From a virus, in IMG/VR virus record IMGVR_UViG_3300003690_003472, positions 121,565 through 185,564 of that record: DNA of 64,000 nt, one strand, 5' to 3'. Numbering within the stretch: position 1 is the first letter of the stretch; each line of letters begins with the position of its first letter. The notes beneath the pieces were generated by a model, which worked only from the letters and a program-made list of their open reading frames with translations, did no database searches and was not told where the DNA came from. The translations under genes and the position numbers were made by a program. Positions 1 to 64,000 of this stretch are shown here, piece by piece.

Positions 1-2
1 AA

Positions 3-167
3 GATCCAAAGGCACACGCTGCAGAAATTCCCATTACAGTGGATCATTTTGCGCGCGGCGCCGGGGGGCACGACGCGCGCGGTGCCGGGGCATATGGAGA
101 AGAGACCGACTGGGAAGAAACTGGTATTCCTGAACGTTGGAAGAAATATTTTTCCAAACAACAATAA
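3..167 (+). CDS. 3' end of a gene running in from the left edge (…ARGAGGHDARGAGAYGEETDWEETGIPERWKKYFSKQQ*)
   Basis: Frame open from base 3 to TAA 165-167; contains a 24-nt-period ARGAG duplication. Confidence 0.6.
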   Translation, partial: DPKAHAAEIPITVDHFARGAGGHDARGAGAYGEETDWEETGIPERWKKYFSKQQ

Positions 168-226
168 GATATATATCTTAAATTAAATTTTTTAATCTTT
201 CTATTTATAAAGAGAGGAAAAAGTAA

Positions 227-1624
227 ATGGCTTTTATTGATCCACCACCAGAAGGTTCTAACGAAATAACAAATCCAGATTTATTTAGAGAGCGCCTCCT
301 GTATAAGCAACAAACATTTTTACGACCCACAAAAACTTCGTATGATCCAGTTCCGATTGATATGATTCATGAAAAACCTTTTTATGGAAAAGTTGATATA
401 TATGGAAATACCGTTTATCCTTCTGAGGGGGGCCGATATCGTGGCATGAAGCAATTACCTGGCCCGGGCCTTATATTGGTACACGATTTTGTGGCCTATC
501 AGTTTAAACAGCTTAAGAATTTTTTACTTCCCTCTCTCCTCTCCAAAGAACGCGTTCTTTCTAGCATGTTCGGTGATTATGTTCCAAAATCTGCTACTAT
601 AAATTTTCATCAACTTTATCAAAAACATTTCAAAACAGAAGTTTATCCTGTTTTTGCCAACGATTATATAACTAGGCCCGAAATTAATAGAAATATTAAA
701 ACTTTTGATGACTTGGTGGATAAGTTTGTTAAATTTTCCATTGTAATGAGAGATCATTTTCCAATAACAAAGACTGCATTTATCATGTCTCCTTCTTGTC
801 CTAATGCAGTTAGTGGGTTAATAATTAACCTACGTAACAAATTGGCAGCTGATGATGATGGTCTTAAATATGAACAATTTATTTCAGATCCATGTTTTCG
901 TAAATATGTAAGGGTTGTATCATCTTATGGTTTTTATGTTGACAAAAATGTCCCATGGCGCATTGTAGCCAATTTAGATCATCCATCTTGGGAATCAGCA
1001 TATGCTTCAGTAGGATCAACCGGCCTTGTTGATAATCACATATTTTCTGAATATTTTTACAAATCTGAATATTTTTCATATGAAACACTTAAGTCAAATT
1101 TGTGGTGGATTTATTTGAAATTATCTAGAAACCCAGACACAGAAGATTGGGGACACACATATGTCACAAAAAATTGTATGAGAGCTTTATGGTCGGATGC
1201 TGCTAGTCATAATTTTAAAACAATTACCGCCCGGGGTAAGAGAAAGCCAATATCCGAAAATTATGACACTTTTCAAGAAACGTACCCAGATGCCTTCTTT
1301 TTACCTATTTACCTTAAAATAAGAGCTAGTGAAAGCAGACTTAGATGGAAACCTCGTACCTTTCGTTCAACTTTGAAAAGGGTTTTACATGTTTATGACA
1401 CACGAGGCATCACAAAAGCTCTTGAATTAATTGGCGATATAACAAAACAATCGAAAGTATATCTTTATAATCCTTTGACAAAAGAGAGTCTAATACGTTA
1501 TTTTGGATTTTCTACAAGTTCGGGCTTGCATTCTTATTTAAGAGATGATATTATACAAATTGACTTAGAAGAACGCGCCGCTGAAATGGCAGAAGAAGAT
1601 AAATTATTAGATGAGATGCTTTAA
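227..1624 (+). CDS. Hypothetical phage protein, 465 aa
   Basis: Long ORF with AGAGG RBS; no motif recognised. Confidence 0.75.
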   Translation: MAFIDPPPEGSNEITNPDLFRERLLYKQQTFLRPTKTSYDPVPIDMIHEKPFYGKVDIYGNTVYPSEGGRYRGMKQLPGPGLILVHDFVAYQFKQLKNFLLPSLLSKERVLSSMFGDYVPKSATINFHQLYQKHFKTEVYPVFANDYITRPEINRNIKTFDDLVDKFVKFSIVMRDHFPITKTAFIMSPSCPNAVSGLIINLRNKLAADDDGLKYEQFISDPCFRKYVRVVSSYGFYVDKNVPWRIVANLDHPSWESAYASVGSTGLVDNHIFSEYFYKSEYFSYETLKSNLWWIYLKLSRNPDTEDWGHTYVTKNCMRALWSDAASHNFKTITARGKRKPISENYDTFQETYPDAFFLPIYLKIRASESRLRWKPRTFRSTLKRVLHVYDTRGITKALELIGDITKQSKVYLYNPLTKESLIRYFGFSTSSGLHSYLRDDIIQIDLEERAAEMAEEDKLLDEML

Positions 1625-1665
1625 ATACATTTTACTAGCGCTGTATACAGTATATTATATTTAAA

Positions 1666-2856
1666 ATGATTTTTCAAACGTTTGATGATAAAAAAAATTG
1701 TTATGCCATTTATGCAAATAATAAGATTTACTCAAAAGGCGCACCCTCACGACTGAACCTAACATCGACTTGGGATTATTCTGAATTTCTGAGAGACAAG
1801 GATATTTTATATGCAAAATATTATTGTGGTGGAAAGCCCCTTTCAGAAATATGCCCAGAACATCTTAAGGGAGAGTGGAAAAGTGTTTTTAATAAATTAA
1901 AAGCCTTTTATAGATCTATTAACGAGACAAAATTAAATTTAAGTGAGCATTGTTTTTATGATATGCTTCCTTCTTATATCTTGTTAGAGTATGGAAAGAT
2001 TAAAAACAAAATTTGTTCTTATATATTTGAAAATTATGAAAAACCATTAGATTATAAATTTAAAGTTGAGCTGACAAAAGTTTTAACTGAAATGAAGAAT
2101 AAAAAGTTGAATATTGATCTCTTGGCTATGAAAAGTCGTCGGCATGAGTTTAAAGTTCGTCAGTTCATTAAGAAAATAAAAGAAACACCACCTTTTGTTG
2201 TTTATGATGCATGCGGCACAAAAACAGGAAGATTGACATCAAAGAAGTTTCCCATATTAACTATGGACAAAAGTTTTCGAAAAATATTAAAACCGAACAA
2301 TAGCTGGTTTTTAGAACTTGACTATAATGCAGCAGAACTTCGTGTGTTGCTTGGCTTATTGGACACAGAACAACCAAAAGAAGATATACATACTTGGAAT
2401 CTACAAAATGTTTATAAAGGAATTGGAACAAGAGAAAAAGCTAAAAAAAGAATATTTGCATGGCTATATAATCCCAAATCAAAAGATTACATTTCTAGTC
2501 GAGTATATAATCGAGAAGAACTTTTAGAAAAGTATTGGGATGGCGAATATGTAAAAACATACTTTAATAGAGAAATCAAAGCAGACGAAAAACATGCCTT
2601 GAATTATATTGTACAATCAACTGCTGCAGATTTGTTTTTGCGCCAAATGATCAAAGTGTGGGAATATTTAAAAGATAAAAAATCTTACATTGCTTTTTGC
2701 TTGCATGATTCTTTGGTGATTGATTTGCACACAGAAGACGAGATGCAAATAAATGACATAAAAGAAATTTTTGAAGATACTGAACTAGGTAAATTTAAAG
2801 TTAATTCGTATGGTGGAAAAAACTTTAAGGATATGAAGAGGTTAAACGTAAAATAG
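1666..2856 (+). CDS. polA: Family A DNA polymerase, minimal (catalytic domain, no evident 3'-5' exonuclease)
   Basis: TGRLTS, motif A LDYNAAELRVL, motif B REKAKKRIFAWLY, motif C LHDSLVID. Confidence 0.85.
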   Translation: MIFQTFDDKKNCYAIYANNKIYSKGAPSRLNLTSTWDYSEFLRDKDILYAKYYCGGKPLSEICPEHLKGEWKSVFNKLKAFYRSINETKLNLSEHCFYDMLPSYILLEYGKIKNKICSYIFENYEKPLDYKFKVELTKVLTEMKNKKLNIDLLAMKSRRHEFKVRQFIKKIKETPPFVVYDACGTKTGRLTSKKFPILTMDKSFRKILKPNNSWFLELDYNAAELRVLLGLLDTEQPKEDIHTWNLQNVYKGIGTREKAKKRIFAWLYNPKSKDYISSRVYNREELLEKYWDGEYVKTYFNREIKADEKHALNYIVQSTAADLFLRQMIKVWEYLKDKKSYIAFCLHDSLVIDLHTEDEMQINDIKEIFEDTELGKFKVNSYGGKNFKDMKRLNVK

Positions 2857-3722
2857 TGAAAACAATTATTGGACTCGGGCACGCAGGCTGTAGTATTGTG
2901 GACAAGCTCTCATCATATCCACAATACAAAACATATAAAATAGACACTAATTTAGAAAAAGCACCTCGTTGTTATCCTTTTCCTAAATATAATCATCCCG
3001 AAGAATATGAAAAAAAGTGTCCTAGTTTAAAGGGTTTTTTTAAAAGTGTAAAAGGAAATGTGCTGTTCATAACTAGTTGCGGTTTTATATCTGCAGCATC
3101 CTTAAAAATCTTAGAACAAATTAAAGATAAGTGTAATATAAGTGTTTTATATATACAACCTAATAGAACTTTGTTGTCTGAATTAAAATTGTTGAATGAC
3201 AATACAATTTTTCACATTTTACAAGAATATGCTCGTTCTGGCTTGTTTCAAAGGGTTTATTTAGTTAGCAACGTCGAGTTGAGTAAAATTATTGGAGATG
3301 TTCCTCTTAGAGAATACTATGACAAGTTAAATGAATTGATTGCAACAACAATTCATATGATAAATGTTTTCGATAATTCAGACTCAGAGATTAGTACTTT
3401 TACACAACTATTTGATTCTGCTAGAATTTCGACTTTTAGCATAGTTGATTATGAAAAAAATGAAGAAAAAATGTTTTTTGATCTTGACATTCCTCGCGAT
3501 AAGAGATATTATTATGCTGTGCCTGAAACAATACTTCAAACAGACAAAACGTTGTTAAAAAAGATTACAGAACAGCTTAAAAGATTGAAGAAAAATGATA
3601 AAATAAAGGTTAGCTATGGAATCTTTTCAACAAGTTATGAAGATATATACGTTTATGGTCTGTTAAATAGTTCTGTGGTGCAAAATAATAATTTTAGACT
3701 TGACAAAGATCTAGATATATAG
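2856..3722 (+). CDS. Tubulin/FtsZ-family GTPase-like protein (PhuZ-like)
   Basis: N-terminal IIGLGHAGCSI, KIDTN, YIQP and LVSN loops; GGGTGSG signature degenerate (SCGFISAA). Confidence 0.7.
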   Translation: MKTIIGLGHAGCSIVDKLSSYPQYKTYKIDTNLEKAPRCYPFPKYNHPEEYEKKCPSLKGFFKSVKGNVLFITSCGFISAASLKILEQIKDKCNISVLYIQPNRTLLSELKLLNDNTIFHILQEYARSGLFQRVYLVSNVELSKIIGDVPLREYYDKLNELIATTIHMINVFDNSDSEISTFTQLFDSARISTFSIVDYEKNEEKMFFDLDIPRDKRYYYAVPETILQTDKTLLKKITEQLKRLKKNDKIKVSYGIFSTSYEDIYVYGLLNSSVVQNNNFRLDKDLDI

Positions 3723-3789
3723 TAATATATTAACCAGCAACGTGAGAGAGTTATCACGTTGACTATAACAAAAAGGAAAAAAAATAATT

Positions 3790-4548
3790 ATGTCAATTGA
3801 TATGAAAAAAATGCGAGAGCGCAAAATCTCTCTAGACAACAAAGGTAATGGAAACAATCGTTTCTGGCGCCCTCAAGACGGTGAACAAACTATTCGAATT
3901 GTTCCCACTTCAGACGGTGATCCTTTCAAGGATTACTGGTTCCATTATAATGTAGGAGACAATCCCGGCTTTTTAAGTCCCAAAAGAAATTTTGGAGAAG
4001 ATTGCCCTTTGGATTCTTTTGTTCGCAACCTTTGGAAGGAAGGAACTGAAGACAGCAAGCGCATGGCAAAAAAGCTTTCTGCACGTCAACGCTTTTTCGC
4101 GCCCGTATTAGTACGCGGCGAAGAAGATCAAGGTGTACGTGTTTGGGGTTTTGGCAAACAAGTTTATGAAAAGCTTCTTAATCTTGTTCTAAATCCGGAA
4201 TATGGAGATATTACAGACGCCGAAGCGGGTACAGATCTTGTGCTTACATATGGAAAGCCAGCAGGAGCAAGTTTTCCTGTAACGCAACTTACTCCGCGCC
4301 GACGAAGTTCCCCGCTTTGTTCTGATGGCCCCGAAAAGTGTACTGAATATTTGGACAACATTCCAGATTTTGAGGAGCTTTTTGCAGGTAGTCGTAAGAC
4401 TTTTGAAGAGGTTCAAAATATGCTGGACGAGTTTCTTCTTGGAGATGTAAATCCAGAAGAGAACTCTAGTGAAACTACCAAATATGGAAAAGGTGATGAA
4501 CCAGCCAGTTCGGTTGATAAGGCTTTTGAAGACCTTCTAGGTAGTTGA
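3790..4548 (+). CDS. Single-stranded DNA-binding protein, T4 gp32-like
   Basis: RFWRP..IRIVP..WFHY..DCPL..ARQRFFAPVLVRGEE..WGFGK pattern, acidic C-tail, next to recA. Confidence 0.85.
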   Translation: MSIDMKKMRERKISLDNKGNGNNRFWRPQDGEQTIRIVPTSDGDPFKDYWFHYNVGDNPGFLSPKRNFGEDCPLDSFVRNLWKEGTEDSKRMAKKLSARQRFFAPVLVRGEEDQGVRVWGFGKQVYEKLLNLVLNPEYGDITDAEAGTDLVLTYGKPAGASFPVTQLTPRRRSSPLCSDGPEKCTEYLDNIPDFEELFAGSRKTFEEVQNMLDEFLLGDVNPEENSSETTKYGKGDEPASSVDKAFEDLLGS

Positions 4549-4601
4549 ATTTATGGGGAGTCATTGACTCCCCATTTTTAATTTTAACAAAAGGGGAAAA
4601 C

Positions 4602-5705
4602 ATGGCGAGAGCTAAAACAAAAACAGGAAAACTTTCTATAGCTGATATGAGGCAGCTTATTAATAAAAAAGCTGGCATGAATGTTGCGCATAATTTAAAT
4701 GACGATAGCCCAACAATTGTAAAAGATTGGATATCAACTGGTTCGCGTTGGCTTGATTCAATTATTTGTCGAGGAAAATTAGCGGGAATTCCAGTAGGAA
4801 AAATTGTCGAGATTGCCGGTCTTGAATCAACAGGAAAATCATTTTTAGGTGCTCAAGTAGCAGCAAACGCACAACAGCGGGGAATCGATGTTGTTTATTT
4901 CGATTCAGAATCTGCAATTGATCCAAACTTTTTAGAAAAAGCTGGCTGTAACGTTGATGATCTTTTATATGTTCAAGCAACATCTGTAGAGTTTGTATTA
5001 GAAACGATTGAAGAATTGCTTGGTTCAAATGAAAACCGAATGCTCTTCATCTGGGATTCATTAGCACTAACACCAGCAATTTCAGATATTGAGGGAGATT
5101 TTAATCCTCTTTCTTCGATGGCAGTTAAAGCACGAATTCTTGCAAAAGGAATGTCAAAGCTAACAGTTCCAATTGCAAATAGCCAATCAACATTTCTGGT
5201 ATTAAACCAACTTAAAACAAACATCACTAGGAGCCCTTCAGAGGCTCTTACAACGCCCTTTATGACTCCCGGGGGTAAAGCCATGATTTACGCTTATTCG
5301 TTGCGTATATGGCTCACAGGGCGCAAAGCAAAGGCTTCTTTTGTTACGGATGACAAAGGCTTTAGAATTGGCTCCGAAGTCAAAGTAAAACTAGAGAAAA
5401 GTCGCTTTGGAACACAAGGACGACAATGTAATTTTAAGATTTTATGGGGAGATGAAGTAGGTGTACAAGACGAAGAAAGCTGGTTGGATGCGATCAAAAG
5501 TTCACAACATTTATCAAACAGTGGTGCATGGTTTGCGCTTAATTATAGTGATGGCACGTCCGACAAATTTCAAAGTTCGGGTTGGAAAGAGAAACTTGAA
5601 GAACCTAAATTTAAACAAAGAGTTCTAGAAATTATGGATGAAGAAATTATTATGAAGTTTGATAAAAGAATTGGCGATGCTGAAAGTTTTTATGAAGAGG
5701 AATAA
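4602..5705 (+). CDS. recA: RecA/UvsX recombinase
   Basis: ISTGSRWLD, Walker A GLESTGKS, FIWDSLA, LNQLK, TPGGKA, KSRFG; start moved to ATG 4602 after GGGG RBS. Confidence 0.95.
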   Translation: MARAKTKTGKLSIADMRQLINKKAGMNVAHNLNDDSPTIVKDWISTGSRWLDSIICRGKLAGIPVGKIVEIAGLESTGKSFLGAQVAANAQQRGIDVVYFDSESAIDPNFLEKAGCNVDDLLYVQATSVEFVLETIEELLGSNENRMLFIWDSLALTPAISDIEGDFNPLSSMAVKARILAKGMSKLTVPIANSQSTFLVLNQLKTNITRSPSEALTTPFMTPGGKAMIYAYSLRIWLTGRKAKASFVTDDKGFRIGSEVKVKLEKSRFGTQGRQCNFKILWGDEVGVQDEESWLDAIKSSQHLSNSGAWFALNYSDGTSDKFQSSGWKEKLEEPKFKQRVLEIMDEEIIMKFDKRIGDAESFYEEE

Positions 5706-5749
5706 TACTCTTTTAAATACTATTTAATATAGTTAAGGGAGATCATTCC

Positions 5750-5974
5750 ATGAAAATTACCAAAACTAAATTACAACAAATTATCAAAGAAGAGCTAGAG
5801 GATGAATGGTTGCATGATCCGGAAGCAGAAAAAGATGCAAAAATTAAATGGCTCGAAGAGCGCGTCGGAGAGCTTTTCGAAAGAGTTGTTGGCCTAGAGC
5901 AAGAAGCTGGTATCGAATGGCGCGGCGGGGGCCGCCTGCCGCCGCCTGGCGGATGGCGCGGAGGCGGTGAATAA
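5750..5974 (+). CDS. Small protein with MKITKTKLQQIIKEE leader
   Basis: Shared leader; ACTATTTA motif and GGAG RBS upstream. Confidence 0.7.
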   Translation: MKITKTKLQQIIKEELEDEWLHDPEAEKDAKIKWLEERVGELFERVVGLEQEAGIEWRGGGRLPPPGGWRGGGE

Positions 5975-5975
5975 T

Positions 5976-6392
5976 ATGAAACTTACCAGAACACAACTTA
6001 CACAACTTATTAAAGAAGAGATTGTTCAAGCAATAAAAGAAGGTGACGTCGTTCAGGGCCCATGGGGAAAGACCGAAGAAGATCCTGGCATTGTTGGAGG
6101 AGAAGAACTTCCGGAAGAATATCAATATGAATATGTTTTAGATGAATTGGTTAATGCAGCTAGAGATGGTATAATGCCTATTGCCATAGATAAGCTTAAG
6201 GCAGCAAACGCATACCGCGAGGGATCCCGGTCTAATACACCGGGCGACATACGCATAGATGCTCCTGGCTTTACTTATAATGATATTGAACTAGAAATTG
6301 AAGAGCCTCTATTAGATGCCCTTAAGCCACTAGCTAAATTAATTCAAGCTAAAACGGATCGCGCGTCGGAGGACAACGACGATGACTGGTAA
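5976..6392 (+). CDS. Acidic protein with MKLTRTQLTQLIKEE leader
   Basis: Shared leader; ORF. Confidence 0.75.
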   Translation: MKLTRTQLTQLIKEEIVQAIKEGDVVQGPWGKTEEDPGIVGGEELPEEYQYEYVLDELVNAARDGIMPIAIDKLKAANAYREGSRSNTPGDIRIDAPGFTYNDIELEIEEPLLDALKPLAKLIQAKTDRASEDNDDDW

Positions 6393-6400
6393 ACAATAAT

Positions 6401-6616
6401 ATGAAGCTAACCAAGACAAAACTTAAAGAAATTATTAAAGAAGAAATAGAGAACATTTTAGATGAAGCAGAAGAAGGCAATGTTTATGCCATATGTACAG
6501 CTTCAATAGCAAAAACTGCTGGCACCTCGGAAAGAAGCAAGTGGTCAAAAGCAGATCTCGCGCGTTATGAGAAGTGTGTTAAAGGCGTTGCTAAAGAGCC
6601 TGGAATGCACAAATAA
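6401..6616 (+). CDS. Small protein with MKLTKTKLKEIIKEE leader
   Basis: Shared leader; YAICTAS…YEKCV. Confidence 0.75.
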   Translation: MKLTKTKLKEIIKEEIENILDEAEEGNVYAICTASIAKTAGTSERSKWSKADLARYEKCVKGVAKEPGMHK

Positions 6617-6657
6617 AACCCTTGACATTCCTTTTATAATTTGATATTATAACACCA

Positions 6658-7062
6658 ATGGCAGTCTATATTCCAAGTAACAAAACAAAAAAGTTTCTAG
6701 ATTTAGCTGGCAATGTTGCCAATCAGGGCGGTTATCCACGTTTTAAACATGGAGCAGCCTTAGTTAAAGGATCATCTGTTATCAACACTGCATATAATAA
6801 AAATGGTTATTGCAGTTTTGGTGCACGATTCTACGAAGGCAACCCAAACAACGTCACACTTCACGCAGAACTGGCCTCAATTCTAAATATTGAACGCGAA
6901 AACACTGAAAACTCAGTAGTATATGTAGTTCGTGTGAATACCGCTGGCGAATACCGTCTAAGTAAACCATGCAAAATGTGCGAAAGTGCCATGAGATTTT
7001 GTGGTATCAAGAAAGTGATTTATTCAACAAACGATGGTTTTGAAGTAATGAGGTTAAAATGA
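6658..7062 (+). CDS. Cytidine/deoxycytidylate deaminase-family protein
   Basis: HAE and PCKMC zinc motifs. Confidence 0.85.
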   Translation: MAVYIPSNKTKKFLDLAGNVANQGGYPRFKHGAALVKGSSVINTAYNKNGYCSFGARFYEGNPNNVTLHAELASILNIERENTENSVVYVVRVNTAGEYRLSKPCKMCESAMRFCGIKKVIYSTNDGFEVMRLK

Positions 7063-8012
7063 AAAGAGTAATGATTATTGATGCTCTCAATCAATTTTTG
7101 AGAGCGTATATTGTAAACCCAACTTTGTCTCCAAATGGAAATCCAATTGGCGGCACAGTTGGTTTTCTTAAAATTTTACAGAAACTTTGTCGAGAAGTTA
7201 AACCTGATAGAATTGTTATTTGTTGGGATGGTCAAGGGGGCAGCAGAAAGCGCAAACTTGTAAATAAAAACTACAAGGAAGGCCGCAAGCCCATTCGCTT
7301 AAATCGCGATATTAAAAATCTTACAGAAGATCAGGAGCTTCAAAATAAAGCTTGGCAACAATTACAATTAATTAAGTACTTGAATAACTTTCCGATTACT
7401 CAATTGATGTTTGATGAAGTAGAAGCAGATGATGTTATTTCTTTCGTTGCACAAATGCCATATTTTTCTGGTTGGCAGAAAATAATTGTTTCAAGCGATA
7501 AAGATTTTTTTCAATTACTCGATGATGAAACTATTATTTATCGTCCAACTCAGCATGAAGTACTAAACAAAAACATGATTGTAGAAAAGTTTGGGATTCA
7601 TCCAACCAATTTCGCATTGGCACGTGCAATAGTCGGAGATAAAAGCGACAATCTCGAAGGCGTTAAAGGCGTTGGCTTACCAACGGTCGCAAATCGTCTT
7701 CCTTTCTTATCAGAAGAAAAATCTTATACAATTCAAGAAGTTAAAGAATTCTGCGAAAGTGCCAATTCACCCTTGAAAGCTTATCAAAGCATTATAGAAA
7801 ACCAAAAAGTAATTAAAGAAAACTATAAATTAATGCAACTATATAGTCCTAGCATTTCAATACAAAATAAACAAAAAATCAAATATATTGTTGAAGAAAC
7901 TGAGTTAACATTTAACAAAACTTCTACAGATGGCATGATGCTAGAAGATGGAATTGGAAAAACTAGTTGGCTAGATTTATATATAGCTTTTAAAAAGATT
8001 GCAGCAAAATAA
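7059..8012 (+). CDS. 5'-3' exonuclease / RNase H (PolI N-terminal, T4 rnh-like)
   Basis: MIIDALN, CWDG, YKEGR, EADDVI, SSDKDFFQL, GDKSDNLEGVKGVG. Confidence 0.92.
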   Translation: MKRVMIIDALNQFLRAYIVNPTLSPNGNPIGGTVGFLKILQKLCREVKPDRIVICWDGQGGSRKRKLVNKNYKEGRKPIRLNRDIKNLTEDQELQNKAWQQLQLIKYLNNFPITQLMFDEVEADDVISFVAQMPYFSGWQKIIVSSDKDFFQLLDDETIIYRPTQHEVLNKNMIVEKFGIHPTNFALARAIVGDKSDNLEGVKGVGLPTVANRLPFLSEEKSYTIQEVKEFCESANSPLKAYQSIIENQKVIKENYKLMQLYSPSISIQNKQKIKYIVEETELTFNKTSTDGMMLEDGIGKTSWLDLYIAFKKIAAK

Positions 8013-8086
8013 AACTTTTCACAATTCAGCAATTAAGTTGACCTTTAAAGAAAAGTGTGACATAATATATTGGAGGTAAATAAAAA

Positions 8087-8881
8087 ATGAAAGAATTAGA
8101 TATTTCTAGATTAGAAGGCAAAAAACTATTTGTTGCAACACCAATGTATGGTAATCAATGCAATGGAGGATATATGCAATCTTGCATGCGTTTACAAAAA
8201 ATGTGTTTTGAATTAAACGTTCCAATAGAACTTTATATTGTTTTTAATGAAAGTTTAGTAACACGCGCAAGAAATATATGTGTACATGAATTTTTAAAAA
8301 CAGACTACACACATATGATGTTTATTGATTCTGATATTGTTTTTGATCCCATTGATGCATTAAAACTATTGGCATATGATCGTGACATTATATGCGGTGC
8401 TTACTCTAAAAAAACAATCAGATGGGACAGGGCACTACAAGCTCTTTCTACCGGTGATTTAAATCTTGGTTCTAGTGCTTCTGAAGTAGAGAGCTTTACT
8501 GGAGATTTTATTTTTGATCCTTCTAATAGGGGCAGAATGTCTCTTTATAATCCAATAGAGGTCACAGATACAGGAACTGGTTTTATGATGATTAGAAGAG
8601 ACTGTTTTGAAAAGTTCGAAAAGGCCTATCCTGAATTAAAATATATTTCCGACTCATCAGGAGATAATGAAGTATATTATAAAAAAGAAATGGTGGCCTA
8701 TTTTGATACTGTGATTGATGCTGATTCAAAACGATATCTCTCAGAAGATTACATGTTTTGTAGATATGCAAAAAAAATAGGATTAAAAGTATGGCTATGT
8801 CCATGGGTAAAACTACAACACATTGGAAACTATACGTACAAAGGAAATTTTCTTTCTACAATAAAGCTACTTACGAGCTAG
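8087..8881 (+). CDS. GT-A fold glycosyltransferase-like protein
   Basis: FVATPMY, SLVTRARN, FIDSD (DxD), GTGFMMI, LSEDYMFC. Confidence 0.8.
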   Translation: MKELDISRLEGKKLFVATPMYGNQCNGGYMQSCMRLQKMCFELNVPIELYIVFNESLVTRARNICVHEFLKTDYTHMMFIDSDIVFDPIDALKLLAYDRDIICGAYSKKTIRWDRALQALSTGDLNLGSSASEVESFTGDFIFDPSNRGRMSLYNPIEVTDTGTGFMMIRRDCFEKFEKAYPELKYISDSSGDNEVYYKKEMVAYFDTVIDADSKRYLSEDYMFCRYAKKIGLKVWLCPWVKLQHIGNYTYKGNFLSTIKLLTS

Positions 8882-8900
8882 CATAAAAGGATATATTAAA

Positions 8901-9125
8901 ATGAACGACGAAGTAAAAGAAATATTAATTGACCTAATCGATTATTATAATAACACAGGAACAGAAGATGATCCCGGCTTTGGGGTGTTTGAGAATATTG
9001 CGCAACGCGCATCAAAAGCATTAGAAAAATACGCACAAAGCAAAAGGTTTAATTCTGCTGACGTTGATCCATATGCCATAGATGTCGTGGGATATAGAAA
9101 AACTAAACACGAAAATGATTTATAA
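8901..9125 (+). CDS. Hypothetical protein
   Basis: ORF with AAGGA RBS. Confidence 0.6.
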   Translation: MNDEVKEILIDLIDYYNNTGTEDDPGFGVFENIAQRASKALEKYAQSKRFNSADVDPYAIDVVGYRKTKHENDL

Positions 9126-9367
9126 TGATGAGAATATTTTTAATTTTATTGTTTTTAACGGGATGTACTGTACACATTGAGGAAGAACATGTTCTTTGTG
9201 GATACTATGAAACGCCTTATTATGAAACGCCCTATGCTTGTGATCACCAATGTTGTGCTTGGCATGTTGATGATATCTATTTTTACAGCGAGTGTGCTGA
9301 AATTTGGTGTTATAATGAATATGCCTGCGCATGGCAACTTTATGATTATTCTTGTTATCCAATTTAA
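9125..9367 (+). CDS. Small Cys-rich putative lipoprotein
   Basis: Signal peptide with lipobox FLTGC; several further Cys. Confidence 0.6.
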   Translation: MMRIFLILLFLTGCTVHIEEEHVLCGYYETPYYETPYACDHQCCAWHVDDIYFYSECAEIWCYNEYACAWQLYDYSCYPI

Positions 9368-9412
9368 GGATTGACATATGTTATCATTGGTGATATAGTG
9401 TATAGAGTATTT

Positions 9413-9497
9413 GGCCGAATGGCGGAATTGGTAGACGCAACGGACTTAAAATCCGTTATCCGTAACGGGTGTGGGGGTTCAAGTCCCTCTTCGGCTA
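9413..9497 (+). tRNA. tRNA-Leu(UAA)
   Basis: Cloverleaf: GGCCGAA/TTCGGCT, anticodon arm ACGGA-CTTAAAA-TCCGT, long variable arm, GGGGG-TTCAAGT-CCCTC; CCA not encoded. Confidence 0.95.
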
Positions 9498-9507
9498 CAT
9501 AAAATAT

Positions 9508-9700
9508 GCCCGGGTAGCTCAGTCTGGTTAAGAGCGCTATCCAGTAGGACACTAAGGTCTGCAAGCGCATGACAAACACGGGAGTGATCATCTCGCTGCA
9601 GCTTGATTGATCCTAGCCGAAGTTAAAACACTGCAAGGGTTTTGAGCAGTGGATCTACGTTACGAGATGGAGGTCGGTAGTTCAAATCTATCCCTGGGTA
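9508..9700 (+). tRNA. tRNA-like gene, Val(UAC) if the 117-nt insert (9543-9659) in the anticodon loop is removed
   Basis: Acceptor GCCCGGG/CCTGGGT, D-arm GCTC/GAGC, anticodon stem CTATC/GATGG, AGGTC variable loop, T-arm GGTAG-TTCAAAT-CTATC. Confidence 0.75.
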
Positions 9701-9718
9701 CTAAAATGTGTGAGGACA

Positions 9719-10420
9719 ATGGAAAATAATATATACCTATTTGATGTTGATGGAACGCTAACATCAGCAAGACAAAAAATGACTGATGAATTTTGTTCCT
9801 TTTTTAAGGAATGGATTAAAGATAAAAAAGTTTACTTCGTTTCTGGTAGTGATTATGAAAAACTTCAAGAACAAGTACCAAAAAACATTTTAGAATCTGT
9901 TGCTGGAGTTTTTGATTGTATGGGAAGTTCTTTTTATAATAATGGTAAAAATATATTTAAACGCACTTTCAAGCCCACTGAAGATCTTTTGTACTTTTTA
10001 ATTGAATGTTTAGCTAAGTCGCCTTATTATATTAGAACAGGCAATCACATAGAAAAAAGAATAGGAATGATCAATTTTTCTATAGTGGGTCGAAACGCTT
10101 CTTTAATCGAAAGAAGGCACTATTTTTCAACGGATCGCTTATCTAAAGAGCGAGAAAAAATAGCCGCCCAAATTAATGAAAATTTTGAAGGAATTTCTGC
10201 GTCTGTTGGTGGAGAGATAAGCATTGATATATATCCAACTGGATGGGACAAATCACAAATACTAAAAGAATTACCAAAAGGAAACTATTTTTTCTTTGGA
10301 GATCGAACACTTCCAGGCGGTAATGATTTTTCTTTAGCAAAAGCCTTGACGGATGCTGGTCATATAGTGTATGATATATCTGATTATAAAGAAACATGGA
10401 AAATTATTGCAAATCGGTGA
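9719..10420 (+). CDS. HAD-IIB phosphomannomutase-like protein (eukaryotic PMM type)
   Basis: DVDGTL, VSGSD, EKRIGMINFS, GGEISID, FFGD..PGGND. Confidence 0.85.
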   Translation: MENNIYLFDVDGTLTSARQKMTDEFCSFFKEWIKDKKVYFVSGSDYEKLQEQVPKNILESVAGVFDCMGSSFYNNGKNIFKRTFKPTEDLLYFLIECLAKSPYYIRTGNHIEKRIGMINFSIVGRNASLIERRHYFSTDRLSKEREKIAAQINENFEGISASVGGEISIDIYPTGWDKSQILKELPKGNYFFFGDRTLPGGNDFSLAKALTDAGHIVYDISDYKETWKIIANR

Positions 10421-10571
10421 TTTAGTAACTGTAAGGCCTGCCAAAACTGGCTTATACATAGTAGTTGCAGAGAAATCAAAAGACACTGTTGTCCTTTATG
10501 GGAAAATAAATGATGATTATTTATCGTTACCAATGGATAAAAAATGGATAGATGTTATAAGTAAAGGATAA
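10407..10571 (+). CDS. Small MxxGDLV (KOW/SH3-like) family protein
   Basis: TTG CAA ATC GGT GAT TTA GTA start overlapping the PMM stop by 14 nt. Confidence 0.65.
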   Translation: MQIGDLVTVRPAKTGLYIVVAEKSKDTVVLYGKINDDYLSLPMDKKWIDVISKG

Positions 10572-10630
10572 AACAGTTGACATTTAAAACTAAATAGGAT
10601 AATATTTGTATAGAAAACATTGGAGGAAAT

Positions 10631-10930
10631 ATGCCAAAAATTTATCAAGCCCACTATAAAGATCAAGACAAAGCTTGGAGGATTCACAACGCCTCTAAAA
10701 CGCTTATTCTTGTAGAGGCCAAGAAAGTGGCTAAAGCTTTTGGTAAAGAAGTAAAAGTGGATGTATTAGAAATGGATAAGCCTTCAATAAAATATCTTAT
10801 TGAATTAATGAATGGTCGCAAACCCAATTCTAGAAAACGAATATGTTCTTTTATCCCAAAAGGCAGACCAACTGTAAAAACAATTAATGGCGAAATTAAA
10901 AAAACATGGAAAGTAAAGAAGAAAAAGTAA
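10631..10930 (+). CDS. Basic hypothetical protein
   Basis: Promoter and GGAGG RBS upstream. Confidence 0.7.
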   Translation: MPKIYQAHYKDQDKAWRIHNASKTLILVEAKKVAKAFGKEVKVDVLEMDKPSIKYLIELMNGRKPNSRKRICSFIPKGRPTVKTINGEIKKTWKVKKKK

Positions 10931-10973
10931 TAATATTATATTCTCGTAACGCAAATAGGCGCAGAACTTGAAG

Positions 10974-11102
10974 ATGAGAAACGTCTGTAAGGTAATAAAG
11001 ATATCAACAATTGGGCTAATATTAGTTTCAACTGTTGTTACTATAATGGTGGCAGCAGCACCATTTTTACTTTGGGATTGTATAAAGAAAAACTACTTAT
11101 AA
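10974..11102 (+). CDS. 42-aa single-TM peptide (below ORF-track cutoff)
   Basis: MRNVCKVIKISTIGLILVSTVVTIMVAAAPFLLWDCIKKNYL*. Confidence 0.45.
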   Translation: MRNVCKVIKISTIGLILVSTVVTIMVAAAPFLLWDCIKKNYL

Positions 11103-11106
11103 TAAG

Positions 11107-11427
11107 ATGAACATCACAATAAAAGCAATTAAAAAAATACAAGAAATGGCCACTAAACAAAATTTAACAAACTATGGTCTACGAATTATGGTAGTGGGCG
11201 GCGGTTGTTCCGGTTTTAGTTATAATCTAGACTTTGATGACACTAGGCAACCCAACGACTTTGTTTTAGAAGAAGATGGACTCAATATTTTTGTTGATCC
11301 TATGAGTTTTCAATATCTTGATGGTACAAAAATTGATTATGTCGAGTCTTTTATGGATACTGGGTTTCATTTTGAGAACCCTAACGCCACAACCACTTGT
11401 GGTTGCGGCTCCTCTTTTGCTATATAA
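11107..11427 (+). CDS. iscA: A-type Fe-S carrier (IscA/ErpA/HesB)
   Basis: GGGCSGFSY and CGCGSSF motifs. Confidence 0.92.
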   Translation: MNITIKAIKKIQEMATKQNLTNYGLRIMVVGGGCSGFSYNLDFDDTRQPNDFVLEEDGLNIFVDPMSFQYLDGTKIDYVESFMDTGFHFENPNATTTCGCGSSFAI

Positions 11428-11434
11428 TAAACTA

Positions 11435-11701
11435 ATGCTAAAAATACACCATCGAATGTTTCCTTGTTATTTTATTTGGAAAGATCCAGAAAAGAGCTTC
11501 GAGACCTTAAAGTCACACATTCTTAAAGATATTAAAGAAAATAATTTTGATAGTTATGTTTTTGAAGAATATCATGATGAAAAAAAGCACTTAGAAACAA
11601 AAAACAAGCAGCTTCAAAAACATATTGAATTATTAACTCTAGAGTTAGACACTCTTAAAAAGAAAAAGAAAAAAAAGAAAGACAAAAAGGTTGACACTTA
11701 A
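11435..11701 (+). CDS. Hypothetical coiled-coil protein
   Basis: ORF; start refined to ATG 11435. Confidence 0.55.
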   Translation: MLKIHHRMFPCYFIWKDPEKSFETLKSHILKDIKENNFDSYVFEEYHDEKKHLETKNKQLQKHIELLTLELDTLKKKKKKKKDKKVDT

Positions 11702-11732
11702 ATCTAAATAGGGTAATATATTACTATGATTT

Positions 11733-11805
11733 ACTCTCGTAGCTCAGTTGGTAGAGCAAGCGGCTCATAACCGCCCGGTCGTAGGTTCAAGTCCTACCGG
11801 GAGTA
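11733..11805 (+). tRNA. tRNA with CAU anticodon, probably Ile2 (lysidine type)
   Basis: Cloverleaf; body GCGGCTCATAACCGCCCGGTCGTAGG resembles bacterial tRNA-Ile2 more than Met. Confidence 0.85.
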
Positions 11806-11810
11806 CTTAT

Positions 11811-11882
11811 TGCGGGTTAGAGTAGTGGTTACTCACAAGTTTCATAAGCTTGTTTAGGTGGGTTCGATTCCCACACCCGCGA
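11811..11882 (+). tRNA. tRNA-Met(CAU)
   Basis: TGCGGGT/ACCCGCG acceptor, CAAGT-TTCATAA-GCTTG anticodon arm, GTGGG-TTCGATT-CCCAC. Confidence 0.85.
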
Positions 11883-11897
11883 CTTTAAAAGGACTAA

Positions 11898-12239
11898 ATG
11901 AAAATTTTAATAGGAGTCGTACTTTTCACCATTGGAAACATTCTTGCATGGTTTCAATTTAATTCTCAGTTTGTTTGGGGATGGTGGAAAGATAAGCCAA
12001 TACTACCTAATCTTATTTTTGCCATTCCTATGGGCCTTTGTTTTTGGTATGCTATTAAATATATCATGGAAGATACAAATCTTTTATGGACTTCTAAGCT
12101 TATAGGTTTTGGTGTTTCTAATATTGTATTTGCTATTTTGACCTACCTTCTTTTAAAAGAAAGTATATTTGCTCCCAAGACTTTGATTTGTTTACTTTTG
12201 TCTGTTGTTATTGTTGGAATACAAGTAGCGTGGAAATAA
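11898..12239 (+). CDS. Four-TM membrane protein (DMT/SMR-like)
   Basis: Four hydrophobic segments in 113 aa. Confidence 0.6.
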   Translation: MKILIGVVLFTIGNILAWFQFNSQFVWGWWKDKPILPNLIFAIPMGLCFWYAIKYIMEDTNLLWTSKLIGFGVSNIVFAILTYLLLKESIFAPKTLICLLLSVVIVGIQVAWK

Positions 12240-12306
12240 ACAATGAAATCACCCTTGACATATCCACTTTAAAAATGATAGAATATAATTCTGGAGAATT
12301 ATAATA

Positions 12307-13668
12307 TTGAATTATAATGAACAAGAAGATTTTTCTCAATTTGGAAAATCTTTTCAAGAAAATATGTGTCAACTAATTCTTTATGATCGTGCTTTTGCTG
12401 ATCAAATAAAAGAAGTGCTTAATATAAACTTTCTTGAATTAAAATACCTTCAAGTGTTTGTCAGGCGTGTTTTTTCTTATAAAGAAAAGTATGGAATTCA
12501 GCCTTCCAATTCTATAATGACTACAATTCTTCGAACAGAAATTTTAGAAGAAAACGAATTAGTCCAAAAACAAGTGCGTGATTTTTTTGCACGCCTAGTC
12601 AAAACAGAGGTACAAGATGCTGAATACATAAAAGAAACTTCAATTGATTTTTGTAAAAAACAAGTACTAAAAGAGGCTATTTTAAAATCAGTTTCTTTGC
12701 TTAAAAAATCATCTTTTGAAGACATTCAAAAGTTAATTAATGAAGCAATGAAGCTTGGGAACGATTCTGATTATGGCTATCACTATATTAAAGACTTTGA
12801 GCGCAGATTTGAGATAAAAGCTAGAAATCCAATAGCCACTGGTTGGAAGGTTATTGATGACCTGAACAAGGGTGGCCTTGGAAGGGGTGAGCTTGGTGTA
12901 GTAATTGCTCCTACGGGTGCTGGTAAATCCATGGCCTTAGTACATATAGGAGCACACGCAGTTAAAGAAAATAAAACAGTTATTCATTATACTTTAGAAT
13001 TGGCGGATACAATAGTTGCATCTAGATATGATAGTTGTATTACCGGAATTCCCTTGAGAGAAATTTTCAATAAAAAAGATGAAGTTTATGAAGAAATTAA
13101 AGACTTCGAAGGGCAATTAATCATAAAAGAATATCCTACTAAATCTGCAAGCGTAGACACACTTCGTAATCATTTAGAGAGGTTGCAACAACGTGATATT
13201 TTTCCTGAAATAATTATTGTAGATTATGCAGATTTATTACGTTCAAAAGACAAAAAAGATGAGAAAAGACACCAATTAGAATCTATTTATGAAGAGCTAA
13301 GAGCAATTGCTCAAGAGTTCAAATGTCCTATTTGGACAGCATCTCAAACAAACAGATCTGGTCTAAATGCAGAAGTTATTACAATGGAATCAATATCGGA
13401 AGCTTTCAATAAGTGCTTTGTGGCAGACTTTATATTTTCAATTTCACGCACTATTCAACACAAGAATAGTAATAGTGGAAGAGTTTTTATCGCTAAAAAT
13501 AGAAATGGACCAGATGGCATAGTGTATCCCATTTTTATGGATCCTGCTAATGTTAAGATAGATGTGCTTCCTCAAATTGAAACATTTGATGAGGTTAAAC
13601 AAAATGAAATTAAAAAACAAGAAGAAAGATTAAAAGAAAAGTACAAATATTACAGGAAACAAAGGTGA
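12307..13668 (+). CDS. dnaB: DnaB-family replicative helicase
   Basis: Walker A APTGAGKS, IIVDYADLL, TASQTNR, AKNRNG. Confidence 0.92.
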   Translation: MNYNEQEDFSQFGKSFQENMCQLILYDRAFADQIKEVLNINFLELKYLQVFVRRVFSYKEKYGIQPSNSIMTTILRTEILEENELVQKQVRDFFARLVKTEVQDAEYIKETSIDFCKKQVLKEAILKSVSLLKKSSFEDIQKLINEAMKLGNDSDYGYHYIKDFERRFEIKARNPIATGWKVIDDLNKGGLGRGELGVVIAPTGAGKSMALVHIGAHAVKENKTVIHYTLELADTIVASRYDSCITGIPLREIFNKKDEVYEEIKDFEGQLIIKEYPTKSASVDTLRNHLERLQQRDIFPEIIIVDYADLLRSKDKKDEKRHQLESIYEELRAIAQEFKCPIWTASQTNRSGLNAEVITMESISEAFNKCFVADFIFSISRTIQHKNSNSGRVFIAKNRNGPDGIVYPIFMDPANVKIDVLPQIETFDEVKQNEIKKQEERLKEKYKYYRKQR

Positions 13669-13672
13669 TTAA

Positions 13673-15532
13673 ATGACAGAAGTGGCAACACAAATATTAT
13701 CTGATATTACTGTTCATATGAAATATGCGCGCTACCTTCCAAGAAAAAAGAGACGCGAAACTTGGTATGAATTAGTTACGCGAAATAAAAACATGCACAT
13801 TAAAACATACCCTCAATTAAAAGAAGAAATTGAAAAAGCTTATAAATTCGTGTATAATAAAAAGGTGCTTCCATCGATGAGGTCGATGCAGTTTGGAGGA
13901 AAGCCAATTGAAGTTGCACCAAATAGAATATTTAATTGTGCTTATTTACCAGTTGACGACTGGAGAGCATTTAGTGAAATAATGTTTTTATTACTTGGAG
14001 GCACTGGTGTGGGATATAGTGTTCAGAGGCACAATGTCGAAGCGCTTCCAGAAATACAAAGACCCAACGAAAAACGAAGTCGCAGATTTTTAATTGCAGA
14101 TTCTATTGAAGGGTGGGCAGATGCTATAAAAGCTTTAGTAGGGAGTTATTTTAAAGGAGGCTCCAAAGTTAGATTTGACTACAGCGATATTCGAGAAAAA
14201 GGGGCACCTCTTTTAACTTCTGGTGGCAAAGCCCCGGGCCCACAACCATTACGCGAATGTTTGGTTAAGGTTGAGGGAATTTTAAATGAAAAAGAAGACG
14301 GCGATCAATTAACATCCATTGAAGTGCATGATATTGTTTGTTATATAGCAGATGCTGTATTGGCTGGAGGGATTCGAAGAGCCGCACTAATTGCACTATT
14401 TAGCGCCGATGATGAAGAAATGTTGGCAGCAAAAACTGGAAATTGGTGGGAAAAGAATCCGCAAAGAGGCCGAGCAAACAATTCTGTTGTTTTGATGCGT
14501 CATAGAATTACAAAAGAATATTTTGATGAATTATGGGAAAGAGTAAGAGCTAGCGGCTCAGGAGAACCGGGCTTTTATTTTACAAATGATAAAGATTGGG
14601 GCACGAATCCCTGTTGCGAAATTGCTTTACGCCCTTTTCAATTTTGTAATTTAACAGAAATCAATACTAGTGATCTTTCTTCTCAACAAGAATATGAAGA
14701 AAGAACCCGCGCTGCAGCTTTCATTGGCACTCTCCAAGCTGGATATACAGATTTTCATTATCTTCGCGATGTTTGGCGCAGAAACACAGAAAGAGATGCT
14801 TTAGTCGGTGTTAGCATGACAGGAATAGCGTCTGGTAAAGTATTAAAATTAGATATGAAACAAGCTGCAAAAATTGTGAAGGAAGAAAACAAACGAGTAG
14901 CAGAAGCAATTGGCATTAAACAAGCAACAAGAACTACATGTGTTAAGCCAGCAGGCACAACCTCTTTAACTCTTGGCACCTCTAGCGGAATTCATGCTTG
15001 GCATAATAAATATTATATTAGACGTGTTCGTGTTGGAAAAAATGAAGCTATTTATAAACACTTAAAGAAGCATCATTTAGATCTAATAGAAGATGAATTT
15101 TTCAGACCACACGACACAGCAGTAATTGGCGTGCCACAAATGGCACCATATGGAGCTATTACTCGCCATGAACGAGCTACCGATTTGTTGGCAAGAATTA
15201 AAAAAGTGAGCGAAGAGTGGGTTAAACCAGGACATAGGCGAGGTCAAAATACTCATAATGTTTCCGCCACTATTAGTATTAAAAATCGTGAATGGGATGA
15301 AGTAAGAGAGTGGATGTGGGAAAATCGTGCTTGCTATAATGGTTTAAGTGTGTTACCATATGATGGGGGCAGTTATAAGCAAGCTCCCTTTGAAGATTGC
15401 AGCCGCGAAGATCATGAGCGATTAAGCGAAACCCTAAAAGAGGTGGATTTAACTCGCGTAATTGAAACGAGCGACGAAACAGATTTAACTGGTGAATTAG
15501 CATGCGCAGGTGGCGCGTGTGAAATTACATAG
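13673..15532 (+). CDS. nrdJ: Class II (adenosylcobalamin-dependent) ribonucleotide reductase
   Basis: LPSMR, NRIFNCAY, RRAALI, TNPCCEI, KPAGT, C-terminal CAGGACE. Confidence 0.92.
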   Translation: MTEVATQILSDITVHMKYARYLPRKKRRETWYELVTRNKNMHIKTYPQLKEEIEKAYKFVYNKKVLPSMRSMQFGGKPIEVAPNRIFNCAYLPVDDWRAFSEIMFLLLGGTGVGYSVQRHNVEALPEIQRPNEKRSRRFLIADSIEGWADAIKALVGSYFKGGSKVRFDYSDIREKGAPLLTSGGKAPGPQPLRECLVKVEGILNEKEDGDQLTSIEVHDIVCYIADAVLAGGIRRAALIALFSADDEEMLAAKTGNWWEKNPQRGRANNSVVLMRHRITKEYFDELWERVRASGSGEPGFYFTNDKDWGTNPCCEIALRPFQFCNLTEINTSDLSSQQEYEERTRAAAFIGTLQAGYTDFHYLRDVWRRNTERDALVGVSMTGIASGKVLKLDMKQAAKIVKEENKRVAEAIGIKQATRTTCVKPAGTTSLTLGTSSGIHAWHNKYYIRRVRVGKNEAIYKHLKKHHLDLIEDEFFRPHDTAVIGVPQMAPYGAITRHERATDLLARIKKVSEEWVKPGHRRGQNTHNVSATISIKNREWDEVREWMWENRACYNGLSVLPYDGGSYKQAPFEDCSREDHERLSETLKEVDLTRVIETSDETDLTGELACAGGACEIT

Positions 15533-15542
15533 GAGGAAAATT

Positions 15543-15848
15543 ATGAACGCCAAAAATGTTATTTTAAGAGAAGTAAAAGAAACCGAACAGACAGAAGAAG
15601 AAAAGAAAGAACAATATGTTGTTAATTATCTTAAATCGATGATTGCGCTTGAAGAGGCTATGGAGCCATTTAAAGAGCAGAAAAAGGATTTGCGACGAGA
15701 ATACATTGAAAATGGATGGCTTTCAAAAGATGAAATTTGGTCAGTCATAAAGGCTTTTCGTTTATATGAAAAAGGTGCAGACATGGATGATTTAAATGAT
15801 ATGTTTGATGCGATTGAACGAAGATTTGGAGAAAAAGATGTCTCTTGA
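15543..15848 (+). CDS. Coiled-coil protein, DsbA/GapR(DUF2312)-like
   Basis: LEEAMEPFKEQKKDLRREY pattern; AGGAGG RBS. Confidence 0.5.
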   Translation: MNAKNVILREVKETEQTEEEKKEQYVVNYLKSMIALEEAMEPFKEQKKDLRREYIENGWLSKDEIWSVIKAFRLYEKGADMDDLNDMFDAIERRFGEKDVS

Positions 15849-16131
15849 TCCCGGTTTACAGCCAATGAACCGGCACTTGTTAGTAGAAAAAATAGAAGAA
15901 AACATCAAAGAAGAAGAAGAAGATTCTTTAGTTTTGGTGCCAGATGATTATAAAATTGATAATCAATATGGCTTATATAAAATACTTAAGTGTGCAAAAG
16001 ATTGTGAAAAATTTAATGAAGATTTTATTAGCCGTAGAGTTATAGTAGAAAATAGCATGGTTCAAAATATACCCCTTTGGGGTAAAACATACTATTTAAT
16101 ACTGGAGAACTATGTTTATGGAATTTATTGA
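15838..16131 (+). CDS. GroES-like co-chaperonin
   Basis: LQPMNRHLLVEKIEE…LVLVPD resembles GroES LxPLxDRVLV…IILPD; 97 aa. Confidence 0.6.
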   Translation: MSLDPGLQPMNRHLLVEKIEENIKEEEEDSLVLVPDDYKIDNQYGLYKILKCAKDCEKFNEDFISRRVIVENSMVQNIPLWGKTYYLILENYVYGIY

Positions 16132-16855
16132 AAAAATACAAAAAAGCATAACAATCTTAAAGAAAAGCTTGACGAAAGAAAAATTTCATGGTTTTATTAT
16201 AGAGGCAATGAAAGAATATGAACTCATCAAAGAGATGAGTTCATATAATAGGGTTCGAAGTCATATTGAAGAAGGCGAACCGTTTGTTATAATGTCGTCT
16301 GACAGACACGAGCGTACGCCTTCTGAAAACAGAGAGGCTTATAAACAATTTAAGTCAGATTTCCAGAGTGCTGGCTTTCCCTTCACAGAATTAAAAGGCG
16401 GTTTTAAGGAAACTACTCGATTTGAAACAGATCCAGAAACTGGCGAAGAAGTAGAAGTAGAACTAGAAGAGCCGGAATATGTTATTGAAAATAGCATACT
16501 TATAACTACACACGCTCGGGAAGATATTCCTGCAGATAATACTGCCGAGGATTTATTTGATATTGCGATAGAAATATCTCAAAAATATGATCAGGAAGCT
16601 TTTATATTTGGCGAGACTGCTCAAACTGCACGAGGCACAAAAACAAAAATTATTAATGCTTTTGATAAGACCGGTGCTGAGATACAGGAAAGTTGGGCCG
16701 GTCCATGGACCAGCGTTGAAACTGTTTCTAATGACGCTGATTTTTGGTCGAGAATAAAAGGAAAACACTTTCAATTGAAAGAGAATAAAAAAACGTCTCA
16801 ACCAAAATCATGGATTGAAGCTATGAAAAAAAGTCGAAGTGGCTTAAAGTGGTAA
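16118..16855 (+). CDS. Phage protein with DUF3293-like domain
   Basis: FVIMSSDR…ENR…L..AGFPF…GGF.E…ENS…YDQEAFIF pattern. Confidence 0.5.
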   Translation: MEFIEKIQKSITILKKSLTKEKFHGFIIEAMKEYELIKEMSSYNRVRSHIEEGEPFVIMSSDRHERTPSENREAYKQFKSDFQSAGFPFTELKGGFKETTRFETDPETGEEVEVELEEPEYVIENSILITTHAREDIPADNTAEDLFDIAIEISQKYDQEAFIFGETAQTARGTKTKIINAFDKTGAEIQESWAGPWTSVETVSNDADFWSRIKGKHFQLKENKKTSQPKSWIEAMKKSRSGLKW

Positions 16856-16891
16856 TAATTTATCTCTTAAGAATAAAGGAAAAATAAAATT

Positions 16892-17251
16892 ATGACAAAT
16901 TTATTAGTTAATACAATAATTTCCACGTTTATAATGTGCGCACCCCAAGGTGACGTCGATGACAATTTTATTGACGAGGCATTTATGAACCATCCATTTG
17001 TTGAAGAATTTTTAAGCGCCAAGCATTGGCCAGAAGTACCAAATGTGTGGATAATTAAACAACGAAATATAATTGAAGAAAGAAATACATGTAATGATGT
17101 ATCTGAAAAAGAAAAATGGGCTTCATTATGGTTAGAAGCATATTCATCAAAATCAAGCTTTAATAATAAATGTATACAAAAAAACTCTAGTTATAAGTTA
17201 TTAAATATGTGGTACCGACATATTAAAGAAGCTGTAAGAGAGTGGCGATAA
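16892..17251 (+). CDS. Hypothetical protein with possible signal peptide
   Basis: ORF with AAGGA RBS. Confidence 0.6.
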   Translation: MTNLLVNTIISTFIMCAPQGDVDDNFIDEAFMNHPFVEEFLSAKHWPEVPNVWIIKQRNIIEERNTCNDVSEKEKWASLWLEAYSSKSSFNNKCIQKNSSYKLLNMWYRHIKEAVREWR

Positions 17252-18039
17252 AATTATTAAAATATCATTACGATGAAATTGTCATCGGCGGCAACTTAAA
17301 CGCCCTCAGTTACTCCTATTTAAACGATACTCCGATCATAATTAATAAATCAGAACCGCCTCATCGGTTTGAAGTATGCGATTCTAAAAGTTCGTTAGCA
17401 CTCTGGAATAAGCTTTTTTTTGTTTTATCTTTGAAGGGGCTTAATTTAGTAGGTAATAAATCGAATTCAGTTAGAATTAAAGATGAAGAGATTGTAGTTT
17501 CCACCAAGGATGCAAGAGTGGTGAAATTTACTTATAAAAAAATTACAGTTTTTGATAATGAAAATACAACAGGACTTCCGCCAATTAAAGAAGAAAATGA
17601 TCAATTTATTGTTTTAGATTGGATAACGGCTTACTCGTGTGAATTACATAGCCACAACTATATTAAAACTGATGATAATTTAGTAAATGAAATATACTTT
17701 TATCCCACGGAAAGAATGGATGGAAATCATTCAAAAATAAAAGATATGGTAGCTCTATCTCACCTAAGTAAAAAACAATTAGAAGATTTTGAATATTCTG
17801 ATACATATGTTAAGTTTAAAACTAAAAGTATTTTAAAAAATTTAGGTTTGCGCGGTATAAAGTGCGGCGGAGGAAAACGGCGCGCCCTATTGCTAGAAAT
17901 AGAAAAAAGAGAAATTCGAAAGAAAAAGATGGATTTTTATGAAAACGCGCCAAATATCAAATTTCAATATAAAGCGCCAAAAGAAATAAATTATGATTTG
18001 TTTTTGGAGGATAAATGGTTGAAACCGGCCTCCAGTTAA
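17242..18039 (+). CDS. Degenerate FAD/Rossmann-like protein
   Basis: N-terminal YDEIVIGGNLNAL resembling a dinucleotide-binding loop. Confidence 0.45.
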   Translation: MAIKLLKYHYDEIVIGGNLNALSYSYLNDTPIIINKSEPPHRFEVCDSKSSLALWNKLFFVLSLKGLNLVGNKSNSVRIKDEEIVVSTKDARVVKFTYKKITVFDNENTTGLPPIKEENDQFIVLDWITAYSCELHSHNYIKTDDNLVNEIYFYPTERMDGNHSKIKDMVALSHLSKKQLEDFEYSDTYVKFKTKSILKNLGLRGIKCGGGKRRALLLEIEKREIRKKKMDFYENAPNIKFQYKAPKEINYDLFLEDKWLKPASS

Positions 18040-18899
18040 TTAATAGTTTTCACTTAGCTGGTATAGTTCCAGTTGCTGGTCAAAAATTAGATTTTGATTT
18101 TCCGTGGCACGATTGTTTACAGCCAATTGGTAAGGATTATTTAGCTGTTGAGCGCGCCGTTTGGGAGTGCGCTTGTGCTGGGTGCGAAACAGTGTGGATC
18201 ATTTGTCACGATGACATGCAACCTCTTATAAGATATCGTCTAGGTGATTATGTTCAAGACCCCAAACAACACAACCTCACTAGAAAAACGTTTCCCAAGG
18301 AGCACGAGAGAACTATTCCTATTTATTATGTACCAATTCACCCACGAGATAGAGATAAGAGAGATTGTTTGGGGTGGAGTATACTTTATGGTGCACTTAC
18401 AGCTTATTGGTTAAGCAAAACACTCAGCAAGTGGGTAGTACCCAATAAATTTTATGCTGCATTTCCATATGGAATCTACGATCCAGAACTATTATTAACT
18501 TGGAGGTCCAAAATATCAAGCAAAAAACCATTTCATGTTTCTTATGAAAATAAAACTATTAAAAATAATGAATATCTGGGATTTACTTTTGATGCAGAAG
18601 ATTTCAAAGAAGCCCGCAGAATTATTAGAAAAGAAGGAACAGGAGAGTTTCCAGATTATAATGCAAGTAAAAGAATTCCAATAGAAAAAAGATGGTCGGC
18701 GCGGTTTTTTGAACTTGACAAAATATTTAAGTATGTTACAATGGGTGATATAAAACTTGAACTACCATGGTATTATAAAATAGACAATTGGGAAGGCTTG
18801 CAAGCTTATTTTAAAAGTGAGAAAAAGCTTGAGAGACCACCCCGGGATATATTGGGATATCATGAGTGGAATTTAATTGGAGTAGATAATGAAAAGTAA
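18015..18899 (+). CDS. Sugar-phosphate nucleotidyltransferase-like protein
   Basis: GIVPVAG…LQPIG…VERAVWECACAGCETVWII (NTP_transferase N-terminus). Confidence 0.7.
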   Translation: MVETGLQLINSFHLAGIVPVAGQKLDFDFPWHDCLQPIGKDYLAVERAVWECACAGCETVWIICHDDMQPLIRYRLGDYVQDPKQHNLTRKTFPKEHERTIPIYYVPIHPRDRDKRDCLGWSILYGALTAYWLSKTLSKWVVPNKFYAAFPYGIYDPELLLTWRSKISSKKPFHVSYENKTIKNNEYLGFTFDAEDFKEARRIIRKEGTGEFPDYNASKRIPIEKRWSARFFELDKIFKYVTMGDIKLELPWYYKIDNWEGLQAYFKSEKKLERPPRDILGYHEWNLIGVDNEK

Positions 18900-21800
18900 A
18901 ATACCTTTTGTTGGATTGCATGCACATAGCGGCGTCGGTTCACCGTTTGATGGGTTGGGATATCCACAGGAACACATGGACTTTGCTTATGAAAATGGCT
19001 GTGACGCATTAGCGCTGACAGATCACGGAAACATGAATGGTTTAGCATATCAAGTGTTGCATGCTAAAAAAATGCAAGAGGAAAACAAGAACTTTAAACC
19101 AATTTTTGGAGTAGAAGCTTATTTCCTTCCAAGCCTTTCCACGTGGAAAAAAGAATATGATAAAGCAAAAGAAAATAAAAAATCCAAACGTACCTTAGAC
19201 AACTCTAGGTCTGCTACAACAATTGAAGACGAAGGCTCATCTAAGAAAGCAGTTAAAAATATTTTAAATCGAAGACGACATTTAATTCTTTTAGCTCAGA
19301 ATCAAACAGGGCTCAACAATATCTTTAAAATGGTTTCTAAATCTTTTTCTAAAGCTAGCTTTTATCGTTTTCCGAGAGTAGACTATAAAATATTAAAAAA
19401 GCACAATGAAGGCGTTATCGCAGCAAGTGCATGTCTCGGCGGCATATACGCTGGAGATTATTGGGAAAACAGAGAAAAAGGAATAGAAGCTGTTGTTTGT
19501 GCAATGCAAACGACTACACAAAAAATGATGGACATTTTTGGTGATAGATGGTATGGAGAACTTCAATGGAACAACATTCCAGAACAGCACGAATTAAACA
19601 AATATATTATTCAAATGTCAGAAAAATATGGTTTTAATTTAATCTCTACTGCCGACAGCCACTACCCTTCACAAACTGCATGGAAAGATAGAGAATTATA
19701 TAGACGCTTGGGGTGGCTTGGAAAAGGTTCTGCGCCTTCATGGTTATCTTCCGAACTTCCAATTGGAATTGAAGAGATCGGATATGAACTTTATCCAAAG
19801 AATGGCGATCAAATGTGGGAGTCATATAAGACCTATTCAGAAGAATGTAAAGTTGAATATGATGATGATCTGGTTTTGGCCTCAATGGAAGAGACATATT
19901 ATATCGCTCACAGCCGCATAGAGGCGTTTTTACCGGACAATACAGTGCGCCTCCCAGACTTTGTAGTCCCACCCGGGTTTACGGCCTCACAAACGCTCTC
20001 ACAGCTTTGTTTTGAGGGCTTGCGAACATTAAAACTTCATACAAATGAAGAATATACTGATAGACTTAAGAAAGAACTAGTTGTTATTGATGATAGAGGG
20101 TTTAGTAAATACTTCCTTACAATGAACGCAATTGTAGATAAAGCGAATTCAGTACAATTAACTGGTCCTGGTCGAGGTTCTGCGGCGGGCTCATTGGTGG
20201 CATACGTGCTTGGAATTACACAAATTAATCCTATCAAATATAACCTTCTATTTTCTCGCTTTTTGCGTAAAGATGCAAAAGATTATCCCGATATTGATTA
20301 TGATGTATCAGACCCAATGGAACTTAAAGAAATGTTAATTGAAGAATGGGGCGGCGATAAAGTTGTTCCTATTTCAAACTTTAACACATTACAGCTTCGT
20401 TCACTAGTAAAGGATATTTCAAAATTTTATGAAATTCCATTTACAGAAGTTAACACTGTAACTTCTAGAATGTTAAAAGAGGCAACACCGCTAGCTAAGA
20501 AAAAACACGGTATTAAGTCGGGAGTTTACAGTCCAACATTTGAAGAAGTAATGGAGTTTTCAGAATCTCTCAAGAATTTTCTTGATAAATATCCGCATGT
20601 TGCAAACCACATTAATGTTTTGTATGGGCAAATGCGCTCCGTTTCTCGCCATGCTGGTGGAGTTGTCATTGGTAAGGAACTGAATAAGTATATGCCATTG
20701 ATTAATAGCGGAGGTGTTACACAAACTCCATGGTCTGAAGGCCAAAACGTTAGGCACTTAGAATTGATGGGTTTCATTAAATTTGATATTCTTGGGCTGT
20801 CGACATTAAAGATGATTGAGGGTGCGATTGGACACATTCTTAAGCGACATCATAATATTCCGAATCCTACTTTTAAGGATGTTAAAAATTATTATGATGA
20901 AAACCTTCACCCAGAAAAGATTGATTTAAATGACCAAAAAGTTTATGAGAATATTTTTCATAAAGGTAAGTGGGCAGGAATATTTCAGTTTACAGAAGAA
21001 GGCTCTCAAAAATTTTGTAGAAAAGCAAAGCCTCGAAACATAATTGATGTTGCAGCAATTACTTCTATTTATAGACCTGGGCCTTTAGGAGCAGATGTTG
21101 ATAAGCTTTATGTAAGGTCCAAGAAAAACCCTGAAGACATAGTTTATGAACATGAGCTAGTAAAAGAACTTACAAAAGAAACTTATGGTTTTCTCATTTT
21201 TCAAGAACAGATTGCATTGCTCGCTCATAAGCTAGGTAAAGATATTAGTTTGGACGAGGGCAATAAACTTCGCAAGCTTTTAACTAAAAAGGGAACTGGA
21301 GAAGTAGCAAAAGAAAAGTTAAAAATTAAAGAAAAGTTTATTACTGGGTGCATTGAAAAAGATTTGACAAAAGATTGGGCAAATAAAATGTGGAAAAAGT
21401 TTGAATACTTTTCAGGATATGGTTTTAATAAATCGCATGCTGTTTCTTATTCTATTATTTCATATCAATGTGCGTGGTTGTTCAACTATTATCCTGCCGA
21501 ATGGATGGCAGCATTTCTGGACAAAGAACCGGAAACTAGAAAAGAAAAAGCAATTAACTTAGCAAAAAAGTTTAAGTTTAAAATTAAACCTGTTAATGTT
21601 AATAATTCTGGTGTTGTGTGGGAAATCGCACAAGACAATAAGACTTTAATCCAACCCCTGACTTCATTAAAGGGTTTGGGAGAGAAAGCAATCGAACAAA
21701 TTATTAACAATAGACCTTTTGATATTATTGAAGATTTTCTCTTTAATGATAATATTATATATAGCAAATTAAACAAAAAGGCTTTGGATGTTTTAGTAAG

Positions 21801-22314
21801 AAGTGGCGCCCTGAATGACCTAGTAGACGATAGATTCACGGGCCTTAAACATTTTTGGTCTGCTACTGTTGTAGATAGGCCAAAAAGCTTAAAGAAACTT
21901 GAAGAGAATATTGAATTATATTTACCCGAAGAAGAGTTTAATGATGAAGAAAAAATTAATAATCTTGTTTCTCTCACTGGTATCTTTCCAATGGATTTAG
22001 TTTTGGATAGCTCTGTTATGAATAGACTTGATTTTTATAAGGTTCCTCCAATTGGAGAGTGGGACGATGATTTGGGAGTAGCATGGTTTATTCCAAGAGA
22101 AATTATTTCAAAGAAAACTAAGAATGGTAAAACGTATTGGATTCTCAAAGTAATTGATAATACCTCAACCGTAACTTCAATTAAATGCTGGGGCGTTAAT
22201 CCAGAGCGAGATGAAATATATGTAAATCGCCCTTACATGAGTAAATTAGACTATGATGAACAGTGGGGATTTAGTACTCGATCTATAAAGTATAACTTTA
22301 GAATGTTAGCATAA
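18889..22314 (+). CDS. dnaE: DNA polymerase III alpha subunit (family C)
   Basis: PHP motifs HAHS, TDHG, GVEAY, DSHY; GPGRGSAAGSL; catalytic PDIDYD; HAGGV, GFNKSHA; no intein seen. Confidence 0.97.
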   Translation: MKSKIPFVGLHAHSGVGSPFDGLGYPQEHMDFAYENGCDALALTDHGNMNGLAYQVLHAKKMQEENKNFKPIFGVEAYFLPSLSTWKKEYDKAKENKKSKRTLDNSRSATTIEDEGSSKKAVKNILNRRRHLILLAQNQTGLNNIFKMVSKSFSKASFYRFPRVDYKILKKHNEGVIAASACLGGIYAGDYWENREKGIEAVVCAMQTTTQKMMDIFGDRWYGELQWNNIPEQHELNKYIIQMSEKYGFNLISTADSHYPSQTAWKDRELYRRLGWLGKGSAPSWLSSELPIGIEEIGYELYPKNGDQMWESYKTYSEECKVEYDDDLVLASMEETYYIAHSRIEAFLPDNTVRLPDFVVPPGFTASQTLSQLCFEGLRTLKLHTNEEYTDRLKKELVVIDDRGFSKYFLTMNAIVDKANSVQLTGPGRGSAAGSLVAYVLGITQINPIKYNLLFSRFLRKDAKDYPDIDYDVSDPMELKEMLIEEWGGDKVVPISNFNTLQLRSLVKDISKFYEIPFTEVNTVTSRMLKEATPLAKKKHGIKSGVYSPTFEEVMEFSESLKNFLDKYPHVANHINVLYGQMRSVSRHAGGVVIGKELNKYMPLINSGGVTQTPWSEGQNVRHLELMGFIKFDILGLSTLKMIEGAIGHILKRHHNIPNPTFKDVKNYYDENLHPEKIDLNDQKVYENIFHKGKWAGIFQFTEEGSQKFCRKAKPRNIIDVAAITSIYRPGPLGADVDKLYVRSKKNPEDIVYEHELVKELTKETYGFLIFQEQIALLAHKLGKDISLDEGNKLRKLLTKKGTGEVAKEKLKIKEKFITGCIEKDLTKDWANKMWKKFEYFSGYGFNKSHAVSYSIISYQCAWLFNYYPAEWMAAFLDKEPETRKEKAINLAKKFKFKIKPVNVNNSGVVWEIAQDNKTLIQPLTSLKGLGEKAIEQIINNRPFDIIEDFLFNDNIIYSKLNKKALDVLVRSGALNDLVDDRFTGLKHFWSATVVDRPKSLKKLEENIELYLPEEEFNDEEKINNLVSLTGIFPMDLVLDSSVMNRLDFYKVPPIGEWDDDLGVAWFIPREIISKKTKNGKTYWILKVIDNTSTVTSIKCWGVNPERDEIYVNRPYMSKLDYDEQWGFSTRSIKYNFRMLA

Positions 22315-22317
22315 AAG

Positions 22318-22782
22318 ATGAATTTAAAAGTATTTAAAATACGTCCAGATGCAAAGTTGCCAGTACGAGCACACAAAACTGATGCTGGAATTGATCTGTT
22401 TTATTGTCCAAATGAAGAAAGGAAACTTTATGACACGAAAAGCTTTTTCATTCCCCCTAGAGAATCTAGAATACTTCCCACTGGGATAAAAATAGAAGTA
22501 CCACACGGGCATATGTTAGAGATTAAAAATAAATCAGGAATTGCTTTAAAAAAACAACTTTTAGTGGGAGCATGCGTGGTTGATTCTGGATATAATGGAG
22601 AAATATATATAAATCTTCACAATGTTGGAAGCGAAACACAAGTATTTATACCGGGCGATAAAATTGCGCAAGCAGTTTTAATCCCTGTTGTTTCTTGTGG
22701 AATAGAAGAAACATATGAAGATAACTTAAACAAAGGAACAATCCGCGGTGATGGCGGTTTTGGTTCTACAGGAGATAAATAA
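22318..22782 (+). CDS. dut: dUTPase
   Basis: AGIDL, PTG, KSG, VVDSGYNGE, RGDGGFGSTG. Confidence 0.96.
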   Translation: MNLKVFKIRPDAKLPVRAHKTDAGIDLFYCPNEERKLYDTKSFFIPPRESRILPTGIKIEVPHGHMLEIKNKSGIALKKQLLVGACVVDSGYNGEIYINLHNVGSETQVFIPGDKIAQAVLIPVVSCGIEETYEDNLNKGTIRGDGGFGSTGDK

Positions 22783-23642
22783 TGAGTTTATTATATAAAA
22801 ATGGAGATAAAGGCCAAGAAGTAAAAAGGGTTCAAAGAGCTATTGGCGGCATTGCTATTGATGGTGATTTTGGACCAAAAACAGAAAAAGCTGTACGAGA
22901 TTATCAGCAAACTAATTCGTTAGGAGTTGATGGTGTAGTTGGACCAGCCACTAGAAAGTCTTTAGAAATTAATATTTATGCTGGTATAGATGTCAGTGGT
23001 TGGAACGGCAATGTTCCATGGGGAAATGTTGATAAAAAACAAGTAGAATTTGTTTGGGCAAAAATGTCGCAAGGTCGAGATTGGTACGATAAAACCAGAT
23101 TTCACAACTTAGAAGGTTGCCGATCTAATGATATTCCCATTGGTGGCTACCACTTTCCTTCACCTCATTTGGGAGCTAGAAGCACAGATCCTCAGAAAGA
23201 AGTACAATGTTTTATTAAGGCTTTGGGAAAAATTGAAGAAGGAGATATGATTCCTGTGCTTGATCTAGAGGCGGGAAAGAAAAAGGATCCTGAATTTAAT
23301 CGTCAATGGGCTTTAGAGTGGCTACGAGAGTTTGAAAACGAAACTGGAATTCGATGTGCCATTTATACTGCGCGCTGGTTTGTGCGCGGATATTTAGGTC
23401 GCAATGTAAAGGGACTAACTGACTATCCTTTGTGGGTAGCAGACTATACAAAACCTTATAATAAAGGTGGACGCAACGAACCAGATGATTTGTGCGGCTG
23501 GGATGAGTGGGCAGTTTGGCAGTGGACTAGTAAAGGTCAAATTAAAGGTTTAGATCAAACTGGAATCCGCAAATGTGATCGCAATTGGCTTGTTGGTGGC
23601 GCTGAAAGTTTCAAAAAAATGCAAGTCTGTAAAAATCATTAA
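22782..23642 (+). CDS. Endolysin: PG-binding domain + GH25 muramidase
   Basis: DGDFGPKT…DGVVGPAT; GIDVS, GGYHF, PVLDLE, WQWTS. Confidence 0.92.
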   Translation: MSLLYKNGDKGQEVKRVQRAIGGIAIDGDFGPKTEKAVRDYQQTNSLGVDGVVGPATRKSLEINIYAGIDVSGWNGNVPWGNVDKKQVEFVWAKMSQGRDWYDKTRFHNLEGCRSNDIPIGGYHFPSPHLGARSTDPQKEVQCFIKALGKIEEGDMIPVLDLEAGKKKDPEFNRQWALEWLREFENETGIRCAIYTARWFVRGYLGRNVKGLTDYPLWVADYTKPYNKGGRNEPDDLCGWDEWAVWQWTSKGQIKGLDQTGIRKCDRNWLVGGAESFKKMQVCKNH

Positions 23643-23651
23643 AGAGGATTT

Positions 23652-23942
23652 ATGAGTAGTTTAGAAAGAAAACTTAAAAGAAAAAATAAAAAATCTGTTA
23701 AAAAAGAATTAGCTAAAAAAGTTAAATTAATGGGTTCCCTCTCAGATAAGTGCTTGACATGTGAAAAGTCATTTGATAAAATGAACAAAGAACAGGTTAA
23801 AACTTGGAATGTAGTTGTACGCCAAGAAGAAGGCATCGTTCGTCTTTACTGCCCCCTTTGTTGGGATAAAGCAATAAATGTTTTACAAGACTTTAGAAAG
23901 CACATAGAAGAAAGGGGAACAAGAAAAGAAACAGATGACTGA
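23652..23942 (+). CDS. Zn-binding hypothetical protein
   Basis: CLTC…CPLC. Confidence 0.65.
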   Translation: MSSLERKLKRKNKKSVKKELAKKVKLMGSLSDKCLTCEKSFDKMNKEQVKTWNVVVRQEEGIVRLYCPLCWDKAINVLQDFRKHIEERGTRKETDD

Positions 23943-24180
23943 TGAAATTAATCGTCCAAAACATTACAATATAAATTGGGCGGGCGAACAAGCTATAGAA
24001 ACGTTTGAATATATTAAGTCTTGGAAGATGGGCTATGCAGAGGGAAATGTAATTAAGTATGTTTCTAGACATAAATATAAAGGGAAAGCCCTTCAAGATC
24101 TTAAAAAGGCCAGTTGGTACATAAATAAAATGATTGAAGAATTGGAGAAAGATGAAACTAAAAGAAACACTAACATATGA
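23935..24180 (+). CDS. DUF3310 / T7 gp1.7-like nucleotide kinase
   Basis: INRPKHY…GNVIKYVSR…K…DLKKASWY. Confidence 0.85.
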   Translation: MTDEINRPKHYNINWAGEQAIETFEYIKSWKMGYAEGNVIKYVSRHKYKGKALQDLKKASWYINKMIEELEKDETKRNTNI

Positions 24181-25174
24181 CGACGTACTGCTCGTCCCAC
24201 AGTATTCAGATATTGAAAGCAGAAAAGAAATTAATTTGTCAGTAAAGCTTAGTAATGATATTGTTTTAAATTATCCAATAATCTCAAGCCCAATGGATAC
24301 CGTTACAGGATTAGCTATGGCCGTAGCAATGTGTCAAACGGGCGGATTAGGGATTATACACAGATATAATTCAATTGAAGAACAATTTCGTTTGGTTCTT
24401 GACGCAGATGACCGTGGAGCGCATAATATTGGCGCTGCAGTTGGAGTTGTAGGAGATTTCGAAGAACGTGCTTGTGCTTTGCATGATGCTGGTGCTAATG
24501 TTATTTGCATTGATGTTGCACACGGTCATCACACATTAGTAAAACACGCCATTGAAAAGTTAAAAAACATTTTTGATAACGAGGTACATGTTATGGCAGG
24601 AAACATAGCAACAAAAGAAGGTTATATTGCTCTTTCTCAATGGGGGGCCGATTCCATACGTTGTAATGTCGGCGGCGGTTCAATATGTTCCACCAGAATT
24701 CAAACGGGCCATGGTGTACCTGGCTTACATACCATATTTGAATGTGCTTCTGTAAAAAATGGACGTGCAAAAATAATTGCTGATGGAGGGATCAGAAGTT
24801 CCGGCGATGCAGTAAAAGCGTTAGCTGCTGGTGCTGATTTTGTTATGTTGGGTTCGTTGTTGGCCGGTACAAACGAAGCTCCAGGAGAAAAGATAATTAC
24901 TCTTGGAGGAATCAAAAAACAATATAGAGGAATGGCCAGCAAAGACGCACAGATTGACTGGAAAGGAGATTACTCTTCAAACGAAGGTGTCTCTACGACA
25001 ATTCCATATAAGGGTGCACTTGAGCACGTAATGGATGATTTACTTCGCGGCCTAAGATCGGGACTTTCTTATTCTGGAGTTAGAAACATTAAAGAACTTC
25101 AAGAAAATGCAATTTTTATAAAACAAACTGCTGCGGCCAATATAGAAAGTGGCACACATATATTAAAGAAATAA
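24152..25174 (+). CDS. guaB: IMP dehydrogenase/GMP reductase family protein without CBS domains
   Basis: TYDDVLLVP, SSPMDTVT, GGGSICSTR (catalytic Cys), IADGG, YRGMAS, EGV. Confidence 0.88.
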   Translation: MKLKETLTYDDVLLVPQYSDIESRKEINLSVKLSNDIVLNYPIISSPMDTVTGLAMAVAMCQTGGLGIIHRYNSIEEQFRLVLDADDRGAHNIGAAVGVVGDFEERACALHDAGANVICIDVAHGHHTLVKHAIEKLKNIFDNEVHVMAGNIATKEGYIALSQWGADSIRCNVGGGSICSTRIQTGHGVPGLHTIFECASVKNGRAKIIADGGIRSSGDAVKALAAGADFVMLGSLLAGTNEAPGEKIITLGGIKKQYRGMASKDAQIDWKGDYSSNEGVSTTIPYKGALEHVMDDLLRGLRSGLSYSGVRNIKELQENAIFIKQTAAANIESGTHILKK

Positions 25175-25177
25175 ATT

Positions 25178-25504
25178 ATGTCTGATTATGGAATAAATAA
25201 AAAACAAATATGCTTTGATAGTACAGCCAAACTGCATGCAGAATTAAAAATACGTTTACATTACGATGAAATTAAAATTAGAGATTTTTTCAATGAAACC
25301 ATAAAAGCCTATCTTGAAAAGGATGAAAATATAATTAATTTTATTGAAAAAATAAAAGAAAAAAAGAATATATCTAAAACTCGTCGTAATAAAATTAAAA
25401 AAGCAAATAAAAAACAAAAAAATACGATCAAAAAATTCAGCTTAGATAAAGGCGACATTGAAGATATTTTTGATATTTTACAAAAGGAGCATCCAGATTT
25501 ATGA
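25178..25504 (+). CDS. Small basic protein, possibly DNA-binding
   Basis: ORF, Lys-rich. Confidence 0.6.
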   Translation: MSDYGINKKQICFDSTAKLHAELKIRLHYDEIKIRDFFNETIKAYLEKDENIINFIEKIKEKKNISKTRRNKIKKANKKQKNTIKKFSLDKGDIEDIFDILQKEHPDL

Positions 25505-25740
25505 AAAAATGTTTAAAAAAGTGTATATTAAAAGATGAAAATTGTAACGAGAAAGAGTGTAGATCTTGGATTGATTATGGAGAAGACTTTAATTGTGCTT
25601 TGTGTTCTGTACACAAACATGGAAACCTAACCTTAAACCAAGTTGCAAATCGGCTTGGCTTAAGTATTGTGCGTATTAAGCAAATACAAGACAAAGCCAT
25701 AGAAAAATTACAAAAAAAGAGACGTTTAAAGGCTTTATAA
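25501..25740 (+). CDS. Stand-alone sigma70 region-4-like HTH with Cys-rich N-terminus
   Basis: LTLNQVANRLGLSIVRIKQIQDKAIEKL matches the T-L-x-E-I-A…R-V-R-Q-I…A-L-x-K-L pattern. Confidence 0.75.
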   Translation: MKKCLKKCILKDENCNEKECRSWIDYGEDFNCALCSVHKHGNLTLNQVANRLGLSIVRIKQIQDKAIEKLQKKRRLKAL

Positions 25741-25802
25741 CTATTTACTATAAGAAGCGCCAGGAGTGCTGGCCATAGCTTATTAAATCAAGGAGAAAGA
25801 TA

Positions 25803-26480
25803 ATGAGTAAAAAAAACTTATTGAATGAAGGTACCATCCGTCGTTTCATGAAGTTGGCCGGTACAGATGTATTAGTTAGTGATTTTTTGGCCGAAGAAAA
25901 TAAAGGCCATGGACCTGGCAAAGAGGTTAAACCTGGAGCAAATGTTGTTCCCTCTTCAGGCCAACTAAAAGAAACAGAAGAATTAGAAGAAGGCGAAGAA
26001 GTTGTAACAGAACAAGAAGAAGAACTTGCAGCTGGCCCTGAAGAATTGGGCGCCGAAGAAGATCTAGGTCTTGATTTAGAAGTACCCGAGGATGAAGAAG
26101 CAGAGCCCGAGGAAGAGACTTCTGTTGAAGAGTTTGCACGTGACGTACTCGACGCTATTAAGGATGTTGCCGGGGAACACGGTGTTGATATGGAAGTAGA
26201 AGAGATGCCGCCAGAAGAATTAGATGTTGGCGAACTGGAGCCCGAAGAAGAAGGTGAAGGCTTGGAACTTGGCGGAGAGGAAACCGGAGAAATTGGCGGC
26301 GAAGAAGCACCTGAAGAACTTGAAGAACTTGAAGAAGTTAATTATATTGATGATGCCGCACTCATGCAAGAAGTTTATAATCGAGTAACAAAACGAATTC
26401 TTCGCAAAAAAAAGACAGATGATATGGCAGCTACTTTGGCAGAGAAAATTAGCCAACGTCTCAGTAAAACAAAACAATAA
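25803..26480 (+). CDS. Very acidic protein, possible prohead core/scaffold
   Basis: LLNEGTIRRFMKLAG N-terminus, Glu-rich; ACTATTTA motif upstream. Confidence 0.55.
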   Translation: MSKKNLLNEGTIRRFMKLAGTDVLVSDFLAEENKGHGPGKEVKPGANVVPSSGQLKETEELEEGEEVVTEQEEELAAGPEELGAEEDLGLDLEVPEDEEAEPEEETSVEEFARDVLDAIKDVAGEHGVDMEVEEMPPEELDVGELEPEEEGEGLELGGEETGEIGGEEAPEELEELEEVNYIDDAALMQEVYNRVTKRILRKKKTDDMAATLAEKISQRLSKTKQ

Positions 26481-26495
26481 CCTCAAGAGGCTTAA

Positions 26496-26882
26496 ATGTA
26501 TGAATTCGCATGGTTTGTCGGCGGCGCGCTAGCCTATAGGCTCCTTTCTAAAATATTTGGTATTAGTCAAGTTGCAATTGTTTTTCAAAATTTACAATAT
26601 AATATTTTAACACTTCTAGCTACAGTAACAGAAGATGTTTCTTATATTAAAGCTTTAAAATACAAAACAATGGCAGAATCCCAAATAGATCCAAACATAA
26701 TCAAACAAAGTAAACTAACTGATGAGCAATTTTTCGAAGAATGGCAGAAAAATTGTCTTAGCAATATTTGTTCTTCTATGCCTATTTATGTTAAGCTTTC
26801 TTTCGATAGTTGGAAAGAAGGAATGGATCTTTTAAGTAAACACTACAGGGATCGCCTGCATGAACAAGAAAAAGAAAAATAA
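26496..26882 (+). CDS. Hypothetical protein, N-terminal hydrophobic segment
   Basis: ORF with GAGG RBS. Confidence 0.65.
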   Translation: MYEFAWFVGGALAYRLLSKIFGISQVAIVFQNLQYNILTLLATVTEDVSYIKALKYKTMAESQIDPNIIKQSKLTDEQFFEEWQKNCLSNICSSMPIYVKLSFDSWKEGMDLLSKHYRDRLHEQEKEK

Positions 26883-27177
26883 TTTATTAAACTGGCTCTT
26901 TCATGAGGGTGCAATACAAAAAAAAGAAAATGTTTATATTGCTGATCGCGCATTTTTAGCTAATGCATTTATAAACTGGATTAGAGATGAAGTAAAAAAT
27001 AAAAACTTAAATCCTGAAGATATAGAAAAAAAAATGAATATATTAAGGCTTTTTTTAAAAAAAGAAATTGATTTGAAATGGAACGATAATGCAACCCAGA
27101 TTATTGAGACACCTTCTTCTAAAAAAAGAAAAAATAGAGAAATAGAAAACTATAAAACAAACAAGGACGTTGTATGA
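26860..27177 (+). CDS. Hypothetical protein
   Basis: ORF overlapping neighbours. Confidence 0.6.
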   Translation: MNKKKKNNLLNWLFHEGAIQKKENVYIADRAFLANAFINWIRDEVKNKNLNPEDIEKKMNILRLFLKKEIDLKWNDNATQIIETPSSKKRKNREIENYKTNKDVV

Positions 27178-27830
27178 AGTTTATAAAAAAAAACAAATCA
27201 AGCAACAAGGAAAAAGAAGAAGAAGTTACATCATTAATATTTGTTGACAGTACTAAAGAAGAATGTAAAGTTCGTTTAATAAACCTTTTTGGTACCATTG
27301 ATGATGAAAAAGCCGAAGAATTAATCCAATCATTATTTATTTTACATAAATGTGGTAAAGAAAATATCTTAGAAGATCCCGAAGATTACAATTCTGCAAT
27401 TAAAGAAACTATTTATAAACCAATTGATTTTTATATATCTACTTGGGGTGGATGTGCGCGCGGCATGTTCGCTATTTATGATGCGATGAGGGCAGTAAGA
27501 CAAGATTGTGAGATAATCACATATGGTTTGGGAAAAGTAATGTCTGCTGGTATTTTACTTCTTGCAGCCGGTACAAAAGGAAAAAGAAAGATTGGCAAAA
27601 ATTGCCGCATTATGCTTCACAGTGTACGAGCAGAGCAATGGGGAGCCATCCACAACCTTGAAAACGAAATGGAAGAAACACAATGGCTACAAAAACAGCA
27701 TATTAATGCTCTTATACAAGAGTCGGATATGACGCAAAGACATTTAAAAAAATTACTCGATAGAAAAGTAAATGTTTACTTGAACGCACAACAAGCGGTT
27801 GAATATGGAATCGCAGATATAATAGTTTAA
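27174..27830 (+). CDS. clpP: ClpP-family protease subunit
   Basis: INLFGTID, TWGG, KVMSAGILLLAAG (Ser), IMLH (His), AVEYGIAD. Confidence 0.88.
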   Translation: MKFIKKNKSSNKEKEEEVTSLIFVDSTKEECKVRLINLFGTIDDEKAEELIQSLFILHKCGKENILEDPEDYNSAIKETIYKPIDFYISTWGGCARGMFAIYDAMRAVRQDCEIITYGLGKVMSAGILLLAAGTKGKRKIGKNCRIMLHSVRAEQWGAIHNLENEMEETQWLQKQHINALIQESDMTQRHLKKLLDRKVNVYLNAQQAVEYGIADIIV

Positions 27831-27886
27831 AAGCCAAAATGTGGATTAGGATAGGTATTGTAAGAGTTTAAGGACTAATTATAAAT

Positions 27887-29377
27887 ATGGTAGATTTAAA
27901 CAAAATAGTAGACAATTATTATAATTCCAACAACGTAACATTTGAAAACATACTTCAACTAATTGAAGAAGTCGTAAATCAAAAAACACTTTTTGAAAAG
28001 ATGCAACTTGATCCCGGCGAAGAAAAAGATATAACAATTCACTTTCCTAAAATTCGAATTACTGAAGACTTTGGTAAAATTGGTACCGAAGATCGCACAA
28101 TGATCGAAAAATTCACTAAAAATGTTGTTGGCAATACATTGGAAGAAAAATTAACTGCACTTAATAATATATTAACAACAAAAAAAGAAGACGCAACCAT
28201 AGCAGAAATTCTTTCAACCATGGTGACTTGCGAAATTCTTTATGCAATTGTTACAAATTTTACTGAATCTGCTGGTGGTTTTATTTTCGAGGGGTTTCTC
28301 GCTGGTTTGTTTGGAGGCCAATCAATTCAAATTCAATCAGCCGCAGATATTCCTGCAACTTCAGGCGAAGATGAGTCTGGTGTGACTGGAAAACCAATCA
28401 CCGATGTAATATTGGGAGATAAACACTATTCTTTGAAGCTCCTAGGTGAAGCCACAGAAGTTAAAGGCTCTTTTAGAAATATGGTTGAACACTTTAGAAA
28501 ATATGATCACGTAATTTATTTAGATGCAAGACGAATAGGGCACAACGAAGGGCTTCAATTTGGTGAATTTATAATTACTTTAGGTAATTTCATAGAGGTT
28601 TTTGTTGACCCATTTTTAAAGCAAGTTTACAGAAAAGAAGCAGATCACTTTGAAGATGCCACTAAATTTAAACAGAAAGTTGCAGAACTAGCTGCAAACA
28701 ACTTAGCTATTAAAAAGATTTCTTTTGGCACCCCAGGATTTTTTGCAGCCAAATCAGATTCAAGATCTTTTAAATTTGCCCCGGGGCTAGAGCCCGACGT
28801 TATAAAAGAACAAACCGGATTGGGAAATACACAATTAAGCGAGCTTGTTCATCAAATAATTAATTCACCCGAAGATGAGTTACAGCAGTACGCAAATTTT
28901 TCCATAATATATGCTGAAAGTAAGTTTGAAGGTACAAAAGCAGAAAAATTATTTGGATCATATGCAATTGTTGAACAACTACAAAGAGCTATTGAAAGCG
29001 GAGACAAGGAAGATATACTTAAATCTTTAGAAATGACCCCTGGCTATGCTTCTGGAGCCGGTCAAAGTCCCCAGCAATTTATATTTACGAGAGACCAAGC
29101 AGAAAACATTAAAAGCTATAGAGAAATTGGCACCTTAATGGTTGGCGAAGAACATATGAAAGCAACGTTTGCTATATATGCCGACCTACTTAAAGAAACT
29201 ATTTCTCCCGTATATGAACAATTACAGTTTTTTACAAACAATATAAATGATTATTTCTTAGGTGTAAGCAATGAAGAGGTAGAACAAGATAGAAAACAAT
29301 ATGCACTAAGTGCAATTAATAATGCTCAAAATCTTGAAAAGGCCACGCACAATGCTGTAGAAAAAATTGAAAAATAG
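27887..29377 (+). CDS. Large hypothetical protein with possible PD-(D/E)xK-like fold
   Basis: FIFEGFLA…TDV…YSLK pattern; ACTAATTA upstream. Confidence 0.5.
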   Translation: MVDLNKIVDNYYNSNNVTFENILQLIEEVVNQKTLFEKMQLDPGEEKDITIHFPKIRITEDFGKIGTEDRTMIEKFTKNVVGNTLEEKLTALNNILTTKKEDATIAEILSTMVTCEILYAIVTNFTESAGGFIFEGFLAGLFGGQSIQIQSAADIPATSGEDESGVTGKPITDVILGDKHYSLKLLGEATEVKGSFRNMVEHFRKYDHVIYLDARRIGHNEGLQFGEFIITLGNFIEVFVDPFLKQVYRKEADHFEDATKFKQKVAELAANNLAIKKISFGTPGFFAAKSDSRSFKFAPGLEPDVIKEQTGLGNTQLSELVHQIINSPEDELQQYANFSIIYAESKFEGTKAEKLFGSYAIVEQLQRAIESGDKEDILKSLEMTPGYASGAGQSPQQFIFTRDQAENIKSYREIGTLMVGEEHMKATFAIYADLLKETISPVYEQLQFFTNNINDYFLGVSNEEVEQDRKQYALSAINNAQNLEKATHNAVEKIEK

Positions 29378-29432
29378 CTTGACATTTCATGTATAATATA
29401 TTATAGTTTAAAGCAAGACAATTGGAGGATAC

Positions 29433-31007
29433 ATGCCACGAAAATATGAATCTGGAACAAGCTTACAACAGAAAATTTTAAAAGGTGTTAATGTGTTAGC
29501 AGATAATGTTGCTTCAACACTAGGTCCGCGAGGACGCAACGTTATTTTACATCATCCAGAACAAAATCCTGTAATTACAAAAGATGGAGTAGCCGTCGCT
29601 AGATTTATAGAACTTGAAGATCCATTTGAAAATGTTGGCATACAAATAATTAAACAAGCCGCTTCCCAAACTAGCATCGAAGCTGGCGACGGCACCACAA
29701 CTTCTACTGTTTTAGCTAGAGCAATTCTCACACAAGCACAGCGATATTTAATGGCTGGCGCCGCGCCCATTGAACTTAAAAAAGGTATTGATAAGGCTGT
29801 AAAAGTTATTGTACAAAATTTAAAAGAAATTGCACAACCCATTGCTTCCATGGAAGATGTCACACATATTGCAACAATATCAGCAAACAATGATAGTACT
29901 ATAGGAAAATTAATTGCTAAAGCAGTAGAATTGGCAGGTAAAGATGGCGCAATTAGTATTGAAGAAGCACGATCAGCTGAGACAAGCCTAGATTTATTAG
30001 AAGGTTTTCGCTTTGATTCTGGATATATAGCAAATGCTTTTGTAACAGATGAAAAAAGGGGAATAGTAAGGTATGATGATCCGTTAATTTTAATTACAGA
30101 TGAAAAAATCGACTCCGTTGAAGAATTGATGCCTGTTTTAGAATTAGCTGCAAGAGAAGGGCGCCCATTTATTATTGTAGCTGAAAACATTGAAGGACAA
30201 GCGTTGGCTGCATTAATAATGAATGCTGTGCGCGGCACCATGCGCATTGTTGCTATAAAAGCACCACGATATGGTGAAGAAAGACGTAATATCCTCCAAG
30301 ATTTATCTTTATCAGTAGGTGCAACTTTTGTTTCAAGACAAAACAATTTAAGACTACGTGATATAAAATTGAATCATTTTGGAAAAGCAAAATCTTTTGA
30401 AAGCAGCAAAAGTTTTACAACAATTGTTGGTGGAAAAGGCAGCATGGAAGACATAGAAAAAAGAATAGATTTACTAAAGGCACAGGTGAGGGAAACAGAC
30501 AGCTTAAAAGATTGTGAAAAAATTCAAGAAAGAATTACGAGACTCGCTAGTGGCATAGCTGTTATTCGAGTCGGCGCTGCAACAGAAGTAGAAATGGTAG
30601 AGAAAAAGCATCGAATTGAAGATGCGCTCGAAGCTGTTAATGCAGCCCAACTTGAAGGAATTGTTCCTGGAGGAGGAGTTGCATTAATTCGAGCAAGCAA
30701 AAACATAAAAGTAGAAACCAACAGCGAAGATCAAAAGCTTGGAGTAAAAATAGTTTGCGAAGCAGTTAAAGAGCCTTTAAGACAAATGGCACTAAATGGT
30801 GGATATTCTCCTGATATTTTTATTTCACTAGTTTCTAAAGCTAGTGGAAATAAAGGAATTAATTTTAATACAGGGAAATTAATAGATCTTTTAGAAGCTG
30901 GGATTGTTGATCCAGTAAAAGTTACTCGATGCGCATTGCAAAACGCGGCATCAGTTTCTTCAACTTTAATCACAACCAATCACGCCATTATAGAGTCTTC
31001 TAACTAA
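29433..31007 (+). CDS. groEL: Chaperonin GroEL
   Basis: TLGPRGRNV, ITKDGV, AGDGTTTS, KAPRYG, GIVPGGG, DPVKVTRCALQNA; lacks GGM tail. Confidence 0.97.
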   Translation: MPRKYESGTSLQQKILKGVNVLADNVASTLGPRGRNVILHHPEQNPVITKDGVAVARFIELEDPFENVGIQIIKQAASQTSIEAGDGTTTSTVLARAILTQAQRYLMAGAAPIELKKGIDKAVKVIVQNLKEIAQPIASMEDVTHIATISANNDSTIGKLIAKAVELAGKDGAISIEEARSAETSLDLLEGFRFDSGYIANAFVTDEKRGIVRYDDPLILITDEKIDSVEELMPVLELAAREGRPFIIVAENIEGQALAALIMNAVRGTMRIVAIKAPRYGEERRNILQDLSLSVGATFVSRQNNLRLRDIKLNHFGKAKSFESSKSFTTIVGGKGSMEDIEKRIDLLKAQVRETDSLKDCEKIQERITRLASGIAVIRVGAATEVEMVEKKHRIEDALEAVNAAQLEGIVPGGGVALIRASKNIKVETNSEDQKLGVKIVCEAVKEPLRQMALNGGYSPDIFISLVSKASGNKGINFNTGKLIDLLEAGIVDPVKVTRCALQNAASVSSTLITTNHAIIESSN

Positions 31008-31031
31008 TTATAGACACAGGGGGACTTTCTA

Positions 31032-31301
31032 ATGCCAAACGATTCTGCGGTTGCATTTGCTGAAATTTCTGGAAAGTTTGATCAAATGATTGACAAAATA
31101 GAAACAGTAAAAGAAAAACAAGATGAAATGGCTGCGGATATAGTTCAAATTAAAGAAGCCGTTTATAATCCAGATCAAGGATTATATGCGCGCTTAAGAG
31201 AATTAGAGTCCTGGAAAGAAACCTCTGCACACCTTCTTTGGATTATAACTACTGCTGTTGTAGGTCTTATTGCTGCAACCATATATAAATCTTTTTTTTA
31301 A
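31032..31301 (+). CDS. Coiled-coil + C-terminal TM protein (holin/XhlA-like)
   Basis: Heptad N-terminus, hydrophobic C-terminus. Confidence 0.5.
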   Translation: MPNDSAVAFAEISGKFDQMIDKIETVKEKQDEMAADIVQIKEAVYNPDQGLYARLRELESWKETSAHLLWIITTAVVGLIAATIYKSFF

Positions 31302-31352
31302 CTTGACAAATAATTAACATGTTGTATAATTAATACTATAAAGGAGGCGTTT

Positions 31353-31685
31353 ATGCGCGTAAATGTAACTTATTCAATAGAACTTGATGAAATAAAACAG
31401 CTTGTTAGAGAGCTTCTCTTGAAAGCAGAGGATGATTTGCAAGAATTGCAAGAATTGTTTTTAAAAGTAAAAGTTGACATTGAAAAGGATAAAGATCAAA
31501 ATGTTGCGACACTATTAAAAGAATGTAGGTCAAGCTTATCATCTTTAGATCACAATATATTTGATGCTGGAAACATTCTATCTGGATATCAACAAACCTC
31601 TCTTCGCATAGAAAGAGAACAACAAAAGACACCAACAAACTTTGAGGAAATCACAGGTGGGGAGCAAAGCAATGAAAGCGGGTGA
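31353..31685 (+). CDS. Coiled-coil hypothetical protein
   Basis: Promoter and AAGGAGG RBS. Confidence 0.7.
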   Translation: MRVNVTYSIELDEIKQLVRELLLKAEDDLQELQELFLKVKVDIEKDKDQNVATLLKECRSSLSSLDHNIFDAGNILSGYQQTSLRIEREQQKTPTNFEEITGGEQSNESG

Positions 31686-31947
31686 TTTAGTTTATGTGCC
31701 AGCACATATCACCTTAATGGAATTCGATGAGACTATAAAGGATGTTGACCCAGAAAAAACCTATGTTGGTCCTTCTCCTTTGCGCTTTCATAAATTGGAA
31801 AAGCCCACAAATCTTCTTTTATTAGAAGTCACGGCTGAATGGCAAAACGACAACGACCAGTGGCTTCCAGTTTTATATCATGGAAAAAGGTTTTATATCG
31901 ACAAACATGATATTTTACCTTATCAGGAGGAAAGATGGTTAGATTAG
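31672..31947 (+). CDS. MKAGDLV (KOW/SH3-like) protein
   Basis: 14-nt ATG…GGTGA overlap with upstream stop. Confidence 0.65.
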   Translation: MKAGDLVYVPAHITLMEFDETIKDVDPEKTYVGPSPLRFHKLEKPTNLLLLEVTAEWQNDNDQWLPVLYHGKRFYIDKHDILPYQEERWLD

Positions 31948-32213
31948 TAGAAGTATATAGAAACTCAACTCAAACATATACTTTGAGAGAAGTATATATT
32001 AATCCAAAACATGTTGTTTCTTTAAGAGAAGACGATAGCATTAAAAAAAAGTTAAACGAAGGTACTCTTCCAGCTGGCTTAGATGATTCTCATCGTTTCA
32101 CGAGACTTGTATTAGACAAAGGCCGAACAGGCGCTGAATTAATTATAGTTGGTGAACCCAAAACCATACAAGAAAAAATGAAGGAGAAAAAAAATGAACT
32201 TCTCCTTGGATGA
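31935..32213 (+). CDS. FlbD/SwrD-like small protein
   Basis: MVRLVEV…VYINPKHVVSLRE resembles the FlbD family N-terminus. Confidence 0.45.
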   Translation: MVRLVEVYRNSTQTYTLREVYINPKHVVSLREDDSIKKKLNEGTLPAGLDDSHRFTRLVLDKGRTGAELIIVGEPKTIQEKMKEKKNELLLG

Positions 32214-32469
32214 TAAACATTACATTTTGTGGATTAAATCTCATTGTCCGTGGTGTCAAAAAGCAGTTGATATTTTATCTAACAAACTCTTGTCTTATAA
32301 AGTGTTTGATATGGAAGAGCGCTTAGAGGAACTAGAGTTGTTGAAGAACAAGCTTGATTGGCAAACCGTACCAATTGTTTTTGAAGTTAACGTAAAAGGC
32401 GACTTTAAATTAGTTGGAGGCTACACTGACTTAGAAAAATATCTAGGCGAGACAAATGATTCCATGTAA
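32194..32469 (+). CDS. Glutaredoxin
   Basis: CPWC, TVP, VGGYTDL. Confidence 0.9.
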   Translation: MNFSLDDKHYILWIKSHCPWCQKAVDILSNKLLSYKVFDMEERLEELELLKNKLDWQTVPIVFEVNVKGDFKLVGGYTDLEKYLGETNDSM

Positions 32470-32860
32470 ATTGTTGGCAACTATAAAAAACAAATATATG
32501 GAAAACGACTCTCTAGAAAGAAGATTTGGTCACTACTTAAATTCTTTTTATCCGATAAAAGGATTTGGACGTGATTGTTGGGTGGTCGTTGTTAACATTT
32601 TGGTTGACTATGAACAATATTTAAAAGAAGGTTTAAACGAAGAAAAGATTACATTGGAATGTATTAAATATTTAAATCATAGACCAAAAAGTAAATATGG
32701 CAAAAGGCGCAGACGTAAAGCAACTTATGGTATTTTTCGAAACATTCCTTATTCTTTTAAACCGAAAGAAAAAGACGGTAAAAAAATCATACAAACACTG
32801 TTAGTTGTAGAAGAACGAAAAAACAAAAACTTCTGGGGAGAAGGAAGAAAAGATATATAA
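32456..32860 (+). CDS. Hypothetical protein
   Basis: ORF in operon. Confidence 0.6.
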   Translation: MIPCKLLATIKNKYMENDSLERRFGHYLNSFYPIKGFGRDCWVVVVNILVDYEQYLKEGLNEEKITLECIKYLNHRPKSKYGKRRRRKATYGIFRNIPYSFKPKEKDGKKIIQTLLVVEERKNKNFWGEGRKDI

Positions 32861-32865
32861 CACCT

Positions 32866-33210
32866 ATGTCAAAAGAAGAAAAAATAATTTTATACACACT
32901 AGACGAAGAATCCATGTATAATTATTTTTTAAAAATAGAACTAGATAGAAAAATTATATCTGATTTTTTATTTAAAGAAGAATCCTCAATAACTCGGAAC
33001 AACAGGAGTGCAATGTGTGAATATTTTACTCTTCTGGATGGTCTTGAAAACGTTTTAGAAGAAATATTAGATGATGATTGTAAAGACGAGACCACCGACT
33101 CTTATATTACCACAACACAACAAGCCGCGCGCATTTCCATATACATGGAAGGTATTGTTCATGCTAAACAAATTTTAAATAGTCAAAACATTTCTCTTTA
33201 TTTACATTAG
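32866..33210 (+). CDS. Hypothetical protein
   Basis: ORF in operon. Confidence 0.6.
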   Translation: MSKEEKIILYTLDEESMYNYFLKIELDRKIISDFLFKEESSITRNNRSAMCEYFTLLDGLENVLEEILDDDCKDETTDSYITTTQQAARISIYMEGIVHAKQILNSQNISLYLH

Positions 33211-33228
33211 TGGCCTACTATTTATTTT

Positions 33229-33687
33229 ATGACCATTCTCGCTTCTTTTTTGATCGCCTATTTATATGGTGGCGTCGCAGAATGGATTTTTCATAAATAT
33301 ATTCTCCACGGCCGCGGAAAAAACAAAAAAAGTATTTTTTCTTTTCACTGGCACTCTCACCATAAAGCATGTAGAAAAAACAACAATATTGATAAAAATT
33401 ATAAATTTCCCCTTGCTACCCCAGTAAGAAGAGAAATTTTATTTTTATCTTTGCTTAGTTTAATTCATTTTCCAATTTATTTTATTGCACCATATTTTTT
33501 TATTGGAATTGTTTTGTATCTCTGTAGATATTTTTATTTTCATAGGCGCGCCCACCTAGATGTACAATGGGGACGAAGAAAAATGCCATGGCATTATGAT
33601 CACCACATGGGAAAAAATCAGGATTTAAACTGGGGAGTTACCGTTCAGTGGATTGATAAACTATTTAATACAAGAAGGAAATATTAG
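33229..33687 (+). CDS. Fatty-acid hydroxylase/sterol desaturase-family membrane protein
   Basis: His boxes HKYILH, HWHSHH, HRRAH, HYDHH. Confidence 0.85.
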   Translation: MTILASFLIAYLYGGVAEWIFHKYILHGRGKNKKSIFSFHWHSHHKACRKNNNIDKNYKFPLATPVRREILFLSLLSLIHFPIYFIAPYFFIGIVLYLCRYFYFHRRAHLDVQWGRRKMPWHYDHHMGKNQDLNWGVTVQWIDKLFNTRRKY

Positions 33688-33698
33688 GAGGCTTTATT

Positions 33699-33983
33699 GT
33701 GAAACAAATGAAAAATACTTTATTTTGGTCAACAACTCTCATAATAACGGCCTTAATATATATTTATACACTTAGTAGCTTCCCATTAGCACACGCAAAA
33801 CCACCTCCAACGAAATCAAAATTTTATGACTTTAATGAGCAAATAATTGATGGTGAAATTCGCAAACCAACCGCAACATATATAGATTCACGCGAAAAAG
33901 CAAAATTTGAAAGGCTCTTGAAATTGAAAAAATCTTTCATGCCTGAGCTTTTTAAAACTCACAAAAACAAAGTATTTAAATAG
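33699..33983 (+). CDS. Secreted small protein resembling myxobacterial gliding protein CglF/GltF
   Basis: Signal peptide then YDFNEQIIDGEIRKPTATYIDSREKAKFERLLKLKKSFMPEL. Confidence 0.6.
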   Translation: MKQMKNTLFWSTTLIITALIYIYTLSSFPLAHAKPPPTKSKFYDFNEQIIDGEIRKPTATYIDSREKAKFERLLKLKKSFMPELFKTHKNKVFK

Positions 33984-34163
33984 TAAAACATATCCTTAAT
34001 TATTAAAAAATAAATAAATTTGTTCATAATGATGCTTTTTATTATTCATAAGCATATGTATTTATAGAGGTGTGAATCTTTTTTCACACTTTCCCAACCA
34101 ATATATTTTTATTTTTCTCTTTCTTTATAAAAAAGAACGAGTTTTATGTGGAGGTCTGTTTAG

Positions 34164-34835
34164 GTGTCAATAAATGTGAAGGCTCGGTATCTTTTTTTAG
34201 CTCTTGTACCATACTTCGCATTCTATTTTTTAATTCAATCATTAATTCAAACAGGTAGTTATAATTTGTTAACAGAAATGGATTTAAAAATACCTTTTAT
34301 ACCTTATTTCATTTGGATATATCACACAATTTTACCGGTGATTCTTGTGACAAGCTTTCTTATATTACAAAAAAAAGATATATTTTTAGCGTTAATGTTT
34401 TCAAATATTTTTGCTGGTATTGTATTATGTTTGTTTTATGTATTATTTCCAGCATTTTACCCAAGAGAAATGTTTGTTGATACAGCTACGATATCGGGAT
34501 GGCTCATTGAAATGACACAATCTATCGATGGCCCCCACAACACTTTCCCATCAAGCCATGTAACTTTTGCATGGCTTTTGGTGTTTTTTGCAAACCTTTC
34601 CCAATATGTAAAAGGACATCGATGGCTTCGTCTTGTTTATTTTTATTGGGCTATCCTGATATCAATTTCCACTCTCATGCTTAAACAACACTATATAGTG
34701 GATGTAATTTCTGGTTTTGCACTAGCTATACTCATGTATTTCTTGTGTAAGCGTTTATTTGTGAGAGAGGCCGCCCCCAAACAACTAATTACTTTAGATG
34801 TTAAATTCGTTTCCTCAAGAAGCCTTGCAGAATGA
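34164..34835 (+). CDS. PAP2/IPC-synthase-like membrane phosphatase/phosphotransferase
   Basis: PAFYPR, NTFPSSH, STLMLKQHYIVD; about 6 TM. Confidence 0.88.
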   Translation: MSINVKARYLFLALVPYFAFYFLIQSLIQTGSYNLLTEMDLKIPFIPYFIWIYHTILPVILVTSFLILQKKDIFLALMFSNIFAGIVLCLFYVLFPAFYPREMFVDTATISGWLIEMTQSIDGPHNTFPSSHVTFAWLLVFFANLSQYVKGHRWLRLVYFYWAILISISTLMLKQHYIVDVISGFALAILMYFLCKRLFVREAAPKQLITLDVKFVSSRSLAE

Positions 34836-35400
34836 ATGCCACTTAATTATACAAGAGGTTTTGGGGGATTCTTATATTAGAGTGTTCATTGGAGATTTCT
34901 CTCTTGTAGAAGATGACAAGAAAAAAATTACACATGTAAACTGTAAAATATTTTTTTCAAACAACCGAGAAGAAACAATAGAAGGAAAAGGGCACGGAAT
35001 CGTTGATGCTTTATTTAATTCTATTATACAGAAATATTCCAGCGAATATACTTCCTTAACTCAAGTAAGGTTTGATGACTTTATCATGAAAGTTAATTTT
35101 AAGAGCGCCAACAGCAGAAGTACAGACTCACCAGTTGAAATAAAATTAGCTTTGAAAACTATTACTAGGAGAGAGCAAAATATATTTTTTTCTGCAACGG
35201 CGCGCTCAATGGTGGTTGCTGCAATATCAGTCATTAGAAAAGCGTTTGAATATTTTATAAATGCGGAAGCTGCCGTATTAGTGCTACAAGAAAGCATAAA
35301 AGACGCGCGCGCGCGCAACAGGAGAGATTTAAACAATAAATATGTTTCTCAAATGGCACAGTTGGTACAAATAGTTTCTTATGAAGATGTGCTCTTATAA
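34798..35400 (+). CDS. Stand-alone LeuA (isopropylmalate synthase) regulatory-domain-like protein
   Basis: EGKGHGIVDALF…FDDF…STDS.VE…SMVVAAI…FIN pattern. Confidence 0.6.
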   Translation: MLNSFPQEALQNECHLIIQEVLGDSYIRVFIGDFSLVEDDKKKITHVNCKIFFSNNREETIEGKGHGIVDALFNSIIQKYSSEYTSLTQVRFDDFIMKVNFKSANSRSTDSPVEIKLALKTITRREQNIFFSATARSMVVAAISVIRKAFEYFINAEAAVLVLQESIKDARARNRRDLNNKYVSQMAQLVQIVSYEDVLL

Positions 35401-35421
35401 AACTGAAATATATTTATTTTT

Positions 35422-35622
35422 GTGAAGATAGGTGATATAGTTCAATGGACGCCCGTTTATGCACAGCATAAATATATGCCGAGGTGGATGGGTATAATTA
35501 TTGAAATCAAAGAAGCAAAAGATAAAACGCAAGTAAAAGTTTATTGGTTCAGCAACAACGAAAATTATTACATGGCAGATTGGACTTCAGTTGAACAGCT
35601 AAAAAGAATTTCTAGTTCTTAA
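35422..35622 (+). CDS. MKIGDIV (KOW/SH3-like) small protein
   Basis: Family motif GDxV…GII…VxW. Confidence 0.7.
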   Translation: MKIGDIVQWTPVYAQHKYMPRWMGIIIEIKEAKDKTQVKVYWFSNNENYYMADWTSVEQLKRISSS

Positions 35623-35700
35623 TATTTTTTTATTGACAAATATGTATTTTTTTTGTTACACTTCTAATAGGAATATTTTTATTTTTGTGGGAGGAACAAA

Positions 35701-35889
35701 ATGATTAAAATTGGAGATACTGTTAAAGTAATTGCCAAAGAAAACGAAAAATACGGGAAAGTTGGCACCGTAACTAATATATTAGATTATGAAAGATATC
35801 AAACTGCTCGCGTATCCTTTAGTTCAAGCTTGTTTGATTATATTGATGTTAATGATTGGAGCCTGAAAAAAATATGCTCAAATTCATAA
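35701..35889 (+). CDS. KIGDTV (KOW-like) small protein
   Basis: GDTVKVI…YGKVGTV; GGAGG RBS. Confidence 0.7.
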   Translation: MIKIGDTVKVIAKENEKYGKVGTVTNILDYERYQTARVSFSSSLFDYIDVNDWSLKKICSNS

Positions 35890-36065
35890 AAACAGGTGAT
35901 TTAGTAAGAGTCCATGGACACAATGGACCCACCATTAATGTAATAACTAAAATAGAAAAGCGTCGTAATCATTATGGAACTCATGATATTTATGCCAACG
36001 TTTTTGGCTGTGACTCAGAGTTTTTTCATGAAAAAGACATGGTACTAATCAGTGCAAGTCGGTGA
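35874..36065 (+). CDS. KTGDLV family small protein ending LISASR
   Basis: Ends in junction repeat. Confidence 0.65.
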   Translation: MLKFIKTGDLVRVHGHNGPTINVITKIEKRRNHYGTHDIYANVFGCDSEFFHEKDMVLISASR

Positions 36066-36225
36066 TTTGGTTGAGCATGAAAAGTTTGGCATAGGAATCG
36101 TAACTGAAATCAGCGAACCTACTCCTCTTTTTGCATATCAAATCGCGTCAGTTAATTTTAACAATGGTCAATTGGAGCAACTAGTAACGACAGTTTTACA
36201 TCAAATAAAAAAAGAAAAAAATTGA
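36052..36225 (+). CDS. MQVGDLV family small protein (57 aa, missed by track)
   Basis: GTG CAA GTC GGT GAT…HEKFGIGIV…TGA 36223-36225. Confidence 0.65.
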   Translation: MQVGDLVEHEKFGIGIVTEISEPTPLFAYQIASVNFNNGQLEQLVTTVLHQIKKEKN

Positions 36226-36289
36226 AATTTCTCTTGACTTTTTCTTGGTGATGCAGTATAATTATAATGAACAGTCGAGGAGAGGATAA

Positions 36290-36949
36290 TTGACGACGCA
36301 AATCACAGCTCGTATTCAAAAAGTTATTGATTTTAATAAACAACATTCTGTTTTGAGCGCGTGGGAAAATGGATTCTTGGAATCTGTTTTTAGCCAAGCG
36401 CAGCGAAAAGGGCAACTATCTATAAAGCAAATAGAAATATTTGAAAAAGCTGAAATAAAATGCACCTCCGAGGCACTTGAAGAAGCAAAAGCTTGGACGA
36501 AGTTGTATCGAATTCAGCATCAAGAAACTGCTAAGATTTGCGCGCGCTATTACAAGATTACTGGCTATTTCAGCGATTTGTCAGCTAATATACTTGGCGA
36601 CTCCGAATTCGTCCCCAGTGAGCGCCAATATAAGAAAATGTGCGAGAACAAGTACGCCCAGAAAGTGCTTGCCATGGCCAATGCAAAGCCATTGTATACC
36701 ATTGGTACCACCATTGTCATACGACGTCCAGCACTCAAATATAATAATCGCCATCTAGAACTGGTGCCGTGTTTGGTGCTGGAAGTTTTAGATGAAATAA
36801 AATCTGCTGCAAAAGGCGCAAAACAATACAGAGTTTTACCATATGGTGAAGCTGCCCCACTAGTGCTCGAAGAACGACAAATCAAAAAATGCAAACCCGG
36901 CGCTAAAAAAAAGTCAAAGAAAAAATCTTTTGACGACATACCATTTTAA
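36290..36949 (+). CDS. Hypothetical early protein
   Basis: Promoter 36234-36262 and GAGGAG RBS. Confidence 0.75.
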   Translation: MTTQITARIQKVIDFNKQHSVLSAWENGFLESVFSQAQRKGQLSIKQIEIFEKAEIKCTSEALEEAKAWTKLYRIQHQETAKICARYYKITGYFSDLSANILGDSEFVPSERQYKKMCENKYAQKVLAMANAKPLYTIGTTIVIRRPALKYNNRHLELVPCLVLEVLDEIKSAAKGAKQYRVLPYGEAAPLVLEERQIKKCKPGAKKKSKKKSFDDIPF

Positions 36950-36961
36950 TCAAAAAACTTC

Positions 36962-36990
36962 TTGACATTTCCTCAAATATTTGAGATAAT
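36962..36990 (+). promoter_or_regulatory. sigma70-type extended -10 early promoter; same CTTGACA-N14-TGAGATAAT element at 37689, 38888, 40380, 43632, 46711, 47118, 47710 (variants 36234, 41427)
   Basis: TTGACA-17 nt-GATAAT with TGn extension and A/T-tract upstream, eight near-identical copies. Confidence 0.85.
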
Positions 36991-37022
36991 ACATAAGTAC
37001 CTAGCAAAAAAGGAGAAAAATT

Positions 37023-37661
37023 TTGAGCTGGAACAATACGGTAACTTGCAGTTGGTGTTATACCACAGGACACAACAGGAGTAGCTGTTCTGAGAGAAAA
37101 CAACATATTGCTGACCGGCCCGATTCATATGAGGCCCAACGCGACCATGAGCGTAGAAATAGAGGTCGCAGATGTAGTTATTGTGAGGGTCATGGTCACA
37201 CACGTCGCACATGTGCTAACAAGAAAGAAGATCGCAAGAATCTTCTCATAAAAAACAAACAGTTGCGAGCTGAAGCATACGAGCACTTTTGCACTGAAGG
37301 GTTAGCCCCCGGTACATTGTTTACTATGAATCATTGGAATCGAGGCAAGGTGGCAGCAATGGTTAACCGTTTGCAATGGGAAAGAATTCGTGTTGACAAT
37401 GGATTTACAATAAGTAGTTTCCGAACAGGCCATGGCGCTTTTATTGTATATACACAACTCAGCACGGGTGACAACGGTCACATAGTAGGAATGGGCGAAA
37501 TTGAACAAATTGTTAGCCCTGTTTCTTCCGATGCTGTTTCCATAGGCATGCCCAAAGGTTGGTTGGATAGCACAGACGAGCAAACAATCTATGCGCTGGA
37601 TGAGCTTCAAAAAGAGCGCACTTCAGGGTACGTACGCCAACATTATCTTGAAGACGCTTAA
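37023..37661 (+). CDS. Protein with two CCHC zinc knuckles
   Basis: CSWCYTTGHNRSSC and CSYCEGHGHTRRTC. Confidence 0.75.
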   Translation: MSWNNTVTCSWCYTTGHNRSSCSERKQHIADRPDSYEAQRDHERRNRGRRCSYCEGHGHTRRTCANKKEDRKNLLIKNKQLRAEAYEHFCTEGLAPGTLFTMNHWNRGKVAAMVNRLQWERIRVDNGFTISSFRTGHGAFIVYTQLSTGDNGHIVGMGEIEQIVSPVSSDAVSIGMPKGWLDSTDEQTIYALDELQKERTSGYVRQHYLEDA

Positions 37662-37756
37662 AAAAAACAAAAAAAAACAAAAAAACTCTTGACAAAATCC
37701 TCTTCATATGAGATAATTATAATCAAGAAGGGTCGAAAAACAAAGGAGCTTAAAAC

Positions 37757-38839
37757 ATGGCAATCGACTTCAAAACATTTCTTTCCTGCGCACCCCACGT
37801 CATCGCAGTTCGCAAACCCATTCTCCTTCGTGGTCGTCACGGTGTCGGTAAATCCGAGGTCGTCTATCAAGTAGCTGAGAGCATAAATCTGCCTGTCGTA
37901 GAGCGACGCGCTTCTCAGATGACAGAAGGCGACTTGCTAGGCATGCCTTCCCCTGAGTTTGTCGAAATTAACGGTGAACAAGCTTCCGTTTTCCGGCCCT
38001 TCTCTTGGTTCATTCAAGCTTGTACGGAGCCTGTCGTCCTGTTTTTGGACGAAGTTGACCGCGCAACCCAAGAGGTACGCCAAGGCATCTTTGAATTGAC
38101 GGATAGTCGGAAACTTGCAGGTTGGACCTTGCACAAGGATACCATCGTTGTTGCTGCTGTTAATGGCGGCGAGCATGGTGACCAATACCAAGTCAACGAA
38201 ATGGACCCAGCGGAATTAGACCGCTATACTGTTTTTGACATTGAGCCCTCTATTGAAGACTGGCTTGTGTGGGCAAAAGAAAATACTCACGGCATCATTT
38301 GGGATTTCATTAATCAGAATCGTAACCATCTTGACCATAAAGATGATTTTGAGCCGAACAAGGTATATCCTTCGCGTCGTTCATGGAAGCGACTAAACGA
38401 TTGTTTGGTTGAAGCAAGCGCAATAGAAGAAGCTTCTCCGCTTCTCTTCAACCTTTCCACTGCTTTTGTCGGCTTTGAAGCTGCTGTTGCTTTCAATGAT
38501 TTCGTAAAAAATTACTCTCGCGTTGTCACGGTTGAGGAAATTTTGGTTGAGGGCAATGTGGATGCTACCACAAACTTTGACCTGAACGAGCATTGCGCTC
38601 TCATTGAAAAGATGGAAGCTAAAGATACGTTTGCTGCAGCGCTTCCAAAAGAGCAGATTCAAAATCTGGCAAACTATTCTGTAACGCTTCCTTCTGAGGC
38701 GTTCATGAAGCTTTGGACTCTCGTAGGCAAAGGCGACGTGTTGGAAAATACAACAGGACTTCACAGTGCCACTGCTGATAGTGGTACAAAAGTTTCTTCT
38801 TTCATCGTTGAGATTCTCACAGGAAATCAAACAGACTAA
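37757..38839 (+). CDS. MoxR/AAA_5-type ATPase
   Basis: GRHGVGKS, LFLDEVDR, AAVN, DPAELDR, PSRRSW. Confidence 0.9.
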   Translation: MAIDFKTFLSCAPHVIAVRKPILLRGRHGVGKSEVVYQVAESINLPVVERRASQMTEGDLLGMPSPEFVEINGEQASVFRPFSWFIQACTEPVVLFLDEVDRATQEVRQGIFELTDSRKLAGWTLHKDTIVVAAVNGGEHGDQYQVNEMDPAELDRYTVFDIEPSIEDWLVWAKENTHGIIWDFINQNRNHLDHKDDFEPNKVYPSRRSWKRLNDCLVEASAIEEASPLLFNLSTAFVGFEAAVAFNDFVKNYSRVVTVEEILVEGNVDATTNFDLNEHCALIEKMEAKDTFAAALPKEQIQNLANYSVTLPSEAFMKLWTLVGKGDVLENTTGLHSATADSGTKVSSFIVEILTGNQTD

Positions 38840-38847
38840 TCAAACAT

Positions 38848-38886
38848 GCTCCACCCAAAAATAATTGGGTGGAGCTTCACTTTTTT
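38848..38886 (+). terminator. Rho-independent terminator
   Basis: GCTCCACCCAA/TTGGGTGGAGC 11-bp stem followed by T-rich run. Confidence 0.8.
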
Positions 38887-38922
38887 CTTGACAAATTCAT
38901 CTACATGTGAGATAATTATAGC

Positions 38923-40170
38923 ATGGAAAACACAAAAAACAAAAGTTTTGATTTGAACATGCACATCGCGCGCTTGCTCATGAGCGAGCCTTTCTTTGCA
39001 TCTTTGTCACGTCGAGTTACAAAGTGTGCTAGCACCATTGTTCCAACGGCTGGCGTTCGTGTTAATCCTGAGACGGCACGTTACGAATTAGTTTATAATC
39101 CCACTTTCTTTGAAGGGTTGACGGATGATGAGCGCAGAGCAGTGCTCATTCATGAGTTTTATCACCTAATCTTTGAGCACGTAACTAGTCGTCTTCCCGA
39201 TGGCGCAATGACTCGTGATTGGAACATTGCAGCAGATTTAGCAATTAATAGTCACATCAACGGACTGCCTGAAAGTGCTTGCATTCCCGGCCAAGGACCA
39301 TTTGCTGATTTTGCACCAGAATTGTCTGCGGAAGCTTATTTGAGGCTGATTCAGCAAAAGCGGAAGGAAGAAAAACAGCAAGCAAAAGATGGCGACAAGA
39401 GCGACAAAAACGATGGCAGCGATGGCAACAACGGTCAAGGTGATGACGAGGAAAACACCAACAACAAACTTCCCGAAAACAATGGGCTTGATAGCCACCA
39501 AGATTGGGGTAAAAGTGACAATACAACCAACGAGATTGCTAAAGAGCGAGTAAAGGAGCATATCAAAGAAGCAGCCCAAGAAGCGCAAAAAGGTCGAGGC
39601 TGGGGCACTATTTCTGCTTCTGTTCGGCGTGAGATTATGGAGCGCTTAATCACAAAAGTAGACTGGAAAAAGGTTCTACGCTATTTTGTAAAAACTTCTC
39701 GTCGTGCATCCACGCGGAGCACCGTCAAGCGCATCAACAAGCGTTACGCCTACATCCACTCTGGTAAAAAAGTGACACGTCAAGCACGTATCGCTATCAG
39801 CATTGACCAATCCGGGTCAGTAGATGATGGTATGTTGGCTGCATTTTTCAATGAGCTTAACAAGCTTTCAAAGCTTGCTTCGTTTACTGTGATTCCGTTC
39901 GATACTATTGTTTGCGAAGAAAAAGTATACGAATGGAAAAAAGGTGAAAATCGAAAATGGGAACGTGTTCTTTGTGGTGGAACCTGTTTCAATGCTCCAA
40001 CCGATTATGTAAACAAACATGGCTTTGATGGTCATATTCTCTTGACCGATATGATGGCACCAAAGCCAAAAGCATCGAAATGTCAACGCATGTGGATGAC
40101 AACTGAAAATTATGCACGTCACCCCTATTTCAAAACAAATGAGCGAGTACTCGCAATTGATTGCGACTAG
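38923..40170 (+). CDS. DUF2201-type metallopeptidase-like + VWA protein
   Basis: HEFYH (HExxH), WNIAADLAIN, IDQSGS (MIDAS), GGT.F. Confidence 0.88.
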   Translation: MENTKNKSFDLNMHIARLLMSEPFFASLSRRVTKCASTIVPTAGVRVNPETARYELVYNPTFFEGLTDDERRAVLIHEFYHLIFEHVTSRLPDGAMTRDWNIAADLAINSHINGLPESACIPGQGPFADFAPELSAEAYLRLIQQKRKEEKQQAKDGDKSDKNDGSDGNNGQGDDEENTNNKLPENNGLDSHQDWGKSDNTTNEIAKERVKEHIKEAAQEAQKGRGWGTISASVRREIMERLITKVDWKKVLRYFVKTSRRASTRSTVKRINKRYAYIHSGKKVTRQARIAISIDQSGSVDDGMLAAFFNELNKLSKLASFTVIPFDTIVCEEKVYEWKKGENRKWERVLCGGTCFNAPTDYVNKHGFDGHILLTDMMAPKPKASKCQRMWMTTENYARHPYFKTNERVLAIDCD

Positions 40171-40437
40171 TCGAAAGGAGGCTATTTCAATGAAGCCTTA
40201 CAGCTAATTTAACTCATTGTGATTCGACCATGAAGAATATTGTATAATCGCCTTCTATGATTCTATCGAAGGGTAGTTAAAAACCTCAGATTACGAGGGG
40301 TCTACAGTCGAAGAGAATCTGGGGAAGTTACGCGCCAAGAACAGCGGCTTCTTTATGGTCGATTTATAACAAAAACTTCTTGACAAAAGCTCATATATAT
40401 GAGATAATACTTATAGAAACGGTTGAAAAAGGAGAAA

Positions 40438-40953
40438 ATGTCAACCATGAAACAAAACGATTACCTTATGAAAAAGTGGTGTTTTGGCTTTGGCCGCAGC
40501 AAAGCAAAAGCGCGTGAAGAAGCTTACATGAACAAAGATGGCGAGCTTCAAACACACCGCAGCTATCCAAAATACCGCACAATCATATTCAAAGTGGAAA
40601 AAGCGACAAAGAAAGGCAATCAATGGCAAGTCGAAGGCACACAATTTGCCTCACTCACAGGCAAACCTAAAAAGACCAAGCTGATTTTGCAAGAAAAGAA
40701 TGGTCTTTTGTACGTCGCAGGACAAAAGCGTCCATTCCTTCGTATTCAAGACCCCGGCTTACTCACAGAAGATGGCATTCCACCTGTCGGTTCACTGATT
40801 ACGGTTGATAAGAAACATGCCATTGTCACGGCAGTAGATCGCAACCAGTTGACTGTCTTTGTCAAAGGACAGTTGAAAACTGTTGTTTGTAAGCCCGGTC
40901 AAATTCGATGGCACTCAGACAAAGTGCTCATCAGTGCGGTAGGTGGCAAATGA
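40438..40953 (+). CDS. Hypothetical early protein
   Basis: Promoter 40380 and AAGGAG RBS. Confidence 0.7.
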   Translation: MSTMKQNDYLMKKWCFGFGRSKAKAREEAYMNKDGELQTHRSYPKYRTIIFKVEKATKKGNQWQVEGTQFASLTGKPKKTKLILQEKNGLLYVAGQKRPFLRIQDPGLLTEDGIPPVGSLITVDKKHAIVTAVDRNQLTVFVKGQLKTVVCKPGQIRWHSDKVLISAVGGK

Positions 40954-41438
40954 GCAACGCTAAAAGTTATAACACAGGTAAACAAAACGAGAGTGATTCG
41001 TGGTCAGTGATGCGAGAACATGGTTTTGCGCGCCCAACTCCAAAACAAAGAGAGAATTTGGTTGCTGCTTACTTTATGAAGGGTAAAACGCTCAAGTCGA
41101 AAGGTTTTGATTTGATTAAAGAATCCGACGTAGAAGTAACCAATAGTCTCCATAAACTTCTAGAAACTATTGATAATATTGAGCTTTTTGAACTAAAAAC
41201 CGCTGGAAAGAAGAGAAAAAAAGCGATTGGAGATGATTGGTCTGGTCTTGGGTTTACTTTAACTAACTCAGAAAGACACAACGCTGAAACCTTTGGAAAT
41301 AACTTCAAATTTATCTTTCTCAATCTGAAGAACAATAGCATACACAAGTGTAGCCTAAAAGATTTCTTTCTTCCAGAGGTATCAAATATTTACCCAACTT
41401 GGTCGATTTTCATCAAAAAAGAAGGCTTGACAAGCTAA
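40950..41438 (+). CDS. PD-(D/E)xK nuclease-like protein (DUF3883-like)
   Basis: GFDLI…FELKT…FTLTNSE…A. Confidence 0.6.
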   Translation: MSNAKSYNTGKQNESDSWSVMREHGFARPTPKQRENLVAAYFMKGKTLKSKGFDLIKESDVEVTNSLHKLLETIDNIELFELKTAGKKRKKAIGDDWSGLGFTLTNSERHNAETFGNNFKFIFLNLKNNSIHKCSLKDFFLPEVSNIYPTWSIFIKKEGLTS

Positions 41439-41483
41439 CGCCAGCGTGGTATAATGGTGGCAGAAAACAAATCGGAGTACAAC

Positions 41484-41648
41484 ATGGTTGACAAGATTAT
41501 CCACTATGAGAATGGAGAAATGAACGAGGACGAGACAATTCAATTCTTTCAGGAGTTGATTGATTCTGGTCTAGCTTGGAGTCTTCAGGGTCATTACGGT
41601 CGTGTTGCTAGTTCTTTGATTGAAGAAGGCTTGTGCACCAATGGATAG
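41484..41648 (+). CDS. Small conserved-type phage protein
   Basis: YENGEM…FQELIDSGLAWSLQGHYGR; promoter 41427. Confidence 0.7.
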   Translation: MVDKIIHYENGEMNEDETIQFFQELIDSGLAWSLQGHYGRVASSLIEEGLCTNG

Positions 41649-41877
41649 GTCACGTTGGGCCGATATCGGGGATTTGGTAATCGAAAAGACAACGAAACGA
41701 GTTGAGGAACTCAAATGGGTTGGCGTTGTATACAAGATTATACGCAATAAATATAATCATGCCACAGTTTTTATTAATTGGACTCCAAACAACCCTCCTC
41801 ATTATTACAAAGAACGTGGCTATTCAGCTACAAACATTCATAATCTTCGAAGCAGATTTTGTGTGGTGAAAACATGA
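41641..41877 (+). CDS. IGDLV family small protein
   Basis: Family motif; ATGA overlaps. Confidence 0.65.
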   Translation: MDRSRWADIGDLVIEKTTKRVEELKWVGVVYKIIRNKYNHATVFINWTPNNPPHYYKERGYSATNIHNLRSRFCVVKT

Positions 41878-42050
41878 AACGAGAGAAAATCATGATTGGA
41901 GATTTAGTTCAGACCACATTAGGCTATGTGGGAATTGTTCTGGAGCGGAACACACAGACTGAAACCGGACAACATTGGTGGAGAGTTTGGAACATAGCTA
42001 AAAACAGACTAAGAATTGTTGGAGAGTGGGAGTTGACACGATTGTCATGA
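41874..42050 (+). CDS. IGDLV family small protein
   Basis: MIGDLVQTTLGYVGIV. Confidence 0.7.
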   Translation: MKREKIMIGDLVQTTLGYVGIVLERNTQTETGQHWWRVWNIAKNRLRIVGEWELTRLS

Positions 42051-42232
42051 AAGTCGGTGATTTGATTAGAGAAGAAGAGTTTCCCGAAGATGAATATGGA
42101 GTAATTGTTTACGTTGGAGACTTGCGAACAAAAAAGCCATATAAAGTCTTTTGCCCCTATTGGCAAGCAGTTATAGCTTTTGAGAAGAAATACGTTCATG
42201 AACAATGTGAGGTAATCAGTGCAAGTCGGTGA
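42047..42232 (+). CDS. Array cassette MKVGDLI…EVISASR
   Basis: Family motif and junction repeat. Confidence 0.75.
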   Translation: MKVGDLIREEEFPEDEYGVIVYVGDLRTKKPYKVFCPYWQAVIAFEKKYVHEQCEVISASR

Positions 42233-42404
42233 TTTAGTAAAATTCAAAGCAAGTGGCGTTACGGTAGTTTACTTAGGACTAGTAAATGGCCTTTATCAGT
42301 TTTATGATACAGAATACGGTCGAATTGAACTTATGAAAAAACATCGAGCAGGAAAACCCGGATTCAACCTTAGTAAAGTGGAGTTGGTCAGTGCAAGTCG
42401 GTGA
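42219..42404 (+). CDS. Array cassette MQVGDLV…ELVSASR
   Basis: Family motif and junctions both ends. Confidence 0.75.
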   Translation: MQVGDLVKFKASGVTVVYLGLVNGLYQFYDTEYGRIELMKKHRAGKPGFNLSKVELVSASR

Positions 42405-42534
42405 CTTGGTAAAGAACGGTCAGTATGGAATTGGAATCGTTGTATTCGTCGGCAATTGCACCGTTCAGATTAAATATAACAACTCTCCCGTCCCCCTGTG
42501 GACCAGTCTTGAGTTAATAGAGAAAATATCGTGA
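42391..42534 (+). CDS. Array cassette MQVGDLV (47 aa, missed by track)
   Basis: GTG 42391 to TGA 42534, GTGA overlap with next gene. Confidence 0.7.
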   Translation: MQVGDLVKNGQYGIGIVVFVGNCTVQIKYNNSPVPLWTSLELIEKIS

Positions 42535-42728
42535 AAATCGGTGACTTAGTTATTTACAAACCTTGGGCTAGTACCTACGAGGGCACAGGCTTGATACACG
42601 CGATAGAAGCCGTTTCTAGCGATGTTTATCGCTATAAGGTAAGTTGGCCAGCAAAACCAGCGTACATTGGGAGAACGATGACTTGGGAGAGCCCACGAGA
42701 CGTAGAGGTCATCAATGCAAGTCGGTGA
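42531..42728 (+). CDS. Array cassette MKIGDLV…EVINASR
   Basis: Family motif and junction. Confidence 0.75.
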   Translation: MKIGDLVIYKPWASTYEGTGLIHAIEAVSSDVYRYKVSWPAKPAYIGRTMTWESPRDVEVINASR

Positions 42729-42915
42729 TTTAATAAAATACACTTGGAACGGTCATAACGTTGGAGTGGTTTATAAAAACAATCATTGTTGGAACAACCA
42801 GCAACTAGGAACTGTCACAAAAATGGATGGTAATATAGTTTGGTGGACTGACACAAAAGGATATGCTTCTTGGACACATATTCTGAACTTGGAGTTAATC
42901 AGTGCAAGTCGGTGA
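42715..42915 (+). CDS. Array cassette MQVGDLI…ELISASR
   Basis: Family motif and junctions. Confidence 0.75.
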   Translation: MQVGDLIKYTWNGHNVGVVYKNNHCWNNQQLGTVTKMDGNIVWWTDTKGYASWTHILNLELISASR

Positions 42916-43099
42916 CTTAGTGAAGCTTAATGATTTGGTGGGTTTAGTCATTGGAACGGTGTCAGTAGAAGAGTCTCCCATTCACTTTCAAGAGGATCAC
43001 CCTACAGAACCGCATTTATATTGCGTTGCATGGTATCGATATCAACAATACGGTACTTATTGGAGCAACGATTTAGAGGTAATCAGTGCAAGTCGGTGA
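42902..43099 (+). CDS. Array cassette MQVGDLV…EVISASR
   Basis: Family motif and junctions. Confidence 0.75.
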   Translation: MQVGDLVKLNDLVGLVIGTVSVEESPIHFQEDHPTEPHLYCVAWYRYQQYGTYWSNDLEVISASR

Positions 43100-43283
43100 C
43101 TTAGTTAAACTTTCGAGTAAGGGCAATAATATTTTATGGTGTAAAGTGTACAAAAACAAGGCAGGAATTGTTGTGGACACACAGCCAAGAAACAAAAGAC
43201 TTCACAACATACAAGTGATGTGGATGAATTATGGTAGCCGATGGGTGCATCGGGCCTATCTCAAAACAATTTCGAGAGGCTAA
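43086..43283 (+). CDS. Array cassette MQVGDLV
   Basis: Family motif. Confidence 0.75.
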   Translation: MQVGDLVKLSSKGNNILWCKVYKNKAGIVVDTQPRNKRLHNIQVMWMNYGSRWVHRAYLKTISRG

Positions 43284-43292
43284 AAAATAAAT

Positions 43293-43457
43293 ATGAAAGT
43301 CGGTGATTTAGTTAAAGCAAGATTATACCATACGTGGTATAATAATGGTGTTGTTGTCAATATTGCTGGGCGCAAGTGGCTTAAAATTGCTTGGGCAGAT
43401 GGAGTCATTCAACAAGAACATGTTGATGATTTAGAATTAATCAATGAAAATCGGTGA
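43293..43457 (+). CDS. Array cassette MKVGDLV…ELINENR (54 aa, missed by track)
   Basis: ATG 43293 to TGA 43457. Confidence 0.7.
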   Translation: MKVGDLVKARLYHTWYNNGVVVNIAGRKWLKIAWADGVIQQEHVDDLELINENR

Positions 43458-43635
43458 TTTAGTAAAACACAAAAGAAATGGTCAACTAGGTTTGGTTATT
43501 CGCATAGAAATAGCTATGGGAGGCAACGACCCATTTTATCACATTCAATGGGCAAACAACTCCAACAGCGCATGTTGGAACGATGAAATAGAACCAGTCG
43601 ATAAAAATTGGTATAAAAAACAAAAAAGTACTTGA
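43444..43635 (+). CDS. Array cassette MKIGDLV
   Basis: Family motif. Confidence 0.75.
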   Translation: MKIGDLVKHKRNGQLGLVIRIEIAMGGNDPFYHIQWANNSNSACWNDEIEPVDKNWYKKQKST

Positions 43636-43666
43636 CAAAACCCCAAAAATTTGAGATAATACTTAC

Positions 43667-43894
43667 ATGGCGTTGAAGACTACAACATTTATTGCTTCAA
43701 AATTTGACCGCTGCCACGATGACCTTGATGGTCTTCTGCCAGAGGGTCACATTCTTTACTCATGGGATTGGATTGACACACCTGAAGGTCATGAACTAGA
43801 GCGTAACGACGTTCTTGTTGAGGTCCAGCATGGAACTCTCAGCGACATTGCCGAGCATGCAGGTGTTGAACTTCATCTAGCAGAGGACAACTAA
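43667..43894 (+). CDS. Acidic hypothetical protein
   Basis: Directly after promoter 43632. Confidence 0.65.
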   Translation: MALKTTTFIASKFDRCHDDLDGLLPEGHILYSWDWIDTPEGHELERNDVLVEVQHGTLSDIAEHAGVELHLAEDN

Positions 43895-44202
43895 TGTCAC
43901 AAAAACAAATTTATCTTGCACAGTGGGACCATAAACATGGTCAAAACATTTCAGCGCACACTACACACGATGGCGCATTCAAGCAATGTGTTGAATGGGC
44001 ACGCGAGACTTTAGAGGAATGGTTACCTTACGCTAACAATGCCGAAGAGTGCGCAAAATTGAACGATAAAGACCTCATAGCCAATTGGGGCGAGATTACA
44101 GGATATACTGAATATTTCAACGTTGATTCGCTTTCACTAAACGAGGATGAGCCAGACGAAAAAGAAACATGGATTGCTGATACTTCTCACATTGGAGCCT
44201 AA
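43894..44202 (+). CDS. Hypothetical protein
   Basis: TAATG coupling, GAGG RBS. Confidence 0.7.
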   Translation: MSQKQIYLAQWDHKHGQNISAHTTHDGAFKQCVEWARETLEEWLPYANNAEECAKLNDKDLIANWGEITGYTEYFNVDSLSLNEDEPDEKETWIADTSHIGA

Positions 44203-44206
44203 ATAA

Positions 44207-44578
44207 GTGGGATACTGTTCAGAAGTAGCATTGGCCGTCAGTAAAAAACTCATGCCACATTTTTTAGGTGTCTTAGCTAAGGAGCCTGCTGCTCGTCCTT
44301 TAATTTTCAAAGAACATGACCACCTTGACTTAGATTATAACGGTGAGGGCACACTGCTCGTCATATGGCATGAAATAAAGTGGTATGACAGTTGCGCTGA
44401 AATTAATGCTCTCAACGACTTCATTGAATTATGCGAAGCCGAGATGGTTGATGGTTTTGACGGTGAATCAAGTGAACATGTACGTTTTGTGCGACTTGGC
44501 GAAGATAGCGACGACTACGTAGAAAAAGGTACGCTGCACGATTGGGATATATCTATGAGCAGGAGCTTGATGTATTGA
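44207..44578 (+). CDS. Hypothetical phage protein
   Basis: MGYCSEV…KWYD…FVRLGED pattern. Confidence 0.7.
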   Translation: MGYCSEVALAVSKKLMPHFLGVLAKEPAARPLIFKEHDHLDLDYNGEGTLLVIWHEIKWYDSCAEINALNDFIELCEAEMVDGFDGESSEHVRFVRLGEDSDDYVEKGTLHDWDISMSRSLMY

Positions 44579-44742
44579 GAATCGGTGATTTAGTAAAGTT
44601 TGATAGCAATGGCATGATTGGCCTTTTACTGCACAAACACTATATGCCAGAAGATGAAATTCTGTTTAAAGTTTTGTGGCTTGATGGTACGACTAGCAAT
44701 CGTTGGCAAGATGAATTGGAGGTTATTGATGCAAGTCGGTGA
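44575..44742 (+). CDS. Array cassette MRIGDLV…EVIDASR
   Basis: TTG start overlapping upstream TGA; junction at end. Confidence 0.7.
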   Translation: MRIGDLVKFDSNGMIGLLLHKHYMPEDEILFKVLWLDGTTSNRWQDELEVIDASR

Positions 44743-44905
44743 CTTAGTTCAACTTTTAGACGTTCATGGAGAACCAGAACTGTTGACAGGCATTATTACC
44801 GGATTCAGAAAAGGACTTGTTAAAGTGCACTGGTCTGGCGTATTCAACCAACGCGATGCTGCATGGCAGTGGGGACGATTGAAGGTGCTAAATGCAAGTC
44901 GGTGA
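44729..44905 (+). CDS. Array cassette MQVGDLV…KVLNASR
   Basis: Junctions both ends. Confidence 0.75.
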   Translation: MQVGDLVQLLDVHGEPELLTGIITGFRKGLVKVHWSGVFNQRDAAWQWGRLKVLNASR

Positions 44906-45053
44906 CTTAGTAAGACAAAAAGTCAGACCGCAAGGCGCATTGCTTGTAATCAGAATAGATGACACCGGCAATTGGTTCATGGCTCATGATTATGGGTCAC
45001 ATAATACGTGGCTAACTATAAAAGATTATGAGATAATTAATGAAGATAGGTGA
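44892..45053 (+). CDS. Array cassette MQVGDLV…EIINEDR (53 aa, missed by track)
   Basis: ATG 44892 to TGA 45053. Confidence 0.7.
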   Translation: MQVGDLVRQKVRPQGALLVIRIDDTGNWFMAHDYGSHNTWLTIKDYEIINEDR

Positions 45054-45255
45054 TTTAGTGAGAACTACGCGCGCGCGCATCGGCGTTCCAAAAGGAACGA
45101 TTGGTTTGATTTTTGAAACCCACGATGCGCGCCCTTATGAACCCTTCAATGAATTTGATGGGGGACTCTGCGATGTGCAGCTTTATGGTTTGAAAAATCT
45201 TCGAACAGTTCGCCGCATACCAAAAGATTTGGAGGTCATCAATGCAAGCGGGTGA
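45040..45255 (+). CDS. Array cassette MKIGDLV…EVINASG
   Basis: Junctions both ends. Confidence 0.75.
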   Translation: MKIGDLVRTTRARIGVPKGTIGLIFETHDARPYEPFNEFDGGLCDVQLYGLKNLRTVRRIPKDLEVINASG

Positions 45256-45454
45256 CTTGGTCAAAGAGAAAACCAAAACGAATCGCAAACCTTCACTTGG
45301 AATATTGTTGTATACATGTGAGGACCGCAATCCACGAGAAAAGCCTTTTCCTTATTTTATCCATTGGTTTGATAATGATGAACAAGAGTGGACAAAAGAA
45401 ATATTCTTTGAGGTGGTTAACAATGGTAATATTGAACGAAAAAATTGTCTGTAA
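45242..45454 (+). CDS. Array cassette MQAGDLV
   Basis: Family motif. Confidence 0.7.
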   Translation: MQAGDLVKEKTKTNRKPSLGILLYTCEDRNPREKPFPYFIHWFDNDEQEWTKEIFFEVVNNGNIERKNCL

Positions 45455-45722
45455 AGACGGGTTTGAGATGAGTGTACAGGCAAACGAAGGTGCATATTGT
45501 TCACCACGAATTGACAATGCAGAAAAATACACAGCAGTTGAAGTGGGGTACCCAAATCAACATGAACCAATGTTGATGGAATGGTGCAATGGTGGAGAGC
45601 CTCTCAATACAGTTTATGGGTGGGTACCAGCATCGAGAATTTCATTGATTTGCGCCAAGCACGGTGGGATTGTTTCAGGTAAGTTGCCTGCTGGAATTCC
45701 ATTTATTGAGGCGGCAAAGTGA
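45423..45722 (+). CDS. Hypothetical phage protein
   Basis: IVCKDGFEMSVQA…YCSPR…VEVGYP; GAGGTGG RBS. Confidence 0.7.
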   Translation: MVILNEKIVCKDGFEMSVQANEGAYCSPRIDNAEKYTAVEVGYPNQHEPMLMEWCNGGEPLNTVYGWVPASRISLICAKHGGIVSGKLPAGIPFIEAAK

Positions 45723-45989
45723 AAACCAACGAGGTCAACAATTAATGGAATTATTTGGTCTACTGATACCAATCATAGGTTTTATTGCATATGTTTGGCT
45801 ACAAGAAACGTCACAAAATAGGAGATAAACTATGACGAGAAAAGAAGAATTAAAGCAACTTAATGAATATGTTGAAAAAAATGGAGTAACAATATTACCA
45901 CCAGACGAAAGAGGTCCAGAAGTATTGTTTAGCGCATGGAAAAGGCAGCCCACAAAAAAGAAACGTGGAAGAAAGAAAAAAGAAAAGTG

Positions 45990-46679
45990 ATGTCAATTGA
46001 ATTATATGATGATAAACTTGGGCGTGTTGATTATGTAAGTCACATGGGTTCGGATTTGACCGTGGTTAATTCTGCCAGAGTTTCTTTTGGAAAAGAAGTA
46101 AAAGAAATTTCTGCAAAAGATAAAAAATTGATTAAATATTTAATCACACACAAACATACTTCTACACTTGAACATTGTGTAATTACATTTAGATTCAAAG
46201 TACCATTATTCATTCGCTCACAACATCACAGGCATCGCACGTGGTCTTACAATGAAATATCCAGACGGTATACCGATATAAATTTAGAATTCTATGAGCC
46301 GAAACAGTTTAGAAAACAAAGCGAATCAAACAGACAAGCATCAACTGATGAAACATTTGACCCATATATGAATGATATGCTTGAACCAGCCTCTAAAATT
46401 ATTAGAGAACATCATGAAGCATCGCTCTACGTTTACAATAAACTTTTAGAATCAGGGATATGTCGTGAGCAAGCAAGAGGAGTACTTCCACAAAATTTAT
46501 ATACAGAATATTATGGTACGTGTAACCTGAACAATTTGTTTAAATTTATAGATTTGCGCTCATATACTGGAGCGCAATGGGAAATTCAACAAGTAGCGAA
46601 AGCATGTCTTGAAATTGTAACAGACTTGTTTCCAATAACAATTGGAGCATATCAAGAAGTTTCGCGCGCGCCCCCATGA
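45990..46679 (+). CDS. thyX: Flavin-dependent thymidylate synthase
   Basis: VVNSARVS, HTSTLEH, RHRTWSYNEISRRY, EQARGVLP, AQWEI. Confidence 0.96.
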   Translation: MSIELYDDKLGRVDYVSHMGSDLTVVNSARVSFGKEVKEISAKDKKLIKYLITHKHTSTLEHCVITFRFKVPLFIRSQHHRHRTWSYNEISRRYTDINLEFYEPKQFRKQSESNRQASTDETFDPYMNDMLEPASKIIREHHEASLYVYNKLLESGICREQARGVLPQNLYTEYYGTCNLNNLFKFIDLRSYTGAQWEIQQVAKACLEIVTDLFPITIGAYQEVSRAPP

Positions 46680-46917
46680 GAGAAAAACGCGATTCGAAAT
46701 AATTTTTTCCTTGACAAACGTGGCAATTCATGAGATAATACCTATAGAAACAATCGAGGTTTTGAAGGAGAAGAATCAAATGCTGTGAATGTTACCCCAA
46801 AGCTGTATGGGGTCAGCCCGTTGTATGAGCTTGGTGCCTGCTCTGAAAAGTGCCACATTTTAATTAGACTACTAGGAATAAAAGCTTGGGATACAAGATT
46901 TAAAGATTGGTGACAAA

Positions 46918-47109
46918 GTGTTTGACGAGGACATGCAAGACTGGGGGATTATTACAGAATTTCGTCCCACGACGGTTATTGTCCTTTGGTCTGCGCTTGG
47001 AATTCCAATGGCAACTCCTAAGCTTTTAGCCGAGGATGCGCTAAGAACAGGCGAGTGGAAAATTCAACCACGAGTTGAAATAACTTTAATTGACCCAAGA
47101 AAAAAGTAA
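46918..47109 (+). CDS. KIGDKV family protein; in-frame upstream extension lacks a canonical start
   Basis: Frame reads IQDLKIGDKVFDED…WGII from 46891. Confidence 0.5.
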   Translation: MFDEDMQDWGIITEFRPTTVIVLWSALGIPMATPKLLAEDALRTGEWKIQPRVEITLIDPRKK

Positions 47110-47177
47110 AATACTCCTTGACAACCATTGATTTTTGTGAGATAATATATATAGAAACAATGGCAAAAGGAGCCAAA

Positions 47178-47378
47178 TTGAGTCGCAAACATTTTCAAAT
47201 CATAGCAAATATCATTAAACTTCATGGCACAAGTCCAACTGCCAAAGCAATGGCATTGGATTTCTCAGTTGCTTTCAAAAAAGAAAACCCTCGTTTTGAC
47301 GCCGTACGCTTCTTGAGCGCTTGTGGTCTTGAGCGAGTAACGCTTGGCAACGGTGAAAAAGTTCACATCGTCAACTAA
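47178..47378 (+). CDS. Small early protein
   Basis: SRKHFQIIA…ENPRFDAVRFLSAC; promoter 47118, AAGGAG RBS. Confidence 0.7.
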   Translation: MSRKHFQIIANIIKLHGTSPTAKAMALDFSVAFKKENPRFDAVRFLSACGLERVTLGNGEKVHIVN

Positions 47379-47391
47379 TCATAGGAATATC

Positions 47392-47562
47392 ATGCTAGAC
47401 GCAAAACGTGCAAAAATACAGTTACACATCGACAACGCTACAACGCCCGAAGAAGCCGAGCTTGCAGAAGCTTTGCTTGAAGGCTACGATAGCGGAGAAC
47501 TAATGATTTTGACTGACACCGCAACGGGCGAATTGCTCTTTGCTTTGAACGAGGTAAACTAA
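47392..47562 (+). CDS. Small acidic protein
   Basis: AGGA RBS. Confidence 0.6.
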   Translation: MLDAKRAKIQLHIDNATTPEEAELAEALLEGYDSGELMILTDTATGELLFALNEVN

Positions 47563-47732
47563 TGGACATAGACTGGAAAGAGGAAATGGACAAACTGATG
47601 GCTCGCACCACAAAAAATTGGTGGAAGACGGGCAATCGAAAGTTTGCTACTGGCGTTACAGGCAGCTTGGAGCTAGGAAGTGCCGAGGACACAAAAGATA
47701 AAAAAACTCTTGACAAATGCTGCTCGATATGA
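47562..47732 (+). CDS. Small protein (56 aa, missed by track)
   Basis: GAGGT RBS, TAATG coupling. Confidence 0.55.
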   Translation: MDIDWKEEMDKLMARTTKNWWKTGNRKFATGVTGSLELGSAEDTKDKKTLDKCCSI

Positions 47733-47747
47733 GATAATGTATATAGG

Positions 47748-47933
47748 ATGGAGGAATTACAAGTGTTCTTTATTGAACGTTTAAACAACACAAATTGGGT
47801 GGTCATTAGTGGGCCACATGGCTGCGAAGATGTTGCATATATTCATGCAAGAGGCTACGCAAATAATAACACCAGCGCATATGGTCCTATCCGTATTGTG
47901 ACCGACACAGGCGCAGTTGTTAACTTTCTGTAA
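47748..47933 (+). CDS. Small protein
   Basis: After promoter 47710. Confidence 0.55.
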   Translation: MEELQVFFIERLNNTNWVVISGPHGCEDVAYIHARGYANNNTSAYGPIRIVTDTGAVVNFL

Positions 47934-48015
47934 AGTTTGGTAAGGCTGGAGGTGAAAGGAAGCTAATACATTTTTAATAGTGCGAAAATAACTTGGCGTT
48001 TAAAGGTACGGGAAA

Positions 48016-48032
48016 ACTAGATACTATCTAGT
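48016..48032. promoter_or_regulatory. Perfect 8-1-8 palindrome ACTAGATA-C-TATCTAGT (operator-like)
   Basis: Directly visible inverted repeat in non-coding DNA. Confidence 0.45.
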
Positions 48033-48351
48033 CTATATTCTCGCACCTGTCAAGTGAATAATCCCTACACTGTGTAGAATTGTTACGCATGTGTAGAGTA
48101 AGACAACACGTGTAATGTGGAAGCAGTACACACTTGAGTGTAGAAATAATACACATGCGAGAGCATAAATATGAACAACATTAAACTTATTAAAAATCTA
48201 GCCAGCCAAGCAGAGTCAACCATTGTAGGAATGGATATCGTTTCTCCAGTGGTTACAGTACTACCCAAAAACATTCGGAAGGATACTAAAAAATAAAAAA
48301 GTACTTGACTAGTTACAACATACATGTAGTGGTTAGCCACTAGGTAATACA

Positions 48352-48549
48352 ATGAATATGATATTTAAATCAGAAAACCTAACACACGATTCGCTTTTGT
48401 GTGTATTACCTTTTGGCTCAGCATATACATGTCGAGAAAACGGCGAACCATTACCAGAGTCAGTCATGGTCGCTGTTGCTTTACAATCATTACAGTATGT
48501 GCTTAGGCCGAGCGCTTGGGATCCATACAAAGTAGAGCCAAAAAATTAA
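48352..48549 (+). CDS. Hypothetical protein
   Basis: ORF after weak promoter-like element. Confidence 0.4.
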   Translation: MNMIFKSENLTHDSLLCVLPFGSAYTCRENGEPLPESVMVAVALQSLQYVLRPSAWDPYKVEPKN

Positions 48550-48586
48550 CTCAATGATTACAACATGTTAATTAAACTTTCTCTAG

Positions 48587-48796
48587 GTGGAGATAGAAAC
48601 GTGCGCGAGAGCATTAATGAACAAAAACAGTCTAACCTATAGATTCTTAAGAGGCTATCTAATTGGCTTCGCCATTGTCAGCATGTACCACATCCTCCCA
48701 CAAGTCGGCGCAATCCCACAGCTTTTACTCGGTGTATCTATTGGTGCGCTAGGTTGGACATGGCTAATAAATGTTTCCGAGAGTAATAAAAAATAA
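48587..48796 (+). CDS. Small two-TM membrane protein
   Basis: Two hydrophobic segments. Confidence 0.45.
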   Translation: MEIETCARALMNKNSLTYRFLRGYLIGFAIVSMYHILPQVGAIPQLLLGVSIGALGWTWLINVSESNKK

Positions 48797-48961
48797 AAAG
48801 ATACTAGACAACCCTACCTAAGATAAGTAATATATATATGATAGATAAAGATATAGTAGAGAGAGAACAACAGGATAGTGTTGGGTATAAGCTTGACCTG
48901 TTTGAATTAGTTTGTTGGGCAGCAGTAATTTGGCTGCTAGTTCAATACGTACAGTAGTACG

Positions 48962-48979
48962 CCCCCCCCCCTGCCCCCC
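48962..48979. repeat. C10-TG-C6 homopolymer tract
   Basis: Directly visible in AT-rich non-coding DNA. Confidence 0.9.
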
Positions 48980-49108
48980 TATACCGGAATGTATGTCACA
49001 GTAGTAATATCAAGGGGTTAGAGGCCGACTAAGTACATGTTCATATCGCAGCCCAAATTTTGAGATTTTAAGTTTTCTATATACTACTTATTGTACGAGG
49101 TCTTACCA

Positions 49109-49378
49109 ATGAAAATAACCAAATCTAAACTCAAACAACTAATCAAAGAAGAGCTTAATCTTATTTTAGAAGAAAAAGAAAGATATGTCTTAGAAAGGTC
49201 TGGTGTTTCCTTTAACAAGAAATTTGTTACCGGTGGCAAAGCTGATGATCCGAATTTTGGTACACTTGAAAAAGCTAAAACTTTTGCATGTAAAGATGCT
49301 GCTAAAGTATACGCAAAGAAAGTGGATAAAGAATCTGGTATACATGTTAGCGTAGAAAATAAAAAAGGACTTGAATGA
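49109..49378 (+). CDS. Protein with MKITKSKLKQLIKEE leader
   Basis: Shared leader; ACTACTTA upstream. Confidence 0.75.
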   Translation: MKITKSKLKQLIKEELNLILEEKERYVLERSGVSFNKKFVTGGKADDPNFGTLEKAKTFACKDAAKVYAKKVDKESGIHVSVENKKGLE

Positions 49379-49379
49379 T

Positions 49380-50360
49380 ATGTATATAACCAAATCCCAA
49401 CTTAAGTATATCATCAAAGAAGAGGCGTCCGCCGTGTTAAAAGAAAAGCAATTGCACGAAGCCACTGTACCCGCGCCAGGATCGGATCCTCAACATGATA
49501 TGGGAGACGATGCATCAATTGAATCTGGCCGCGCAGGATCTATCCCTTTTTGTAGAACACCAGATCCTAGAGGGGGAGTCGGAGGTACCGGAATCGGGCA
49601 AACAGTAGGCACGGATGCATGCCGCAAATGGAACTACGAGCGCGGCCGAGCCCAAGTGCCCATGGGCGCCAAATTGGGTGGTTTAGGCCAAGGCCAAAAA
49701 GGAGGAGATCGTTTAAATATTGGCGCCATTCGTAGCTATGAAAAATATTTAGCTAGATATCCAGAACTAGGTACTGGAAGACTAGAGGGTATATCTGGAA
49801 ATGAAAAAAATCTCAGATGGCTGCAAAGCAAATTAGACATATATGTCACACAAGTTAAGCGCGAATACAACCTTCGTACTGATTATTGGGACCGTCAACA
49901 CGAAGTACGTAACCTCCCCAAAGGATCGGACGAACGGCAAGAGGCCTTGATCGCCCGGTGGGATATTATGAATAGTCTTCACAATGCCATGTTTGAGGTT
50001 GATAAAACGTTTGCCAGTTATATTAACGTGAGAGAAATGTTTAGAAAGGCCACAAAAATGCGATCCGGCCCGGGCTTTCCTGCCGCGCCTCAAGGCGCTG
50101 CAATGCAACAAAAAATATATAAAACGGAGGCACCTGACGAAGCATTGACAGATCTTGGATATTTTTATCGACTTTTGAAGCAGTATAGCATAAAACAACC
50201 AGAACATTTAACAAAATATGGCCAAGATTTCACTTGGGGCCCTGAACATCAAAGAGCATATAACGAATTAGTAAAACGTATGGAAATTGCAGACGAGGCA
50301 GCGCCCCAACTTGATAGGTTGAAAAAAAGCGTACTTTATATTATTAAAAAATATAAATAA
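49380..50360 (+). CDS. Protein with MYITKSQLKYIIKEE leader
   Basis: Shared leader; C-terminal LGY…YGQDFTWGPEH loosely like a PG-binding motif. Confidence 0.75.
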   Translation: MYITKSQLKYIIKEEASAVLKEKQLHEATVPAPGSDPQHDMGDDASIESGRAGSIPFCRTPDPRGGVGGTGIGQTVGTDACRKWNYERGRAQVPMGAKLGGLGQGQKGGDRLNIGAIRSYEKYLARYPELGTGRLEGISGNEKNLRWLQSKLDIYVTQVKREYNLRTDYWDRQHEVRNLPKGSDERQEALIARWDIMNSLHNAMFEVDKTFASYINVREMFRKATKMRSGPGFPAAPQGAAMQQKIYKTEAPDEALTDLGYFYRLLKQYSIKQPEHLTKYGQDFTWGPEHQRAYNELVKRMEIADEAAPQLDRLKKSVLYIIKKYK

Positions 50361-50370
50361 TTAAATAAAC

Positions 50371-50724
50371 CTACCTTCTCTTTTTACCTCTCTTAGATTT
50401 CTTACCCTTACGTCTATTCTTAACATTATTATCGTAGTAGTGCCTGTGGATTGTAGTCCGATTATAGACATTTCTTTTATATATATGTCGATGTCTTATT
50501 CTCGGCCTTACAATTGTTCTATGGTGCCTATATTGTCTATGTTGGTGATGACGTATAATTCTACGTTTATAATGATGACGTGGATGATATACACGTGCTC
50601 TTGGTACATATACAGGTGACGTATATACTACACGGTGTGGCGTAATTACCCCATAAGCACCAAAACATCCTGGTAAAAATATCATGCTAAGTCCTGCTAT
50701 GATATATAAAATACACTTTTTCAT
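50371..50724 (-). CDS. His/Arg-rich putative lipoprotein (only well-supported minus-strand gene)
   Basis: Signal peptide with LPGC lipobox; AAGGAG RBS on minus strand. Confidence 0.65.
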   Translation of the reverse strand: MKKCILYIIAGLSMIFLPGCFGAYGVITPHRVVYTSPVYVPRARVYHPRHHYKRRIIRHHQHRQYRHHRTIVRPRIRHRHIYKRNVYNRTTIHRHYYDNNVKNRRKGKKSKRGKKRR

Positions 50725-50860
50725 GATTTAACTCCTTTAATGTATATATAGATGATGCATATTACATGCCAAGTTATAGTTAGATAAAAAAAATTTCGGA
50801 TTCCGAAATTGGATTTTTAAAATAATTGCAACTATTTAATATTAGCAAGGAGATATCCCC

Positions 50861-51280
50861 ATGAAACTAGCCAAGTCGCGACTAAAACAGATCATAAAAG
50901 AAGAATTACAAAAAGTACTAAAAAAGAAACAACTTAGAGAAGCTATTACAATACCATTCGGAGGATGGGGACAAGATATACTTGATTGTCACAAAGCAAA
51001 GGGAGACAAACATGCCGCAGAAGTACTTCAAAAAGTATACGACACGCGCGGTCGAGATCCGAATGCGATGATGGCATATTCAATAGTTATGAAAAATAAT
51101 GCAATGCATCCTGATTGTAGGAATCTCTTTCCAGACAAAAAACAAGAAAGAGCAGATATTGAAGCTTATAATAAAGAACTAGCCTGGCGCCCCGATGATC
51201 CAGAAACAGGACAAGGAGCCAAAGTAGTACCCCGAGAAACAAGAGGTCGGGCTCCGGAAGACTACGAAGAAGTCGAGTAA
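50861..51280 (+). CDS. Protein with MKLAKSRLKQIIKEE leader
   Basis: Shared leader; ACTATTTA and AAGGAG upstream. Confidence 0.75.
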   Translation: MKLAKSRLKQIIKEELQKVLKKKQLREAITIPFGGWGQDILDCHKAKGDKHAAEVLQKVYDTRGRDPNAMMAYSIVMKNNAMHPDCRNLFPDKKQERADIEAYNKELAWRPDDPETGQGAKVVPRETRGRAPEDYEEVE

Positions 51281-51302
51281 CTTTAAAAGGGAAAACATTC
51301 AA

Positions 51303-51644
51303 ATGAACCTCACAAAAAAAGACCTCAAACAACTCGTCAAAGAAGCCATGGGCGAAGAAAAAAAAGAATGGGATGTTAGCAAGCGTACAGCACTTCCTCG
51401 TGTTTTATCTCAAATTCTGAGCGCGCTAAGAGAAGCGCAAGATATTATTGATGGCGGCCACTTAGATGAAGAAAGGCCTGTTTCACCCACTGATATAGAA
51501 AATATAAAAAACATCTTCGAGCACCCTGCCTTAAAAACACTTAAAAAACTAGGTAATATTTCTGATGAAGCTGCTCACGAAGAAGCATATGGATTAGACA
51601 TCGATTGGGGAAGTGGTGAGCGCGACGCCGACTGGGATTATTAA
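51303..51644 (+). CDS. Protein with MNLTKKDLKQLVKE leader
   Basis: Shared leader. Confidence 0.75.
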   Translation: MNLTKKDLKQLVKEAMGEEKKEWDVSKRTALPRVLSQILSALREAQDIIDGGHLDEERPVSPTDIENIKNIFEHPALKTLKKLGNISDEAAHEEAYGLDIDWGSGERDADWDY

Positions 51645-51646
51645 AC

Positions 51647-52096
51647 TTGAAACTAACAAAAACAAAACTTAAACAAGTTATCAAAGAAGAAGTATGTATT
51701 ATTTTGTATGAACAAGTCGGGCTTGAAAAAAACCTAGAATTCATAGCTGCACAAAAACGTAAAGCTGAAGAAAAGAAAACCTTTAAGAGCGCACTTACAA
51801 GATTTGTAAATACACTTGGCCATGGAACACATGAAGCAGCGCAGGGAAAATGGATTGATGATTTATTGAAAGCAGGATCTGATGCCTACAGCAAAGGCGA
51901 TTATGCCGGTGCATTAACTACTATGGCTAGCGCAGCTGCAGAAGATAAAATACCCGGTTATGAAATATTAATGGCCGCGCTTAAATCTATTAAAGATATC
52001 GAAATACAAAAACCTTCTTTTCTGCGTCCGCGCAAGTCGCTGATTTCGCACTCGGGCCGCGCGCTCTCGAAGTGGGCGAAGGAAAGGGACGGCTAA
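51647..52096 (+). CDS. Protein with MKLTKTKLKQVIKEE leader
   Basis: Shared leader, TTG start. Confidence 0.7.
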   Translation: MKLTKTKLKQVIKEEVCIILYEQVGLEKNLEFIAAQKRKAEEKKTFKSALTRFVNTLGHGTHEAAQGKWIDDLLKAGSDAYSKGDYAGALTTMASAAAEDKIPGYEILMAALKSIKDIEIQKPSFLRPRKSLISHSGRALSKWAKERDG

Positions 52097-52106
52097 TGGC
52101 CACCTT

Positions 52107-52295
52107 ATGAATAATTTATTTTTTTTAGATGAGCGAAGAATTAGAAAACAATTAAAATTAGCTCAAGAGAATTTAATAGCTCTCCGCACTTTAGTTTGTG
52201 ATGGGCATAAAATTTCTAAAAAAACATTTCGTATTACAGAAAAAACAATATACGAATTAGAAAGCCAATTAGAAACTTTAATAATTGGTCAATAA
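52107..52295 (+). CDS. Small coiled-coil protein
   Basis: ORF. Confidence 0.55.
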   Translation: MNNLFFLDERRIRKQLKLAQENLIALRTLVCDGHKISKKTFRITEKTIYELESQLETLIIGQ

Positions 52296-52370
52296 AATAA
52301 AAATATTTCTTAAATTAAACTAAATATCATGTTAAAATTTTATAATGCGGCACCAAAAGGAGTTATAACA

Positions 52371-52556
52371 ATGTCAATGCCTACAAATAACCAAATACAA
52401 GAACAAGTTATTAAATTAAATGCACAAGTTGCACAGTTAGCTATTTCAAATTCAAATTTAAATGATGAAATATCACTTCTCAAAAACAATTATGGCAAAT
52501 TAGTTGAAGAAGTAAATCTTCGCTTAGAGGCTGTACATAAGAAAGTTTTTCGTTAA
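52371..52556 (+). CDS. Small coiled-coil protein
   Basis: AAGGAG RBS before ATG 52371. Confidence 0.6.
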   Translation: MSMPTNNQIQEQVIKLNAQVAQLAISNSNLNDEISLLKNNYGKLVEEVNLRLEAVHKKVFR

Positions 52557-52631
52557 AGAAAAGAAACAGCCCAAAACAAAAAATTTTATAGACACAATTA
52601 AAATGTTTTTATTAATTAAAAAAGGATAAAC

Positions 52632-52850
52632 ATGCAAGAACCACAACCACAACCACAAGTTAATATTGATGTAAAACAGGCAGAAGATGTGCCATGTAAA
52701 GAATGTGGAAATGTATACTTTTTTCCCGTTGTAATGTTAAAGAGATTATCTGCTATATTATCACCAACCGGAGAAGAGCTTAAATTCCCAGTCAATGTAC
52801 TTCAATGCACTTCGTGCAAAAAAATTGAGATACCCTTTTCAGAAGAATAA
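52632..52850 (+). CDS. Zn-ribbon small protein
   Basis: CKECG…CTSCK. Confidence 0.75.
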   Translation: MQEPQPQPQVNIDVKQAEDVPCKECGNVYFFPVVMLKRLSAILSPTGEELKFPVNVLQCTSCKKIEIPFSEE

Positions 52851-52927
52851 CACTATTTATAGTGTGAAGCTCTTATTAGAAAAAAATCCCTCCAAGCTTC
52901 GTCCCACCAATATCAACTGGTACTAAA

Positions 52928-53137
52928 ATGTCATCCTGCAAGTTCTACATTGGAGATCTAGTACAGTTTGATTGTTCGAGAAAACTAGGCGTAGTCACAG
53001 AAATAAAAAATGCTCCAGAATTTGAACCTCCAGAAAAAATAGCAGATGTAAAGGTGCTTTGGTTAAATGGTGAAGAATTTTGGTGTTTAGACTTTACATT
53101 AGAGTTAGTTTCACGCAATTCACGCAATTATAACTAA
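52928..53137 (+). CDS. IGDLV (KOW/SH3-like) family protein
   Basis: YIGDLVQF…LGVV…VLW…LELVS. Confidence 0.7.
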   Translation: MSSCKFYIGDLVQFDCSRKLGVVTEIKNAPEFEPPEKIADVKVLWLNGEEFWCLDFTLELVSRNSRNYN

Positions 53138-53161
53138 TTATCTACAGGACTGGAATTAATG

Positions 53162-53839
53162 ATGAAACTACTATTTGAAAATTGGCGAAAATTCTTATTA
53201 ACAGAAAAGCTAATGCTTAAGCCTGGTCCAAATGGTTGGGACAAATATAGAGAATTAGTAGCAAAAGCTTATGACGACGCTCCGCCGTTTGATGAGAGCG
53301 CGGCAAGCTCATTTGAAGCAATAGAGCCATTTGTAGATAAAATGTTTAAAAGAATATCTTCTAGAGTTGATGTACAATTTGTAGATGAGGATCCATACGA
53401 AGGCCCGGAAGAAATGTGTGACGACGCCCTCAACAATGGTATATTAAAAATATGGAAAGGCGGCACAGAACATCAAATATTTGACCCTGAGTTAAATTTA
53501 AAATTAAGAGCCGTTCATGATTATATGGCCCATTGTCAAAAAAGTACAGACTTTACCATGAAAGGTGAAATTGCTTCTTATAATGCTCACATGAAGACTG
53601 TCCCCCCTTCAGCAGCAGGCGCGCTATTTACGGAAGTTGTGGGGCAGGCAGCGTTTTTTCTTGATAGAGGATATTTTCCTCCACAAAAAATAGCCATTTT
53701 ACCAGGATTTGATTTTTTTAATGTTGGTGAAGTTGACCCAGAAATTACAGGATACAGATTAGATCCAGAAAGAAAAGAATTGATTAAAGTTGGAGAGGAA
53801 ATTCAGGAGCCGTCTATAGATCCGGAGGGCTTATTATAA
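53162..53839 (+). CDS. Protein with MKLLFENWRKFLLTE leader; possible metal-binding domain
   Basis: RAVHDYMAH…GE…YNAH…LFTEV. Confidence 0.7.
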   Translation: MKLLFENWRKFLLTEKLMLKPGPNGWDKYRELVAKAYDDAPPFDESAASSFEAIEPFVDKMFKRISSRVDVQFVDEDPYEGPEEMCDDALNNGILKIWKGGTEHQIFDPELNLKLRAVHDYMAHCQKSTDFTMKGEIASYNAHMKTVPPSAAGALFTEVVGQAAFFLDRGYFPPQKIAILPGFDFFNVGEVDPEITGYRLDPERKELIKVGEEIQEPSIDPEGLL

Positions 53840-54048
53840 TGGGCCATTTGAAAAGAAATAATGAAACATACATAAGCCACTTATTGTTTGCAGGAAAAGT
53901 TGGCTTGACTTTAATCTTCCGTGGCATTATATTTTTACTACATGGTATATTACCAATTTGTAAGATTCCAAAATTCTTAAATCTTAAAAGCACTAGCGAT
54001 AAACTATACAAATGGAATGAACATACATATAGGAGAAAGTGGAAATGA
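53839..54048 (+). CDS. Small protein
   Basis: HLKRNNETYISH…HGILP. Confidence 0.65.
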   Translation: MGHLKRNNETYISHLLFAGKVGLTLIFRGIIFLLHGILPICKIPKFLNLKSTSDKLYKWNEHTYRRKWK

Positions 54049-54401
54049 AAAATTGGAAACCAAAATTTATTAATAATAGTAAAATTCCAGTCTGGTTGTC
54101 TAAGCTATCACCTATCAACATTTGGGCTTTAAGCTTTGGGTTTTGGGTTTGGTGTCGAGGAAAGGCCTCAGAAACTACAAAACGACACGAAACAATACAT
54201 TTTCAACAACAATTAGAACTATTATTTATTTTTCAGTGGATATTATACGGCTTGTTTTGGGTTATTGGTCTTATAAAATATAAAAGCGGTAAAGAAGCTT
54301 ATTATAAAAATCTTTTTGAGCAAGAAGCCTATAGCAATCAACACAACACTAATTACTTAAAGAACAGAAAACGATATTCATGGTGGAAATATAAAGTATG
54401 A
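54045..54401 (+). CDS. Zincin-like membrane-associated protein
   Basis: HETIH (HExxH)…FEQEAY. Confidence 0.65.
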   Translation: MKNWKPKFINNSKIPVWLSKLSPINIWALSFGFWVWCRGKASETTKRHETIHFQQQLELLFIFQWILYGLFWVIGLIKYKSGKEAYYKNLFEQEAYSNQHNTNYLKNRKRYSWWKYKV

Positions 54402-55201
54402 ATAAGTGGAAAAAATTTTTAGATGAAATTGTAGAACCAGAAAATGTTCAAATTAAGGGGATATCTGTTAAAGAAACTCTAGATCCTGTCATTTGGGACA
54501 ATAATCAATTAAAAGGTTATATTGCTGAACATCTCTACAAGATCGCAAAAAACTTTTTTATATCCTTAGAAATCGATTGGGAATTCGTACAAGATGTTAC
54601 ATTTACTGGATCTTTAGCAAATTATAATTGGTCAACATATTCTGATATTGATTTACATATTTTAGTTGATTTTAGTGATATTGATACAAATAAAAAACTA
54701 GTAAGAGATTTTTTTAAAAATGCAACAATGATATGGAATAAAGTTCATAATATTACAGTGAAAGGCCATGAAGTAGAATTATATGTTCAAGATTCGCGCG
54801 AACCACACCACTCAACAGGAGTTTATTCAATAAAATATGATCAATGGAAAAAAACACCATCAAAATACAATCCAGAAATTGATGAGACAAGCGTGAGAAA
54901 AAAAGCAGCTAAATTTATGAACGATATTGATGATGTATATGATTTATACGCAGAAAAGAATTTTAAAGATGCACATGAACAAGCAGAGAAATTACGAGCG
55001 AAATTAAGAAAATTTAGACAAGGTGGCTTAGAGAAAGGTGGAGAATATTCAATTGAAAATTTAGTTTTTAAGGTTCTACGCCGTAACGACTATTTGTATA
55101 AGCTATCTAGTTTAAAAATTATGTCATATGACAAAATGATGTCCGTTAATGGAGGAATAGGAAGTGAAATTATCAAAGTCAATCTTAAAACAACTAATTA
55201 A
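54398..55201 (+). CDS. Pol-beta-superfamily nucleotidyltransferase with MNKWKKFLDE leader
   Basis: TGSLANYNWS..SDIDLH (GS…DxD), EVELYVQD. Confidence 0.8.
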   Translation: MNKWKKFLDEIVEPENVQIKGISVKETLDPVIWDNNQLKGYIAEHLYKIAKNFFISLEIDWEFVQDVTFTGSLANYNWSTYSDIDLHILVDFSDIDTNKKLVRDFFKNATMIWNKVHNITVKGHEVELYVQDSREPHHSTGVYSIKYDQWKKTPSKYNPEIDETSVRKKAAKFMNDIDDVYDLYAEKNFKDAHEQAEKLRAKLRKFRQGGLEKGGEYSIENLVFKVLRRNDYLYKLSSLKIMSYDKMMSVNGGIGSEIIKVNLKTTN

Positions 55202-55556
55202 AGAGGAAATTGATGCTCTTTTTGAATGACCGGGCCCAGACGAAGGGGAGTCTCCTCTTGAAGAAGAATTAACCGACAAAGAAGAAGAGCACAAAGAGAA
55301 ACTCGAAGACGAACTCGAAGATTTAGAACATAAGTGAATAAAGGAAGGAAAGCTGAGTTCAGCTTTGGTCAAAAGATATAACTTGAATGAATCGATTGGA
55401 AAAGTTTTATGGCATTCTTTAGATAAAAGTGGAAATATTGAAGAATATGATATGCAATTTGGGAATACAATTATTAGAGGCCTTCTACCTGAAGATATTG
55501 AGCCTCAAACAACTAAATTACATGAACATAACACACAAAAAAGAGATGGCAGGTAA
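55164..55556 (+). pseudogene. Leader-bearing gene (MKLSKSILKQLIKEE) with two in-frame TGA codons (55227-55229, 55335-55337)
   Basis: GGAGG RBS + GTG; frame otherwise open into the track ORF 55365..55556. Confidence 0.6.
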
Positions 55557-55561
55557 AAATT

Positions 55562-55753
55562 ATGTGTTTAATTTGTATTGAATATGAAAAAGGTAAATTA
55601 AAGATCAATGAGGCTCTCCGAAACTTAGAAGAGATGAGAGAATCTATTGGAGAAATACACTATGATGAAACAAGAGAACTTCTCATAGAAGATATGATGA
55701 ATGAATTTAATTTTGATGACGAATATTGGGAAAAATTAGGATTTGGAGACTAA
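55562..55753 (+). CDS. Small protein, N-terminal CxxC
   Basis: MCLICIEYEKGKL…EA..NL.EM. Confidence 0.7.
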   Translation: MCLICIEYEKGKLKINEALRNLEEMRESIGEIHYDETRELLIEDMMNEFNFDDEYWEKLGFGD

Positions 55754-57438
55754 TGAAATATTTCAAAGGTTGGCGAAAGTTCTTAAATGAAAGTGTTGAT
55801 CCATATGCAGAAACTGCAGAAACACAAGTACAAACTAAAATAGCCAAACCAAAAGCTAAAACTGATGAATATGATTCTCCTTACGAATATGAAGAAACTC
55901 CAGAAAAATCACGTGAAACATACTTTGGCAAAAGCCCAGACAACCTTCGATGTATAAAAGACCTTAGAAATCAAGCAATAGATGTCTTTCCTCCGGACTT
56001 TTATAGGTGTATGGAACAAGAAGGCTATACTAAATTAGGTGCAGGCTCTTTTAGAGCGGTTTTTAACGTCCCAGAAAACCCGGAACTAGTTCTTAAGGTT
56101 GTAGGACCGGCAAATTCTTATCCAGAGCAAATCAGAAGCAGAGAAATGAACAAAGAAGAAGCAAAAGCCTCTTTTCAAACAGCTTCTGACTTAGTACCAA
56201 AGGTTTTTGATAGTGCAAGAGACTATTTTTGGATTATATCTGAAAAAGTTACTCCCATATTAACTTGGGAAGAGATGAAGAAGTTCTTTCCGGCGTGGAA
56301 AGACGAAAATGAATATGATTTCTCGTGGTGGTTCCAAAAATTAATTTTATCAGAGCTTAATAATGAAGTTGCGATTAGAAATTTAGATAATCGCATTGAA
56401 TACGTAAAAACTGGTAAAGAATTAGTTAATGATCCGCTTATTTTACAAATTCGTGACCTTCTGGCACAATTTGACCTTCCGGCGTGGGATATTCGCCCTC
56501 ATAATGTAGGATATGCCACTAGAAACGGTCAAAAACAGTTTGTTATACTAGATCCCGGCTTTGAACTAGGAAAAGCTACAGGAACAGTTGCTGATCAAGG
56601 CCCAGAACCTTCGATTTCAGACATTTTTAAGGATGACGTAGCAAAAACATGGAAACCACAACAAAAAGACAAGAATACAACAACCATAAGAGAAGATTTG
56701 ACTAAAAATTGGCAATTGTTTGTCGAAAATGCCGAAATTAAGGGCCCAAATGACTTTTTATACGACATTACAGCCTCTCCAGACAAAATTACCATCAATT
56801 TACTCGATTCAGTAACAAAAGAGCCCGTAGAAAGCAAAAAAGAGGACACAAATGCCTACATTTCTATGGAAAAGCGAACAAACGTGCCTAATTGGGAGGT
56901 TGCATGGTCATCTTCGCCTCTAAATAGCGAAAAAGTAGGTATAATCATGTATTTAATGGCTCTAGAGCTAGTTGAAGAGGGTTTGTCGCCCGATTCTTAT
57001 GAAACCAGCCCTGATGCACTGCGAATTTGGGCAAAATTCATGAAAAAGAACGAATATGGGGTTAAAAAAGAACTAAAAGACGGTCATGAGGGTCAAGATG
57101 AAGAAGATCCTGTTAATTTTGTGTTTTTTAAGCCAAATAAGGCCATTTTAGAGCAATATTCGGACAAAATCACCGTAAAAGAGGTCGAAAGCGAAGAAAA
57201 AGACGAATTTGACCCCAAAAAAGAGGAAAAATTCGAATATTTTGACACCGAAGCGTTTGATTGGGAAGATTTAGACGAATTAGACGAGCAAACAGAGCCA
57301 TATCAGCTATTTTCAATAGGTACATACAAAGATTTCATAAAAGATCTTGCAAATCAAGGCAAAAACAAGTATAATATAGGTGGAAAAATGAAAAAAGCAT
57401 CAAACAAGCACCTAAAAAGTGGTCCTCTAGGCGGTTGA
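55753..57438 (+). CDS. Leader-bearing protein-kinase-like domain fused to GNAT-like domain
   Basis: GAGSFRAVF, VLKV, DIRPHNV, ILDPG; then KVGIIMYLMALE…LSPD…SPDALRIW. Confidence 0.7.
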   Translation: MKYFKGWRKFLNESVDPYAETAETQVQTKIAKPKAKTDEYDSPYEYEETPEKSRETYFGKSPDNLRCIKDLRNQAIDVFPPDFYRCMEQEGYTKLGAGSFRAVFNVPENPELVLKVVGPANSYPEQIRSREMNKEEAKASFQTASDLVPKVFDSARDYFWIISEKVTPILTWEEMKKFFPAWKDENEYDFSWWFQKLILSELNNEVAIRNLDNRIEYVKTGKELVNDPLILQIRDLLAQFDLPAWDIRPHNVGYATRNGQKQFVILDPGFELGKATGTVADQGPEPSISDIFKDDVAKTWKPQQKDKNTTTIREDLTKNWQLFVENAEIKGPNDFLYDITASPDKITINLLDSVTKEPVESKKEDTNAYISMEKRTNVPNWEVAWSSSPLNSEKVGIIMYLMALELVEEGLSPDSYETSPDALRIWAKFMKKNEYGVKKELKDGHEGQDEEDPVNFVFFKPNKAILEQYSDKITVKEVESEEKDEFDPKKEEKFEYFDTEAFDWEDLDELDEQTEPYQLFSIGTYKDFIKDLANQGKNKYNIGGKMKKASNKHLKSGPLGG

Positions 57439-57481
57439 GGCCCCCTTTAAACTAGTTATTATAGACGTGGAGGTCCATATT

Positions 57482-57673
57482 ATGCCTATTATACCCGAAA
57501 TACCCCCCGATTTGATTGATTTTTTGATTCAAATGGAGAAGGAAGAGCAAAAAAAGCAAGAAAACAGGCCATATTTATACATTCCAGTCCCAAACATGCC
57601 CGAAATACCCCCCAAAAAGGAAGAAATAGAGGAAAAAGACAAGGAAAATGGGGTCATTATAATAGATATTTAG
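57482..57673 (+). CDS. Small Pro/Glu-rich protein
   Basis: PEIPP duplicated; ACTAGTTA and GGAGG upstream. Confidence 0.6.
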   Translation: MPIIPEIPPDLIDFLIQMEKEEQKKQENRPYLYIPVPNMPEIPPKKEEIEEKDKENGVIIIDI

Positions 57674-57801
57674 GCGATAAGTAGACATATATAATACATT
57701 GAAGAGTTATTGCGTAAAAATAATAATATTAAGAGGTAAATAACAAAGAAATATGACTATTTATTTACGAGTTACCTTATTCTGTGGCCAGGAGATTTAA
57801 T

Positions 57802-58827
57802 ATGAAACTAACTAAAGAGCTTATACAACAGTATATTAAAGAAGAACTAGCAAATCACACTTTAAAGCTGAACGAACAGCTGCCAAAGCCAGAACCTCGC
57901 TTGCCTGTACCTGGACAAGCTGCAGCTGCTGAAACAGATGTTGAAGGTGCTCAAGCTAAAACAGCTGAAGCAGAGGCGAAAGAAGAATCGCGCAAAGTAA
58001 TGTTTAATTTTGCTACTCAGGCCATAAGAATAGCTGAAGCGCTGATTAAAAAACGTACGGTGGCCGCTGCAGCTGCCCAAGAAGCACTAGAAGAAGCCAC
58101 ACGTGAGCAAGAAAAAGCTGAAGAAGGTCCATGGGGTGGCGCGCCGCACAGTTTAGATTGGAAAGTTGAACAGGCCATGGCGGATCTCAAAGATGCTCAA
58201 AGCGATCTAGCACAATCAAAACAACAACAACTGCAGTACCAACAAATGTTGGAGAAACACAAACGCCCCCTAACACCAGAAGAAATAGAAGCCGGGAAAA
58301 AGTTCTGGGGAAATATTATCAAAAAAGGCAAAGAATGGCTTGGTATTGGAGGTGAATCTACTCCTACCGTAACTCCTACGGACAAAGAACAATCTAAACA
58401 ACAAAGTTTGCCCGGTGAACATCCGCCAGGATCCGGTATGGAACCACAACAGAGTATGGCTGATCCTATACCGAAACCTCGACGCATAGCAGGAATGTCA
58501 GTTAAATATTTGGAAAAAAGAGGTTACACATGGGATCCAAATAAAGGCACTATGATACACCCCAAAAAAGGTGATGTACGCAACGTTGCCTCCAAGTGGA
58601 AGAGTCAGAAGAGGAGCCGCCGAAAGCGCATCGCAGCGCAAAATAAAATGGTAAAAAAGCTACAAAACTTAAAAAGACAAAATTTTCCAGCTGGACAAAC
58701 ACAAGCAGATCGAGACGCAGAAGGAATTGAATCGAAAACATTGCAAGAAAACAAGCAAACAAACACCGATCTTTTAACTGAATCTGAAATTAAACGCTTT
58801 GCAGAAATAATGAACACTAAAAGTTAA
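57802..58827 (+). CDS. Protein with MKLTKELIQQYIKEE leader, Ala/Gln-rich coiled coil
   Basis: Shared leader; C-terminal LLTESEIKRF motif. Confidence 0.75.
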   Translation: MKLTKELIQQYIKEELANHTLKLNEQLPKPEPRLPVPGQAAAAETDVEGAQAKTAEAEAKEESRKVMFNFATQAIRIAEALIKKRTVAAAAAQEALEEATREQEKAEEGPWGGAPHSLDWKVEQAMADLKDAQSDLAQSKQQQLQYQQMLEKHKRPLTPEEIEAGKKFWGNIIKKGKEWLGIGGESTPTVTPTDKEQSKQQSLPGEHPPGSGMEPQQSMADPIPKPRRIAGMSVKYLEKRGYTWDPNKGTMIHPKKGDVRNVASKWKSQKRSRRKRIAAQNKMVKKLQNLKRQNFPAGQTQADRDAEGIESKTLQENKQTNTDLLTESEIKRFAEIMNTKS

Positions 58828-58831
58828 ATGA

Positions 58832-59176
58832 ATGAGACTAATACTTGAAAACTTTCGAAAATATCTTAAAGAGATCAAAGATAGATGGGAATTCAGCGTA
58901 TTAGTTCGCTTAGAAAAAGATGCCAACCTTTATGCAGACATATTTGAAAAAATTCGTGCAATTCCTGGCGTTACAATTGTTAAAACCAAAGAAAAACAAA
59001 GAAACATATCTCCCACACAAAAAGCTGCTGTTTTAGAAGTTAAATGCATTATTGGTGGTACCGGAATGGTAAATTACGGCGTATACCTTAAAAGCCAGCT
59101 AGCAAAACTCCAAGATGAACAAGGTGATCGAATTCTTGGAGTTCAATTTTCTTCACCCCCAGAAGACGTTTCTTAA
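58832..59176 (+). CDS. Protein with MRLILENFRKYLKE leader; ferredoxin/ACT-like fold
   Basis: IFEKIRAIPGVTIV pattern. Confidence 0.65.
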   Translation: MRLILENFRKYLKEIKDRWEFSVLVRLEKDANLYADIFEKIRAIPGVTIVKTKEKQRNISPTQKAAVLEVKCIIGGTGMVNYGVYLKSQLAKLQDEQGDRILGVQFSSPPEDVS

Positions 59177-59242
59177 AAAAATATTTTAAAAACAATTGTT
59201 TTTAATGTATTCTATATATAGTTATTATATGAGGTATAGGAT

Positions 59243-61570
59243 GTGTCAGTAAAAAGACTGGTTTTCACATGCCTTGTTATTATATTTACTTTAATTTTCT
59301 TAGTTTCATGTAGCGATAATGAACAAGGCGGCGACAACGTATACACCCCTATACCTACATATCCAGATATTGAAGTACCGCCTGAAGATATAGAAGAAAC
59401 ATCAGATGGTATAGAAGAAGATATTAAACCAGATACATATGAACAAGATTGTATTAAATGTGCATATTATTTTTGTCCCCCTTTAGATGAAGTTTGGCAA
59501 AAAGAAATTTGCATTGATCATTGCACCGATCCGCCCACCGTTGTTCTAGAAAACGAATGCATTGAATTGTTAGAATGCGACCCAACCACACATATTCTAG
59601 AATCTGATATTCCTTGTACCACCGAAGAAGGATATCCCGGCACAAAAGATAAAACATGCGATAAAGGACATATTTATTATACCAATTGTCAATCACCCTG
59701 TAAACCAGAAGAGTGCAGCGGTATTGATGACGATTGTGACGGAGAAATTGATGAAGGCTTTTCAGATATAGAAGAAACATGCAACAATATTGATGATAAT
59801 TGCAATGGCATTGTTGATGAAGGAGATTGGGGAAAATGTGAAAAACTATGTGGACCAGGAGAAAATCTATGTATTGCTGGCCAATTAATTTGCAAGGGCC
59901 CTGAGCCAAAAGAAGAAATTTGTGATAAAATAGACAACGATTGCGATGGCGAGATTGACGAAGATGTTGCAAATGCATGTGGAGAATGCGGTGATGTACC
60001 AGAAGAGGTGTGCGATTATATAGATAATAATTGTGATGGGCAGATTGATGAAGGCCTTGCGAATGCATGCGGTGAATGTGGAAAAGAACCTGAAGAAATA
60101 TGCAATGGTTTAGATGACGATTGCGATGGTGAAATTGATGAAGGACAATTAAATGCTTGTGGAGAGTGTGGTCCAATTGAGGATGAAATATGCGATGGAA
60201 TCGATAATGATTGTAATGGTTTGATTGATGAAGAGTTGGTTGATAAATGTTCCACTGATTGTGAAGAAAATTTAAAGTTTTGTGTTGGTGGAAGTTGGCT
60301 ATGTACAGCAAAACAACCAGTTCCTGAATTTTGTAATGGCTTAGATGATGATTGCGATGGTAAAATTGATGAAGGTTTAAATTGTCTTTGTTCAGTTAAT
60401 GATCTTGGGGCGCTATTTCCATGTCAAGAAGATCCGCTTATTTGTGGGGGCGGATATAAAACTTGTGAATGTATAAATGCAGCTTGTACAAAGCTACAGT
60501 TAACTGATTGTTTGGCAGTTTGTCATTGGCTACCACAAACAACCGCCCCAGGAACAACTTGTGATAAATACTTAGGTGAAATTAAACCAGAAGAATGCAA
60601 CAATCATGATGATAATTGTAATCAGTTAATAGATGAGGGTATGTTTGCAAGTTGTTATAGCGGGTCAGTAAGTACTATGATGGTTGGCATATGTTTACCG
60701 GGTGAAATGACATGTGAAGTAGGTAAATGGGGCCATTATGATGATAATAATAAGTTTATACAAAATCTTTGCCTAGGGGAAATTACACCAGAAAAGGAAG
60801 ATCTTTGTAATGGTACCGATACAAACTGTGACGGAAAAATCGATGAAGATAAGGAATTAGAACCCACTGATATTCTTTTTATTATTGATTGGTCGGGTTC
60901 AATGATTAACGAAATTAATTCCGTTACAACTGCTTTAAATTACTTTGCAACTCACTATAGCGATTCGGAAGTTGTAAAATGGAGCATTGTGCTGACAGCG
61001 CATTGGGCTGGTGGTGGAGCAGAACAAGTAATACTTAAAACAGATCTTGTTGAATTTCAATCATTCATGACTGTTTTTCAAACTCTTAGCTTTACTAATA
61101 TGGGTGGCCTAGAGCAAAATTATGATGCAATATATTTGGCCATTCATAATTTAGTTGGTGCTGCAGCACTGCCTTATCAAATAGCAGATTTAAAATGGAC
61201 ATCAGGCCCATGGGGCAATTCTCCAAGTGAATCAATACCACCAAAAGAACAATGGAATATTAACTGGAGAAGTGATGCAAAACATGTCATTATTTTGTTC
61301 TCTGATGAAGAGGGCCAATCATATTTTGAACCACTAATCACAGAACCAATATTAGTAGATATGATTAGCATGGCTGATGAATTAGCTGTTTATGTTTTTT
61401 CAACTAACAATATTATAAATCAATTATGGGGAGATAATTATGAACCCTTAACTCAAGCAGGTTTTGCCGGGAAGATGTTTAAACTTTCGTCAAAAGCAAT
61501 TGAAATGTATAATAATCTTTTAGAAATCTTGGATGAAACCGCTTGCGGCAATAATAGCGCTAGTCCTTAA
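59243..61570 (+). CDS. Lipoprotein with nine Cys/Asp-rich MopE-type metal-binding repeats and C-terminal VWA domain
   Basis: Lipobox LVSC; ExCxGxDDDCDGxIDE x9; FIIDWSGS MIDAS, ILFSDE. Confidence 0.85.
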   Translation: MSVKRLVFTCLVIIFTLIFLVSCSDNEQGGDNVYTPIPTYPDIEVPPEDIEETSDGIEEDIKPDTYEQDCIKCAYYFCPPLDEVWQKEICIDHCTDPPTVVLENECIELLECDPTTHILESDIPCTTEEGYPGTKDKTCDKGHIYYTNCQSPCKPEECSGIDDDCDGEIDEGFSDIEETCNNIDDNCNGIVDEGDWGKCEKLCGPGENLCIAGQLICKGPEPKEEICDKIDNDCDGEIDEDVANACGECGDVPEEVCDYIDNNCDGQIDEGLANACGECGKEPEEICNGLDDDCDGEIDEGQLNACGECGPIEDEICDGIDNDCNGLIDEELVDKCSTDCEENLKFCVGGSWLCTAKQPVPEFCNGLDDDCDGKIDEGLNCLCSVNDLGALFPCQEDPLICGGGYKTCECINAACTKLQLTDCLAVCHWLPQTTAPGTTCDKYLGEIKPEECNNHDDNCNQLIDEGMFASCYSGSVSTMMVGICLPGEMTCEVGKWGHYDDNNKFIQNLCLGEITPEKEDLCNGTDTNCDGKIDEDKELEPTDILFIIDWSGSMINEINSVTTALNYFATHYSDSEVVKWSIVLTAHWAGGGAEQVILKTDLVEFQSFMTVFQTLSFTNMGGLEQNYDAIYLAIHNLVGAAALPYQIADLKWTSGPWGNSPSESIPPKEQWNINWRSDAKHVIILFSDEEGQSYFEPLITEPILVDMISMADELAVYVFSTNNIINQLWGDNYEPLTQAGFAGKMFKLSSKAIEMYNNLLEILDETACGNNSASP

Positions 61571-61573
61571 TAT

Positions 61574-61891
61574 ATGAAGTTTCCTAACAGTGTTTTAAGG
61601 TTTTTTCTTATTCTCCTGCTTGTTTTAAATATTTTTGATGCATATGCCACTTTTTATTGGGTCACTAACGGGTTAGCGTCAGAGAGAAATCCAATTATGC
61701 AAGAGTGGCTTCATTTGAATCCTTTTGTATTCATATATATAAAATTAATCCTAGTCGGTATCGCGATTGGATTTTTATGGACTGTTAGAAACAGACAACT
61801 AACACATATATTGATAATTCCACTTATTTTAACGTATATGTATGTTTTTATATTACATTGCAACATTGCATATCTGGTTTTTTATAACTAA
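61574..61891 (+). CDS. DUF5658-like membrane protein
   Basis: LNIFDAYAT…E.NPIM…KL; three TM. Confidence 0.7.
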   Translation: MKFPNSVLRFFLILLLVLNIFDAYATFYWVTNGLASERNPIMQEWLHLNPFVFIYIKLILVGIAIGFLWTVRNRQLTHILIIPLILTYMYVFILHCNIAYLVFYN

Positions 61892-61899
61892 TTAATAAT

Positions 61900-62109
61900 A
61901 TGAAGATTGATATTAAAACAGCTATAACAATAGGAGCTTTATTATTTGCTATAGCAGGTTTTTATTATACAACCACAAACGACCTTTATTCTCTTTCTTT
62001 AAAAATCGAAGGTCTTGAGAGTGAAAATAGAATGCAACAAAAACGTTTAGACTCATTAGATAAAAAAATGAATAGAGTAAACAAACAACTACGGGAGTTA
62101 AATAAATGA
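61900..62109 (+). CDS. N-terminal TM + coiled-coil protein (i-spanin-like topology)
   Basis: Hydrophobic N-terminus, heptad C-terminus. Confidence 0.55.
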   Translation: MKIDIKTAITIGALLFAIAGFYYTTTNDLYSLSLKIEGLESENRMQQKRLDSLDKKMNRVNKQLRELNK

Positions 62110-62570
62110 AAAAATTTTTATTATTAGTGTTATTAGTGTTTTTCTTAGCTTCATGTGCTAATACAACAACACAATTGAAAAAACAAGATTTATACCCTAG
62201 TATATCAGTAGAAAACATTAAAAAGTACTGTGATTCTACTGAACAATGGCAAATGGTGATATTAGGTTTGCCAAGTTATGTTTTAAGATTTGATAATTGT
62301 TTAAAAGTTAAAACACTTCTGGCTATTTCAATCGACACTACATTATATACAGAAAAAATAAGACAACATTCCATAGATCTACTTGCATTACATTATGTGG
62401 AATATTTAAAACGCAAATATTTTGAAGAGACAGCTGCTGATTCACCGACTAGAACTTGGTTCATAAAAAGAATTAAAGAAGAAATTGGTGATAACTGGAA
62501 TACTTATTTTTATGATATCACTTATAAAATAATTAATTGTTCTGATAGCACATGTACGAAAGAAGACTAA
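62106..62570 (+). CDS. Lipoprotein
   Basis: MKK + hydrophobic stretch + LASC lipobox. Confidence 0.75.
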   Translation: MKKFLLLVLLVFFLASCANTTTQLKKQDLYPSISVENIKKYCDSTEQWQMVILGLPSYVLRFDNCLKVKTLLAISIDTTLYTEKIRQHSIDLLALHYVEYLKRKYFEETAADSPTRTWFIKRIKEEIGDNWNTYFYDITYKIINCSDSTCTKED

Positions 62571-62573
62571 TTT

Positions 62574-63203
62574 ATGAAACTATTATTTGAAAGTTGGAAA
62601 AGATTTTTAAACGAAGAAGATGATGTTTTTTCTTATCAAGTTTATTGTGACATGGACGGCGTATTAGTAGATTTCGAAAGCGCAGCTATTGAACAAATAA
62701 ATAGAGATATAAAAAATGAAACAATCGCTGGAATAAATATAGACAAATTACGAAAAAAACTATCTGATCTTGGAAGAGATGAAATTATAAAACAAGATTT
62801 GAATAAAATGGATAAAGAAAACAGAATTCAAGCTGCTAGAAATTATATGTATAGGCGATTTGATGATGATGAAGAATTTTGGGCCAATCTTCCATGGGTT
62901 GAGGGCGGTAAAGAGTTATGGTCTTATATAAGTAAATTTAATCCCTATATATTAACAGCGCCAATGAAGGGCGAAGGATCAAAGAGGGGAAAAGATATTT
63001 GGATTCAAAAAAATCTTAACCCACCGCCGGAAAAAGTATATATGTCTCATAAAAAATATAATTGGGCGGTTGATACAGATAACAACCCAAATGTTTTAAT
63101 TGATGATTTCACCACAAATACCATCCCATGGGAAGAGCATGGCGGAGTTGCAATATTGCACACAGACACAAGTAGTACCATTCAAGAGTTGGAGAGATTA
63201 TAA
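62574..63203 (+). CDS. HAD 5'(3')-deoxyribonucleotidase-like protein with MKLLFESWKRFLNEE leader
   Basis: YCDMDGVLVDF, ILTAP, LIDD…N. Confidence 0.85.
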   Translation: MKLLFESWKRFLNEEDDVFSYQVYCDMDGVLVDFESAAIEQINRDIKNETIAGINIDKLRKKLSDLGRDEIIKQDLNKMDKENRIQAARNYMYRRFDDDEEFWANLPWVEGGKELWSYISKFNPYILTAPMKGEGSKRGKDIWIQKNLNPPPEKVYMSHKKYNWAVDTDNNPNVLIDDFTTNTIPWEEHGGVAILHTDTSSTIQELERL

Positions 63204-63205
63204 AC

Positions 63206-64000
63206 GTGAAACTCTTATTTGAAAATTGGCGTCAATATCTTTTAACTGAAGTTTCTTTTGCAGACGCCAAAGAAATTCTTAACTCTAAAAGAACAATGAA
63301 AATCATTAAAGCGTATCGTTACGACAAAGAACAGGATGACACAATTGATAGTTGGGATGCAGCATTGCCACGCACTCAACACCGCAACTTTATAAACTAT
63401 CTTCTCGATCAAATCCCAGACGATTTAACAGACAATCAAAAAGGTTCTTCTGTGTTGTGGTTGTTGAAATTGTCACGAGAAAATCCAAGTTATGCAGCTT
63501 CTTTTATTGAGGGAAGCACAAACCGGTTCCGCAATGTCTGGGATCATCTCGAAACCTTTTTCCATCACCAACGCTTTATGCCTCAACAGGATTTGATGCA
63601 AATTAAATCAATCGAAGATCTTGAAAACATGGCAGAAGGTGCGAAAGAAGAAATTAATAAAGCACAAGAGCTGCTTGCGAATTGGGAAAAGGGACAAATT
63701 GGTGTACTGCTGCTCCCGGTTTAGATTATTTTGAAGATTACTATAAGCCAGATGATCCATTATTTTATTTTGAAGGCTCTCCAAACCGTAATGATCTCGC
63801 AGAACCAGCGGCCGAAAAATATCAATTTCACTATGGTTCAGAACAATTTATGGATAAAGATGACAGTCATGTTTCCGAGGAAATCGAAAAATGGCTCCAC
63901 AACATTCTCATGCAAACAGAAGCACCAAAAAAATATCCAGTTGTGCAATTTTATCACGATCATATGATAGCTGAAGACCGATCAACGCCTCCAGAAGAAT
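63206..64000 (+). pseudogene. Leader-bearing gene with a -1 frameshift near 63665; continues off the right edge as AACELGKGTNWCTAAPGLDYFEDYY…
   Basis: Track ORF ends at 63724, but the -1 frame is open from 63661 to the end of the window and carries a PcfJ-like 'WCT' motif. Confidence 0.55.

Follow-up and report, generated by a model that had tools for sequence, protein, structure and literature searches.

What becomes of a tRNA gene whose anticodon loop is interrupted by more than a hundred nucleotides of structured RNA: is the interruption removed to give a functional tRNA, and by what means, or do tRNA and insert serve together as one RNA? We address this question for a locus in the IMG/VR virus record IMGVR_UViG_3300003690_003472, of which the end was studied (positions 121,565 to 185,564 of the 185.6-kb record; this stretch of 64,000 nucleotides is referred to as the window, and its coordinates are used below). 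Positions 9508-9700 contain a complete tRNA-Val(UAC) cloverleaf, which is split after position 32 by a 117-nt insert, exactly as a first-pass annotation of this DNA had claimed. The 5′ half of the tRNA (9508-9542) comprises the acceptor 5′ strand, U8-A9, the D arm, G26, the anticodon-stem 5′ strand (9537-9541) and C32 at 9542. The 3′ half (9660-9700) comprises U33 to A38 (UUACGA), the anticodon-stem 3′ strand, a variable loop of 5 nt, the T arm, the acceptor 3′ strand and A73. Between them lies the insert, or candidate intron (9543-9659), which is structured and foreign to the tRNA. All of these parts, like the elements of the insert described below, are on the plus strand.

The split gene is missed both by ARAGORN in its default bacterial mode and by the tRNA model of Rfam. 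When 9543-9659 is deleted in silico, ARAGORN calls tRNA-Val(tac), the identity that the first-pass annotation had predicted for the gene after removal of the insert. Run with the -i option, the same program reports a tRNA-Lys(ttt) with an intron given as 35,98 at the split gene, which is an artefact because ARAGORN assumes introns at 37/38. Phage tRNAs are undercounted by standard tRNA finders, as the split tRNA-Val shows.

The gene lies where it had originally been placed, 9 nt behind an intact tRNA-Leu(UAA) gene (9413-9498, plus strand) and downstream of a predicted sigma-70-like promoter (9371-9399, plus strand; TTGACA, 17 nt, and TG-TATAGT with an extended -10), which matches the consensus at 11 of 12 positions and precedes the tRNA-Leu/split tRNA-Val pair. 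A tRNA-Leu gene is also found directly upstream in the relatives L003, L204/L235 and L250, and it occurs within the same locus in several other members of the family described below. Other neighbours of the split gene encode a eukaryotic-type phosphomannomutase-like HAD protein (9731-10420), an IscA-like Fe-S assembly protein (11107-11427), a dCMP deaminase (6658-7062) and a 5′-3′ exonuclease (7059-8012). Two tandem tRNA genes with anticodon CAU (11733-11806 and 11811-11883) are located just 5′ of a gene for a DnaB-like helicase; one of them may be an initiator or lysidine-type Ile tRNA.

Misassembly is excluded, and the assembly at this locus is sound. In public run X1, a 212-nt contig joins tRNA-Leu to the 5′ half and the insert with zero differences, a contig of another study (X4) covers 9509-9694 with three differences, and a third study holds a more distant copy of the insert, which is present on DNA contigs from three other studies. 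No joint skipping the insert, i.e. no insert-free DNA form, was found in the public DNA runs checked.

The insert belongs to a family of 20 distinct homologues on marine and vent phage contigs, all at the same place in a tRNA-Val gene. The first relative, L003, was reached through the neighbouring phosphomannomutase-like gene (70% protein identity) and has the same arrangement. Motif scans of IMG/VR with both insert ends, of IMG/VR with only the 3′ end and T loop, and of metagenomes led to 18 distinct sequences; an extra scan, anchored only on the 5′ exon and on insert bases 1-6, added L319 and L326, which score 87.8 and 71.6 bits, respectively, with the structural model R1 (see below). The constancy of motifs among members is partly imposed by the search patterns used to collect them. 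The AGUAGGA and AAAC motifs were not required in the scan with the 3′ end and T loop, the 3′ motif was not required in the 5′-anchored scan, and the terminal YG was never required; members collected without requiring the 5′ or the 3′ motif carry that motif nonetheless. The inserts are 109-140 nt long and the phages that carry them 95-284 kb in size; each of the six records examined for copy number, namely the window's own and five others, has a single copy of the element.

Among 185,579 prokaryotic genomes scanned there was one true match, on a 10-kb contig binned with a Flavobacteriales metagenome-assembled genome (MAG); this restricts the element to a group of uncultured phages from marine and hydrothermal-vent environments. 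The copy in question (L298, 5780-5917, on a contig of 10.5 kb from a vent sample) is identical to the L259 element from a metagenome. Its place in this bin is either an artefact of binning or slight evidence on the host, too weak for a host to be named. A blastn search of 9300-9800 against cultured phages gave matches of tRNA-Leu type only, and the closest cultured-phage helicase is at most 40% identical. Literature searches found no description specific to this insert family.

Other interrupted or unusual tRNA genes were encountered on the way. In L322 (4364-4480), L323 (minus strand, about 8440-8620), L321 and L325, other phage tRNA genes have AGTAGG after the 5′ exon; their inserts are different and shorter (about 25-80 nt), and model R1 recognises none of them. 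L322 has two short stretches in common with the family and, judged from these, might be a deletion derivative. In L163 (about 2100-2330), and likewise in L172 and L182, T-arm-like hairpins and tRNA fragments are densely packed, and the run in L163 is possibly an unusual tRNA array.

Comparison of the homologues defines seven helices in the insert by covariation: a nested series Pa-Pb-Pc-Pd-Pe, a pseudoknot that joins the Pe loop to a bulge separating Pc from Pb, and an independent hairpin, Pg. These were obtained from a manual structural alignment in which each sequence was parsed into segments, with a script checking that segment lengths sum to the sequence length. In this alignment 500 of 516 cells are canonical, compared with 9-75% per helix when strands are slid by 1-3 nt, and with 81% (maximum 87%) when partners are shuffled among sequences. 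A MAFFT alignment and the nested structure served to build model R1, against which every sequence was then realigned. The resulting alignment, which leans toward the proposed structure because it is fitted to that structure, is 91.7% paired and has 12 pairs changed on both sides, against 1-5 with strands slid, a result matched by none of 500 shuffles. RNAalifold applied to the plain MAFFT alignment returns only 8 pairs, because the helices are misaligned there. The folding energy of the single sequence is unremarkable (z = -1.08); structural support comes from the comparison of homologues.

From its 5′ end, the insert opens with J0 (9543-9550), the constant AGUAGGA plus one variable nucleotide; AGUAGGA is present in every one of the 20 members, four lineages of which were collected by scans that did not demand it. 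Bases 9544-9548 can pair with 9654-9658 to form a terminal helix, P0. This is the GTAGG/TCTAC pairing of the first-pass annotation, and it fares only partly well: its pairs are 100% compatible across homologues and hardly vary. P0 is accordingly compatible with the data and not proven by covariation, because variation is confined to G-C/G-U at the first pair and L326, which has U112A in its 3′ tail, breaks the last pair. Pa (9551-9553 with 9621-9623) occurs in nine distinct versions and is 91% canonical versus 19-48% when slid. Pb (9557-9560 with 9614-9617), with seven versions that include compensatory changes, is weak in the window and good in relatives. In Pc (9562-9566 with 9601-9605) the second pair is A-U in 10 sequences and G-C in 8, as is the third pair of Pd (9567-9570 with 9596-9599). 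Pd has a single mismatch in the window, 9570/9596, which is repaired in variant contigs from other samples, where 9570 T>C occurs together with 9596 C>G.

The arm is capped by the Pe hairpin (9579-9595; stem 9579-9582 with 9592-9595), whose second pair becomes A-U in L326. Within its 9-nt loop, 9586-9590 pair with 9608-9612 to form the pseudoknot, which has 11 complementary versions and is 94% canonical versus 19-54% slid. Some subfamilies carry optional extra hairpins, either in the Pd-Pc interval on the 3′ side or in the Pd-Pe interval on the 5′ side. The 3′ strand of Pa is followed by J10 (9624-9628), which holds a constant AAA, and then by Pg (9629-9651; stem 9629-9634 with 9646-9651), which occurs in eight versions, is 100% canonical and has 4-7 bp among members; in L319 the base of the Pg stem changes from CAC:GUG to CGU:ACG. 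The 3′ tail GAUCUACG (9652-9659) contributes the 3′ strand of P0 and a constant terminal G, with YG constant.

Pg corresponds to the CACTGC/GCAGTG pairing noted originally, which the homologues support. They do not support four other early proposals, namely a CACT/AGTG pairing of the two insert ends, TGCAAGCG/CGCTGCA, a CAC-GGGA-GTG hairpin with a GNRA loop, and GATCC/GGATC, since the letters involved are used by Pc, Pd, Pe and the pseudoknot. The broader view of the insert as an unclassified structured element is borne out: covariation indicates that it is under selection for its own fold, conserved, single-copy and inherited with the tRNA, and the lack of conservation or covariation expected of a decayed insertion is not what the homologues show.

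Constant nucleotides in the insert are AGUAGGA at the 5′ end, AAA (mostly GAAA) between Pa and Pg, and GGA(U/A)CUAYG at the 3′ end, and they surround both exon junctions. In the predicted fold, P0 would converge with Pa and Pg on a three-way junction at which these nucleotides lie, and the exon junctions (C32|A1 and G117|U33) would face each other at the foot of P0, across an apposition of A1 and G117. In most of class A (defined below) the start of the 3′ exon, UUACG, repeats the end of the insert, CUAYG; therefore the GUAG of the 5′ motif could pair with either.

The tRNA body is itself under constraint. Joined, the two halves make a cloverleaf whose pairing across 18 aligned sequences is 92.9%. 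Both partners have changed in 11 of its pairs (2-5 in controls with slid partners), and four of the five anticodon-stem pairs covary across the insert. The anticodon is NAC (UAC, CAC or GAC) in all 18. In E. coli, A35 and C36 are the anticodon bases by which valyl-tRNA synthetase (ValRS) identifies tRNA-Val. Stems, a 7-nt loop, U33, a purine at 37, A35 and C36 are all found after excision in the window and in the other ten class A members tested. No second tRNA-Val was found in the whole of the window's own record or in the loci fetched around other members. The other tRNAs of the record and of member loci read A-ending codons (UUA, AGA, AUA, AAA and GGA, with anticodons Leu UAA, Arg UCU, Ile UAU, Lys UUU and Gly UCC), in addition to CAU. 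In the window's own phage, GUA accounts for 31% of Val codons and UUA for 39% of Leu codons; tRNA-Val(UAC) therefore fits the tRNA set of the phage. The split tRNA has G37, which is unusual for Val. A search of IMG/VR for an uninterrupted phage tRNA-Val with a CUUACGA loop found none, save one chance match inside a coding region, and G37 therefore occurs only with the insert.

Some members depart from the standard tRNA form. L257 (5455-5644), L259 (1077-1286) and L296 (3393-3602) have in common a T stem with two mismatches, with an intact insert in all three, and in L257 and L259 pair 29-41 is a purine-purine mismatch as well. In L319 (9648-9830) the T loop is TTAAAGT, in which A replaces the universal C56, and the D loop is without the GG pair; together these may represent a compensated change at the tRNA elbow.

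The members fall into two classes by the boundaries of the insert. Class A comprises 12, including the window; its members have a single exon base of the loop (C32) ahead of the insert and six (YYACGA) behind. When the insert is excised at AGUAGGA...CUAYG, all 11 class A members tested yield a tRNA-Val that ARAGORN recognises, with 7 nt in the anticodon loop. Class B comprises the remaining eight (L003, L130, L204, L235, L218, L228, L293 and L319); here the 5′ exon ends at position 31 and only 4-5 nt lie between the insert and the 3′ stem strand. Class A boundaries applied to seven class B members leave 4-5 nt between the stem strands, not 7, and in L204 and L235 the outcome resembles an Arg(ACG) loop closed by a 4-bp stem. 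In class B a Val loop is obtained only with an ad hoc shift of the 3′ boundary by 1-3 nt that differs by lineage, and three of the shifted loops have G at position 33. No single pair of boundaries gives a canonical loop in both classes. The tRNA body of class B is intact and its insert conserved, with compensatory changes both in the acceptor stem (L218 versus L228) and in the insert, and inserts of two subtypes share the same class B exons (L204 and L319). L003 carries ten extra bases (GTTTATATAA; 2695-2704) between the 5′ exon and AGUAGGA, as well as a C31-A39 mismatch.

Against this background, known classes of RNA were considered. Searches of the window and six relatives against Rfam 15, at gathering and at permissive thresholds (up to E ≤ 10), matched the insert to no family; weak scores, such as those for YrlA (17-34 bits versus a threshold of 69), come from the tRNA parts. 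A bulge-helix-bulge motif, with two 3-nt bulges and a 4-bp helix, is not conserved on inspection of the alignment. A lone pairing of this kind between exon and insert, of exon AUCC with GGAU, is present in the window and lost in relatives with differing exons. Cores of the hammerhead, HDV-like, twister and hairpin ribozymes, and a P1/P10-type guide in contiguous register, were rejected by reasoning. Because the insert fits no known family of introns or other RNAs, its removal or use probably follows a route undescribed for bacteria and their viruses.

Our preferred reading, at a probability of about one half, is that the insert is an intron of a previously undescribed structural class, located between positions 32 and 33 of a functional tRNA-Val(UAC) gene. 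Removal of the insert to give tRNA-Val is probable. The precursor would be transcribed together with tRNA-Leu from the promoter at 9371-9399, and excision of the insert and joining of the halves would yield a tRNA reading GUA, a codon heavily used by the phage. The RNA itself could catalyse the reaction, with the constant junction as active site and the pseudoknotted arm as scaffold. The GUAG of the 5′ motif might act as a switch, pairing with either the 3′ end of the insert (CUAY) or the start of the 3′ exon (UUAC), and could so align the exons.

Catalysis by the RNA is, overall, a tentative proposal, and one that we purely infer, because no hallmark of a known self-splicing class is present. 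If the insert is an intron, RNA catalysis nevertheless seems somewhat more likely than any single protein route, because the compact constant junction touches both reactive phosphates, the rest appears scaffold-like and the phage records searched contain no recognisable splicing enzymes; catalysis by host proteins is the main alternative within this reading. A shade more speculative is the proposal in its fullest form, in which the insert would be the founding member of a new autocatalytic intron class and, at 109-140 nt, the smallest natural self-splicing RNA, with the AGUAGGA/GAAA/GGAUCUAYG junction as active site and a chemistry unlike that of group I and group II introns.

The explanation that competes best with an intron is an unspliced chimeric RNA, in which the structured domain would be functional as an aptamer, decoy, inhibitor or ribozyme acting elsewhere, and the tRNA halves would be its scaffold, recruiting end-processing, giving stability and perhaps being recognised by ValRS through A35 and C36. 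We consider it doubtful and still worth serious attention. The loops of class B and the T-stem mismatches of L257, L259 and L296 keep it alive: class B retains tRNA stems and insert under compensatory evolution, though excision at common boundaries cannot give it a normal loop, and the other three tolerate a mismatched T stem. The conserved AC and purine on the 3′ side could be a ValRS identity element, and bacteriophage T4 offers a precedent in RNAC and RNAD, stable small RNAs from a tRNA cluster (PMC3014915). A scaffold does not, however, account for the constancy of class A, where all 11 members tested (of 12 known) keep exactly 1 + 6 nt around the insert and so yield a canonical C-U-NAC-G-A loop; nor does it need a covarying 5-bp anticodon stem, or an anticodon that is always that of Val in phages whose other tRNAs fit codon supply. 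A shield or decoy and a tRNA-scaffolded non-coding RNA had been named from the outset, among three alternatives left unranked, and owe their standing to class B.

The third of those alternatives, removal by a nuclease/ligase pair, survives in part. Endonucleases of host or phage would cut at the base of P0, and an RNA ligase would reseal the nicked anticodon loop; tRNA end-processing enzymes, for example, might read P0 stacked on Pg as a minihelix resembling acceptor and T arm, with G117 as 'discriminator'. P0 and Pg indeed share a continuous 3′ strand, like acceptor and T stems, followed by a single unpaired G, and the constant junction could equally be a protein-binding site. Nonetheless we regard this explanation as distinctly unlikely. 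In element-bearing phage records, RtcB (PF01139) and Rnl2-type ligase were found in none of six and EndA (PF01974) in none of five, with positive controls for RtcB and EndA, and two of the records searched are rated 100% complete; host enzymes are possible. A search of the window's own record for Rnl1 (PF09511) carries no weight here, as its control matched nowhere. To our knowledge, bacteria lack EndA. P0 and Pg together span 9 to 12 bp, which suits a ruler-like mechanism poorly, the loops of Pg are not T-loop-like, and the insert obtains no score from the Rfam tRNA model. Cuts by RNase P at A1|G2 and by RNase Z after G117 were considered and rejected, as an 8-nt loop would result.

A miniaturised or degenerate group I intron is very improbable. 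All bacterial-type tRNA introns known to us so far are group I ribozymes, and the site in the anticodon loop is as in those introns; the last base of the insert is G in 20 of 20 members, like the terminal omega-G, which confirms and extends a feature first noted in the window alone and which the pattern scans did not impose; and the 5′ motif could be a short guide for the 3′ exon. Against this, 109-140 nt falls well short of the smallest known group I intron, of about 200 nt, and the Rfam group I model matches neither the window region (E ≤ 10) nor any of six relatives (E ≤ 5). The core topology is also different, with nested Pa-Pe, a loop-to-bulge pseudoknot and a separate Pg in place of a P3/P7 pseudoknot, a P4-P6 domain and P8. 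The last exon base is C throughout class A, instead of the U of the U-G pair, and U only in class B. The early judgement that the insert is neither a group I intron nor of the bulge-helix-bulge type agrees with the Rfam searches, the topology and the alignment.

Equally improbable are a decayed insertion or dead pseudogene, which is contradicted by compensatory changes throughout insert and tRNA, and a tmRNA-like chimera encoding a degradation tag, for which one frame of the window insert (9559-9606) ends in an ssrA-tag-like HLAAA-stop, a frame absent from 17 of 17 homologues, among which indels are not multiples of three. The chimera is also at odds with the presence of a D arm and an anticodon stem, and ARAGORN finds a separate tmRNA gene in the phage genome, outside the window (G000:C1:8839-9249). 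Relatives also contain tmRNA genes (L004, 459-767; L006, 725-1033; L032, 459-767); the tags encoded by the phage and these relatives are ANDNVEFDYALAA and ANNNVEFDSVALAA.

If the insert is spliced, it would reveal self-splicing RNA of a third kind or else a tRNA splicing route in bacteria that relies on proteins, neither of which has been described. If it is not, these abundant marine and vent phages would carry a structured RNA naturally scaffolded by a tRNA, which would be new as well. The element, about 110 nt long and with helices defined by twenty natural variants, lends itself by its small size to direct biochemical and structural study.

Among known systems, group I introns occupy the anticodon loops of bacterial tRNAs such as cyanobacterial tRNA-Leu UAA, tRNA-fMet and Azoarcus tRNA-Ile. 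Like these, the insert is a structured RNA in the anticodon loop that has a constant terminal G and needs no intron-encoded protein. It differs in being about half their size, in its position at 32/33, where group I introns lie 3′ of position 33, in its nested arm with a loop-to-bulge pseudoknot, and in having neither a U-G at the 5′ junction nor an Rfam match. Archaeal tRNA introns occur at non-canonical positions too, the anticodon loop included. The bulge-helix-bulge introns of archaea and eukaryotes, which are cut by EndA and joined by RtcB, resemble the insert in having their junctions opposite each other at a helix end; the insert is without conserved paired 3-nt bulges 4 bp apart, EndA and RtcB were not found in the phage records searched, and the hosts are bacteria. 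With small self-cleaving ribozymes (twister, pistol, hatchet, HDV-like and hairpin) the insert shares its size range, a compact pseudoknotted fold and the clustering of constant nucleotides at a junction near the reactive phosphates; in contrast to them, it has no Rfam match and would need two reacting sites followed by ligation.

Two phage systems also bear comparison, here by description only. The tRNAs of Lak megaphages contain conserved 'enigmatic' introns, which were tested against Rfam for classification; according to that study phage tRNA introns were previously unreported, and one Lak intron may encode a tRNA within itself (Devoto et al., 2019; PMC6784885). These are, like the insert, conserved in phage tRNA and unclassified by Rfam, and differ in that they belong to gut megaphages and to other tRNAs (Thr, Tyr and others), with no structure or family defined (PMC6784885). 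The T4 RNAs C and D, whose role is unknown, are structured non-tRNA RNAs within a phage tRNA cluster and are processed with the cluster (PMC3014915). They are separate genes and not tRNA inserts; by analogy, they are the nearest known counterpart for a structured RNA that would be carried, unspliced, on a tRNA scaffold.
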